A DNA stretch of 43,025 bases from a virus (Duplodnaviria > Caudoviricetes), in the IMG/VR virus record IMGVR_UViG_3300031953_000038, positions 1 through 43,025 of that record; one strand, written 5' to 3'. The notes beneath the pieces were generated by a model. The model saw only the letters and a list, made by a program, of their open reading frames with translations. It was not told where the DNA came from and did not search any database. Positions 1 through 43,025 of this stretch are shown piece after piece. Within the stretch, counting starts at the first letter, position 1. Each line of letters begins with the position of its first letter. The translations under genes were made by a program, and so were the position numbers.

Positions 1-154
1 GGGCCATTTTGCTCTGTACGGGATCGGGTATTCCCGATTTGCCCCAAGAAGGTAAAGGCCACCGACCCCAGGCCAACCAAATTTCCCGCTAGTTCAGCCC
101 GGCGCGATGCCCGGCCCTTACGTCGCGCGATGCGGCATTGGATGGTGATCACTC

Positions 155-613
155 ATGCCTGGCCCTGCCCCTAAAGAGTCAAGCCTCCGCGCCCGTCGCA
201 ACAAGACTGCAACTCGCGCGACACTCGTTCGCGACCACCACACCACGGCTCCCGAGCTACCTGACCGCAATGACGGCTGGCACTCGATGACGCGCAAGTG
301 GTGGGCCGACGTTTGGGCGTCGCCGATGTCTCCTGAGTGGGACGAGTCGGACCAGCACAACGTCTACTTGCTCGCGATGATCTATGACGACGTGTGGTGC
401 GCTGAGACTCCGCGTGAACGTCAGCAGGCATCTGCCGAGTACCGGCAGCAGCGTAAGGATCTTGGCCTCACCCCGTTTGACCGTCGCCGCCTTGAGTGGC
501 AGATCGAGCAGACCGAAGAGGCTCGAGACAAGGGCGAGAAGCGACGGTCAACCACCGATGCGTCACGTCGATCTGGCAAGGGTGACACCCGCGCGACTTT
601 GCACGCGGTATGA
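155..613 (+). CDS. terS: Terminase small subunit
   Basis: First gene, ATGA overlap with terL. MPGPAPK...RRN N-terminus, WW..VW.SP and GLTP.DRRRL.W motifs typical of actinophage TerS. Confidence 0.85.
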   Translation: MPGPAPKESSLRARRNKTATRATLVRDHHTTAPELPDRNDGWHSMTRKWWADVWASPMSPEWDESDQHNVYLLAMIYDDVWCAETPRERQQASAEYRQQRKDLGLTPFDRRRLEWQIEQTEEARDKGEKRRSTTDASRRSGKGDTRATLHAV

Positions 614-2265
614 GCACCTTCATCGTCCCCGACGATGGCCCCAACGCTGAACCGTGGCCGTCACTCGGTGGCCAGATTTGCGACCTGATCGAAGAGCGCG
701 CGGTATTCGGCCCTGGCTCACTAAAGGGTGAACCGGCCGCGCTCGACGATGAGAAGCGTGCGGCCATCTGGAAGGCCTATGAGGTCTATCCGAAGGGCCA
801 CGAGCTCGAAGGCCGTCGTCGTCACCGTCGCGTGCGCTTTTCATGGCGCAAGGGCACGGCCAAGACGGAGTTCGGCGGCTGGATCACCTTCGCCGAGTTG
901 CATCCCGAGGGCGAGACGCGCTTTGACGGTTGGCGCAAGGTTGATGGCGTGTGGCAGCCAGTTGGACGCCCTGTGCGTGACCCGTACATCCCGATGCTTG
1001 CGTACACGCAAGAGCAGGTGATGGAACTCGCCTACGGCGTGCTTTACACAGTGTGCACCGAAGGCCCTGACGCCGACTTGTTCGACGTGACCATGGAGCG
1101 CATCGTCCGTATTGGTGCGAATGGTCGTGCTGACGGCAAGGCCGTCCCGCTGGCCACAACTCCTAACGCCCGTGACGGCGCTCGCACGACGATGAACTTC
1201 TACGACGAGACGCACCGCCTAACGCTTCCCTCGCAGGTTTCGGCCTACGAGACTATGGAGGCGAACCTCCCGAAGCGCCCGCTCGACGATCCCTGGTCGC
1301 TAGGCGTGACTACCGCCGGCATTCCCGGTCAGGGCAGCGTTGCTGAAAAGGACAAGGAAGAGGCCGAGGCCATCTCCCGCGGTGAGGTCGACGAGCCCGA
1401 GCTGTTCTACTTTCACCGCGAGGCAAGCCAAAATCACGACCTCACCAACCTCAAGGGTCGCGTCGAGGCCGTTCGCGAGGCATCCGGACCTGCTGTGGCT
1501 GAGTGGTCCGACCTTCGCGGCATTGCGAAGCAGTGGGACCGTCCAGGCGCTGACCTTCGCTACCTAGAGCGCACGTGGCTCAACCGCTGGACACAGGCCG
1601 ATGCTCAGGCATTCGACCCCGTCAAGTGGCGCGAGAACGCCAACGTGGGATTCGTCCCGGCACCGGGCGCGCTGGTCACCATCGGCATTGACGGGTCTCG
1701 ATGGAAGGACGTCACGGCGATTGTCGTCACCGACGTGCATGCGCGCACCCAGTACGCGTTCGCCCACTGGATCCCCACCGAGGACAACCCAGTCAACCCG
1801 CTCGAGGTTGACGAGAAGGTGCGCGAGGCTTTTGACCGCTGGAACGTGGCGCGCCTCTATCACGACGACGACCCGAACAGCGGCATGTCCTCGATGGCTC
1901 GCGAGTGGGCTGGAGAGTTCGGTCCGCAGCGTGTCGTGACGTTCTTTACAGACTCGCGCGGGTCGCTCAAAACCGCATACATGATGCGTATCTACGAGCG
2001 GGGCATCGACAGCGGAGAAGTCCGCAACGACGGTGACGACACGATGGCCGAGCACATCGCGAACTCCCAAAAGGTCGACTCGCGCCGGGTAGATGACCAC
2101 GGCATCCCCATGTGGAAGATCGCCAAGGACCGCCACGACTCGCCCCGAAAGATCGACTATGCCGTCGCCGGCGCCCTGTCCTGGCAAGCCTGCCAAGACG
2201 TAATCGCCACCGGCGGACTCACGCAACAGACCAGCCGAAAAGTAATCGTTTCCACCCGACGTTAA
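610..2265 (+). CDS. terL: Terminase large subunit
   Basis: 551 aa with Walker A variant RKGTAKTE, Walker B FYDETH, VTTAG coupling motif, and nuclease motifs IGIDGS..KD and KIDYAVA. Confidence 0.95.
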   Translation: MSTFIVPDDGPNAEPWPSLGGQICDLIEERAVFGPGSLKGEPAALDDEKRAAIWKAYEVYPKGHELEGRRRHRRVRFSWRKGTAKTEFGGWITFAELHPEGETRFDGWRKVDGVWQPVGRPVRDPYIPMLAYTQEQVMELAYGVLYTVCTEGPDADLFDVTMERIVRIGANGRADGKAVPLATTPNARDGARTTMNFYDETHRLTLPSQVSAYETMEANLPKRPLDDPWSLGVTTAGIPGQGSVAEKDKEEAEAISRGEVDEPELFYFHREASQNHDLTNLKGRVEAVREASGPAVAEWSDLRGIAKQWDRPGADLRYLERTWLNRWTQADAQAFDPVKWRENANVGFVPAPGALVTIGIDGSRWKDVTAIVVTDVHARTQYAFAHWIPTEDNPVNPLEVDEKVREAFDRWNVARLYHDDDPNSGMSSMAREWAGEFGPQRVVTFFTDSRGSLKTAYMMRIYERGIDSGEVRNDGDDTMAEHIANSQKVDSRRVDDHGIPMWKIAKDRHDSPRKIDYAVAGALSWQACQDVIATGGLTQQTSRKVIVSTRR

Positions 2266-2281
2266 GAAAGCAGGTGATCCC

Positions 2282-3631
2282 GTGACGCCCGAGGAGACGG
2301 AGATGGATCGCCTTGTTACTGGATTGACCGCCGCGCAGAAGCCGCTTGGACGCTATGACGTGTACTACGAGGGCAACCAGCCCATCAAGTTCATTGCCCC
2401 GTCTCTGCAGAAGGAGTTCGGCGAGCGTATTACGGCGCTAGTGCTGAACTTCGCTCGAGTGGTGGCCGACGCATACGAGGCCCGCCTGGATGTCGAGGGA
2501 TTCCGCTACGCGGGCTCCGACTCGGGCGACGAGGGCCTTTGGTCCGCGTGGCAGGCCAATGACCTAGATGAGCAGTCGCAGCAGGCCCACCTGGACTCCA
2601 TTGCGCTCTCCCGTGCCTACGTCCTCATTGGCTCGGGCGACAGCAAGGATGACGCGCCGATTGTGACCGTCGAGTCTGCGTTGCAGGTCTTTGCTCGTCG
2701 TGATCCTCGCACTCGCCGAGTGGTCTCCGCGGTGAAGCGATGGGACGAGGGTGAGCCGACGACGGCCCCGATGGAGCAGCACGCGATGCTGTACCTGCCG
2801 AACTCGACTCGCCACCTGGTCAACGGCCGGGACGGCTGGCAGCTTACGGGCGAGATCGACAGCCACGACCTGGGCCGCGTGCCCGTTGTGCCGCTGGTGA
2901 ACCGCCCTCGCATTTTGCGTCCGGACGGCCTTAGCGAGTTCCACGACATCCTGCCGGTCGCTGATGCCGCCAACAAGATGGCCACCGACATGATGGTCTC
3001 AGGCGAGTATCACATGATGCCCCGCCGCTGGGCGGCTGGCATGAATGAGTCGGACTTCCAGGACGAAGCGGGCAACCCCCTTAACCCCTGGTCACGCGAC
3101 GCCGGCACGTTGTGGGCCACAGAGAACAAGGACGCGAAGTTCGGCCAGTTTGACGAAGCTGACCTGGCGAACTTCCACAACACCATTAAGTTGCTGACAC
3201 AACTGGTAGTGCAGTTGGCCGCACTGCCTCCGCATTACGCAGCGTTCGCCGGCGGTGACTCGAATCCGACTTCCGCCGATGCGATCCGCTCGTCGGAGTC
3301 GCAATTAGTCAAGCGCGTGGAGCGCAAGCACACCTACCTGGGCGGCGCGTGGGAAGACGTCATGCGCACGATCCTCCGCTTCCAGACTGGCAAGTGGGAC
3401 ACCAAGGCGCAGTCGCTCGAGACGATCTGGCGCGACCCTGCTACCCCGACAGTGGCACAGAAGGCCGACGCGATCATGAAGCTGGCCACGCCGCTCCAGA
3501 ATGGCCACGCAGTGCTGCCGCTTGAGCAGGCCCGCATCGACTTGGGCTACACGTCGGAGCAGCGTCGACGCATGACGAAGATGGACTACGAAGCCGCGCG
3601 CAACCCTTTCCTCGACACCGCTCAGGACTAA
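2282..3631 (+). CDS. Portal protein (SPP1 gp6-like)
   Basis: YYEG near N-terminus, H.LGRVPVVPL.NR, G.SE, SADA and WRDP motifs; follows terL. Confidence 0.93.
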   Translation: MTPEETEMDRLVTGLTAAQKPLGRYDVYYEGNQPIKFIAPSLQKEFGERITALVLNFARVVADAYEARLDVEGFRYAGSDSGDEGLWSAWQANDLDEQSQQAHLDSIALSRAYVLIGSGDSKDDAPIVTVESALQVFARRDPRTRRVVSAVKRWDEGEPTTAPMEQHAMLYLPNSTRHLVNGRDGWQLTGEIDSHDLGRVPVVPLVNRPRILRPDGLSEFHDILPVADAANKMATDMMVSGEYHMMPRRWAAGMNESDFQDEAGNPLNPWSRDAGTLWATENKDAKFGQFDEADLANFHNTIKLLTQLVVQLAALPPHYAAFAGGDSNPTSADAIRSSESQLVKRVERKHTYLGGAWEDVMRTILRFQTGKWDTKAQSLETIWRDPATPTVAQKADAIMKLATPLQNGHAVLPLEQARIDLGYTSEQRRRMTKMDYEAARNPFLDTAQD

Positions 3632-3634
3632 CCC

Positions 3635-4735
3635 GTGGCACTCCAACAGGTACCGCCAGTCGCTGTCACCTATGGGCAGGCTCAGCAGCAGCAGCGCAAC
3701 GCCGCACTGTATGAGGTCAACCGCTTATGGCGCCGCGTCGACACCGCAGACATTACTGGCGGCTTTCTCGCCATCGCTCCGGAACTGCTCGAGGTTACGA
3801 ATACCGCACAGGCTCGCCTGGGTAACGCGGCTGTCGAGTATGTGCCCAAGGTACTCGAGGCCACAGGACAAGCGAGCGCCGATAAGCCCCGGTTCACCAC
3901 CCGCCCGGATGCCATGGTCGGCACTGCAGGTAGTGGTGTCGGGACTGAGACCGTGGCATACGGAGCCGTGACTCGCACCAAGTCAGCAATTGGGGCGGGC
4001 ATGGCCCCCGCAGCCGCCAAGGAGCAGGCCGGTCAGTGGCTCACCGCGGCGCTCGGAACAGTGTTTTCTGACACGGGTCGAATGATGGAAGGTCTCGCCG
4101 GGTATTCGCGCCCCGTTAGCGGTTGGGTTCGGATGCTCAACGGTAAATCGTGTGGGCGTTGCATCGTCTTGGCAGGCAAGTTCTACCGCAAGAATCGCGG
4201 TTTTCAAAGGCATCCAGGATGTGATTGCCGACATATTATCGCCTCCGAAAACATTGCGGGCGACCTGACGACCAGCCCTACCGCCTACCTCGACTCACTA
4301 CCTACGGGCGATGAGTTGCGCGAGAAGTACCCCGGCATGACTCTCGACGAGATTAGCCGAAAGCACGGCGAGACCACCATCGAGAAGGCGCTCGGCTCCC
4401 AGGCGAACGCGCGAGCCTACAAGGACGGTGCGGACCCGTTCCAGCTCATTAACGCCTACCGCCAACCCGGCGGACCACGTGGCCCTGGCGGCATTCCGTC
4501 GATTAAGACTGCGCAGGTGTACGGCAATAACGTCAAGTACACGCTCGAGGGCACTACGCGACGCGGTGTTGCTGACCGTCAGATGCGCGAGGTTCGTGCG
4601 CTCAGTCAGTACAACCCGGCACTTGGACGCCGCGAAACCAAAGCCGTCCGACTGATGCCTGAGTCCATCTACAAGATTGCCCGCGATCAGTCGCACGCCG
4701 ATCAGATGCTCCGCGACTTCGGCTGGGTCCCCTGA
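3635..4735 (+). CDS. Head morphogenesis / MuF-like minor capsid protein
   Basis: CGRCIVLAG...FQRHPGCDC motif and RLMPESIY C-terminus; lies between portal and scaffold. Confidence 0.8.
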   Translation: MALQQVPPVAVTYGQAQQQQRNAALYEVNRLWRRVDTADITGGFLAIAPELLEVTNTAQARLGNAAVEYVPKVLEATGQASADKPRFTTRPDAMVGTAGSGVGTETVAYGAVTRTKSAIGAGMAPAAAKEQAGQWLTAALGTVFSDTGRMMEGLAGYSRPVSGWVRMLNGKSCGRCIVLAGKFYRKNRGFQRHPGCDCRHIIASENIAGDLTTSPTAYLDSLPTGDELREKYPGMTLDEISRKHGETTIEKALGSQANARAYKDGADPFQLINAYRQPGGPRGPGGIPSIKTAQVYGNNVKYTLEGTTRRGVADRQMREVRALSQYNPALGRRETKAVRLMPESIYKIARDQSHADQMLRDFGWVP

Positions 4736-4792
4736 CACAAACTTCCCCACGCTACGAGGGCGCGGGATTGAGCACAACAAGGAGATGGCGCG

Positions 4793-5392
4793 ATGCCTGA
4801 CGAGAACACCCCCCCTACTGCCACGGCCCCCGACGCTCCGGCGGTGGAACCAACCATCACACCCAAGCCGGCCGAGCAGGCTGCCGCCGCCAAGCCCGTA
4901 CCCGAGCCACCCAAGGCAACGGCGAATGCTAGCGGTGACTCGACCCCCCGACCCGAAGGTGTCACTGACGTCGAATGGTCGGCACTTGGAGATCCCGGCA
5001 AGGCTGCGCTGGTGCGTGAGCGTCAGAAGGCGTCTGCCGCCGAAGCAAAGGTCCGTGAGTTTGAAACTCGCGATCTATCTGAACTTGAGAAGGCGCAGCG
5101 CGAGGCTGCGGAAAACAAGGCGGTGGCCGACAAAGCCACGACTGAGGCGCTACGACTGCGTCTGGCCACTCGTCATGGCATCAGCGAAGAGGACGCCGAA
5201 CTGTTTCTCGTAGGAACAGATGAAGCCACTCTCGCGACCCAGGCCGAACGAGTTGCTGCACTGCGCGGCACCCCGCCCGAGCCCCGCATCCCTGCGCCCG
5301 ATCCGGGCCAGGGCGCACGCCCCAATGGTCCCTTGTCTGAGGATGACCAACTCTACGAATCGCTCTACCCGAGCGCCCCTATCAGGAAGTGA
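4793..5392 (+). CDS. Capsid scaffolding protein
   Basis: Pro/Ala-rich N-terminus, LGDPGKAAL..ER, coiled coil LSELEKAQ, PAPDPGQG tail; RBS AAGGAG. Confidence 0.88.
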   Translation: MPDENTPPTATAPDAPAVEPTITPKPAEQAAAAKPVPEPPKATANASGDSTPRPEGVTDVEWSALGDPGKAALVRERQKASAAEAKVREFETRDLSELEKAQREAAENKAVADKATTEALRLRLATRHGISEEDAELFLVGTDEATLATQAERVAALRGTPPEPRIPAPDPGQGARPNGPLSEDDQLYESLYPSAPIRK

Positions 5393-5401
5393 GTACATCT
5401 C

Positions 5402-5791
5402 ATGGCTGAGTACATTCCCGTGCGGATCCCTGGGCAGGCTCTTGTCGCCCAGGCTTCTGCCGCAATCACCGGTGGCCAGCTGGTGTACGTTTCTGGCTCT
5501 GGCACTGTCGCTCCGGCGACGGCGAACTCTCCGGCTTGGCTCGGTGTCGCCGCATTCGACGCAGCGCTCGGCACCGACGTGACTGTCCACTGTGGCGGCA
5601 CGCAGGAAGCGGTCGCGTCTGGCGCGATCACGGCCGGCGCGCTCGTCGTGGCCGCGGCGGACGGTGCGGTTTCGGCCCTGGCCGCCGTCACCACTCCGAC
5701 CGCCGCTGACGTCACCAATTCGCGTGCCGTCGTCGGCATCGCACTCACGACTGCGGCGGACAACATTGTCCGCGTGCAGTTCATCCGCTGA
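5402..5791 (+). CDS. Capsid cement/decoration protein (DUF2190-like)
   Basis: Ala/Gly/Val-rich beta protein (ASAAITGGQLV, GVAAFDAA, VGIAL) upstream of the major capsid gene. Confidence 0.75.
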   Translation: MAEYIPVRIPGQALVAQASAAITGGQLVYVSGSGTVAPATANSPAWLGVAAFDAALGTDVTVHCGGTQEAVASGAITAGALVVAAADGAVSALAAVTTPTAADVTNSRAVVGIALTTAADNIVRVQFIR

Positions 5792-5854
5792 CCCCACCAT
5801 TCATCCCTCGGAGCGGCGCGAGTCGACTCCTCTAGACCCTAGGAGGGGTCAAAC

Positions 5855-6766
5855 ATGGCTTACACCTACCCACCCGCTGCGCCTACGCTCAGCGGCGACA
5901 CCATGTCCATCAATCGCTTCCTGAATAACCCGTCCCTTGTGGCTCGGCGCGTCCAGGACCTCGCGTCAAACCGCTTCATCGCTGACGTCGTGCTTTCGAG
6001 CCGTCAAGACGTCGAGGGTGGCGCGATTGTCTACGATGAGGACGACCCGCTATTCACGGCGCGTCCCGTTGAGGCCGTCAGCCCCGGTGGCGAATACCCA
6101 CTGACCCCCATCGGCACGGGCGAAGCCCAGGTCGTGAAGGTCACCAAGTGGGGCCAGGACACCCTGGTCACCGACGAGGCGATCAAGCGTCGTCGTCAGA
6201 ACGCGGTTGACGGCGCACTCACGCAGGTCGTGAACTCCGTCGTCAAGCACGTTGACTCGGTGGCGCTGTCGCTCATCGCGTCGCGCGTCACTGCCACTCA
6301 CGCGGCGTCCGCCGTGTGGACCGGCGCCAGCGCGACGATCCTGCGCGACATCCTGCTGGCCAAGGCCAAGGTCGCGGCGCTCAACAAGGGTTACGACCCG
6401 AACCTGTTGATCGTGGACGACCTCACCTGGGCGTACATCGCATCGGATCCGACTATCGCAGGCGCTCGCGCCCGCGAGGACGTGGCGAACCCGGTGTACT
6501 CGGGCAACTTCCCGATCATCGGTGGTCTGACCATCCTGCCCACGCCCAACCTTCCGGGTGGGTCCGGCGGCTGGATTGTCGACTCAACTCGCCTCGGTGG
6601 CATTGCTGACGAGAACCTCGGTGGCGGCTACACCGGCGGCAACGTCGAGTCAAAGTCGATGCGCGAGGACGAGAACGACCAGTGGCGCCTTCGCGGCCGT
6701 CGCGTGTGCGTTCCCTACGTCACCGACCCCGGCGCCGGTATTCGTATCACCGGTATCACGGCCTAA
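5855..6766 (+). CDS. Major capsid protein
   Basis: 303 aa, V.PGGEYP and KWG...VTDEA motifs, ends ITGI; highly biased codons; RBS AGGAGG. Confidence 0.88.
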   Translation: MAYTYPPAAPTLSGDTMSINRFLNNPSLVARRVQDLASNRFIADVVLSSRQDVEGGAIVYDEDDPLFTARPVEAVSPGGEYPLTPIGTGEAQVVKVTKWGQDTLVTDEAIKRRRQNAVDGALTQVVNSVVKHVDSVALSLIASRVTATHAASAVWTGASATILRDILLAKAKVAALNKGYDPNLLIVDDLTWAYIASDPTIAGARAREDVANPVYSGNFPIIGGLTILPTPNLPGGSGGWIVDSTRLGGIADENLGGGYTGGNVESKSMREDENDQWRLRGRRVCVPYVTDPGAGIRITGITA

Positions 6767-6783
6767 GCGAAAGGGAGACAACC

Positions 6784-7119
6784 ATGGCACACATCGTCTC
6801 CTCGCCTCTTGTGGCGGTCAACGGCGTCGACGGGAAGGTCAAGTACCTGTACCGCAACACCATCGTCCCCTCCGATGTTTCGGAGAAGGACATCACGCGG
6901 CTCGTGGCTGACGGCCTGATCGAGAAGGTCAGCACCGTCAGCGCGGCAGCGCCGGAATCCCAGGACGAGGCAGGCGACTCTCTGGAGCGCCCGGCCGAGT
7001 CCGGCAAGGGTTCCGGCATGGATAAGTGGGTTGCCTACGCGGCGGCCCACGAAGTCGAGATCGACCCGGAGTCGTCCAAGGACGACATCATCGCGGCAGT
7101 CGCCGCGGCCGGGCACTAG
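6784..7119 (+). CDS. Hypothetical virion-associated protein (C-terminal W.AYA...SKDDII helical motif)
   Basis: RBS GGGAG, ATG at 6784; typical small gene after the major capsid gene. Confidence 0.7.
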   Translation: MAHIVSSPLVAVNGVDGKVKYLYRNTIVPSDVSEKDITRLVADGLIEKVSTVSAAAPESQDEAGDSLERPAESGKGSGMDKWVAYAAAHEVEIDPESSKDDIIAAVAAAGH

Positions 7120-7138
7120 TAGAAGGGACGGCACGCTC

Positions 7139-7513
7139 ATGGCATATGCAAGCATCGACGATGTCACCGTGCGCCTTGGGCGTGCCGTCTCTGAAACTGC
7201 TGAGCAAGATCAGATTGATACATGGATCGAGGATGCTGAGCGTCTGATCCTGCGTCGCTTCCCTGACCTGTCAACGCGCATTGCAACCGGCACGGTTGCC
7301 GAGGCTGAAGTAGTTATGGTCGAGGCGCAAGCCGTCGTCCGCAAGGTGAAGAACCCGGACGGAAAGCAAAACGAGCGCATCGAGGACTACTCCTACGGAC
7401 TAGTCGAGGCCGCTGCTCGCGGTGAGGTGTTCATCACTGACGACGAGTGGGCGTTGCTTATGCCGACGCGGGATCCCCGGGGCGCGTTTTCCGTTCGCCC
7501 GAAGTGGGGTTGA
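7139..7513 (+). CDS. Head-to-tail adaptor
   Basis: MAYASIDDV..RLGR, V.NPDG...E.IEDYSY and ITDDEW.LL motifs. Confidence 0.85.
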   Translation: MAYASIDDVTVRLGRAVSETAEQDQIDTWIEDAERLILRRFPDLSTRIATGTVAEAEVVMVEAQAVVRKVKNPDGKQNERIEDYSYGLVEAAARGEVFITDDEWALLMPTRDPRGAFSVRPKWG

Positions 7514-7514
7514 G

Positions 7515-7904
7515 GTGAGCGCATCTAGCGCAACACTCGCGGGTCGTCGCATGGCCGAGTCCTTGATGGTCGACACGGTGCGCATCGAGGAACTGACTGG
7601 CGCATCGGAACTCATTGACGGTGAAGAGGTTCCCACTCGCACGCTGGTCTACCAAGGCAAGGCCCGCTTCCGTTCGGTCGCCCCGTATGAGCAAAAGCCG
7701 AACGTACCGGGCGGGAATGCGACGGTTCTACGGAACGGCCTATCCATCCCCATATCGGCCGGGCCCGCGGAGGTTGGGCACGTCGTTACGTGCATCACTT
7801 CTGCGCTCGATCCATTCATGGCCGGACGGGAATATCGGGTCGCATCCCCGATTCACGATACGCACGCCACCGCCCAACGTCTAGCACTTGAAGAGAACCT
7901 GTAA
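7515..7904 (+). CDS. Head-to-tail stopper (DUF6093-like)
   Basis: GRRMAESLM.DT, VYQGKAR and TA.RL motifs; synteny. Confidence 0.75.
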   Translation: MSASSATLAGRRMAESLMVDTVRIEELTGASELIDGEEVPTRTLVYQGKARFRSVAPYEQKPNVPGGNATVLRNGLSIPISAGPAEVGHVVTCITSALDPFMAGREYRVASPIHDTHATAQRLALEENL

Positions 7905-8317
7905 TGCCTCGCACCGGCGCCAAGGTAACCACTGACACGTCCGAGGTTCGAGCTCTTGCTGCCGATCTCCGTGCCATTCCCGAGAAACTGTCTCGCCACA
8001 TTTACCCCATCGTTGAGAAGGCCGCGCAGAACATGAAGGCCGACATGCGCGCCGAGATGGACGGGTCGGAGCACTTCAACGTGGTGACGCGATCCATTGA
8101 CTATGACGTGAATGTTCGTAGCGCTTTCGGCACTGGTTCGTATGAGGCTGAGGTTGGCCCGAATAAGGATCGTGCGCCATCGGCATCGCTTGCCCAGTTC
8201 GCCTATTTCGGTGACGCATCCCGTCCTGGCACCGTGGCCGATCCGCAACTGGCGCTCGAAGCTGAGGAACCTAAGTTCGTATCCGCGCTTGAGAAACTAC
8301 TGGATGGGCTGATCTGA
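7904..8317 (+). CDS. Neck protein (HK97 gp10-like)
   Basis: SIDYDV, AEVGP, A.FG motifs; position between stopper and tail terminator. Confidence 0.7.
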   Translation: MPRTGAKVTTDTSEVRALAADLRAIPEKLSRHIYPIVEKAAQNMKADMRAEMDGSEHFNVVTRSIDYDVNVRSAFGTGSYEAEVGPNKDRAPSASLAQFAYFGDASRPGTVADPQLALEAEEPKFVSALEKLLDGLI

Positions 8318-8718
8318 TGCGCTCTCACGTCAACGCAATCCTGGTGATCGGCGACGACCTAGGGTTTGAGGTTGCCGACACTGGCAAGCCCGAGGGTGAG
8401 CCGCAACGGTACGCCTTCCTGGGCGCCCCTAACCTGCGTGAGATCCAGGCCACAGTGTCCGATGAGCGTCGCGATATTGATGACTTGATACACATCACTG
8501 CGGCTGGCGTGAGTGCCCGCCAGGTGCGTGAGATGCAGGATGAGATTACCGCGGCGTATGACGGTGCGAAGCCTGACGTTGACGGTTACGACTGCCACCT
8601 GGAGCGCCTGTATGGTGCGCCGATTTCGCTCGGTGGTGGCATCACGTTCACGGATACGAATACTGGCCCGTTCTATGGGGTCGACACGTACCGATACACG
8701 GCGACCCCGGTCGTCTGA
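8317..8718 (+). CDS. Tail terminator protein
   Basis: Size and synteny; last neck gene before the tail tube module. Confidence 0.6.
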   Translation: MRSHVNAILVIGDDLGFEVADTGKPEGEPQRYAFLGAPNLREIQATVSDERRDIDDLIHITAAGVSARQVREMQDEITAAYDGAKPDVDGYDCHLERLYGAPISLGGGITFTDTNTGPFYGVDTYRYTATPVV

Positions 8719-8734
8719 CCAAACACCAAACCCG

Positions 8735-8755
8735 GCCCGTTCGCGGGCTTTTTTT
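8735..8755 (+). terminator. Intrinsic terminator inside the late operon
   Basis: GCCCG-TTCG-CGGGC hairpin followed by T7. Confidence 0.85.
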
Positions 8756-8775
8756 GTACCCAAAAGGAGGCCGCG

Positions 8776-9036
8776 ATGGCCACCGCAATGCACACCGTCA
8801 CCGTCAAGACATTTCGAGTCGCTACCGGCGCAGACGTCGTGGACTCGAATGTCGCATGGGCCGAGTCCGAAGGGCTAGACCCCACGGCAATTTCAGTTGA
8901 CTCGCTCCACATATTCGAGTTCCAGCGCAACGCCGAGGGGGCGAAGTTCCTCGACGGCCAGATGGACGGCTACGCCAAACGCCCATTCTCGGCGCACGTC
9001 AAGACCATGCCCCCAGCAACCATCCCAACTATCTAG
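8776..9036 (+). CDS. Hypothetical protein (86 aa)
   Basis: RBS AGGAGG; flanked by a 21-bp near-identical repeat. Confidence 0.7.
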   Translation: MATAMHTVTVKTFRVATGADVVDSNVAWAESEGLDPTAISVDSLHIFEFQRNAEGAKFLDGQMDGYAKRPFSAHVKTMPPATIPTI

Positions 9037-9045
9037 GAGGCCGCG

Positions 9046-9225
9046 ATGCCCACCGTTCCCGTTTACCTCAAGTCCACGGGCGAGAAGTTGCCGACCGAGG
9101 TTGAATCCTCGCGCGTCAAGTTCTTCCCGAACATCACGACCGAGGCTCCAGCCCCGGCAACGCACACCCGCAAGGAAACCAACCCCCAGCCCCCGGCCTC
9201 CGGGGAAACCCCGAAGGAGAAGTAA
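9046..9225 (+). CDS. Hypothetical protein (59 aa, MPTVPVYLKSTGEK...), not in ORF track
   Basis: RBS AGGAGG, ATG 9046, TAA 9223-9225; typical small gene before the major tail gene. Confidence 0.75.
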   Translation: MPTVPVYLKSTGEKLPTEVESSRVKFFPNITTEAPAPATHTRKETNPQPPASGETPKEK

Positions 9226-9227
9226 AC

Positions 9228-9749
9228 ATGGCTGCTGTCAAGAGTCTCGCAAAGGGCCACACCAAGGTCACCTCACTTGCCGCGCCCCCCGCGGACAAGA
9301 ACGCGATCACACTCACCGAGGCGGCGGCAGGTGCCGACCTGTCGGCGTTCATCGCCCTTTCCAACTTCGCACTGGGCTCGACTGGTTCGTCCACCACGGA
9401 TGACCCGTCGCTTGAGCAGACCGCGAACTTCCAGGCGCTTGAGGGCTCGAACTATGGCGCCCACTTTGAGCCTTACCGCTATTTCGACGCAGACACGAAG
9501 ATGGTCGACCCCACTGCCGATATTGCGTTCCAGGCAATGGTGCCCAAGGGCACCCTCTTGTACTTGCTCAAGCGTGTAAGCGCCAAGCTCGGCGAGGATG
9601 CCTGGGAGACGGGTGATGAGTACTCGTATTACGAGGCCTACACCGACGACCCCCAGGCTCCCGCGTCTGACTCGGGTTACGTCAAGTGCCCCGTGGACAT
9701 GGCCGTATCTGAGGCCGTCGAGTTCAAGACCCTCGTCGCTGGCGTTTAA
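9228..9749 (+). CDS. Major tail tube protein
   Basis: 173 aa; P.D...ITLTE, S.T.DDP.L, G.SNY and TDDPQ motifs; precedes the tail chaperones. Confidence 0.85.
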   Translation: MAAVKSLAKGHTKVTSLAAPPADKNAITLTEAAAGADLSAFIALSNFALGSTGSSTTDDPSLEQTANFQALEGSNYGAHFEPYRYFDADTKMVDPTADIAFQAMVPKGTLLYLLKRVSAKLGEDAWETGDEYSYYEAYTDDPQAPASDSGYVKCPVDMAVSEAVEFKTLVAGV

Positions 9750-9757
9750 CCCAATCG

Positions 9758-9800
9758 TCACCCGGCCCGCTGCTGCTTAAACGCCGGCGGGTCGGGTGGC
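9758..9800 (+). terminator. Long GC-rich hairpin after the major tail gene (terminator or mRNA stabiliser)
   Basis: GTCACCCGGCCCGCTG pairs with CGGCGGGTCGGGTGGC; no adjacent U-tract. Confidence 0.55.
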
Positions 9801-9829
9801 ACCCCCACGTTTTGCCCTTGGAGGGGAAC

Positions 9830-10522
9830 ATGTCCGACTTTGACTTTGACGACTGGGTGACGCACCTCACTGTGCGAACCATTGACGTCACACTGAACAA
9901 CCGCCATGACTCGGTGTATTACGCGCGCATGAGTGAACTTTTGGCCGCGCTTGAGGATGCCGAGTCCAAGGCTGACGAAGTTGCGGCATCACTCGAGGAG
10001 GAGGCCGACGATGACGATTCGTTGCAGTCCGTCGGCAAGTATGACGCCGCTGACGTTGCCGAAGCCGCTGAACGTATCGCGGGCATCGAGGCTGAGATTG
10101 AGGCGCTTGAGGCTAGCAACCGCGCCGATGACATCACGGTGACGGTTCGCGCCCTTACTCGTGACGTGGTGCTCAAGATCACCCGCGAACACTTGCCGCC
10201 GGTGAAGATCAAGAAGCTCGCCAATGACGCCAGTGATGAGGAGATCGATGCCTGGCGTGAGCGGATGCTTGATTGGTACGCGGCCGAGCGTGACGCGAAC
10301 CTTGAGCGCGACATCCACATGATTGCCGCGGCTACCGAGTGCGTGACGTCGAAGTCTGGCACCGCTGATTCAATCAGCGTCGAGTCGTTGCGCAAGATGG
10401 CGCACTTACCTCACGGCATCACTCTCATCACCCCTCTCATTAGGGCAGTGAATGAGGCGACGCAGGGCGAGGTGGAAGCTGACCGCCCAAAATCGCAAGG
10501 GCTATCCACGAACGGCAACTAG
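9830..10522 (+). CDS. Tail assembly chaperone (gpG-like)
   Basis: RBS GGAGG before ATG 9830; acidic helical protein between the major tail gene and TMP. Confidence 0.85.
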   Translation: MSDFDFDDWVTHLTVRTIDVTLNNRHDSVYYARMSELLAALEDAESKADEVAASLEEEADDDDSLQSVGKYDAADVAEAAERIAGIEAEIEALEASNRADDITVTVRALTRDVVLKITREHLPPVKIKKLANDASDEEIDAWRERMLDWYAAERDANLERDIHMIAAATECVTSKSGTADSISVESLRKMAHLPHGITLITPLIRAVNEATQGEVEADRPKSQGLSTNGN

Positions 10523-10923
10523 CCAGCGCACTTTCGGGTGCGCGTGCGTGGAGTGTGCGCCCTACTGAGTATCTGGGCATCTCTGAGCCTGGCGAAGAGT
10601 GGTCGACTGTTGATCGCGGTCTTGCGGAGGGGCTGCTCGAACTTGAGGCAAGTCTGAACTCGTTGGGCATCCCGCAGTGGATTGCCACCGATGAGGCCAA
10701 CGACGGCATGTTTGAGGTTGAGCCCGTCATTGATTATGCGCAGGCCGCGATAGATCGGCACAGAAGCGCAGATGGGTACAAGCCTGAACCTGGTGAGACG
10801 TTGCGGTTGAGACTACTGGGCGCAAGTGACGATCCTGCCGACGAGGAACCGCTCGAGCGCATATTGCGCGAGAAGCGGGAGGCGCTAGCGGCCTCGAACG
10901 ATGAGGCCAGCGGCGAGAAGTAG
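9830..10923 (+). CDS. Tail assembly chaperone, frameshifted gpGT-like fusion
   Basis: Joins the 9830 ORF to the 10555-10923 ORF at the slippery site; ARAW..P.E.LG...W...DR.LA motif. Confidence 0.8.
10486..10492 (+). other. Programmed -1 ribosomal frameshift site C CCA AAA
   Basis: In-frame X XXY YYZ heptamer; the -1 frame is open (KIARAIHERQLASALSGARAWSVRPTEYLG) into the 10555-10923 ORF. Confidence 0.85.
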
Positions 10924-11061
10924 CCCACCAATAAATAGCACCGCGCCCTGCGGCACGAAGATGCCCCCGGCAACTATCGCGGACACCACGGAGAAGCCCA
11001 CGAGGCCACCTCCGACTTTCCCCCACCACGGCATCTTGTGCACCTGCGTCTTTTCAGTCAT
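10885..11061 (-). CDS. Small two-TM membrane protein (moron), 58 aa
   Basis: Two hydrophobic segments; own promoter TTGCGC-17-TAAGTT, 6 nt before the ATG. Confidence 0.7.
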   Translation of the reverse strand: MTEKTQVHKMPWWGKVGGGLVGFSVVSAIVAGGIFVPQGAVLFIGGLLLAAGLIVRGR

Positions 11062-11067
11062 GCCCAC

Positions 11068-11096
11068 AACTTAGACCCGACCGGAGGCCAGCGCAA
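11068..11096 (-). promoter_or_regulatory. SigA-like promoter for a leaderless antisense moron
   Basis: Minus strand reads TTGCGC-N17-TAAGTT-N6-ATG. Confidence 0.6.
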
Positions 11097-14080
11097 TGGC
11101 AAATCGCCAAATAGCGGTCCGCTTGAAGGCGGAAGTCAACGACTTTAACCGTCAGATGGCGCAGGCAGGGAAGTCATCGGAAAAGTTCGCGGCCGACTTT
11201 GACAAGAACGGTCAGAAGATCCAGACCACGTCAGGCCGCCTGGTGCGCTCGGCTGAGGTCAACCGTGCCGAGTGGCAGACCGCGGGCGCGTCGCTAACAG
11301 CGTTTGGCCTCGCTGGCGCTGCGGCGTTGACTCTCACGGCGAAGGCCGCGATTGATTGGGAGTCTGCCTGGACTGGTGTTCTCAAGACCGTTGATGGCAC
11401 CGCCTCAGAACTTAACGCACTTGAGGGAAGCCTGCGCGGCATGGCGCTCGAGTTGCCATCGTCGGCCGAGAAGATTGCCAACGTCGCGGCGAGCGCCGGT
11501 CAGTTGGGCGTCAAGGTGGACGGCATTGAGTCGTTTACGCGCACCATGATTGACCTGGGCGAGACGACGAACCTTTCCGCTGATGAGGCGGCAACGGCTC
11601 TGGCTCGCATGGCAAACATTTTTGGCACGTCCATTGAGGACGTTTCCCGCATGGGTGCCACGATCGTTGACCTGGGTAATAACTCGGCCACGACTGAGGC
11701 TGAGATTGTGGGTCTGGCGACTCGCCTCGCCGCGGCGGGTAAGCAGGCCGGGCTGTCTGAGGCTAACGTCCTGGCGTTCGCATCGACCCTCACATCGGTG
11801 GGTGTTGAGGCTGAGGCTGGTGGCACGGCACTGTCCAAGGTGTTCACGTCCATTGGTGACGCGACCCGTGACGGTGGCGACAAGTTGACGACTTTCGCGA
11901 AGGTTGCGGGCGTGTCCACGTCTGACTTCCGTGCGGCTTTCGAGGATGACGCGGCTGGCGCGATCTCCATGTTCATCGAGGGCATGGGCAAACTTGCCGA
12001 GTCGGGCCAGTCGACCACTCAGGTGTTCGATGACTTGGAGCTGACGGATCAGCGCCTGGCGCGTGCAATTCTTTCGACGGCATCGGCTGGCGACCTGCTG
12101 AACAACCAGCTGCAAATCGGCAACAGTGCGTGGAAGGAGAACACGGCGCTGGTCGAGGAAGCGAACAAGCGCTACGACACGACCGAAGCAAAGTTGCAGA
12201 TTGCCAAGAATGCGATCAACGATGCGGCGATCACTATTGGCGAGGACTTCCTGCCTGTTCTCGCGGATATGGCATCGGCGGTTGCTGGTGCCGCTGAGGC
12301 GTTCAGCAAGATCCCCGATCCGATTCGTAAGGCCGGTACGGGACTTGGCGTAGTAGCGACCAGTGCCGCCCTGCTTGGCGGCGCCCTTCTACTCGTTGTG
12401 CCGCGCATCTATGACACGGTGATGGCGTTCCAGAAGCTCAAGGCGGTTTCGCCTGGGGCAGCGTCTGGGATTACAAAGGTCAGCAAGGCGGCTGGTCTTG
12501 CCACTGTGGCGATTGCGGTCATGATCGCATCGGCCGGTATCCCCAAGTGGGGCACAGAGGCGTCTGAGGGTGCGGGCGCCACCACGCAGGCGCTTATTGA
12601 TCTCGCGGGCGGCGCGGATGTTGCGGATACGTCGCTGGGCAAGATGCTCGAGCGGGGCGGATTCAAGGACTGGTTCACGGGCAATGACGTTAACAGCGTA
12701 GAGCGAGCGTTTGCCGTACTCAAGACCCCTGGCGTATCTGAGGCCGTGGATAACGTGGTTTCTTCTGTGCTCACATTGGGCCAGGCAACTAGCACCAACA
12801 GGACTCAGGCTGAGGAGTTTTTCAAGGGGCTGGATCAGGGGCTCGCGTCACTAGTTGCGTCTGGTAGCGCAGACACTGCCGAAGCCGCGCTGGCTCAACT
12901 TGGATACACGTTTGAAGAGCTCGAGGGCTTGCTTCCGGGATACGCCGACGCATTGGCGAACGTGAGCAACGAAAAGCAACTTGCCACCGACTCCACGGTC
13001 GAACTCACCGCAGCACAGGAGCAAGAGGCTCAGGCGTCCGAGGCAGCCGCGGATGCCCTGATGAAGTGGCTCAAGGCCGTTTCTGACGCCAGCACAGGGT
13101 TCTCTACCCTGGGTAGCACGTACCAGTCTGTCGTCGATGGCAACATTGAGGCCGCGCAGGAGCAGGCCGACAAGATCAACGCCGCCAATCAGAAGCGTGC
13201 CGAGTCTGACAAGGAAACGTCCACGGCCGCGACTAAGGCGTGGGAGGACTATTACGACGGCCAGACAGTAAGCGCTGACGAGTACATTCAGTCGCTGCAA
13301 GATCAGGTTGACGCGCAACTGAACTGGCAGACGAACCTCACCGCAATCTCTGAACGCGTGCGTGACCGTCTGAGCGCGGACATGCAGGACGCGGGCAAGG
13401 AGATGATCGACGAACTCTATGGGCTTGGTCCCGAGGGCGCCGCACAGGTGGCGCTGATTGCCTCATTGTCGGAGCCTGAGTTCCGCAAGGTTGTGGATCT
13501 GTACGGTCAGCAGGGCGCGGCGGCGGCGGCTGAGTTTGCGATGGGGCTCGACACTGCACTGACGCCGGAGGTTTCGATACGCGTCAACACGGACGCGGGC
13601 GATGCGACGTACCTGCGTTGGCTTGATGGCCTGCCGCATGACGTGATCGTGGACGTTAAGCCCCGATTCTTCGACCCGACGTATGCCGATGGTGGCGCAC
13701 CGTCACCGTCCGCGCAGTACGGGAGGGGCTCGGGGTCGATACCGAAGAACGCGCGCGGAGGGATTGCCACCGGCCCCCGGGTTGGCATCTGGGGCGAGGC
13801 GGGCGACGAGGCGCTAGTTCCGCTTGACCGTCCGCTCAATCGGGTTGACCCGTCTGTGCGTGCGCTGTCGGCGTTCGCCCAGGGGCTCCCCCAGTACGCA
13901 TCGGGTGGTGTGTTCGCGCCCAGTAGCGGCCCGTCGATCGTCACAGTGCCGGTCACTTCGCGGGTCGAGCAGAACTCGCCGATCAACATCGGCACCCTTG
14001 TGTCGCACGACGTCAACAGTTTCCGACGTGAGGCGCAGCTACAACACCGCCGTCGAGCGGGAGGGGGTCGCCGTGGCTGA
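11096..14080 (+). CDS. Tape measure protein
   Basis: 994 aa, Ala-rich helical, TP901-type core (AIDWESAW.GV.KT, VDLGNN.ATTE.EI), GEAG.EAL.P near C-terminus. Confidence 0.95.
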   Translation: MANRQIAVRLKAEVNDFNRQMAQAGKSSEKFAADFDKNGQKIQTTSGRLVRSAEVNRAEWQTAGASLTAFGLAGAAALTLTAKAAIDWESAWTGVLKTVDGTASELNALEGSLRGMALELPSSAEKIANVAASAGQLGVKVDGIESFTRTMIDLGETTNLSADEAATALARMANIFGTSIEDVSRMGATIVDLGNNSATTEAEIVGLATRLAAAGKQAGLSEANVLAFASTLTSVGVEAEAGGTALSKVFTSIGDATRDGGDKLTTFAKVAGVSTSDFRAAFEDDAAGAISMFIEGMGKLAESGQSTTQVFDDLELTDQRLARAILSTASAGDLLNNQLQIGNSAWKENTALVEEANKRYDTTEAKLQIAKNAINDAAITIGEDFLPVLADMASAVAGAAEAFSKIPDPIRKAGTGLGVVATSAALLGGALLLVVPRIYDTVMAFQKLKAVSPGAASGITKVSKAAGLATVAIAVMIASAGIPKWGTEASEGAGATTQALIDLAGGADVADTSLGKMLERGGFKDWFTGNDVNSVERAFAVLKTPGVSEAVDNVVSSVLTLGQATSTNRTQAEEFFKGLDQGLASLVASGSADTAEAALAQLGYTFEELEGLLPGYADALANVSNEKQLATDSTVELTAAQEQEAQASEAAADALMKWLKAVSDASTGFSTLGSTYQSVVDGNIEAAQEQADKINAANQKRAESDKETSTAATKAWEDYYDGQTVSADEYIQSLQDQVDAQLNWQTNLTAISERVRDRLSADMQDAGKEMIDELYGLGPEGAAQVALIASLSEPEFRKVVDLYGQQGAAAAAEFAMGLDTALTPEVSIRVNTDAGDATYLRWLDGLPHDVIVDVKPRFFDPTYADGGAPSPSAQYGRGSGSIPKNARGGIATGPRVGIWGEAGDEALVPLDRPLNRVDPSVRALSAFAQGLPQYASGGVFAPSSGPSIVTVPVTSRVEQNSPINIGTLVSHDVNSFRREAQLQHRRRAGGGRRG

Positions 14081-14516
14081 TCTTGACGTGTCCGTGGTCG
14101 TGTCCCGAACTGGGGCAGACCTTGAACTAAACGACGGCACAAAGTACACCGTCGTGGACCTCTCCCCAGGTGGTCGTACGTGGCGTCGCTCCACTGTCGA
14201 GGGTCGCTACCAGCATGGGCGCAAGTCCATCGGTGAAGTTATCGACACGGCGTCCATGTCATTCACCGTGCGCGTCATGGGCACATCGTTTGCGAACGCG
14301 ATGGTCAACGCCGTGGCCATGCGCGACGCACTCGCCCAACACGCCTACACCGTCACCACTGTCATCGAGGGCGTCACCCAGGTGTTCGTTTGCGAACCCG
14401 CAGACATGGACATTGTTGGTCGCGATGGCTGGAACAAGTACGAGATTGCACGCAAGCGCCACACGTACGTCCTGACGATCCCCTACGACCCCACTCTTAC
14501 GGAGGTGCCCGCATGA
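14073..14516 (+). CDS. Minor tail protein (distal-tail-like)
   Basis: GTG start with RBS GGAGG overlapping the TMP end; first gene after TMP. Confidence 0.7.
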   Translation: MADLDVSVVVSRTGADLELNDGTKYTVVDLSPGGRTWRRSTVEGRYQHGRKSIGEVIDTASMSFTVRVMGTSFANAMVNAVAMRDALAQHAYTVTTVIEGVTQVFVCEPADMDIVGRDGWNKYEIARKRHTYVLTIPYDPTLTEVPA

Positions 14517-14875
14517 TCGGTAGCGCGTACACGTCTGCAGCGGTTCAGGCAGTCATTGGTCCTGGTCATTCCACGGAGATTCCCGCTGTTCTATGGGGCG
14601 GTTTCCTTGACGGTTTGGGTGACCTGATTGCGATGACTGGCCTCAACGTTTCGCATGACGCCTTCACGCCGATTACTGACGGGGTGGCGAACTCGGCGTC
14701 TATTGATGCGGGTGTTGCTGGCACTGGTTGGACGATTGCGGCGTTTGCGTTGTTCGATGCGGCTACCGGCGGCGAGGTTGTCGCTTCGGCTGACATATCC
14801 CCGTATGCGCCGACGGATGGCGAAGAGCTCACGTTTGCACCTGGCGACTTGACGTTCACTATTGAGGTCGCTTAG
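14513..14875 (+). CDS. Minor tail protein
   Basis: W.I..FALFDAATGG...F.PGDLT motif typical of tail-tip proteins; ATGA overlap. Confidence 0.75.
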   Translation: MIGSAYTSAAVQAVIGPGHSTEIPAVLWGGFLDGLGDLIAMTGLNVSHDAFTPITDGVANSASIDAGVAGTGWTIAAFALFDAATGGEVVASADISPYAPTDGEELTFAPGDLTFTIEVA

Positions 14876-14877
14876 CC

Positions 14878-17703
14878 GTGACGGCCCTAGACCTCGGGAG
14901 TGCAGCACACACTCTCGTTATTCCAAGCGCGCCTTCGGCGACGGAGTTCACGTTTGGCGACGAAACATTCGTGCCCACGACGTCCCCGCATGACCTGAGC
15001 ACCTATGGCGGTTGGTCCGTCATACCCCGCGACACATCTGATGGTGCGACTGAGCTGATGACGGCCACGTTTGCTCCGAGCGACAACTGGTTCTTCGTGG
15101 TGGTCCTACATGGGGCCAATTCGATGTCGGACTTCCCGATTGCGTATTCCGACTGGTTGACCATGGTTGTTGGCGCGGAGGGGGTGAGTATTGTCTCTAC
15201 GGCTGGCGTGACTGTGGCATCGGGCACTTCGCTGACCCCTATGGGTGCAGGTGCGACTGTCCTGGCCGTGGCTTGCAATGGTACCGAGTCGTTCTTTGCT
15301 ACGTCTGACGATGGAGTGGTTTCCACGGCGACCGGCGCTACTGGTGCGACCGTTGACAACTTGACACTGGGTGCGACTCCTGATGCTGCTGGTGCTGGCA
15401 TTCTGGGTGCCTGGCTGTGGGAGGGCTTGACCGTTTCGCAGGCCGATGCCCTTGACACCGTAGCCGCAATCTCGCTCGATTTTTCCGCGCCCGCGACTGA
15501 ACTAGTGGCTACTGGCTCGTGGAGAATTACGGGTTCGGCAATATTGACTGCCGGTGAAGTTGACGTTGACCCTGAGATCGTTACGCCCCCCAAGGGTGGT
15601 TCCGTCACACCCCCCGCGGTCCCGACGTACACCGTGCCGTCTGGCGCAGTCGCGCCCTACCTGCTCCACGTGTGGGAGGACATGCCGCTGCCATCCTTGG
15701 ATGGTCGTAAGTGGCCTATCGACTGGGAGCCGGATTACTCTGACGGCATTGAGTATGCACGCCCTCAGACTGTCGTTGAGGGCGTCGACGTGTCTTTCCT
15801 CAACGGAATCCCCATCCCCGTGCCGTCCTACTCGCGCGTGGAGCCGTTTGGTTCGCAAGCCGCGCAGATTGTGTTGCCGCAACTGCACGCCTTCGCCGCG
15901 ATGCCGTCGTGGGCTAAGCCTGGCGCGAACGTTGACATTCGCCTGATTAAGAAGGCGGGTGGCTACAAGACGGTGTTCTCTGGCTTGGTGCGTGAACTTG
16001 CGCGCCAGGAGGACACGGGCTTGTTCTCACTTGAATGCGATGGCGTCATGTTCGCTGCTGACTTGCAGTTGGTGCCACCGTCGTTTTCGACGGCACCCCA
16101 GGATTCGGGCCACCGTATCGCGTCCGTGCTGAATAATGTCGTCGGTCGCCGCTACTCCAAGGTTTCGTCGGTCGTCACGGGTTGCCCCACGTCGGTTGCG
16201 GGCGGTTGGGCGCCGGTTCTCACCGGCACCGTTCAGCCGCTCCTTGCGACATGCCTCACTGGCGGTCGACAGTGGACGGTCAAGTGCGCTGTTCGTCAGC
16301 CGGTCATCGCCAAAAAGGATACGACAACCAACTCGTTTACGGTACGTACGGGTCAGCGCGGCATTGATATTGACCTGTCCAAGGATGCGTCAAGTGCAGT
16401 CAACGTAATTCTCGGCGAGGGAACGAACGCCAGCCGTGGTCACTGGCGCAATGCCAAGTATCCGAACTGGAAGCCGGACGACACCCCGCCGTATCCGAAC
16501 ACGAACCCGGCGCAGACGATGCGCGTAGGCGCACGAGACTCGGGCACCGATTCCGGCTCGGGAGTTTCGGAATTCCAGCGCAAGTTGGGCTTGCCCGTGG
16601 ACCGCGCCTATTCGCAGGCTGACCGCACAGTAGTCAAGCGTGAGCAGAAGCGCGCGGGGATTACCGTGGACGGCATTGTTGGCCCGCAGTCGTGGGCGGC
16701 GTTCTTCGACACGGGCGCGAACACGGGCACCCTTGACGGCGCATTCATTGCACCCCTCGCCGCGGTACACGAAGTTATGCCGCGACTGTACGGTCCAGAC
16801 GGTGACGACCTGGGCGCAAACCCTAGCTTCGACCCCGACGTGATCCGCGTTGAGGAAAAGCGGGACTACGGCCAGGGCATCTCACGCGCCGAGGGCGCCA
16901 ATGCGGCACGGGAGGAAGTGGCGCGAACGTCGGTTCCTGCATGGCAGGGCACCATCACTTTCACACTTGACCCCGAGTCCATGTCTCGTTTCGAACTAAT
17001 GGAGGGCATGAACGGCACGGTGCTTGACTGGCAGGGCGATGACGTTTTCCTGCATGTTGCCGCCGTTGACGCGAACCCCGAGGGCGGCACGGTCACGCTG
17101 ACGGTTGACGAGCGCGCGCGGGATTATCCGACGCTTGAGGCAATCCGTGAGCGCGACCGTAACGCTACTGACCCGGCCAAGGTTGCGACCAAGCGGCTGC
17201 TGACGGGAACGGTCGCATCTGACCGTCCGGTGTATGACGCAGAGTCTCCCGCTGGGCGCATGCCTAGGCATGCGATCTTCACGAACCTGTGGGACGTGCG
17301 CCGTATCCCTATGGGCGATGCTGGCGCAATTTCCCGCACAGTGTTCACGACCACTGGCTCCCCGCAGCCGTTCTCGCTGGCAGTGTTTGGCAAGTCACTC
17401 ACGGCCGCAGATTTGCAGTCAGCCATCGGCAACCCTTTGACGTCGGAGAACAACCCGTGGGAAGATTCCGATCTTGACGACCTGGGACTCTTGCAGTCGT
17501 GGGGTTGGAAGGAGCAGCGCGCCGGTTTCTACCCCAAGACGGACTCGAACCCGACGGGCAAAACGTCGGCGCCAGTCACTGGTCGTCTCGTGGACGACGC
17601 ATCGTGGGGCTACGCATCGGAGTCGTCCCCTTGGTTGTGGGTTGCGGCGATTGCTTCGGCGGCTTGCTACATCGAGGGTCGGTTCTATGGGTCCACGTCG
17701 TGA
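14878..17703 (+). CDS. Large minor tail/baseplate hub protein with internal peptidoglycan-binding domain
   Basis: 941 aa; internal V.EFQRKLGL...Q...GITVDGIVGPQSW (PG_binding_1-like). Confidence 0.8.
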   Translation: MTALDLGSAAHTLVIPSAPSATEFTFGDETFVPTTSPHDLSTYGGWSVIPRDTSDGATELMTATFAPSDNWFFVVVLHGANSMSDFPIAYSDWLTMVVGAEGVSIVSTAGVTVASGTSLTPMGAGATVLAVACNGTESFFATSDDGVVSTATGATGATVDNLTLGATPDAAGAGILGAWLWEGLTVSQADALDTVAAISLDFSAPATELVATGSWRITGSAILTAGEVDVDPEIVTPPKGGSVTPPAVPTYTVPSGAVAPYLLHVWEDMPLPSLDGRKWPIDWEPDYSDGIEYARPQTVVEGVDVSFLNGIPIPVPSYSRVEPFGSQAAQIVLPQLHAFAAMPSWAKPGANVDIRLIKKAGGYKTVFSGLVRELARQEDTGLFSLECDGVMFAADLQLVPPSFSTAPQDSGHRIASVLNNVVGRRYSKVSSVVTGCPTSVAGGWAPVLTGTVQPLLATCLTGGRQWTVKCAVRQPVIAKKDTTTNSFTVRTGQRGIDIDLSKDASSAVNVILGEGTNASRGHWRNAKYPNWKPDDTPPYPNTNPAQTMRVGARDSGTDSGSGVSEFQRKLGLPVDRAYSQADRTVVKREQKRAGITVDGIVGPQSWAAFFDTGANTGTLDGAFIAPLAAVHEVMPRLYGPDGDDLGANPSFDPDVIRVEEKRDYGQGISRAEGANAAREEVARTSVPAWQGTITFTLDPESMSRFELMEGMNGTVLDWQGDDVFLHVAAVDANPEGGTVTLTVDERARDYPTLEAIRERDRNATDPAKVATKRLLTGTVASDRPVYDAESPAGRMPRHAIFTNLWDVRRIPMGDAGAISRTVFTTTGSPQPFSLAVFGKSLTAADLQSAIGNPLTSENNPWEDSDLDDLGLLQSWGWKEQRAGFYPKTDSNPTGKTSAPVTGRLVDDASWGYASESSPWLWVAAIASAACYIEGRFYGSTS

Positions 17704-18659
17704 CCGACTATTACGGCGAGTGGCAGGGCACTGTTTATGACACTGAGGCACCTGGTCGTGCACTCATGTCTGCCGGTTCGCTTGATGGCTATTTTGCTCC
17801 CGTGGCGGCTCGTGACTCACCAATGCCCCACCCGTTCACTATAAACTGGGTGGATCAGGGTAGTCGCGGTCGCTGGCAGGAGTGGCCGGGCACCGCTTGG
17901 CCCTCTGGCAATGCGACGTACCCGCGCAACGACCCTGATTATTTGCGCGGGTATTCGTACTTATTGGGGCACGACTCTACGCAGCCAGGATTCGAGGACG
18001 GCAACTACGTTGTGCAGCAGTTGATTCTCGACAATCCGCTTTCGTTTGAGGGTTCGTCGAACCTGCATCCGGCGTTCGAGCTCATGCCAGATGGTGCGGT
18101 TGGCGTCGATTTTGCGCTGGGTGCCATGTCGCGAGCTGAGCCGCTTGAGGTTCACGCACATGCGGTCACCATGCAGCTCATAGGGCCATCAGCGCCGCCG
18201 CCCGGTGTCGGTCACCCGTGGGAACTTGTGACGGTTGCTGGCGACTACGCGGACATCGATCTGGTCAGCGACCACCACGGCCTGTTGCCGACCGTCCCGG
18301 CGCGCGTGAGCTGGAATGAGGTGGCGACCGGCACGGTTAGTGCGGTTGGCGCAGGCTCACTGGTGGAACCGGGCGTCGTCACGTTTTCGGTTGACCCAGA
18401 CGACCTTGAGCAACTTATTTTACTTCGGGGCACCAGCGATCCTGACCTCAACGTCATCGTGTCAAACATGGCGTTCACGCGCGTCGTGACGTGGGACGAC
18501 TACCGCTACATCTTTGATGCACCTCAGGGCAATGGCATGTGGACCAGGCGTCAACGCCAAACACTTTCGGGCAACACGGGCGGGTGGCCTTTGCGTCAAC
18601 GTCACAATGGCGGCGCGACTGGTTCGTGGCCGCTACGTCAACGACAAGCGGGCGCCTGA
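17700..18659 (+). CDS. Minor tail protein with C-terminal WxxRQR repeats
   Basis: GTGA overlap with the previous gene; tail-module position. Confidence 0.7.
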   Translation: MTDYYGEWQGTVYDTEAPGRALMSAGSLDGYFAPVAARDSPMPHPFTINWVDQGSRGRWQEWPGTAWPSGNATYPRNDPDYLRGYSYLLGHDSTQPGFEDGNYVVQQLILDNPLSFEGSSNLHPAFELMPDGAVGVDFALGAMSRAEPLEVHAHAVTMQLIGPSAPPPGVGHPWELVTVAGDYADIDLVSDHHGLLPTVPARVSWNEVATGTVSAVGAGSLVEPGVVTFSVDPDDLEQLILLRGTSDPDLNVIVSNMAFTRVVTWDDYRYIFDAPQGNGMWTRRQRQTLSGNTGGWPLRQRHNGGATGSWPLRQRQAGA

Positions 18660-18689
18660 TATGGCCCGCGCGACCCACCACGGAGAAAT

Positions 18690-19055
18690 ATGGGAAACGT
18701 TCTAGAAACTGCCGCCGCTATCGGCCTGATCGGTGTCGCAATGAGTGCGCTTACCAAGTGGGTCGCACTGCCAATGGTGAGACTATCCCGCAAGGCAGCG
18801 GACTTTTTCTCCGACTGGAATGGTGAACCTGCCCGCCCTGGCCATGAGGCTCGTCGCGGAGTGATGGAGCGCCTAGCGGCGACCGAGTATTCGGCCTCAC
18901 GCGCCGAATGGCACCTCGGCAACGGCACCCCAGAGCCGATACGGGCACTGGTCGTAGACACGCAAGCCAAAGTTTCAGATATCGAGAAACGGTTAGGCCC
19001 ACTCGAGTCAACCGTGACACGTGAGCATGGCCCATTCAGCGACCGCGAAAACTAG
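18690..19055 (+). CDS. Membrane protein (N-terminal TM, DW.GEPARPG...RGVMERL)
   Basis: Motif common in actinophage tail/lysis-region membrane proteins; RBS GGAG. Confidence 0.7.
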   Translation: MGNVLETAAAIGLIGVAMSALTKWVALPMVRLSRKAADFFSDWNGEPARPGHEARRGVMERLAATEYSASRAEWHLGNGTPEPIRALVVDTQAKVSDIEKRLGPLESTVTREHGPFSDREN

Positions 19056-19063
19056 GAGGAACC

Positions 19064-19504
19064 ATGCCGGACACTTTCACCGCGGGCTATGAGTCGAAGG
19101 TCATCATTGACTGGACCATTCCGCAGGGTGCTGATACTCAGGTTGCGGTGCGTCCGTTTACTTTGACGGACCCTGCTGACCCTGCATCGGTGCGCATTTA
19201 CACGGACTATTCGACGGGCTGGTCGGCTCGTGCGCAGATTCGTAGGAAGCCTGCGAAGTCGAACACTGAGGAACCGTGGGTGGCGTTCACGTCTGCTGCG
19301 GTGACTGGGCCGCGCATCACGTTGGGTGCTGACGGTTGGATCAGGGTCGTTTTGCCTGCCGCGTCGACTGAGGGTGAGCCGTGGAACTCTTACGGTCGTG
19401 GCGCTTGGGATCTTGAGACCATCGACCCGAGTGGCGTGGTGACTCGTGAGGTCATGGGCGACGTGACAGTGAGTCATGACGTGACTCGGACGGTGACGGC
19501 ATGA
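19064..19504 (+). CDS. Tail fibre adaptor / BppU-like minor tail protein
   Basis: I.QGAD, ARAQIR, WDLE...G.V...G.VTV.DVTR pattern; RBS AGGAGG. Confidence 0.7.
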   Translation: MPDTFTAGYESKVIIDWTIPQGADTQVAVRPFTLTDPADPASVRIYTDYSTGWSARAQIRRKPAKSNTEEPWVAFTSAAVTGPRITLGADGWIRVVLPAASTEGEPWNSYGRGAWDLETIDPSGVVTREVMGDVTVSHDVTRTVTA

Positions 19505-20607
19505 GTGGCGTCGAGTACGAGCACGTCGTTTACAAGGGCGTCGAGGTTCCCGAGGTTCTTGGGCCGATTGGCAAGTCGGCATATGCGGTGGCACTAGATA
19601 ACGGCTTTGTGGGCACCGAGGCTGAGTGGCTGGCGTCGCTCAAGGGCGCGGACGGCGACGCCGGGTCCGGCGCAATGCTCGCGGCTACCTACGACCCCAC
19701 TGGCATCGAGGCTGACGCGTTTGACCGCGGCAACCACACGGGCACGCAACCGCTGTCGACCATCTCGGATGCTGGCACCGCTGCGGCTGAGGACGTGGAA
19801 GCCTTTGCCACCGCAGACCAGGGGGGGAAGGCCGATAACGCAGTGCAACCAGCGGGCCTCACCAAGACCGCTGTGGGCTTGGGGAGCGTGGATGATACGT
19901 CTGACGCGGACAAGCCCGTGTCCACGGCACAACTGTCCGCGCTCGACGGCAAGGCAACCAGCGCGCAGGGTGCGAAGGCTGACTCTGCTGTACAGCCTGA
20001 CGCGCTTGCCGCGGTTGCCACGTCCGGTGATTATGGCGATCTGGAAAACAAGCCCACTATCCCTGCTGGCCTCCCCACTGGTGGCACGACTGGGCAGGTG
20101 GCGTCCAAGGCGTCGGGCGCTGACTTTGATGTCGCGTGGACCGATCCGCCTGGCAGCGGTGGTGCGGTCGATTCCGTCAATGGCGCAACGGGCGTGGTTG
20201 TTCTAGACGCTGACGACATTGACGACGCGGCGACGACTAACAGGTTCACGACCGCAGTCGAGGCCAGCAAACTCGCAGGCATCGCGACCGCTGCCACGGC
20301 GAACTCGACAGACGCGATCCTCAAGGCGCGTGCCAACCACACCGGCACACAGACCGCCGACACCATCACGGATGGCACCACCAATAAGGCGTTCCTGGCT
20401 ACGGAGCGCACAAAGTTAACGGGCATCGCAACGGGCGCTGACGTGACCACGCAGGCCAAGGTCATCGCGGCTTCTGGCTTCATTGTCGTCAATCATGGCG
20501 CAACGGCTGACACCGCTCGACCGGCCGACGCGCTTGCCGTCTACTGGGTAGGCACTGTGGAGCCGACGAACGCCACCAATGCCGACCAGTGGGAGGACCA
20601 GTCATGA
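19501..20607 (+). CDS. Tail fibre protein
   Basis: GKSAY.VAL.NGFVGTEAEWLASLKG, VGLG.VD.TSD.DKPVSTAQ, PTGGTTGQV..K and VDSVNG.TGVV modules, plus duplicated NHTGTQ repeats. Confidence 0.85.
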   Translation: MSGVEYEHVVYKGVEVPEVLGPIGKSAYAVALDNGFVGTEAEWLASLKGADGDAGSGAMLAATYDPTGIEADAFDRGNHTGTQPLSTISDAGTAAAEDVEAFATADQGGKADNAVQPAGLTKTAVGLGSVDDTSDADKPVSTAQLSALDGKATSAQGAKADSAVQPDALAAVATSGDYGDLENKPTIPAGLPTGGTTGQVASKASGADFDVAWTDPPGSGGAVDSVNGATGVVVLDADDIDDAATTNRFTTAVEASKLAGIATAATANSTDAILKARANHTGTQTADTITDGTTNKAFLATERTKLTGIATGADVTTQAKVIAASGFIVVNHGATADTARPADALAVYWVGTVEPTNATNADQWEDQS

Positions 20608-21338
20608 CGCTCAAGGTGAAGCGTGGTGGCGTGTTCGTGCCCGTGGGTGGTGCGTCTACTCCTCCACCGCCTGCCGTGGTCGCTTACGACTGCGACTCCT
20701 ATTCTTCGTCCGCAACGAGCCAGGCGTGGGGGCCGCTTGCTTACGTGGACGGCGACCTTTTGGTGATGTCGGTCATGCACCGTCGCGCGCTCACAACGCC
20801 GAGCGGTTGGACGCTTCACTCAACGGCAAGCGTGCCGTACGGCGACACAGTCGGACAATCGACCTCGATACTGTCTCGACGAATGACGGGCGCGGGGTCG
20901 GTGTCGGGGACTGTGGTTCAGGCATCGGCACAGAGGCTCATCGTCGACGTGTACGTTCTGCGCGGCGCGGGTACCCCCATAAGTCGCGCTGACCTACTGC
21001 TAGAAACCGACGCCAAGCTCGACGTGTTCTCATTCACCGTGCCAGGCAAGGGCGCGACCAGCAACCTCGTCGTGTGGGCACTCTCTGCACCGTATTGGTC
21101 GGCGTCCGCCGAGCCCAACCCGCCCTTTGCCTCGGTGGAGAATACCCCCTGGATGTGCCAGACCGGGATGTGGTCGGGAACCCGTGCGGCGGTTGCCGCC
21201 TCATCGAACGACAACAACCGCCTCGGTACGTTCTTCGACTACGCCATTGCAGGTGAACGAACCTTCACGTCAACCTCGACCAACGCCGACGACTGGGTCG
21301 CGCTCGTCGCCCTCGAAATCCCCGGCATCACCACCTAA
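20604..21338 (+). CDS. Putative receptor-binding / minor tail protein
   Basis: RBS GGAGG and ATGA overlap; GDLLV...TPSGWT beta-sandwich motif. Confidence 0.65.
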   Translation: MTLKVKRGGVFVPVGGASTPPPPAVVAYDCDSYSSSATSQAWGPLAYVDGDLLVMSVMHRRALTTPSGWTLHSTASVPYGDTVGQSTSILSRRMTGAGSVSGTVVQASAQRLIVDVYVLRGAGTPISRADLLLETDAKLDVFSFTVPGKGATSNLVVWALSAPYWSASAEPNPPFASVENTPWMCQTGMWSGTRAAVAASSNDNNRLGTFFDYAIAGERTFTSTSTNADDWVALVALEIPGITT

Positions 21339-21403
21339 CCACCCCCAACCCCAGCCCGCCCGCACACGTGGCCGGGTCTACACGCACGCCCAGGAGGAAG
21401 CAC

Positions 21404-22138
21404 ATGTCACTACGAACCATCAGCGGCGCGTTCAAAGCACGCACCGACGCCGCGAACAGTTACGCCCGAATGCGCGCGGCCGGAATGCCCAGTGGTGGCA
21501 TCAACTCGGCCTACCGGTCTACCGCATCCCAGGCCGCACTATTCCTCGCCCGCTATCGGGTGCAGTGGACAGGGCGCGGCGCCTACAACGACGCCCGCTG
21601 GTACAACGGTCGCCGCTACGTTCGCGTATCCCCGGCTGGCATGGTGGGCGTTCCTGGCACCTCTAAGCACACCACCGGCATCGCGCTCGACATATCCACC
21701 AGCTCAAGGGCTGGCGCGTGGATGCTCAAGCACGGCGCACAGTTCGGATGGCGTCGCACCATCGCATCGGAGCCGTGGCACTGGGAGTATTCGGCCAAGA
21801 GCGATAACGATGCGGTGGCACCCATCCAGTCAGCCGTGCGCACCACGCGAGACGGCATCTGGGGCACCGGCACAGACAAGGCGACCTGGGCTGTCCGGGC
21901 CGCATCCCGCTTCCGCGGTGTCAATTTCCCCTACGGCAAGCGGTTCACTCAAGCCCGTGTCGGCACCAATGCTGACAACGTATGGGGCGCAAACTCCCGC
22001 GGGGCACACGATGCCACGATCAAGGCACTACAACGAGCACTCGCGCGCCTGGGCCTGTACACCGACAAGATCGACGGCATCTGGGGCAAACTCTCCGACG
22101 CCGCATTCCTCCAAGCACGAAAGGCATACAAGCGATGA
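21404..22138 (+). CDS. Endolysin: M15 (VanY-like) peptidase plus peptidoglycan-binding domain
   Basis: SAYRS...Q, PGTSKH..G.A.DI and EPWHWEY motifs; C-terminal DG.WG repeats. Confidence 0.9.
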   Translation: MSLRTISGAFKARTDAANSYARMRAAGMPSGGINSAYRSTASQAALFLARYRVQWTGRGAYNDARWYNGRRYVRVSPAGMVGVPGTSKHTTGIALDISTSSRAGAWMLKHGAQFGWRRTIASEPWHWEYSAKSDNDAVAPIQSAVRTTRDGIWGTGTDKATWAVRAASRFRGVNFPYGKRFTQARVGTNADNVWGANSRGAHDATIKALQRALARLGLYTDKIDGIWGKLSDAAFLQARKAYKR

Positions 22139-22464
22139 ACGAAAAGATTCCCGCATGGCTCCGCACCGTCGTACCGGCTGCATGGGGCACGCTCGTGGCC
22201 TGGGCACTGTCCCAGATCACACTTCCCGATTGGCTTGCACCGCTCGGGGACGCACTGTCCTCCGATGGCGCGACCATCCTCGTGCTTTCGCTCGTGATCG
22301 GTGCGTACTACGCTGGCGCACGATGGCTCGAGTCGCGACCCTGGTTCCCTGCGTGGGCCATCCGCGTCATTCTCGGTTCAGCGCAGACCCCGACCTATAC
22401 GCCAATTGAGACCGACGACGGCATGGGCGATGTTGACCCCGCCCTGTTCAACGAGAACACCTAA
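22135..22464 (+). CDS. Holin
   Basis: LRT.VP..WG TM1, TM2, then YYA.ARWLE...P; directly after the endolysin. Confidence 0.8.
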   Translation: MNEKIPAWLRTVVPAAWGTLVAWALSQITLPDWLAPLGDALSSDGATILVLSLVIGAYYAGARWLESRPWFPAWAIRVILGSAQTPTYTPIETDDGMGDVDPALFNENT

Positions 22465-22515
22465 CTTGACGAGGTAAAACCCTCCGTCGAATAACGCGCG
22501 CACCCTTCACGCGCG

Positions 22516-22569
22516 AAAAGAAACGCCCGGTCACCTTCCCCACGTGGGTTGGTGGCCGGGCGTTTTTCT
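22516..22569. terminator. Bidirectional intrinsic terminator at the end of the late operon
   Basis: AAAAGAAACGCCCGGTCACC...GGTGGCCGGGCGTTTTTCT. Confidence 0.85.
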
Positions 22570-22640
22570 GTGTCTAAACGGTGTCCGCGTGCGGCCTCAT
22601 GGTGGCCTTGCGTATCTACGTGTGGCCTGGAAGTGTGGAC
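22570..22640. repeat. Putative integrase arm-type sites (degenerate GTG(T/G)CC repeats; further copies at 22821-22839)
   Basis: Clustered ggtgtccgc, tgcggcct, ggtggcct, tgtggcct and gtgtggacac copies on both sides of the att core. Confidence 0.5.
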
Positions 22641-22689
22641 ACGGCGTTTCAACGCTTCCGCAATCCCATGCCTACCAGGCCGTTCGTAA

Positions 22690-22715
22690 GTGTCCGAGGG
22701 GGGACTTGAACCCCC
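22690..22715 (-). other. attP core = 3' end of an actinobacterial tRNA-Leu (probably GAG)
   Basis: Reverse complement GGGGGTTCAAGTCCCCCCTCGGACAC is a T-arm plus acceptor strand; lies 140 bp upstream of int; no 5' tRNA half present. Confidence 0.85.
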
Positions 22716-22852
22716 GTACAAAATGGCCACAATTTACGCCTATTCCAAGCACGACCAGGGCGGACGCTACTCCCCTACGTATCGCCCAGATGACGCGATA
22801 TGATGGGTTTACGCCCTAAAATGTGGCCTGCGTCCACACGATTTGAGGAACC

Positions 22853-24067
22853 ATGGCATCCGTAAGAATCCGCGTCGCCACAGACGGCAGCGAGACGTAC
22901 CAGTTGCGCTTCCGGCGCGACGGCAAGCAGGAGTCCAAGACGTTCACCACCCTGCGCGCCGCCGACAAAATGGCCGCACTCATGGATCGCGTTGGAGTCG
23001 AGCGCGCCCTTGACGTGATCGCCGAACGCGACGGCCGCAATGACGAGACCCCCACACTGGGCGAATGGTGCGAGCATCACATCGCCACTCTCACCAAGGC
23101 GTCGACCGGCACGCGCGCAAGATATCGGCGCATCCTCCTGAACGACATGACCACCATGAGCGACCTGCCCCTCGACTCCATCACCCGCGACATGGTGGCG
23201 CGCTGGGTGCTCGCCATGTCCGACGCCGGATCGTCCGGCAAGACCATCCGCAACAAACACGGATTCCTCGCGGGCGCAATGAAGCACGCCGTGGAAGAAG
23301 GCCTGATCCTGCGCACCCCCTGCGTCAAGCGTGGACTCCCAGACGGCACTAGTGGGCGCATGGTGTTCCTCACCCCTGACGAGTTCGCGATCCTGCTCGC
23401 ACACATACGCCCCAGTGAACGCGGCCTGGTCACCACGCTGGTAGGCACCGGACTGCGGTGGGGCGAGGCAACCGCACTTCAGGCCGGGGACTGGGATCGC
23501 TCACGCCGAATGCTCACCGTCTCACGCGCATGGAAAGAGTCCGCGTCCGGCGTGGAGCTCGGTGCGCCTAAGACCAAGCGGTCGCTGCGCACCATCTACA
23601 TTGACGGCGAGGTGGCAGACATTCTCGACGCTGGCACCAATGGCGCAGAGCCTGGCGCGTTCGTGTTCACCTCGCCCACCGGCAAGCCCTGGCGCGGCGC
23701 GGGACACTTCCACGAGTTCGTGTGGCAACCCGCCGTCGCCGCTGCCAACGGCCAGGTCTATGAATCGGCGCGCACGAGATCCAGGGCAAAGGGCTACGAC
23801 CCCACAGCCGGGCGCCCCTGGCTCGACCCAGCGCCCAAAGAGTTGCGACTAGGTAAGCGTCCACGTGTTCACGATCTCAGACATTCGGCGGCATCGTGGG
23901 CCGTGCGCGAAGGTGTCCCCCTCATCTCCGTGCAGGACATGCTCGGGCACGAATCCATCAAGACCACCATCGACCGCTATAGCCATCTCGAACCCAAGCA
24001 GGCGATGGCTGCGGGAATCGGCATGGCGAACGCGCTCAGGTCATCGCTTCCGCAGATCGAGGGCTAG
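22853..24067 (+). CDS. int: Tyrosine integrase
   Basis: TGLRWGEA, PKT, HDLRH, LGHESI.TT..RY catalytic residues. Confidence 0.97.
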   Translation: MASVRIRVATDGSETYQLRFRRDGKQESKTFTTLRAADKMAALMDRVGVERALDVIAERDGRNDETPTLGEWCEHHIATLTKASTGTRARYRRILLNDMTTMSDLPLDSITRDMVARWVLAMSDAGSSGKTIRNKHGFLAGAMKHAVEEGLILRTPCVKRGLPDGTSGRMVFLTPDEFAILLAHIRPSERGLVTTLVGTGLRWGEATALQAGDWDRSRRMLTVSRAWKESASGVELGAPKTKRSLRTIYIDGEVADILDAGTNGAEPGAFVFTSPTGKPWRGAGHFHEFVWQPAVAAANGQVYESARTRSRAKGYDPTAGRPWLDPAPKELRLGKRPRVHDLRHSAASWAVREGVPLISVQDMLGHESIKTTIDRYSHLEPKQAMAAGIGMANALRSSLPQIEG

Positions 24068-24474
24068 GCCGTGCACCACTCATCCACCACGGCAAAGATG
24101 AGCACCTCACGCGCGAAGTCCTCACGCCTGAGTTCGACCAGGCGCCGGGTGACCCCGAGCTCACGGGCCAGCGCGCCAGGATGGGTGCCGCATAGATCCT
24201 CAGCCACCGCGTAGGCATCGGCCCCAATGAGCAACCGCGCAGCGTACTGGTCCGCCTGGCGTTCATCGTGAGCCACGTTGTGGTCGCGTGACCAGTCGTG
24301 GCCGTGATGCCAGTGCCCCATCTCGTGAGCAAGCGTGACACGCTGCCTCAGATCCGTACGGCCATGGTTGACATAGACGACGCCCGACGAATGGACTTGG
24401 CCGTGGAACTTACCGAGATCGCAGAAGACGACCCTCAGTCCGAGCGCCTCAGCGCGCCCAATGAGTAAATCCAT
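24064..24474 (-). CDS. ImmA/IrrE-family metalloprotease (anti-repressor)
   Basis: R.TLAHEMGH...E..AD..AARLLI and C-terminal HTH (LARELGVT); adjacent to the repressor. Confidence 0.92.
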   Translation of the reverse strand: MDLLIGRAEALGLRVVFCDLGKFHGQVHSSGVVYVNHGRTDLRQRVTLAHEMGHWHHGHDWSRDHNVAHDERQADQYAARLLIGADAYAVAEDLCGTHPGALARELGVTRRLVELRREDFAREVLIFAVVDEWCTA

Positions 24475-24480
24475 GCCTCA

Positions 24481-24502
24481 GTTCTATCGTCGCCCACCGA
24501 CA
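24481..24502 (-). promoter_or_regulatory. PafBC / RecA-NDp-type DNA-damage promoter for the ImmA gene
   Basis: Minus strand reads TGTCGG-tgggcgacga(10)-TAGAAC-N6-ATG, against consensus TGTCGG-N10-TANNNT (last base deviates). Confidence 0.65.
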
Positions 24503-24505
24503 CGG

Positions 24506-24853
24506 TTACACGCTCTGGCCGTCCTCTGCCGCCGCGTCGTTACCATCCGCGCTCGTCTCGTCGGCGCGGGGGTCGCTGGCGGCGAGGGCGTACCCATCAC
24601 TACTCACTAATCGCAGTTCGGCAGCGGCAAAGACTGCCGACGCAGTGGTGCCGAACACCTTCGCGATGTGGTCAATTTCACCCGGTGATGCTGGCGGGGT
24701 GTCGTGTCGGGTGATTTTTCCCAGTCGATTGTGGGACATGCCAGCGGCTTTCGCCGCTCCGCGTAGTGATAGTGGGGACGCGTCGAGCAGTTCCTTCAGC
24801 ACGTCACTGAGGGCGATGTCGAGTGCGCTGTGGTCTTTCGGGTGCTTAGCCAT
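24506..24853 (-). CDS. Immunity repressor (XRE HTH), 115 aa
   Basis: SLRGAAKAAGMSHNRLGKI HTH; divergent from cro; upstream of immA. Confidence 0.88.
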   Translation of the reverse strand: MAKHPKDHSALDIALSDVLKELLDASPLSLRGAAKAAGMSHNRLGKITRHDTPPASPGEIDHIAKVFGTTASAVFAAAELRLVSSDGYALAASDPRADETSADGNDAAAEDGQSV

Positions 24854-24859
24854 GCCTCC

Positions 24860-24956
24860 AATGTACCCATTTACAACCAATTTGGCTACGTGACTTGACA
24901 AGTGGATCTATTTGGGTCCACTATCGTCTTATGAACACGGAACCAAATGAGTCCAG
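24860..24956. promoter_or_regulatory. Divergent repressor/cro promoters with three operator-like sites
   Basis: Leftward TAGCCA-17-TACATT; rightward TTGACA(24895)-18-CACTAT. Imperfect palindrome GTGGATCTATTTGGGTCCAC (24902-24921) with related copies at 24861-24880 and 24937-24956. Confidence 0.7.
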
Positions 24957-25233
24957 CGGGCTCGACTCTTTCGTCTCAGACGAAATCAAGGCCCGCATCG
25001 CAGTTACGCGTGGTGTAACTGTGACGAGTGCCGCGGAGGCACTCGTCGTAAGGAGAAAGTACCTCTCGGCTCGCGTAAATGGATCTGTCCCATTCGCGTC
25101 GACGCTTCTTGACCGGATCGCCCGCCTGCTTGGCACGACCGCGTCGGAAGTGGTGGCCGCAGCCGAGAGAAGGAGAAGGCTCGACGCCGGGGAGGGGCAA
25201 GAAACCCCCGGCGCAAGGCGGGTGGCCTCATGA
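24931..25233 (+). CDS. Cro-like HTH protein
   Basis: TVTSAAEAL.VRRKYLSARVNG.VPF HTH; first rightward early gene, apparently leaderless. Confidence 0.8.
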   Translation: MNTEPNESSGLDSFVSDEIKARIAVTRGVTVTSAAEALVVRRKYLSARVNGSVPFASTLLDRIARLLGTTASEVVAAAERRRRLDAGEGQETPGARRVAS

Positions 25234-25457
25234 CCGCCCCCGTATTCCACGGCGCCGCTTGGTTCGCTGAGCAGATCGGCGAGAAAGAGGACTGGGTGCG
25301 CAGACACTCGCGCTCGCTCCCCCGTCACCGCGTCGGCAGGTTCCTGCGCTTCACCGAGGCGAACGTGCAGGAGTACGTCGAGCAGACCCGTGTCGCGCCC
25401 GAGCCGGAGATCGCGCTGACCGCTCGGTCACGCAAGGCGAACGGCGGCAAGCGATGA
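25230..25457 (+). CDS. xis: Excisionase-like HTH protein
   Basis: LP.HRVGR.LRFT...V..Y motif (HTH_17/MerR-like). Confidence 0.75.
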   Translation: MTAPVFHGAAWFAEQIGEKEDWVRRHSRSLPRHRVGRFLRFTEANVQEYVEQTRVAPEPEIALTARSRKANGGKR

Positions 25458-25720
25458 CCACCACCGTGCGCATCCACAATGCCGATGCGGGCATGAGTGA
25501 CCTCGACCTCATCACCGCACTAGCCCAGGCTTTGCGCACCGCACAACAGGAGGGCAACGCCGCTCGCTCACGGGTGTTGCTGTCCACGTTGCAACAGGAA
25601 CTCCACGTGCTCGGACTTGGTGACCCCGCAGGCGACACGTGCCCGGCGCTGATCCGGTCGAACGGTCGCCTCCAGCCCGAGTGGCTGGAAGAGATCGGCG
25701 TTGAGGTGGAGGCATCATGA
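25454..25720 (+). CDS. Hypothetical protein
   Basis: ATGA-coupled ORF in the early operon. Confidence 0.65.
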   Translation: MTTTVRIHNADAGMSDLDLITALAQALRTAQQEGNAARSRVLLSTLQQELHVLGLGDPAGDTCPALIRSNGRLQPEWLEEIGVEVEAS

Positions 25721-25763
25721 GCGGCGACACCTGGCTGGAAGAGATCGGCGTTGAGGTGGAGGC
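25682..25763 (+). repeat. Perfect 32-bp direct repeat (25682-25713 / 25732-25763)
   Basis: TGGCTGGAAGAGATCGGCGTTGAGGTGGAGGC occurs twice, 50 bp apart. Confidence 0.95.
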
Positions 25764-25766
25764 GCG

Positions 25767-25982
25767 ATGACCACCGGCGACCACTGGGAGCGCCGCGTCC
25801 TGGACCCGACCATCCGTGCAGAGGTTCGCCACTACGACGGTGCGTACATCGTGACCACCGGCGACCCCAGTGAGTACTTCATCGGACCCACGTCCTACAC
25901 GCTCGCCGTCAACTCTGCGGCTATTCACAATGGCATGCACGGTCACGAAGCGCTCGCCGACCGTCGCGGTGTGACCTCATGA
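25767..25982 (+). CDS. Hypothetical protein
   Basis: RBS GGAGG; ATGA-coupled. Confidence 0.6.
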   Translation: MTTGDHWERRVLDPTIRAEVRHYDGAYIVTTGDPSEYFIGPTSYTLAVNSAAIHNGMHGHEALADRRGVTS

Positions 25983-26239
25983 CCGCCACGATCCCCGAGC
26001 AGGTTTTCGATCTGGAATTAGAGGGAGCGTTCGACGTGCTGGCGAAGTGCCGCATCTGCGACTCCCCCGCCGCTTGCTTCGTGGACTACGAGTGCGGCCA
26101 CAGCGGCCTCATGTGCACCGCCCACGTCGAGCAGTTGGAGCAGGTCATTGCCACCTCACTGCAAACCGGCGTCGGGCTTAAGTGCCCCGTCGACGACGTC
26201 CCGCTCAACCCCGAGCACATCACCATACGCAACGCATAA
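25979..26239 (+). CDS. Hypothetical Zn-finger protein
   Basis: CxxC...CGH...CxxH...C pattern. Confidence 0.65.
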   Translation: MTATIPEQVFDLELEGAFDVLAKCRICDSPAACFVDYECGHSGLMCTAHVEQLEQVIATSLQTGVGLKCPVDDVPLNPEHITIRNA

Positions 26240-26260
26240 CTAGGTCTGGAGGGACCAACC

Positions 26261-27481
26261 ATGAAAATCATTAGCCTATCTGCCTCAAACATCAAGCGGC
26301 TCAAGGCCGTCTACATTGAACCGGACGGCACCTTGCAGGTTGTCTCGGGGCGTAACGCTCAGGGCAAGACCAGCGTGCTCGATTCCATTTGGCTTGCGCT
26401 GGGCGGTGGTGCCGCAATGCGCGAGACCGCTAAGCCCGTCCGTGATGGTGAAGACACGGCGTCCGTCAGGGTTGACCTGGGCGACCTAGTAGTCACCCGC
26501 ACGTGGAAGGGCGACAAGACCAGCCTCACGGTCACGAGTGCCGAGGGTGCAAAGTACACGAGTCCGCAGAAGATGCTTGACGATCTCGTGGGCAGACTGT
26601 CGTTTGACCCGCTCGCGTTCACCCGCCTGTCCGACCGTGAGCAGGTCGCCGCACTGCTTGAGTTGGTCGACCTCGACGTTGACCTCGACGCGCTAGACGC
26701 AGACCGTGAGTTCCTCTATGCCGAGCGCACCGAACTGGGTCGCCAGGGCAAGGCGCTGGGCGATGTGCCCGCCGTGGACAAGGCGCTACCTGACGACGAG
26801 GTCTCGGCGTCGTCACTGCTGACCAAGATTCGCGAGTCGCAGGAGATCGAGCGCAACCGTCGCGAATTCGACAACGGCATTTCCTTCGCATCCCAGAAGG
26901 TCACCGACATTAAGGCGCAGATCGCCGAACTAGAGGCAGACCTCAAGAACTGGAAGTCCACGTTCGAGACTCGCACCGAGGCGTGCGCCGCGCTTCCCGC
27001 AGTGCCTGACATCACGGCCCTCGAATCCGACCTCGAAGGTGTGGAAGCAAAGAACGCCGCCATCCGCACTAACAACGAGCACCGCATCATGGGGAAGTCC
27101 AAGGCCGCACTGGTCAAGGAATACGAGGCGCGCACCACCAAGATCGACGCACTCGACTCGCAGAAGTCCAAGGCACTCGCCGCCGCAAAGTTCCCCGTCG
27201 ATGGCCTGGGCTTCACTGACGACGGCGTGACCTACAACGGCGTCCCGTTCTCGCAAGCATCATCCGCTGAACAGGCCATCGTTTCGATGGGGATGGCGAT
27301 GGCACTGAACCCGAAGCTGCGCGTCATCCGCATCTTCGACGGCTCCCTGCTCGACGCCGACTCCATGCAAGCAATCGCTGACATGGCCGCGGCTCAGGAC
27401 TATCAGGTGATTGTTGAGAGGGTGGATGACGCCTCCCCGTCCTCGATCATCATCGAGGACGGGGAGGTGGTCTCCCGATGA
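26261..27481 (+). CDS. AAA/SMC-like ATPase
   Basis: GRNAQGKTS Walker A, long coiled coil, SQASSAEQ signature-like motif, IFDGSLLD Walker B. Confidence 0.88.
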   Translation: MKIISLSASNIKRLKAVYIEPDGTLQVVSGRNAQGKTSVLDSIWLALGGGAAMRETAKPVRDGEDTASVRVDLGDLVVTRTWKGDKTSLTVTSAEGAKYTSPQKMLDDLVGRLSFDPLAFTRLSDREQVAALLELVDLDVDLDALDADREFLYAERTELGRQGKALGDVPAVDKALPDDEVSASSLLTKIRESQEIERNRREFDNGISFASQKVTDIKAQIAELEADLKNWKSTFETRTEACAALPAVPDITALESDLEGVEAKNAAIRTNNEHRIMGKSKAALVKEYEARTTKIDALDSQKSKALAAAKFPVDGLGFTDDGVTYNGVPFSQASSAEQAIVSMGMAMALNPKLRVIRIFDGSLLDADSMQAIADMAAAQDYQVIVERVDDASPSSIIIEDGEVVSR

Positions 27482-28086
27482 GTACATGCATGGTCGAAGA
27501 GTGCGGAATCGCGCCAGCCGCCAAGGGGTACTGCCACCTTCACTACAACCGGTGGAAGCGCCATGGCGACCCGCTCTTGGCTCGCCGAATGTGCCCAAGG
27601 GGCGCGACGGTTTCGGATCGCCTGGTCATTGTCCTAGATCGCTCTGGGGGTCCGGAATCATGCTGGCCCTTTACGGGCGGCGTGAACCGAACCGGATATG
27701 GGCGCATGAAGATTGCCGGGGCCACCAAGGCGGTGCACGTCTGGGCATATGAAGAGGCCAACGGTTCAGTGCCAGCAGGACTCATGGTCCGGCACGCCTG
27801 CGACAACCGAAAGTGCGGCAATCCTCGGCATCTGGTCGCCGGAACGCACCAGGACAACATGGACGACAAGGTCGCGCGAGGCCGCCAATCTCGCCTCAAG
27901 GGGCAGCTGTCTCCCACGTCCATCTTGAGAGATTCGCAGGTGGTTGACATGCGGCGTCGCTACGCGGGCGGCGAGAAAACGGATGCGCTTGCGCAGTCAT
28001 TCGGAGTTAAGGCCGGCACGGTCGGGGCAATTGTCTCCGGGCGCCGCTGGGCGCACCTGCTCAAAGAAAAGGAGGTCGCATCGTGA
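27478..28086 (+). CDS. HNH homing endonuclease
   Basis: C..HY.RW..HG, CWPFTG, GYG, VRHACDNRKC.NP.HL..GT..DN and C-terminal HTH. Confidence 0.92.
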   Translation: MSTCMVEECGIAPAAKGYCHLHYNRWKRHGDPLLARRMCPRGATVSDRLVIVLDRSGGPESCWPFTGGVNRTGYGRMKIAGATKAVHVWAYEEANGSVPAGLMVRHACDNRKCGNPRHLVAGTHQDNMDDKVARGRQSRLKGQLSPTSILRDSQVVDMRRRYAGGEKTDALAQSFGVKAGTVGAIVSGRRWAHLLKEKEVAS

Positions 28087-28436
28087 CCACCACCGAGACC
28101 GAGGACTGGTCGCTGGTCGATCAGGTCAACGCTGACACGTCGCCCGCAAGATCGCTGCACCGTCGCGCCGTACTGCAAGCCATCTACCGCGCCGCCGTCG
28201 AGCATGACGGACTGGTTCACGCCTCATGGGTGCGACCACTGTTGCCCCCCTGGGTGGACGAACACATGCGCGGCGGCATCACATCGGGTCTCGTGGCAAG
28301 CGGCATCCTCGTTTCCCACGGACAGCCGAGGCGGTCGCTGGACAGTAAGAATCGTAATGGCAACCGCTGGCTGTCCACCTACCGCGTCGCCGACATGCCC
28401 GCACTCGCCGCTCACGTGCATGGCGAGGTGGCGTGA
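28083..28436 (+). CDS. Hypothetical protein
   Basis: GTGA-coupled ORF with RBS AGGAGG. Confidence 0.7.
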   Translation: MTTTETEDWSLVDQVNADTSPARSLHRRAVLQAIYRAAVEHDGLVHASWVRPLLPPWVDEHMRGGITSGLVASGILVSHGQPRRSLDSKNRNGNRWLSTYRVADMPALAAHVHGEVA

Positions 28437-28705
28437 TGACCCCGTGGAAGATTTACAAGTTCCCGCTAAAGGGACTCCGCAATCAGGTGGACCTGCCGCG
28501 AGGTGCGCGCATCATCCACGTCGACATTCAGCCAATCGCTGACGGCGGCGCTCTCCTGTTCATCTGGGCTGAGGTCAACGCCCTGGAGCCCAACGAGACG
28601 CGCCAGATCGACGTGCGCCCCACTGGTCAACAGCCGGGCCGCGTTCATCTGGGCACGGTCGTCTGGCACGTCTACGACAACACGCGCATCGAGGCCACCT
28701 CATGA
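28433..28705 (+). CDS. Hypothetical protein (IYKFPL...TG...HLGTV..VWHVY phage family)
   Basis: Recognisable conserved small phage protein pattern. Confidence 0.7.
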   Translation: MMTPWKIYKFPLKGLRNQVDLPRGARIIHVDIQPIADGGALLFIWAEVNALEPNETRQIDVRPTGQQPGRVHLGTVVWHVYDNTRIEATS

Positions 28706-28896
28706 GCAACTTCAACCGGATTAACGTCAAGATTCAGCCCAGCGGAAACGTTCGACTCGTAATCGAGCGCCGGCATGCAGACGGGGGATGCGGCGAGCGA
28801 ATCACCGTCAGCGTCTCTCGCCGGGAATTCGAGCGCGCATTGTCAGCGGCCAGCATTGAGGTTCCCTGGCAAGACGTCAAGGCGAGCATCCGATGA
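28702..28896 (+). CDS. Hypothetical protein
   Basis: ATGA-coupled on both sides. Confidence 0.6.
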   Translation: MSNFNRINVKIQPSGNVRLVIERRHADGGCGERITVSVSRREFERALSAASIEVPWQDVKASIR

Positions 28897-29246
28897 CCGC
28901 GCCCGACCTGACCGCCATTGTGGAGGCCGCTCGGTCTGATGTTACGCAGGCCATTTGCGATCACCGCGCACTCAAGAGCGAGGTCTACTCCCAAGACCTA
29001 GTTGCCGAAGCCGTCACCGCCACCCTGCTCGCCCTGACCCCGATGGTTGATGACTGGGTGGCACTCGCCAAAGACAACGCGGACATCGGCGAACAGGCGG
29101 AGAACCTCAGCGAGAAAGCAAGCGAGCGAGGCGACTACACGGAAGCACTGGCCAGATCAGCGGACGCCCGCGTTGCATACACCGCTGGCCACACGCTCCT
29201 GTCCTGCGCCAACACGTTGCGCAAACTGATCGAGGGTGCGAAGTGA
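28893..29246 (+). CDS. Hypothetical helical protein
   Basis: ATGA/GTGA-coupled. Confidence 0.65.
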   Translation: MTAPDLTAIVEAARSDVTQAICDHRALKSEVYSQDLVAEAVTATLLALTPMVDDWVALAKDNADIGEQAENLSEKASERGDYTEALARSADARVAYTAGHTLLSCANTLRKLIEGAK

Positions 29247-30109
29247 GCCGCATCGAACTGGACTTTGATGAGCAGACGTACCACGCAATGCCCGGCCTCA
29301 GCGGGAGCGGCGTCAAGAAACTGCTCGACTGCCCCGCCGACTTCAAGCGACCCGTCAACGTCACCGAGGCCATGCGCATTGGCACAGCATTCCACGCCCG
29401 GGTGCTCGGCTCCACGATGGAGGTCGAGGTATCCGGCAAGTGGGCGACCGGCAGCGGCGCCGCGGCGAAGACGTGGGCGCTTGACTGCGACGAGCGCGGT
29501 GTGATCCCCGTCATCGAGGCGTGGATCCCCAAGCTTGACGCAATGGAGGCCGCGCTCAAGGCCAACACCCGCGCCGCGCGCCTCATGTACGGACTGCCCG
29601 GCACCAACGAGGCGTCGCTGTTCTCCGAGTGGGACGGCGTGACCGTGCGCGGACGTGCCGACCGGATCGTGGACTGGCCGGACGGCGGCATTGCGGTGGC
29701 CGATCTCAAGACCACCGCGGATCCCGCACGCGCCGACTACGAGAAGGCGATCTTTGAGCGCGGCTACGACGCACAGGTGGTCATGTACGAGCGGCTGGCA
29801 TGTGAGGCGATGGGGCGCAGGGCATCGCAGACCCCGTTCATCGTCGCCGTGGGCACCGCCGAACCTCACCGCGTCGTGGTCTACCAACTCTCGGACACGG
29901 ACGCCGAGTACGCATCCGCGATGGTCGACCGCGCCGTCGCCCTGTACGAGGCGTGCACGGCCCGCAACGAATGGCCCGACTGGGACGCCGACGCGCTGGT
30001 CGTGCCGCGAGCCCCGGTCTGGGTCGAGCGCCAGCGTGAGCGCACGCAAGACGCGGCGACCGCATGGGTCGACGCAACAACTAACACCGGCATGGAGGCC
30101 ACAGCATGA
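29243..30109 (+). CDS. recE: RecE-like PD-(D/E)XK exonuclease
   Basis: YHA..GLS.S..K, GTAFHA..L, RGRAD, DLKTT and GY..Q..MY motifs. Confidence 0.9.
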   Translation: MSRIELDFDEQTYHAMPGLSGSGVKKLLDCPADFKRPVNVTEAMRIGTAFHARVLGSTMEVEVSGKWATGSGAAAKTWALDCDERGVIPVIEAWIPKLDAMEAALKANTRAARLMYGLPGTNEASLFSEWDGVTVRGRADRIVDWPDGGIAVADLKTTADPARADYEKAIFERGYDAQVVMYERLACEAMGRRASQTPFIVAVGTAEPHRVVVYQLSDTDAEYASAMVDRAVALYEACTARNEWPDWDADALVVPRAPVWVERQRERTQDAATAWVDATTNTGMEATA

Positions 30110-30978
30110 GCAAGGAAATGGTGCAGTCATCGACTGCCGAAAAGATCGACTGGGCGCGCAACCTCGCCGTTGCCGACCTGCTGCCAAAGCAGTACCGGGA
30201 CAAGCCGGGCAACCTGCTCATGGCCGCCGAGTACGCCGACTCGCTGGGCATCTCGCGCATGAACGCGCTGACCAGCATCCACATTGTGGAGGGCAAGCCG
30301 ACGGCCAGCGCCGACCTAATCGCCGGACTGGTGAGACGTGCCGGCCACAAGCTGCGCGTCTCCGGCAATGACACCGAGGCTGTCGCGCAGATCATCCGTG
30401 CCGATGACCCCGAGTACACCTACGAGGTGCGCTGGGACATCAAGCGGGCGCAGGTCGCAGGACTTGCCGGCAAGAACGTGTGGAAGAACTACCCCGCCGC
30501 GATGCTCCGCTCTCGCGCCATCACCGAGGTGGCCCGCATGGGTGCGTCCGACTGCCTGCTGGGCATCATCTACACCGCTGAGGAAATGGGCGCGACGGTT
30601 GACCAGACGGGCGCCGTGGTCGAGGCCAGGCAGACCACCACCGCTGACGATGTGCTCGCCGCGCCCGAGCCGGTGGAGTCCGAACCCGAGGTGGTTGAGG
30701 CCGAGGTGGTCGAGGATGATCCGGTCGAGACGCCCGACGCCCCAGCCAAGGCCACCACAGCCCAGGTCGCGCAGATCAAACGTGGCGTCACGGCTAACGC
30801 CATCGGCAACGAAGCGGCTAAGGCAATGCTCCAGCGCGTGACCGGCCGCGACGATGCGACCACCGCGAACCTGACCGGCGACGAGGCTACGGCGATCCTG
30901 GCCGAGCTCGCAGCGTTCGAGGGTCCGGCCGCCGCTTCAGCAGACACGGCACGCGCCGCGATTGGGGCGACAGCATGA
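30106..30978 (+). CDS. recT: RecT-like single-strand annealing protein
   Basis: LLP.QYR.KPGN, I..VEGKP, W.NYP.AML..RA..E.AR and Y..EE motifs; follows the exonuclease. Confidence 0.85.
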   Translation: MSKEMVQSSTAEKIDWARNLAVADLLPKQYRDKPGNLLMAAEYADSLGISRMNALTSIHIVEGKPTASADLIAGLVRRAGHKLRVSGNDTEAVAQIIRADDPEYTYEVRWDIKRAQVAGLAGKNVWKNYPAAMLRSRAITEVARMGASDCLLGIIYTAEEMGATVDQTGAVVEARQTTTADDVLAAPEPVESEPEVVEAEVVEDDPVETPDAPAKATTAQVAQIKRGVTANAIGNEAAKAMLQRVTGRDDATTANLTGDEATAILAELAAFEGPAAASADTARAAIGATA

Positions 30979-31463
30979 CCCGCCTCGCGTTCCCTCGCAT
31001 CACGACTGTGCTACTCGTCCTGGGCACCGCACTGGTCATCGCTGGTTGGTGGTCTCCTGCCGCTGCCAGTTGGGCGCAGATCGTCCTGGCGCTCACCATC
31101 GCGTTCATCCTCATTGCCCGCCAGTGGGAGCGGGACCGTGAAGCCGAGCGCCGGGATGAGATGGCGGGGAAGGTCAAGGACGAACGGGATTCGTCTCGCA
31201 TCGTGACCAGCCTGTACCGCGAGGGCTCAAAGATGATGGACGAACGCCACACCAAGCAGTTAGCCAACGTCGCACAAGAGGCCGACGCCCGCCTCTGCGA
31301 GCGTGACACCTCAGCCGCCCACATCGCCCATGCCTGGGCATCAACCCTGCGACCCACCACCGCCGCCAATAAAGCGCGCGACTGGATGGACGACCGCAGC
31401 TGCTATTCCACCACCGTTGTAGCCGCCATGTTGGCACGCGCAGAAGAAGGGAAGAAGTCATGA
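30975..31463 (+). CDS. Membrane protein (2 N-terminal TMs)
   Basis: Hydrophobic N-terminus; ATGA-coupled. Confidence 0.7.
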   Translation: MTRLAFPRITTVLLVLGTALVIAGWWSPAAASWAQIVLALTIAFILIARQWERDREAERRDEMAGKVKDERDSSRIVTSLYREGSKMMDERHTKQLANVAQEADARLCERDTSAAHIAHAWASTLRPTTAANKARDWMDDRSCYSTTVVAAMLARAEEGKKS

Positions 31464-31552
31464 AGCACGCAACCCGCCACCCCCGCAACGCCCGTTGGAT
31501 CATCATCGCCGTCGTGTTGGGGCTGACTGTCGGAATCGTGGTCGGCTCATGA
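31460..31552 (+). CDS. 30-aa single-TM peptide (MKHATRHPRNARWIIIAVVLGLTVGIVVGS)
   Basis: ATGA overlaps at both ends; not in ORF track. Confidence 0.55.
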   Translation: MKHATRHPRNARWIIIAVVLGLTVGIVVGS

Positions 31553-32103
31553 GCGGGGACATCTCGGGCGTATTGGCATACTGCGAGGCCACAAAGAAGC
31601 GGCTCATGGCCAAGGTTCGCAAGGACTCAGGAACTGGGTGCTGGATTTTTACTGGCTGGCTCGACCCTGGCGGCTATGGGCGCTGCTCCTTTGGGGGGAA
31701 AACCCAAAGGGCGCACCGAGTTTCTTACCGGCTGTTCATTGGCGACATCCCCGCTGGCCTGGAACTCGACCACCTGTGCCGGGTCAGGGAGTGCGTGAAC
31801 CCCCATCACTTAGAGGCGGTGACTCCGAGTCAAAACCGACTCCGTAGCCGCAACGGGTTCGAACTATCCGGGCGATGCAGGTCGGGGCTTCATGACGTCT
31901 CCCAGCCGGGGGCGGTATCGAGCTGGCCCAACGGCGATCGACGATGCCGCCAATGCCGACTGGAACGTGACCGCGATCGGGCAAAAACCATCAAGCAGGC
32001 CCGCAAGGCACTAGGGATGACCTACAGCGAATACGCCGCCAAATATGGGTACTCAATGTCGACCGCCAAGCAAGCCGCCGCCGGAATCCAGGTGCGGTCA
32101 TGA
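31549..32103 (+). CDS. HNH endonuclease
   Basis: CWIFTG...GYG...AHRVSY...LDHLCRVRECVNPHHLEAVT..QN. Confidence 0.92.
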   Translation: MSGDISGVLAYCEATKKRLMAKVRKDSGTGCWIFTGWLDPGGYGRCSFGGKTQRAHRVSYRLFIGDIPAGLELDHLCRVRECVNPHHLEAVTPSQNRLRSRNGFELSGRCRSGLHDVSQPGAVSSWPNGDRRCRQCRLERDRDRAKTIKQARKALGMTYSEYAAKYGYSMSTAKQAAAGIQVRS

Positions 32104-32342
32104 CTGGCAACGAAGCGCCACTGTTCCGTTTCTCGATGTGGGCAGTTGCCCGACGAGACGACCCGTACTACTACACCAACTGGGATGGAAAGCAGCAAAT
32201 TACCGTCCTCGCGAGGACCAAACAAGAGGCCATCAACCTCGCCGACGCCGCACTCGGGGGCAAGCCTGGGCGCTACCACCACTGGACGTTCAAGATCCGC
32301 GAAGTCACGGACAGCCGTATCCCCGGCGAGGTGCAGTCATGA
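32100..32342 (+). CDS. Hypothetical protein
   Basis: ATGA-coupled. Confidence 0.65.
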   Translation: MTGNEAPLFRFSMWAVARRDDPYYYTNWDGKQQITVLARTKQEAINLADAALGGKPGRYHHWTFKIREVTDSRIPGEVQS

Positions 32343-32776
32343 CCGCCGCCAACAAAGCCCGCGCCTGGTGCTCGGAGCCGCTGATCGAGTGGACACCTGA
32401 GCTGTTGCCGGGATACGGGGAAGCAATGGACGCCATTGCCCAGGGCAAGCGTCCGACATATCCAGGGTTGCCCGAGGTCTCCATCGGCGACAGTGTGCCG
32501 GTGAAGTTGCGTCGACCACGCCGACCAGTAGATATGGCAGACCTTAAGGCCCGTCTCGCGAAGGTGGATGCCCAGTTGCTCGCCTTTGATGACGGTGTGC
32601 CAGCCGACCGTGCCGCCGCGTGGATGAACACCGGCACCAAATCAGGGCGCGCGATGGCACGCAAGCACTACGCAAACTTGGACGCCCAGTTGATCGCATA
32701 CACGCGACTCACGGCCCGGCGCACCACCTTGCTGAACAAGATCAACCGCGGCCACAAAACAGGAGTCACCTCATGA
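32339..32776 (+). CDS. Hypothetical protein
   Basis: ATG 32339 (MTAANKARAW) with RBS GAGG; ATGA-coupled. Confidence 0.65.
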   Translation: MTAANKARAWCSEPLIEWTPELLPGYGEAMDAIAQGKRPTYPGLPEVSIGDSVPVKLRRPRRPVDMADLKARLAKVDAQLLAFDDGVPADRAAAWMNTGTKSGRAMARKHYANLDAQLIAYTRLTARRTTLLNKINRGHKTGVTS

Positions 32777-32877
32777 CCCGCGCCCTGACCATCACCGCGG
32801 CTACCGTCGCGCTGTCCATCGCCGCACTGTACGCCGCCCGATGCGTACTCGTGCACGGCATTGATTGGCGGGCGTGA
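32773..32877 (+). CDS. 34-aa membrane peptide
   Basis: RBS AGGAG; MTRALTITAATVALSIAALYAA hydrophobic segment. Confidence 0.55.
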   Translation: MTRALTITAATVALSIAALYAARCVLVHGIDWRA

Positions 32878-33245
32878 TGGGCGACCTGCTCGAGCAACTG
32901 GACTTGCTCACGGCACGCGAGAACCCCACCACCGGCAACCCGGACGTTCGCGACACCAGCACCGGCCAGGCTTGGCCCAAGTGGGACCGATGCCCAGGCT
33001 GCAATCAAATGGGATGGGGCGCGTGCTTCCCGAGGCTCGACCACCAGCGCCGTGAACTGCGCACCATCGAAGGCTGGCTCACCATCGCATCATGCGAGTG
33101 TGGCCGGCTCCGCTGGTACGGCATGGAACGCCGCGACGGTGACCACTGGCTCAACCACACGCCAGCCGTCTGGGGACCAATCGTCCCGCGCCCTGACGTG
33201 GACGCATGGATGGCTGGTGCCGATCGTGCCGAGGTGCTGGCATGA
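32877..33245 (+). CDS. Hypothetical protein
   Basis: TGATG overlap; CPGC and CEC motifs. Confidence 0.6.
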   Translation: MGDLLEQLDLLTARENPTTGNPDVRDTSTGQAWPKWDRCPGCNQMGWGACFPRLDHQRRELRTIEGWLTIASCECGRLRWYGMERRDGDHWLNHTPAVWGPIVPRPDVDAWMAGADRAEVLA

Positions 33246-33481
33246 ACAACTGGACACTCGACGCCCTGTGCGCACAGACCGATCCCGAACTGTTCTTCCC
33301 GGCCAAGGGCGAGAACCCCAACCTCGGCAAGTCAATCTGCGCGACGTGTCCCGTCATCGAGCCTTGCCGAGCCTACGCAATAGCCGACCCATCACTAACC
33401 GGCACATGGGGCGGGCTCACGCGACAGGACCGCAAGTACGCACGCCGAGCATTGGTAAACACCGAAAGGCAAGCAGCATGA
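33242..33481 (+). CDS. whiB: WhiB-family transcription factor
   Basis: ALCAQTDPELFFP...C..CPV...C...G.WGG. Confidence 0.95.
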   Translation: MNNWTLDALCAQTDPELFFPAKGENPNLGKSICATCPVIEPCRAYAIADPSLTGTWGGLTRQDRKYARRALVNTERQAA

Positions 33482-33660
33482 ACCCCCCATGCCCAACCTG
33501 CACCCACTGGCACGACCCGTCATGGGTGCGCGCTCAGGGAAGATTCCACGCAACCGGAACCATCGGCTACCGGGCCGCAACACCCGACGCACCGTTACGT
33601 GCCACCCGCGCCGAGGCTGAGGCAGACGCGTGTGCGGCCATGGCTGGGGGGTCGGCGTGA
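33478..33660 (+). CDS. Hypothetical protein
   Basis: ATGA-coupled; MNPPCPTC start. Confidence 0.55.
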   Translation: MNPPCPTCTHWHDPSWVRAQGRFHATGTIGYRAATPDAPLRATRAEAEADACAAMAGGSA

Positions 33661-34142
33661 GTGCCCTACCTCCCGTACTCGATCCAGCATCGGCGTCGCG
33701 AATGATGTGGTTCAACAAGACCGACCCGCGTGCACTGTTCGGCGATGCTCGAGATGAGGTTCACGAGCTCTGCGACGGACGCACACTCACGGTCCACCCC
33801 GATCAAGTGATGGACTTCCGATCGCTGCCATTCGGCGACGCATCGTTCTGGCATGTCGTGTTCGATCCTCCCCACCTCAATCGGCTCGGTAAAGACTCGT
33901 TCATGGCGCAGAAGTACGGGCGCCTCGCGACGTCATGGAAAGACGACCTCGAGGCCGGATTCGCCGAATGCTTCCGAGTGCTCAAGCCAGGCGGGACCCT
34001 CGTCTTCAAGTGGAACGAGGACCAAATCCCGGTGGCTGACGTTCTGGCGCTAACTCCCGAAAAACCGCTCTATGGACACCGGTCTGGACGGCTCTCAAAG
34101 ACGCACTGGATCTCGTTCATTAAGGAGCCAGCCAATGCATAA
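33657..34142 (+). CDS. SAM-dependent (probable amino-DNA) methyltransferase
   Basis: VLDP...SRMMWF.K, VFDPPH and ECFRVLKPGG.L.FKW motifs. Confidence 0.88.
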   Translation: MSALPPVLDPASASRMMWFNKTDPRALFGDARDEVHELCDGRTLTVHPDQVMDFRSLPFGDASFWHVVFDPPHLNRLGKDSFMAQKYGRLATSWKDDLEAGFAECFRVLKPGGTLVFKWNEDQIPVADVLALTPEKPLYGHRSGRLSKTHWISFIKEPANA

Positions 34143-34278
34143 ATGTGACCCCTGCGAAATGGGTGACTGCTACTCGTGCGAAGGCGACCCGTGCCAATGC
34201 GGCCACCTCTGCCGCTGCGGACGTGACCCACTCGACTGCATCTGCGACCGGGCGTGGGAAGAGAGGGGCGAGGAATGA
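34135..34278 (+). CDS. 47-aa Cys-rich microprotein (10 Cys)
   Basis: RBS AAGGAG; MHKCDPCEMGDCYSCEGDPCQCGHLCRC... Confidence 0.65.
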   Translation: MHKCDPCEMGDCYSCEGDPCQCGHLCRCGRDPLDCICDRAWEERGEE

Positions 34279-34727
34279 CACGCCGCGCAACCATCCAATC
34301 GTCACTGAACCCAGCCGCCCACCACAGCAACCGACGCCCATACGAACGCATCCGGACAATCGTCCGGGCAGCCGAGAGCGGCAAGACGTTCACCGAACCA
34401 AGACCACCCAGGAGGAAAACCGTGAACATCGGGAGCATCGAAAAGCGAACGCCCAAAGCGCGGGCCGTCACCCCCGTCACGCCGCGCACGCCGGGCGAAC
34501 GCATCGCATACACGCTCGTCAACTGTGACGACCCATTCGACTCGCAAGTACCCGCACGCGACTTCACCAAACGCGAGCTCGCGACTGCACAACAGGCAGG
34601 CACCCGCTGGCTCAAGCGCACCGGACGCGGCGACCTGAGCCTGTCATTTAGGCGCAACGGTCAGGGCGCCGTGTGGACGCTGCGACAGAAGCCCGACACG
34701 ACCACCACCAAGGAGAACATCGCATGA
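34275..34727 (+). CDS. Hypothetical basic protein (alternative internal GTG start at 34422)
   Basis: ATGA-coupled; internal AGGAGG RBS precedes the in-frame GTG. Confidence 0.6.
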   Translation: MTRRATIQSSLNPAAHHSNRRPYERIRTIVRAAESGKTFTEPRPPRRKTVNIGSIEKRTPKARAVTPVTPRTPGERIAYTLVNCDDPFDSQVPARDFTKRELATAQQAGTRWLKRTGRGDLSLSFRRNGQGAVWTLRQKPDTTTTKENIA

Positions 34728-34813
34728 GCAACACGATCACACAGTCACCCGCACCGGCCGCGAATGACCCGTGGGCATCGGCGCCGGTTCAGGAAGAGGG
34801 GCCGTCATGGTGA
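34724..34813 (+). pseudogene. Internally deleted SSB relic or SSB C-tail micropeptide (29 aa)
   Basis: RBS AAGGAG; MSNTIT-QSPAPAANDPWASAPVQEEGPSW resembles an SSB N-terminus fused to an SSB tail (DPW...acidic-P-aromatic). Confidence 0.6.
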
Positions 34814-35244
34814 GTGACACAACCGAAGGCCGCGCGCTACTGGCGGCGGCGACACCGGGGCCGTGGGAATGGGTAGGTGACTCGTTTGACGACGAGCCTC
34901 ACGTCTGCCCGCATGACAGCGAATGGTGCGACCACGGGCCAGACCTAGAGACCGTTGCGAAGTTGCCAGCCTGGGATGACGGGTCGATAAGCCCGGACAC
35001 GAACGTCCTGAGCGCCTTTGGTTATGACGCATCCGGCATCAACATTAAGTCTGCCGACGCCAACCTCATCGCGTACTTAGTGAACAACGCCCCGGCCATG
35101 CTCGACGCCCTCGTCGCGGTGGAGCGGGTGCGTGAGTTGCACGGTCGCGTATTCGACGCACCGGGTCTGCCCACGTGCCGCGAGTGCATGTGTGACTATC
35201 CCTGCCCCACCCGCGAGACCCTAGACGGTGACCGCGATGAGTGA
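34807..35244 (+). CDS. Hypothetical protein (AATPGPW, Ead/Ea22-like N-terminus)
   Basis: AATPGPW...ADA.LIA...N motif and C-terminal C..C...YPC.T. Confidence 0.7.
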   Translation: MVSDTTEGRALLAAATPGPWEWVGDSFDDEPHVCPHDSEWCDHGPDLETVAKLPAWDDGSISPDTNVLSAFGYDASGINIKSADANLIAYLVNNAPAMLDALVAVERVRELHGRVFDAPGLPTCRECMCDYPCPTRETLDGDRDE

Positions 35245-35695
35245 GCCACTAAGGGTTCTGACGGTGCGCCAACCGTGGGCATGGGCAATAATCCATGGCC
35301 AGAAAGATGTTGAGAACCGGGTACGCAATATTGCGGGCTCATATCGTGGGCCGGTCGCGATCCATGCGGCATTAACCGGCGCGAACTTTGACTGGCGACA
35401 CCCGGACCTGTGGCCGTTCGATAAGCGACACATCACAGGCCACATCATCGGCGTGGTCGACCTGTGGAACGTTCACCATGCGTCCGACTGCCTAACCGAT
35501 GCCGAGATCCTGCCGGGCACATTTGTCGCCGAGGGACCGTGCTCCCCGTGGGCCGAAGAGGACAACGTCTACCACATCATGCTCCGCAACCCCCAGGTAC
35601 TCACCACCCCGGTCCCATACAGGGGCGCCCTGGGGCTCCGAAGGATGGCGCCTCACTTCGAGGCGCTCGTGTGGGAGCAGGTGCGCGATGAGTGA
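35237..35695 (+). CDS. ASCH domain protein
   Basis: LTVRQPWAWAI..G.KDVENR, YRGPVAIHA, G.IIGVVDL and P.PYRG.LGL motifs. Confidence 0.92.
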   Translation: MSEPLRVLTVRQPWAWAIIHGQKDVENRVRNIAGSYRGPVAIHAALTGANFDWRHPDLWPFDKRHITGHIIGVVDLWNVHHASDCLTDAEILPGTFVAEGPCSPWAEEDNVYHIMLRNPQVLTTPVPYRGALGLRRMAPHFEALVWEQVRDE

Positions 35696-35861
35696 GACCA
35701 CGCAAACCGGCATCCCCATCATCGACTGCGAGATATGCGGCTATCGGCACCCGTCGCACACGCAGCACTGCATCACTTGTGGCAAGCCATCACGGTTCAT
35801 CTTCGACGGCGTGTGCATCGGATGCGCCCCCGTTGAGCCGCCCAAGGAGTCGCTGTGGTAG
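35688..35861 (+). CDS. Small Zn-ribbon protein
   Basis: Three CxxC pairs in 57 aa. Confidence 0.6.
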   Translation: MSETTQTGIPIIDCEICGYRHPSHTQHCITCGKPSRFIFDGVCIGCAPVEPPKESLW

Positions 35862-36067
35862 CCGAGAACGCTGGACTATTCCCCGAGGCCGTGAGCATCT
35901 GGGCGCCCTGGTGCACAGACCACATGCACGTGACCATCACCTACAATCCCTGGCTTGGCGAGTCATTTTGCCTATGCGGTCAGACACGTGTCATTGGCCG
36001 GACCCTCAACTCATCCGAGGCTTGCGAACTTATTGCCGAGGCGAACGCCTGGAGGGATGGCAAGTGA
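35855..36067 (+). CDS. Hypothetical protein
   Basis: RBS AAGGAG; HVTITYNPW...FCLCG. Confidence 0.6.
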   Translation: MVAENAGLFPEAVSIWAPWCTDHMHVTITYNPWLGESFCLCGQTRVIGRTLNSSEACELIAEANAWRDGK

Positions 36068-36210
36068 CGCCCACCACCTGCCCGACGTGCCACGCAACCA
36101 TCGCGCCCAACGTGGACAAACACACGTGCCCCAAACGGCGCGACATTAAGCGCGAACGGGAACGGGCCCAGAGGCTATTCGGAATTGGGCCAGATAGGGG
36201 ACGACCGTGA
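36064..36210 (+). CDS. Hypothetical protein (CPTC...H.C)
   Basis: RBS GGAGG; GTGA-coupled. Confidence 0.55.
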   Translation: MTPTTCPTCHATIAPNVDKHTCPKRRDIKRERERAQRLFGIGPDRGRP

Positions 36211-36440
36211 TTACCGACTGGCGATCGATCTACATTGTCGACACGCGCGGCTGGTTCCCGCGTGCCAAAGTGCGCGCCGGGAAGATGCGGCGTGATGGCC
36301 GCCACTGGATCGTGGAGTACGACGGCGACCAATGCACCTGCTACACCCACGCCGCCGCCATCACCATCGCCACCGACATGACGCACGGCCAGGCATGGGA
36401 CGGGCGACTCGCATTCGCCGTGCAGAGGAGGGTGCGATGA
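36207..36440 (+). CDS. Hypothetical protein
   Basis: GTGA/ATGA-coupled. Confidence 0.55.
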   Translation: MITDWRSIYIVDTRGWFPRAKVRAGKMRRDGRHWIVEYDGDQCTCYTHAAAITIATDMTHGQAWDGRLAFAVQRRVR

Positions 36441-36817
36441 CCACACTAAAGTTCGCGATCCCCAACTCGAGTTGGCTCAGCTCTAACATGCGCTTCCGTC
36501 ACTGGACGCAGGAGCACAAGCGCAAGAAAGCATTGCGGACGATGGGCACCACCGAGGGCCGCAAATCCGGCCTCCGATTCGAGCGACCCGTTCGAGTGAT
36601 CGCCCACATCGGATACGCCACCAACGCGGTCGCGGACGCCGGGAATGCTGCACCTGCATTAAAAGCGTTAATCGATGGCATGACAATCGCGGGAGTTTGG
36701 CGAGACGACGACAGCAAGCACCTTATCGGCCCCGATTATCGCCGCGACGAAACCAAAGCGCCGAGGGGTTTTCACACCGTTCGATTAGAGATTGAGGAGG
36801 TGTCCACAGATGCGTAA
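36437..36817 (+). CDS. rusA: RusA-like Holliday junction resolvase
   Basis: WLSSN.R.HW, DAGN..PALKALIDG and W.DDD acidic motifs. Confidence 0.85.
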   Translation: MTTLKFAIPNSSWLSSNMRFRHWTQEHKRKKALRTMGTTEGRKSGLRFERPVRVIAHIGYATNAVADAGNAAPALKALIDGMTIAGVWRDDDSKHLIGPDYRRDETKAPRGFHTVRLEIEEVSTDA

Positions 36818-36932
36818 TTCACGTGATATTGGCGCCGTTATATGGGACAATAAGGGGACACATAAAAACGGCCCCAGCGTCATAGGTGCGGAAACACCTC
36901 TGCTGGGACCTAACCCCCACAAAGGAGGGGCT

Positions 36933-36989
36933 ATGCGAAATCATACCCGACCAAATCCCGAGCCGCGAGCCGATGCAGGTGACGCGTAA
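36933..36989 (+). CDS. 18-aa leader peptide coupled to the replication gene
   Basis: Strong RBS AAGGAGGGG; TAATG overlap with rep. Confidence 0.45.
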   Translation: MRNHTRPNPEPRADAGDA

Positions 36990-37978
36990 TGGCTAGGGCA
37001 TACGGGCGCATCGCGTCAACAATCTGGACAGACCCCGACTTCCTCGATCTCAACTCCGAGCCACAGCGGCTGTACCTATTCCTCCTCTCCCAGCCGGACC
37101 TATCACACGCCGGATTGCTCCCACTGCGGGAGCGTAGATGGGGCAAGAAAGTTAGCGGAGGATCGTCGCGCTCCATCATGGCTGCACTCGAAACGCTCGC
37201 AGATACACGGTTCGTTGTCGTCGATCAGGACACCGAAGAGGTGCTAATTCGGACGATGGTACGCAACGACGGCGTGTGGAGGCAGCCCAAGGTGATGATC
37301 AGAATGCGCGAAGATGCGCGACTAATCGAGTCTCCGCACCTCCGCGCCGCGTTCGCTGTCGAGCTCGACCGGCTCCCGCTCCACGAATTAAGCGACAATC
37401 CGGGCGGTGCGAATGGTGACCACCCATCTACCAGGCAGATCGTCGCGGAAATAGTGGAGAATCTTCGCGCAGATTTCGCCGCAGATACCCTATCGGAAGG
37501 GTATCGGGAAGGGTATCCGATACCCTCCACGCGCGCGCACGCACATTCCCCCTACCCCCTACCCCCTACCCCCAAAAGCCATAAGGCAACAGACAACAAC
37601 CTTGCTCAACCTGCGGTCGAGCGCAAGCCACCGCCATCACGCTTCGACGAGTTCTGGGCGCTGTACCCCCGCAAGGTAGGCAAAGCAAAAGCGGCCACGA
37701 AATATACGACTGCAACCAAACGCGCAAGTGAGCAAACCATCATCGACGGCGCACGTGACCTAGCCAACGACCCGAACCTTCCCGAGCCGAAGTTCGTGCC
37801 CCATCCGACGACATGGCTTGAGCGTGACGGCTGGGACGACGAACCCATGCCCGTCCAACAGTCCACCAACGTCGGGCCAAGCAAGTCACAGCAGCGCTTC
37901 ACCAACAAATGGCAGGGCATCGCGGCAAGGTCCAGCGAAGTAGACAATGGCAACCCCTTAGGAATCGAGGCATCGTGA
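36989..37978 (+). CDS. Replication initiator (RepA/O-like)
   Basis: I.S.IW.DPDF..L....QRLYLFLLSQPDL..AG N-domain, FDEFW..YPRKVGK and HP.TWL...GWDDE C-domain; internal iterons. Confidence 0.85.
   Translation: MARAYGRIASTIWTDPDFLDLNSEPQRLYLFLLSQPDLSHAGLLPLRERRWGKKVSGGSSRSIMAALETLADTRFVVVDQDTEEVLIRTMVRNDGVWRQPKVMIRMREDARLIESPHLRAAFAVELDRLPLHELSDNPGGANGDHPSTRQIVAEIVENLRADFAADTLSEGYREGYPIPSTRAHAHSPYPLPPTPKSHKATDNNLAQPAVERKPPPSRFDEFWALYPRKVGKAKAATKYTTATKRASEQTIIDGARDLANDPNLPEPKFVPHPTTWLERDGWDDEPMPVQQSTNVGPSKSQQRFTNKWQGIAARSSEVDNGNPLGIEAS
37484..37573. repeat. Putative replication origin: 4 GATACCCT/AGGGTATC iterons plus (CCCCCTA)3CCCCC
   Basis: Iterons at 37484, 37498, 37510 and 37519; C5 tracts at 37548, 37555, 37562 and 37569. 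Confidence 0.7.
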
Positions 37979-38361
37979 TCACGCTAAACGGAATGATCAA
38001 AGCGCTATTCGTTATGGAATCGTCCAAGGTGATCTCGATTAACGAGGAAGAGATCCCCGTGTGGATGGAAGTCATCGGCAGCGCACTCCCAATGGCTGAG
38101 GACGGCGAGCTCATGGAAGTCGCCAGGGCTCTATGCGAGCAGAGCGAGGATAAGCAGCAGTGGATCTCGACCCGCACCGTGCTGACCGAACTTCGCAAGG
38201 TCCGCGGTCGCAACATTCAGACGGCGGAACGATATGCCCGCCAGATTGAGCGCACCGGCACCAACGTCACGGACATCAACCTCAAGCAGATCATGGCCGA
38301 CACGTCGCGGGGCATGACACCCCAGGAGGTCGCATCGCGGGCACAGGAGCGGGCGCAATGA
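37975..38361 (+). CDS. Hypothetical protein (possible helicase loader/inhibitor)
   Basis: GTGA-coupled directly after rep; function inferred from position only. Confidence 0.55.
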   Translation: MITLNGMIKALFVMESSKVISINEEEIPVWMEVIGSALPMAEDGELMEVARALCEQSEDKQQWISTRTVLTELRKVRGRNIQTAERYARQIERTGTNVTDINLKQIMADTSRGMTPQEVASRAQERAQ

Positions 38362-38666
38362 CCGGACACGTTGAGTCCGTCGATTGCCCGTGCGGACCGA
38401 AGATCAACGCCAAGACCGGCGTGCCCAAGGTGATCGCCGGTCGCGAGGTCATCATGCACCGACCCATGACAACCGCCACCACAGTCAAGCGTCGCAAGAT
38501 CGCCGGAATGCCGATCGGCTGGATCGTCGTCGGTCGCGATCCGAGCTCTGACGTGATGACCGAGGCGCAACACAGGTCAGCGATCGAATCTCAGGAAGCC
38601 ACCGAACGAAGGCGGCAACTGGCAGCACGCAAAGAAACCATCCGACAGAAACGAGGAATGTCATGA
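38358..38666 (+). CDS. Hypothetical protein
   Basis: H....DCPCGP motif; coupled. Confidence 0.6.
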   Translation: MTGHVESVDCPCGPKINAKTGVPKVIAGREVIMHRPMTTATTVKRRKIAGMPIGWIVVGRDPSSDVMTEAQHRSAIESQEATERRRQLAARKETIRQKRGMS

Positions 38667-38851
38667 AGATCACAGTTTGGCGTTTAGCGCTCATGGAGCG
38701 ACTAGCCAAGTCCCACGGCGCAACCATCGTCTGGCCCGATGGCCGAATCACAGGCAATCAACCCTCAGGGTGGCAGGCGACCTGGACCCACGCTGAGTCG
38801 CCTTACGGACGCCGACCGGGCCGCTCGGTGGAACTGGAGTTTGAACTATGA
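38663..38851 (+). CDS. Hypothetical protein
   Basis: ATGA-coupled. Confidence 0.55.
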   Translation: MKITVWRLALMERLAKSHGATIVWPDGRITGNQPSGWQATWTHAESPYGRRPGRSVELEFEL

Positions 38852-39018
38852 GCACCATCAACCCAGCCGACCTGCCAGCCCTCGCCGCGTTCGCGCGGGA
38901 CGTGCTGGCGTTGGTGGGAAAGACCCCGCCGTGCCTCGCCTGCTTGCACCCCGAGTGCATGGTGCTTGGTGACATTGCCCAACTTGCCATCCACCACGGC
39001 ATCGAGGTGACGAAGTGA
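38848..39018 (+). CDS. Hypothetical protein (56 aa, MSTINPADLP...)
   Basis: RBS GGAG; fills the gap with ATGA/GTGA overlaps; not in ORF track. Confidence 0.55.
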   Translation: MSTINPADLPALAAFARDVLALVGKTPPCLACLHPECMVLGDIAQLAIHHGIEVTK

Positions 39019-39365
39019 AGCGCACCGACGAGATCCAGGGACGGCGTCTGCCAAACGTTGACGTGAGTGAGGGGGCAACCAACATCATTCCCCGCATGGA
39101 GCCTGGTGACTACGTGAAGGTCCTGAACTTCCCCGGCATCCCGCCAGCATCGAACCTCACGGGCACGACGTGGTACGTCAAGACGCCCAACGGGCTAAGC
39201 GGAAACCTGGGCAATCACACGGTCCGCGAGGAAGACGACGGGTCGATCAGCGTGAAGCCTGGTGACGGGTCGTCGAACAGCATCCTGGTCAACCATCGGA
39301 CGCCCGACGGCACGACCTCTTGGCATGGGTACATCACCCGTGGCCTGTGGTGGAGCCTCGCATGA
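39015..39365 (+). CDS. Hypothetical protein (DUF6527-like: H.V.E..DG.ISV..SIL...WHGYI..G.W)
   Basis: Recognisable motif pattern; coupled. Confidence 0.65.
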   Translation: MKRTDEIQGRRLPNVDVSEGATNIIPRMEPGDYVKVLNFPGIPPASNLTGTTWYVKTPNGLSGNLGNHTVREEDDGSISVKPGDGSSNSILVNHRTPDGTTSWHGYITRGLWWSLA

Positions 39366-39679
39366 CTAACCCACTCACCACCGAGGCCAAAAAGTTGTCA
39401 CCAGGTCGCATTCGGATGCTCGACCACTTGCTGACCACGGGTATGACGTTGAGCGCTACCGACGTCGCTGACCTACGCAAAGCACTCGCCGTATCCGAGA
39501 CTGCCAAAAAAGCCGTTCACGACATTATCGTTTGGCTCGATGCGGAGATTGAGTCCGGCGAGAGGTGCAAGGTCAACAAACAATGGCCGCGACGATACCG
39601 GCGTGAACAAGAGATACGCGCCAAGTCTGCGCTAGACATGAGATTCATGATTACAGCGCTTCACGGTGGTGAGTCGTGA
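39362..39679 (+). CDS. Hypothetical protein
   Basis: ATGA-coupled. Confidence 0.6.
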   Translation: MTNPLTTEAKKLSPGRIRMLDHLLTTGMTLSATDVADLRKALAVSETAKKAVHDIIVWLDAEIESGERCKVNKQWPRRYRREQEIRAKSALDMRFMITALHGGES

Positions 39680-39906
39680 GCAAGTGCCAAGGGTGCTACT
39701 TTCCGCTTCCAGACGATGTGCCGTTCGCCCAGCAATGCGGCAACTGCCCCCCTAAGCGATGCGCTGACTGTGGCGGCATGGACTCAATGAATTCTCCATG
39801 CAAGTGCTGGGTTTCAGTATCCGACATACCAATGGCCGACCTTAAGGGACTATTCGCCCGAGACGGCCTGAGCCTTACCCTCCCCCGAGAGGACCGGGAC
39901 TCATGA
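39676..39906 (+). CDS. Cys-rich hypothetical protein
   Basis: Three CxxC plus CxC in 76 aa. Confidence 0.6.
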   Translation: MSKCQGCYFPLPDDVPFAQQCGNCPPKRCADCGGMDSMNSPCKCWVSVSDIPMADLKGLFARDGLSLTLPREDRDS

Positions 39907-40277
39907 CCACCAAGGCACACGTCACGTTCAAGGGCGACGCAATCTGTGGCGCTGACCTCACTGGGAAAAGCCCCGATGGCCTGCCGTCATGCCAAGACTG
40001 CCTGGGCGTCATGTTCGACTGGCTCGTCGCACACGACATCGATACTGCGCACGCCGTGGCATTGGAGCGGGCCGCGTGGGTTGCTTGGCTAGTCGAGGTG
40101 GTTGCCTTCCCGTTTGACTTCACGTTCACCACCCCACCGCCAGTTGACCCCGACGAGGTGGCCGACTACTGGCGCACCTCGGACGGTTGGGACTGCACAC
40201 AGGACGAGGCCCGCGCAATGGTTCGCGGGGAAGGCTGGCCCATCGAGTCTGGCGCCCGTGACGGTGGTGAGTCATGA
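39903..40277 (+). CDS. Hypothetical protein
   Basis: RBS GAGGA; shares AHAVALERA with the 40402 ORF. Confidence 0.6.
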   Translation: MTTKAHVTFKGDAICGADLTGKSPDGLPSCQDCLGVMFDWLVAHDIDTAHAVALERAAWVAWLVEVVAFPFDFTFTTPPPVDPDEVADYWRTSDGWDCTQDEARAMVRGEGWPIESGARDGGES

Positions 40278-40405
40278 GTGGCTACATCGTCGCTAACCGC
40301 GAATCCATGACCTACGACGAAAAGCGCCTAGACGACCACATCGCCGACTACTGCCAGCGAGTGCTCGACGGGGCACATGACCAACCCGCTAAGGAGCACG
40401 CATGA
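40274..40405 (+). CDS. Hypothetical protein (43 aa)
   Basis: ATGA overlaps at both ends; not in ORF track. Confidence 0.5.
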   Translation: MSGYIVANRESMTYDEKRLDDHIADYCQRVLDGAHDQPAKEHA

Positions 40406-40746
40406 GCACTCAACTGCCGCACTGGTTCGCGGACATTGACGAGTCCGAAACCACGTCACACAAGTGGCAACCGTGCCTGGAAACATTCACGGGAATTCTT
40501 CCGTCGATCGAAATATGGTTCGCAAACGAGGCTAGCTGCGAGAAGTGGATCGCAGAAAACCTCGCCACGCCAACCGACGTAGCCCACGCGGTCGCATTGG
40601 AGCGGGCAACGATTGCGGATCTGGCTGAGGCGAAGGCCTGGTACGTCGACCTATTCGAGATGCGTGAGGCGGGCGATGCACTACACGCCCTAGCCCAGGC
40701 CATCAGAGACGGCGCGCACAACCAACCCGCTAAGGGAGACGAATGA
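40402..40746 (+). CDS. Hypothetical protein
   Basis: RBS AAGGAG; coupled. Confidence 0.6.
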   Translation: MSTQLPHWFADIDESETTSHKWQPCLETFTGILPSIEIWFANEASCEKWIAENLATPTDVAHAVALERATIADLAEAKAWYVDLFEMREAGDALHALAQAIRDGAHNQPAKGDE

Positions 40747-40892
40747 GCGCCCAACGACTGAGCGAGCCGCCCCACATGCCCCAAAAGCGAGCGGAAACGG
40801 CCACAGGGCGCGATAACAGCCCGTCAAGCCCCTGTGACCCATCTCACACCACCAACGGCACTCAGACGCCAGAACACGAGAGGGACGCATGA
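40743..40892 (+). CDS. Hypothetical protein (49 aa, low complexity)
   Basis: ATGA overlaps at both ends. Confidence 0.4.
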   Translation: MSAQRLSEPPHMPQKRAETATGRDNSPSSPCDPSHTTNGTQTPEHERDA

Positions 40893-41044
40893 AGATCCGC
40901 CTAGCGCTCAGCCTCGACATCCGCCGCGAACCACCAAAACCAGAACCCGACCGCGAGACCGACCTGTCCACCAGCACCGAACGATCCGCCGGGCAACCAC
41001 CCATCGGATTCCACGTCGCGCCACACCCTGAGGAGCGAGCATGA
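40889..41044 (+). CDS. Hypothetical protein (51 aa, MKIRLALSLDI...PIGF)
   Basis: ATGA overlaps at both ends; RBS GAGGG. Confidence 0.55.
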   Translation: MKIRLALSLDIRREPPKPEPDRETDLSTSTERSAGQPPIGFHVAPHPEERA

Positions 41045-41721
41045 ATGAGCAACGACCGGACGAACACGCCGCGGTAACCGCACAGCGACACCTGTCCGCG
41101 ATCGCCACGATGTTCCCGGACCTGATATACGGATTGGGGCGCAACGGCAACAGTGCGGCAGAGCGCGTGTCTGGATCCAAGGAGCGGCCCTTGCCCATCC
41201 GCGAGTCTGTGTCCGAGGCGCTGAGCGATGTGCACGCATTCGCGATGTACCTGGCCGACCGCGTTCACTGGGAGACGGGCGAGAACCTGTCTGTCCTGCT
41301 CGACGATGACATTTTCGCTACGGTGGCCCGCCGCTTTATCGGAGTGTTTGCGCCCCAGGATGATCGCGCCGGCCAAGACTTCGCGAAGGAGTGCGCGACG
41401 CTGGCGAGGCATGTGCGCTCAGTGGCCTACCCGTACGGAACTCGTGTGATCAACGTTCCGAACCGGGTAGACGAGGGCGCAAGTCGACGCGACCCCATGA
41501 AGTGCGCAGAGCCCGAGTGCGGCGGCAACTATCAGATGCGCATCGACCCAGACGGACGGTGGTTCATGAACATCGCGGATCCAGCGTCGTGGCCACCGCT
41601 GACGTGCAAAGCGGACAATCGCCACATCGTTACGGGTGTCGAGCTAGCAAGGGCCACCGCATGGGCGAGAATGAACGGGACGACGTGTCACGAGGAGTTG
41701 AAGGAGTGGAGGGCCGCGTAA
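41041..41721 (+). CDS. Putative late transcriptional regulator (Zn-binding)
   Basis: RBS GAGGAG; C...ECGG...C....H motif; penultimate early gene, the usual position of late activators. Confidence 0.55.
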   Translation: MNEQRPDEHAAVTAQRHLSAIATMFPDLIYGLGRNGNSAAERVSGSKERPLPIRESVSEALSDVHAFAMYLADRVHWETGENLSVLLDDDIFATVARRFIGVFAPQDDRAGQDFAKECATLARHVRSVAYPYGTRVINVPNRVDEGASRRDPMKCAEPECGGNYQMRIDPDGRWFMNIADPASWPPLTCKADNRHIVTGVELARATAWARMNGTTCHEELKEWRAA

Positions 41722-41784
41722 TGCTTGGGTGATCCGGTAGACTACGGCCGTGAAGTGCTGAGCCGTTAAACGCCGGAGGGTCGC

Positions 41785-42015
41785 GTGGTCTATCATCAGG
41801 GAATTCGCTACTGGACGACCGACGACCTCGCCGCATCACTCGTGTCGCGTGGGCTGATCTCAGGTGAGGGCAGGCACGAGTCGGTTCGCAAGGCCGTGAG
41901 GCGATGGGCTGCCGACGTAGACGTGAGGCCGGTGGCAAGGACCAAAAGCGGCGGATACCTATGGCCAGAGGACGCGCTGATCGAGGTGTTTGACATTGAG
42001 CCGTGTCTCGCCTAG
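41785..42015 (+). CDS. HTH DNA-binding protein
   Basis: TTDDLAA...SVRKAVRRWA....P.......YLW winged-HTH pattern; RBS GGAGG. Confidence 0.6.
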   Translation: MVYHQGIRYWTTDDLAASLVSRGLISGEGRHESVRKAVRRWAADVDVRPVARTKSGGYLWPEDALIEVFDIEPCLA

Positions 42016-42018
42016 ATT
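41990..42018 (+). promoter_or_regulatory. Strong SigA-type (late) promoter
   Basis: TTGACA-N17-TAGATT. Confidence 0.8.
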
Positions 42019-42042
42019 TCTAACGTAGGACATTTGTCCTCG

Positions 42043-42082
42043 AAGCCCCGCCAGCCAAGTGCTAGGCGGGTTTGTGCGTTTC
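42043..42082 (+). terminator. Promoter-proximal terminator
   Basis: CCCGCC-AGC-caagt-GCT-a-GGCGGG followed by TTTGTGCGTTT. Confidence 0.7.
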
Positions 42083-42089
42083 AGACCTG

Positions 42090-42480
42090 CTCACCTCGCC
42101 GCCAGGGAATGCCCAGACGGAGCGCACGAGGCAGCGGCACGACCTAGGCACGTCGCACAAACTGCCCCACCAACTTCCATGTGGCCTGCGTCCGGGGCCA
42201 CCGCTGATACGAGGCCGTTGAAATCGGCTCACCGGCGCGACTGGCCGAACGATATAGGGCCACATCTTCCCGCGTGTTGGCTCGACTCGCTACCGAGTGC
42301 CATGCGGATAAGGCTGGACGCTGAACCTGACACCGCCGATTCGCACTGGTAGCCCCAGCCGCGACGACCGGCTTAGGCGTCTAGTGCTCGTGGGCTATTC
42401 CGCGACGGGCCACATCTTCCCGCATCCACAACCCCTGCACCAAGGACACGAACCCGGCAGGTGAGCGCGTGGGCGGGGAC
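42090..42480 (+). ncRNA. Candidate structured RNA leader / ncRNA cluster
   Basis: No convincing CDS; 17-bp direct repeat GGGCCACATCTTCCCGC (42257, 42407); self-closing stems; T-loop-like GCCG-TTGAAAT-CGGC. Confidence 0.4.
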
Positions 42481-42497
42481 TAACCAAGGGAGCCGCC

Positions 42498-42611
42498 ATG
42501 TGTCAACGATGCGAAGACGGCGACTGCACCACCTGTACGTGCAAGCCCGGTGCATGCGTGCTGGTCAGCGAGCACGACGACTGGGTGGCACAACAGGGTG
42601 AGACGGACTGA
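42498..42611 (+). CDS. 37-aa Cys-rich microprotein (MCQRCEDGDCTTCTC...)
   Basis: RBS AAGGGAG; TGATG overlap with HNH; motif shared with the 34135 ORF. Confidence 0.6.
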   Translation: MCQRCEDGDCTTCTCKPGACVLVSEHDDWVAQQGETD

Positions 42612-42961
42612 TGGGTGCCAGTCGCACATGCCCGAAGCCAGGCTGCCCAGCCATCATCAGAGCCGGTGAGCGCTACTGCCCCGAACACCTGGCCGAGTAC
42701 GAAGCCATGCGAGGCACCACTGCACAGCGCGGGTATGGGGCTAGGCACCAGGCATTGCGTCGGTCATGGCAAGCACGAATCAACCGAGGCGAGATCGTGC
42801 GATGTGCAAGCTGTGAACAACGCATCACTGGCACCTCATGGCACCTTGGCCACACCCCTGACCGCACCACCTACCGCGGTCCTGAGCACGTGAGCTGCAA
42901 CACCAGCGAGGGCGGGACTCGAGGAGCCATCGAGGGCAACCGAAGGGCGACCGAAAGGTAA
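42611..42961 (+). CDS. Terminal packaging-associated HNH endonuclease
   Basis: CPKPGCP...YCPEH, RGYG..H, C..C and WHLGH...GPEH.SCN motifs; last gene before cos/terS. Confidence 0.88.
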   Translation: MGASRTCPKPGCPAIIRAGERYCPEHLAEYEAMRGTTAQRGYGARHQALRRSWQARINRGEIVRCASCEQRITGTSWHLGHTPDRTTYRGPEHVSCNTSEGGTRGAIEGNRRATER

Positions 42962-43025
42962 AGCCCAAAGTAAAGGTTTTGTCAAGGGGTGGGGGGTAGG
43001 GGCCATATAGGGCGCGTCACGTGAC

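Follow-up and report, generated by a model that had tools for sequence, protein, structure and literature searches.

Background

Self-cleaving repressors of the LexA/CI type carry a C-terminal S24 peptidase domain with an Ala-Gly site. Many actinophage repressors have no self-cleaving domain, and to our knowledge the inactivation of such repressors on induction has been little studied.

Pairs of an XRE-type repressor and an HExxH peptidase, to which the locus reported here is similar, are represented by ImmR/ImmA of ICEBs1, DdrO/IrrE, CapH/CapP and Crh/Rir (PMC12828697, PMC6868357, PMC13228613). Cuts by M78 peptidases have been placed at F95|M96 in ImmR and at L106|R107 in DdrO, the latter inactivating the protein by breaking dimerisation, whereas Rir leaves Crh uncut (PMC12828697, PMC6868357); unlike in the scheme proposed below, a Clp degron is not invoked in the sections of these reports drawn on here. 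In Listeria, MpaR cuts the repressor of phage phi10403S between A74 and H75 of TIAAHID, as mapped by LC-MS/MS (Argov et al. 2019, PMC6872733). In that protein and in the CI-like repressor of the monocin, as in ours, an M78 peptidase is paired with an HTH repressor, an xx-A-A site follows the HTH domain and acidic residues follow the site, but the Listeria repressors run on into EExxxxILAYIE (PMC6872733), whereas here the tail is without a confident fold and YALAA occupies the non-prime side. The main text of the MpaR papers contains neither 'clp' nor 'degrad', and that of PMC6872733 proposes no degron role.

In LexA and RseA (both VAA), mycobacterial anti-sigma factors and the CI protein of S. 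aureus phage phi11, a cut bares an Ala-rich C-terminus and ClpX(P) clears the DNA-binding or cytosolic fragment (PMC10584840, PMC12273997, bioRxiv 10.1101/491043). Systems of the LexA/RseA type rely on RecA-stimulated self-cleavage or intramembrane proteolysis, whereas here a separate phage zinc protease would remove a short acidic cap only. Internal ssrA degrons combined with TEV or HIV-2 protease, in which a masked tag is freed by a site-specific protease, have been engineered in M. smegmatis (PMC8138137); those modules are synthetic, and that of the present phage would be their natural counterpart. Integration-dependent immunity (BPs; clusters G, N and P) also joins an actinophage repressor, an ssrA-like LAA stability signal, a tyrosine integrase and a tRNA attB, but in that system the default state is an exposed tag, which recombination at an attP within the gene removes (PMC9262239).

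Here we describe a repressor-immA locus in which the repressor carries the sequence DGYALAA ahead of its C-terminus. On balance we judge it rather probable that DGYALAA is an ImmA cut site, cleaved after AA, so that the tail would be lost, the YALAA-ended fragment destroyed by host Clp and repression lifted. The cut and its register would follow the precedent of Listeria MpaR, and recognition by ClpX or ClpC1 that of ssrA tags, LexA, RseA and the mycobacterial anti-sigma factors; we further infer that degradation, rather than loss of the tail, is what would inactivate the repressor.

The immunity locus

The window, by which we mean the whole stretch of 43,025 nucleotides analysed, is a 43-kb record of a temperate phage, and the features of its immunity region are collected in Table 1.

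Table 1. Features of the repressor-immA region and its surroundings, in window coordinates
Feature	Position	Strand	Remarks
Likely attP core, 26 bp	22690..22715		identical to the 3' part of the Demequina flava (G001) tRNA-Leu(GAG) gene
Tyrosine integrase	22853..24067	plus	runs towards immA; C-terminus ...PQIEG, not ssrA-like
ImmA-type M78 zinc metallopeptidase, 136 aa, peptidase domain only	24064..24474	minus	PF06114, E 6.8e-12
PafBC-like box TGTCGG-N10-TAGAAC	24481..24502	minus	ends 6 nt before the immA ATG; intergenic
Repressor, XRE-type HTH, 115 aa	24506..24853	minus	ATG at 24853, stop at 24506; S24 self-cleavage domain undetected
Acidic tail, 23 aa	24509..24577	minus	putative cap, likely also a protease docking segment; 7 D/E, 1 R
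DGYALAA, residues 86-92	24578..24598	minus	predicted to serve both as latent ssrA-like degron and as non-prime half of the ImmA site; register from MpaR TIAA|HID
DNA-binding domain, five helices, residues 10-85	24599..24826	minus	AlphaFold2 model
Repressor-cro intergenic region	24854..24930		presumed promoters and operators
Cro-like divergent HTH protein	24931..25233	plus	ends ...ARRVAS, exposed small-residue C-terminus
Excisionase-like HTH_17 gene	25230..25457	plus	domain match

GGAGGC stands immediately 5' of the repressor ATG, and immA lies downstream on the same strand after a gap of 31 nt. The C-terminal part of the translated repressor reads ...ELRLVSSDGYALAA-SDPRADETSADGNDAAAEDGQSV. Its sole Pfam match is to HTH_31 (E 2.4e-5, below the cut-off), and LexA-type self-cleavage is ruled out, since HTH_31 was all that could be found in these 115 residues and an S24 domain is absent. 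An AlphaFold2 model based on an alignment of 44 sequences (mean pLDDT 86.9) has a pLDDT of ~98 in the blocks spanning residues 11-80 and of 57-68 in those from residue 91 on, with no folded domain C-terminal of residue 85. Foldseek searches with this model gave weak matches to ClgR and other XRE domains (best E 1.5e-3) and nothing at E <= 0.001; tblastn of the repressor against annotated phages yielded zero matches, and residues 76-115 used as the sole query retrieved nothing beyond the protein itself. An assembly error as the source of the motif was rejected, because over the motif and the promoter-like box the contigs of three other runs (X3, X4 and X6) agree letter for letter, the contig of run X7 not spanning them.

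ImmA is a single-domain enzyme of the ICEBs1 type, without GAF, and among proteins of solved structure IrrE and CapP are nearest to it by sequence. The motif HEMGH occupies residues 50-54 and, like E71, is invariant or nearly so across 40 homologues, in which H50, E51, H54 and E71 are invariant. Its gene content and catalytic motif place the locus in the COG2856/M78-XRE switch family, cleavage of the repressor being a prediction. A complex prediction of ImmA, Zn and repressor (score 0.02, mark 0.32) was counted neither for nor against any reading.

The best named match of ImmA is from D. flava (61%), which together with the tRNA-Leu(GAG) match points to a Demequina-like host; clpX was present in 5 of the 5 host-clade genomes checked, as was a PafC HTH gene. 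The likely attP core lies ~1.8 kb away from the repressor gene, which bears out an earlier distinction from integration-dependent immunity: attP is elsewhere, the genes for repressor and integrase converge, and their ends, GQSV and QIEG, are not ssrA-like, so that this mode of immunity is ruled out. The arrangement is in fact the opposite one, with a hidden tag, a convergent and untagged integrase and an excisionase-like gene present.

Candidate operators between the repressor and cro are the inverted repeats ACTTG-A-CAAGT (24893-24903) and GTGGA-N10-TCCAC (24902-24921, by eye). A 32-bp direct repeat was also seen by eye at 25682-25713 and 25732-25763; in both copies the final letters are GGAGGC, a short way ahead of an ATG.

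Position of the predicted cut

The earlier note had described DGYALAA followed by an acidic tail at the end of the repressor, and both the coordinates and the translation confirm this. YALAA (24578-24592) occurs a single time in the six frames of the whole window, in which LAA is found 63 times. Since the encoded protein continues for another 23 residues, up to its end GQSV, YALAA has no free C-terminal position. The helices of the model stop at residue 85, and thus the motif begins exactly where the folded domain ends and a cut there would strip the low-confidence tail alone. The five residues satisfy the E. coli ClpXP consensus [LFYW][LAR]LAA and resemble the DFALAA and DYALAA of host-clade tags. 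In the two nearest homologues (59-63% identical), Y88, L90, A91, A92, S93, D94 and P95 are kept and the flanks have diverged.

The repressor shares with the MpaR substrates a conserved AA 3' of the HTH region that is followed by acidic residues (YALAA-SD); the full consensus TIAAHID-x-EE-x-ILAYIE, with its conserved C-terminal segment, is not found, the tail SDPRADETSADGNDAAAEDGQSV being low-confidence coil. If the actinobacterial site is used in the way that MpaR uses its own, the cut is predicted to fall at A92|S93, between bases 24578 and 24577, leaving a fragment that ends in DGYALAA. The enzyme that supplies this register is very remote, as the ImmA profile matches gp35 of Listeria phage A118 with a probability of 2.6% (E 0.018). 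The corresponding site in the A118 repressor reads LLAAHID. Among Firmicute repressors encoded beside an HExxH-type gene, an AA site was recognized in four of seven and none in the other three (the seven were picked by eye among 40 of 427 records). In the A118 gp35 protein (L113:3182-3673, annotated as a metallo-protease) EEAMH replaces HExxH, and EExxH is also found in two Staphylococcus phage homologues.

Conservation among ImmA-linked repressors

We gathered 112 loci that encode an ImmA relative, and the upstream ORF was chosen by coding bias, never by motif (one pick was corrected by its annotation). An ORF was obtained at 102 loci; 73 of these are HTH-type by Pfam (E <= 0.05) and 8 clustered with them, the rest being 6 proteins without Pfam match or HTH cluster, 9 other genes and 6 non-genes, which were dropped. 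The resulting 81 HTH proteins represent 60 distinct tails, that of this phage among them.

An AA or VA pair lies 10-27 residues from the C-terminus in 59 of the 60 ImmA-linked HTH proteins versus 192 of 555 background ORFs, LAA is present in 24/60 versus 20/555, and [YF]xLAA, at 10-27 residues from the end, in 20/60 versus 0/555 (1000 shuffles: mean 0.05, maximum 2), although these counts overstate independence because the relatives share ancestry. A combined site rule, drawn up after the data had been seen, is satisfied by 57/60 ImmA-linked HTH proteins and 27/555 background ORFs, and since 13 of 28 acidic-ended background ORFs also pass, it is partly an acid-tail rule. Among other genes in the repressor position the rule holds for one of eight non-HTH proteins and for all six proteins without a hit. 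With a relaxed rule a site can be assigned in 77 of 77 repressor-ImmA pairs, with enzymes down to 21% identical, the pick at L032 being probably spurious. At L032 and L100 the repressor apparently stops before any acidic tail, ~220 nt before immA, and may be truncated.

The non-prime side of the site is fixed for Ala, whereas P1' is highly variable (S, D, M, L, R, Q); in the tail, D at P2' and often E-x-E-A-Q-Q-x-P are conserved. The pattern [YF]xL[AV][AS] is found at 27 of the 77 sites and with enzymes sharing as little as 24% identity; its distribution over the ImmA tree is clustered (10 changes versus 22.4 when shuffled), as co-evolution with the protease predicts. The conservation of Y-x-LAA in ImmA-linked repressors that had been anticipated is thus seen in part: (A/V)A is near-universal and is accompanied by an acidic tail, but full likeness to ssrA is limited to one-third, and because only (A/V)A and the acidic tail are invariant, protease specificity alone could account for the motif. 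In a distant ImmA clade (L124, L126, L127, L130, L132 and L133) the sites read D-Y/H-x-L-V-A or L-V-S and the tails are different.

These data bear on whether a cut at A92|S93 takes place at all. The motif and tail could instead be a docking segment for ImmA or another antirepressor, inactivation occurring by binding or through a cut elsewhere, so that YALAA would never become terminal. Inactivation of the binding type is reported for Rir/Crh, the M78 sites vary by family (F|M, L|R), and the homology to the Listeria-type enzyme is remote. We nevertheless regard this as decidedly unlikely, as the 40 homologues all keep HExxH and E71, the third ligand, and as a fixed AA with a variable P1' agrees with AA|H, the single phage site of this type that has been mapped.

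A PafBC-like box upstream of immA

A PafBC-type promoter had been proposed for immA, and a box-like sequence is indeed present. The PafBC (RecA-NDp) consensus is tGTCgg(N10)tA(N3)T, with capitals marking conserved positions (PMC8635444). In the box of this phage GTC and A are present and the conserved final T is replaced by C; moreover, the window contains six matches with one mismatch versus 8.25 expected by chance, so that the promoter is only partly borne out. The position of the box would suit a leaderless immA transcript. A stricter pattern, with C permitted at the lower-case t (a choice made after the data had been seen), occurs upstream of immA in 29 of 60 cases, never on the antisense strand and once inside immA. 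A capitals-only pattern gives 34 matches upstream, 22 antisense and 5 inside immA, its poor separation from the antisense strand probably being due to Asp-rich tails, which give GTC on the opposite strand. An increase of ImmA upon DNA damage by way of PafBC is plausible for the family, with weak support in the present phage.

In 8 of the 20 repressors with [YF]xLAA a box is embedded in the repressor gene itself, in a fixed register, 29 nt upstream of the predicted cut (L010, L011, L023, L052, L072, L075, L077 and L085). The codons for V/M/L-S then form the -26 element and those for Y-T-L the -10 element, and Thr at P4 is found in 8/8 carriers with the embedded box versus 1/12 without. One might suppose from this that the motif is a by-product, either of a constraint at the DNA level, the immA promoter lying over the repressor gene's 3' end, or of an Ala-rich, high-GC composition, with which the frequency of LAA in the six frames of the window (63 occurrences) would agree. 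Yet the other 12 of the 20 carriers, this phage included, keep [YF]xLAA without an embedded box, and the promoter consequently does not explain the motif; the box leaves Y, A and A unfixed, and background proteins have [FY]xLAA at 4 of their 1847 internal AA sites. We consider a by-product origin very improbable in general and largely excluded for this phage, in which an overlapping promoter as the cause was rejected because the box is intergenic.

Recognition of the new end by Clp

In ten host-clade genomes the tmRNA tags end in DFALAA (eight) or DYALAA (two). When 5-mers were screened in E. coli, [LFYW][LAR]LAA proved the best for ClpXP, AA being necessary and insufficient, and P, D, S, H and Q were disfavoured at P3 (PMC10862746). 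One of these five residues stands at P3 in 13 of the 77 sites of the family (counted by eye). In mycobacteria, VAA ends exposed by a protease are read by ClpX, and VDD lowers the affinity a hundredfold (bioRxiv 10.1101/491043); an SsrA-tagged protein is unfolded by mycobacterial ClpC1 as well (PMC6274998), and for this reason ClpC1P could be the reader as well as ClpXP. The site does not track the tag of the host, since tmRNA tags of Corynebacterium end in DYALAA whereas the sites in their phage repressors are PYVA, PHAA, PIAA and DAVA. The last helix is separated from the predicted new end by seven residues only, perhaps a short handle.

In S. aureus a cleaved CI fragment goes on repressing until ClpX acts, and prophage induction requires ClpX (PMC10584840). 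A comparable need may exist here, because nothing is folded past the site in the model and a cut would leave the entire HTH domain to be removed; removal of a dimerisation domain in the manner of DdrO has, with helices only up to residue 85, no evident target. As we envisage it, the acidic tail would cap the full-length repressor in a lysogen, where the protein would likely be stable and hold off cro and the early genes. Damage would cause ImmA to rise or to become active, the trigger being uncertain in this phage; ImmA would bind the tail and cut after A92, and ClpX or ClpC1 would then take hold of the YALAA-ended fragment, leading to its destruction.

None of the 60 intact repressors ends in [AVS][AS], and in 45 of them the last residue is P or D. 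Cro-like partners were found with an HMM from which the 12 C-terminal residues had been omitted, and they end in [AV]A in 32 of 62 cases versus 47 of 520 in the background, and in [AVS][AS] in 51 of 62 versus 78 of 520. Without the 15 hand-picked seeds the figures for the Cro-like ends are 20/48 and 37/48, respectively. At these 62 loci the Cro-like ends resemble exposed Clp signals, that of this phage being RRVAS at 25216-25233. Their contrast with the repressor ends favours the view that the predicted cut would expose a degron. Ala-rich ends of this kind were seen in none of seven Firmicute Cro-like proteins.

Exchange of the site and tail between repressors

In two more distant proteins the site plus tail is 60-69% identical to that of this repressor, versus 20-23% for the heads: P0218 shares 20 of 29 residues in the site and tail and 18 of 77 in the head, and P0239 18 of 30 and 16 of 81, respectively. 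This is a pattern pointing to swapping of the HTH head in front of a cassette of tail and immA. It also modifies the view of the tail as an acidic disordered cap. Acidic and of low model confidence it is, but a tail that is conserved and exchanged between unrelated HTH heads would be more than a passive cap, and fits a role in protease docking.

The exchange is equally relevant to the reading in which DGYALAA is a cut site and nothing more. ImmA may simply have pockets that favour small side chains at P1-P2 and hydrophobic side chains at P3 and P5, and loss of the tail might itself inactivate the repressor, through oligomerisation, cooperativity or partner binding, with Clp as incidental clean-up. 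The T[IV]AAH site of the Listeria and Staphylococcus phages is followed by a conserved stretch, which might form a dimer helix, DdrO is inactivated through lost dimerisation, the present tail has conserved residues (the D at P2' and the Gln-containing motif given above), sites of one type fall together on the ImmA tree, and some of the sites would make poor degrons. It is difficult, however, to square an oligomerisation role specific to the head with a site-plus-tail cassette that occurs on unrelated heads, and the tail is strongly acidic with no fold predicted past residue 85. In addition, D-Y-x-L-[AV]-A recurs with ImmA enzymes that are only 24% identical and with differing tails, and the Cro ends suggest that Ala-rich C-termini are in use by these phages. 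We regard a site without degron function as a serious, if improbable, competitor to the scheme in which cleavage exposes a signal for Clp.

Extending that scheme, we put forward, tentatively and with somewhat less than even confidence, that many actinobacterial prophages (Micrococcales, Corynebacterium, Rhodococcus) share a portable 'capped degron' cassette, composed of an ssrA-mimic cut site, an acidic cap and immA, which can be swapped onto unrelated HTH heads. ImmA would only uncap, Clp would inactivate, and Cro would bear its signal permanently exposed, so that both arms of the switch would be tuned by a single host protease; in many members the codons would also spell the DNA-damage promoter of immA. 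A link between a cut by ImmA or another M78 peptidase and a Clp degron was not found in the titles and abstract openings of the literature searched, subscription papers and supplements being outside the scope of that search. Each component has a precedent; what appears to be new is their combination and how it is spread among actinobacterial prophages, together with the contrast with Cro and the dual-coded promoter.

The proposal makes a prediction at the level of residues, a cut after AA with YALAA as the new end, and would explain how cutting a floppy tail could turn off an intact HTH domain. It would tie M78 antirepressors to Clp proteolysis, in which case the mapped IAA|H site of Listeria may be a latent degron as well. 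In practical terms, the tail motif is a quick marker for a prophage repressor and its protease partner, and the cassette would be a compact natural module for protease-gated degradation in actinobacteria.

Searches that started from the repressor instead of ImmA gave a similar picture. A profile that took in the tail collected 143 distant homologues, among which 76 satisfy the site rule, 17 have [YF]xLAA, 7 have YALAA or FALAA, and none has a terminal AA or VA. In a scan of viral contigs led by the head, 13 loci were found, with immA adjoining in 11, one at a contig edge and one without; the sites are LAA, LVA, LVS or similar. The repressor homologue without an adjacent immA (L129:3712-4276) has a short tail only and is joined in tandem by another HTH gene. 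When 78 genomes around G001 were searched with a profile, L135 was the one clear orthologue, immA lying beside it, and the remaining matches were Cro-like or unrelated HTH proteins.

Two deviations from the common arrangement were encountered among the homologues. One protein of 150 aa (P0108) consists of a close homologue of the repressor head fused to the C-terminal part of ImmA, without the site and without HExxH, and is probably a deletion fusion or an assembly chimera. Five others (P0110, P0123, P0127, P0129 and P0169) form a second tail class that is basic past an AA-like site (e.g. AARRGRRK...), suggesting another protease subfamily.
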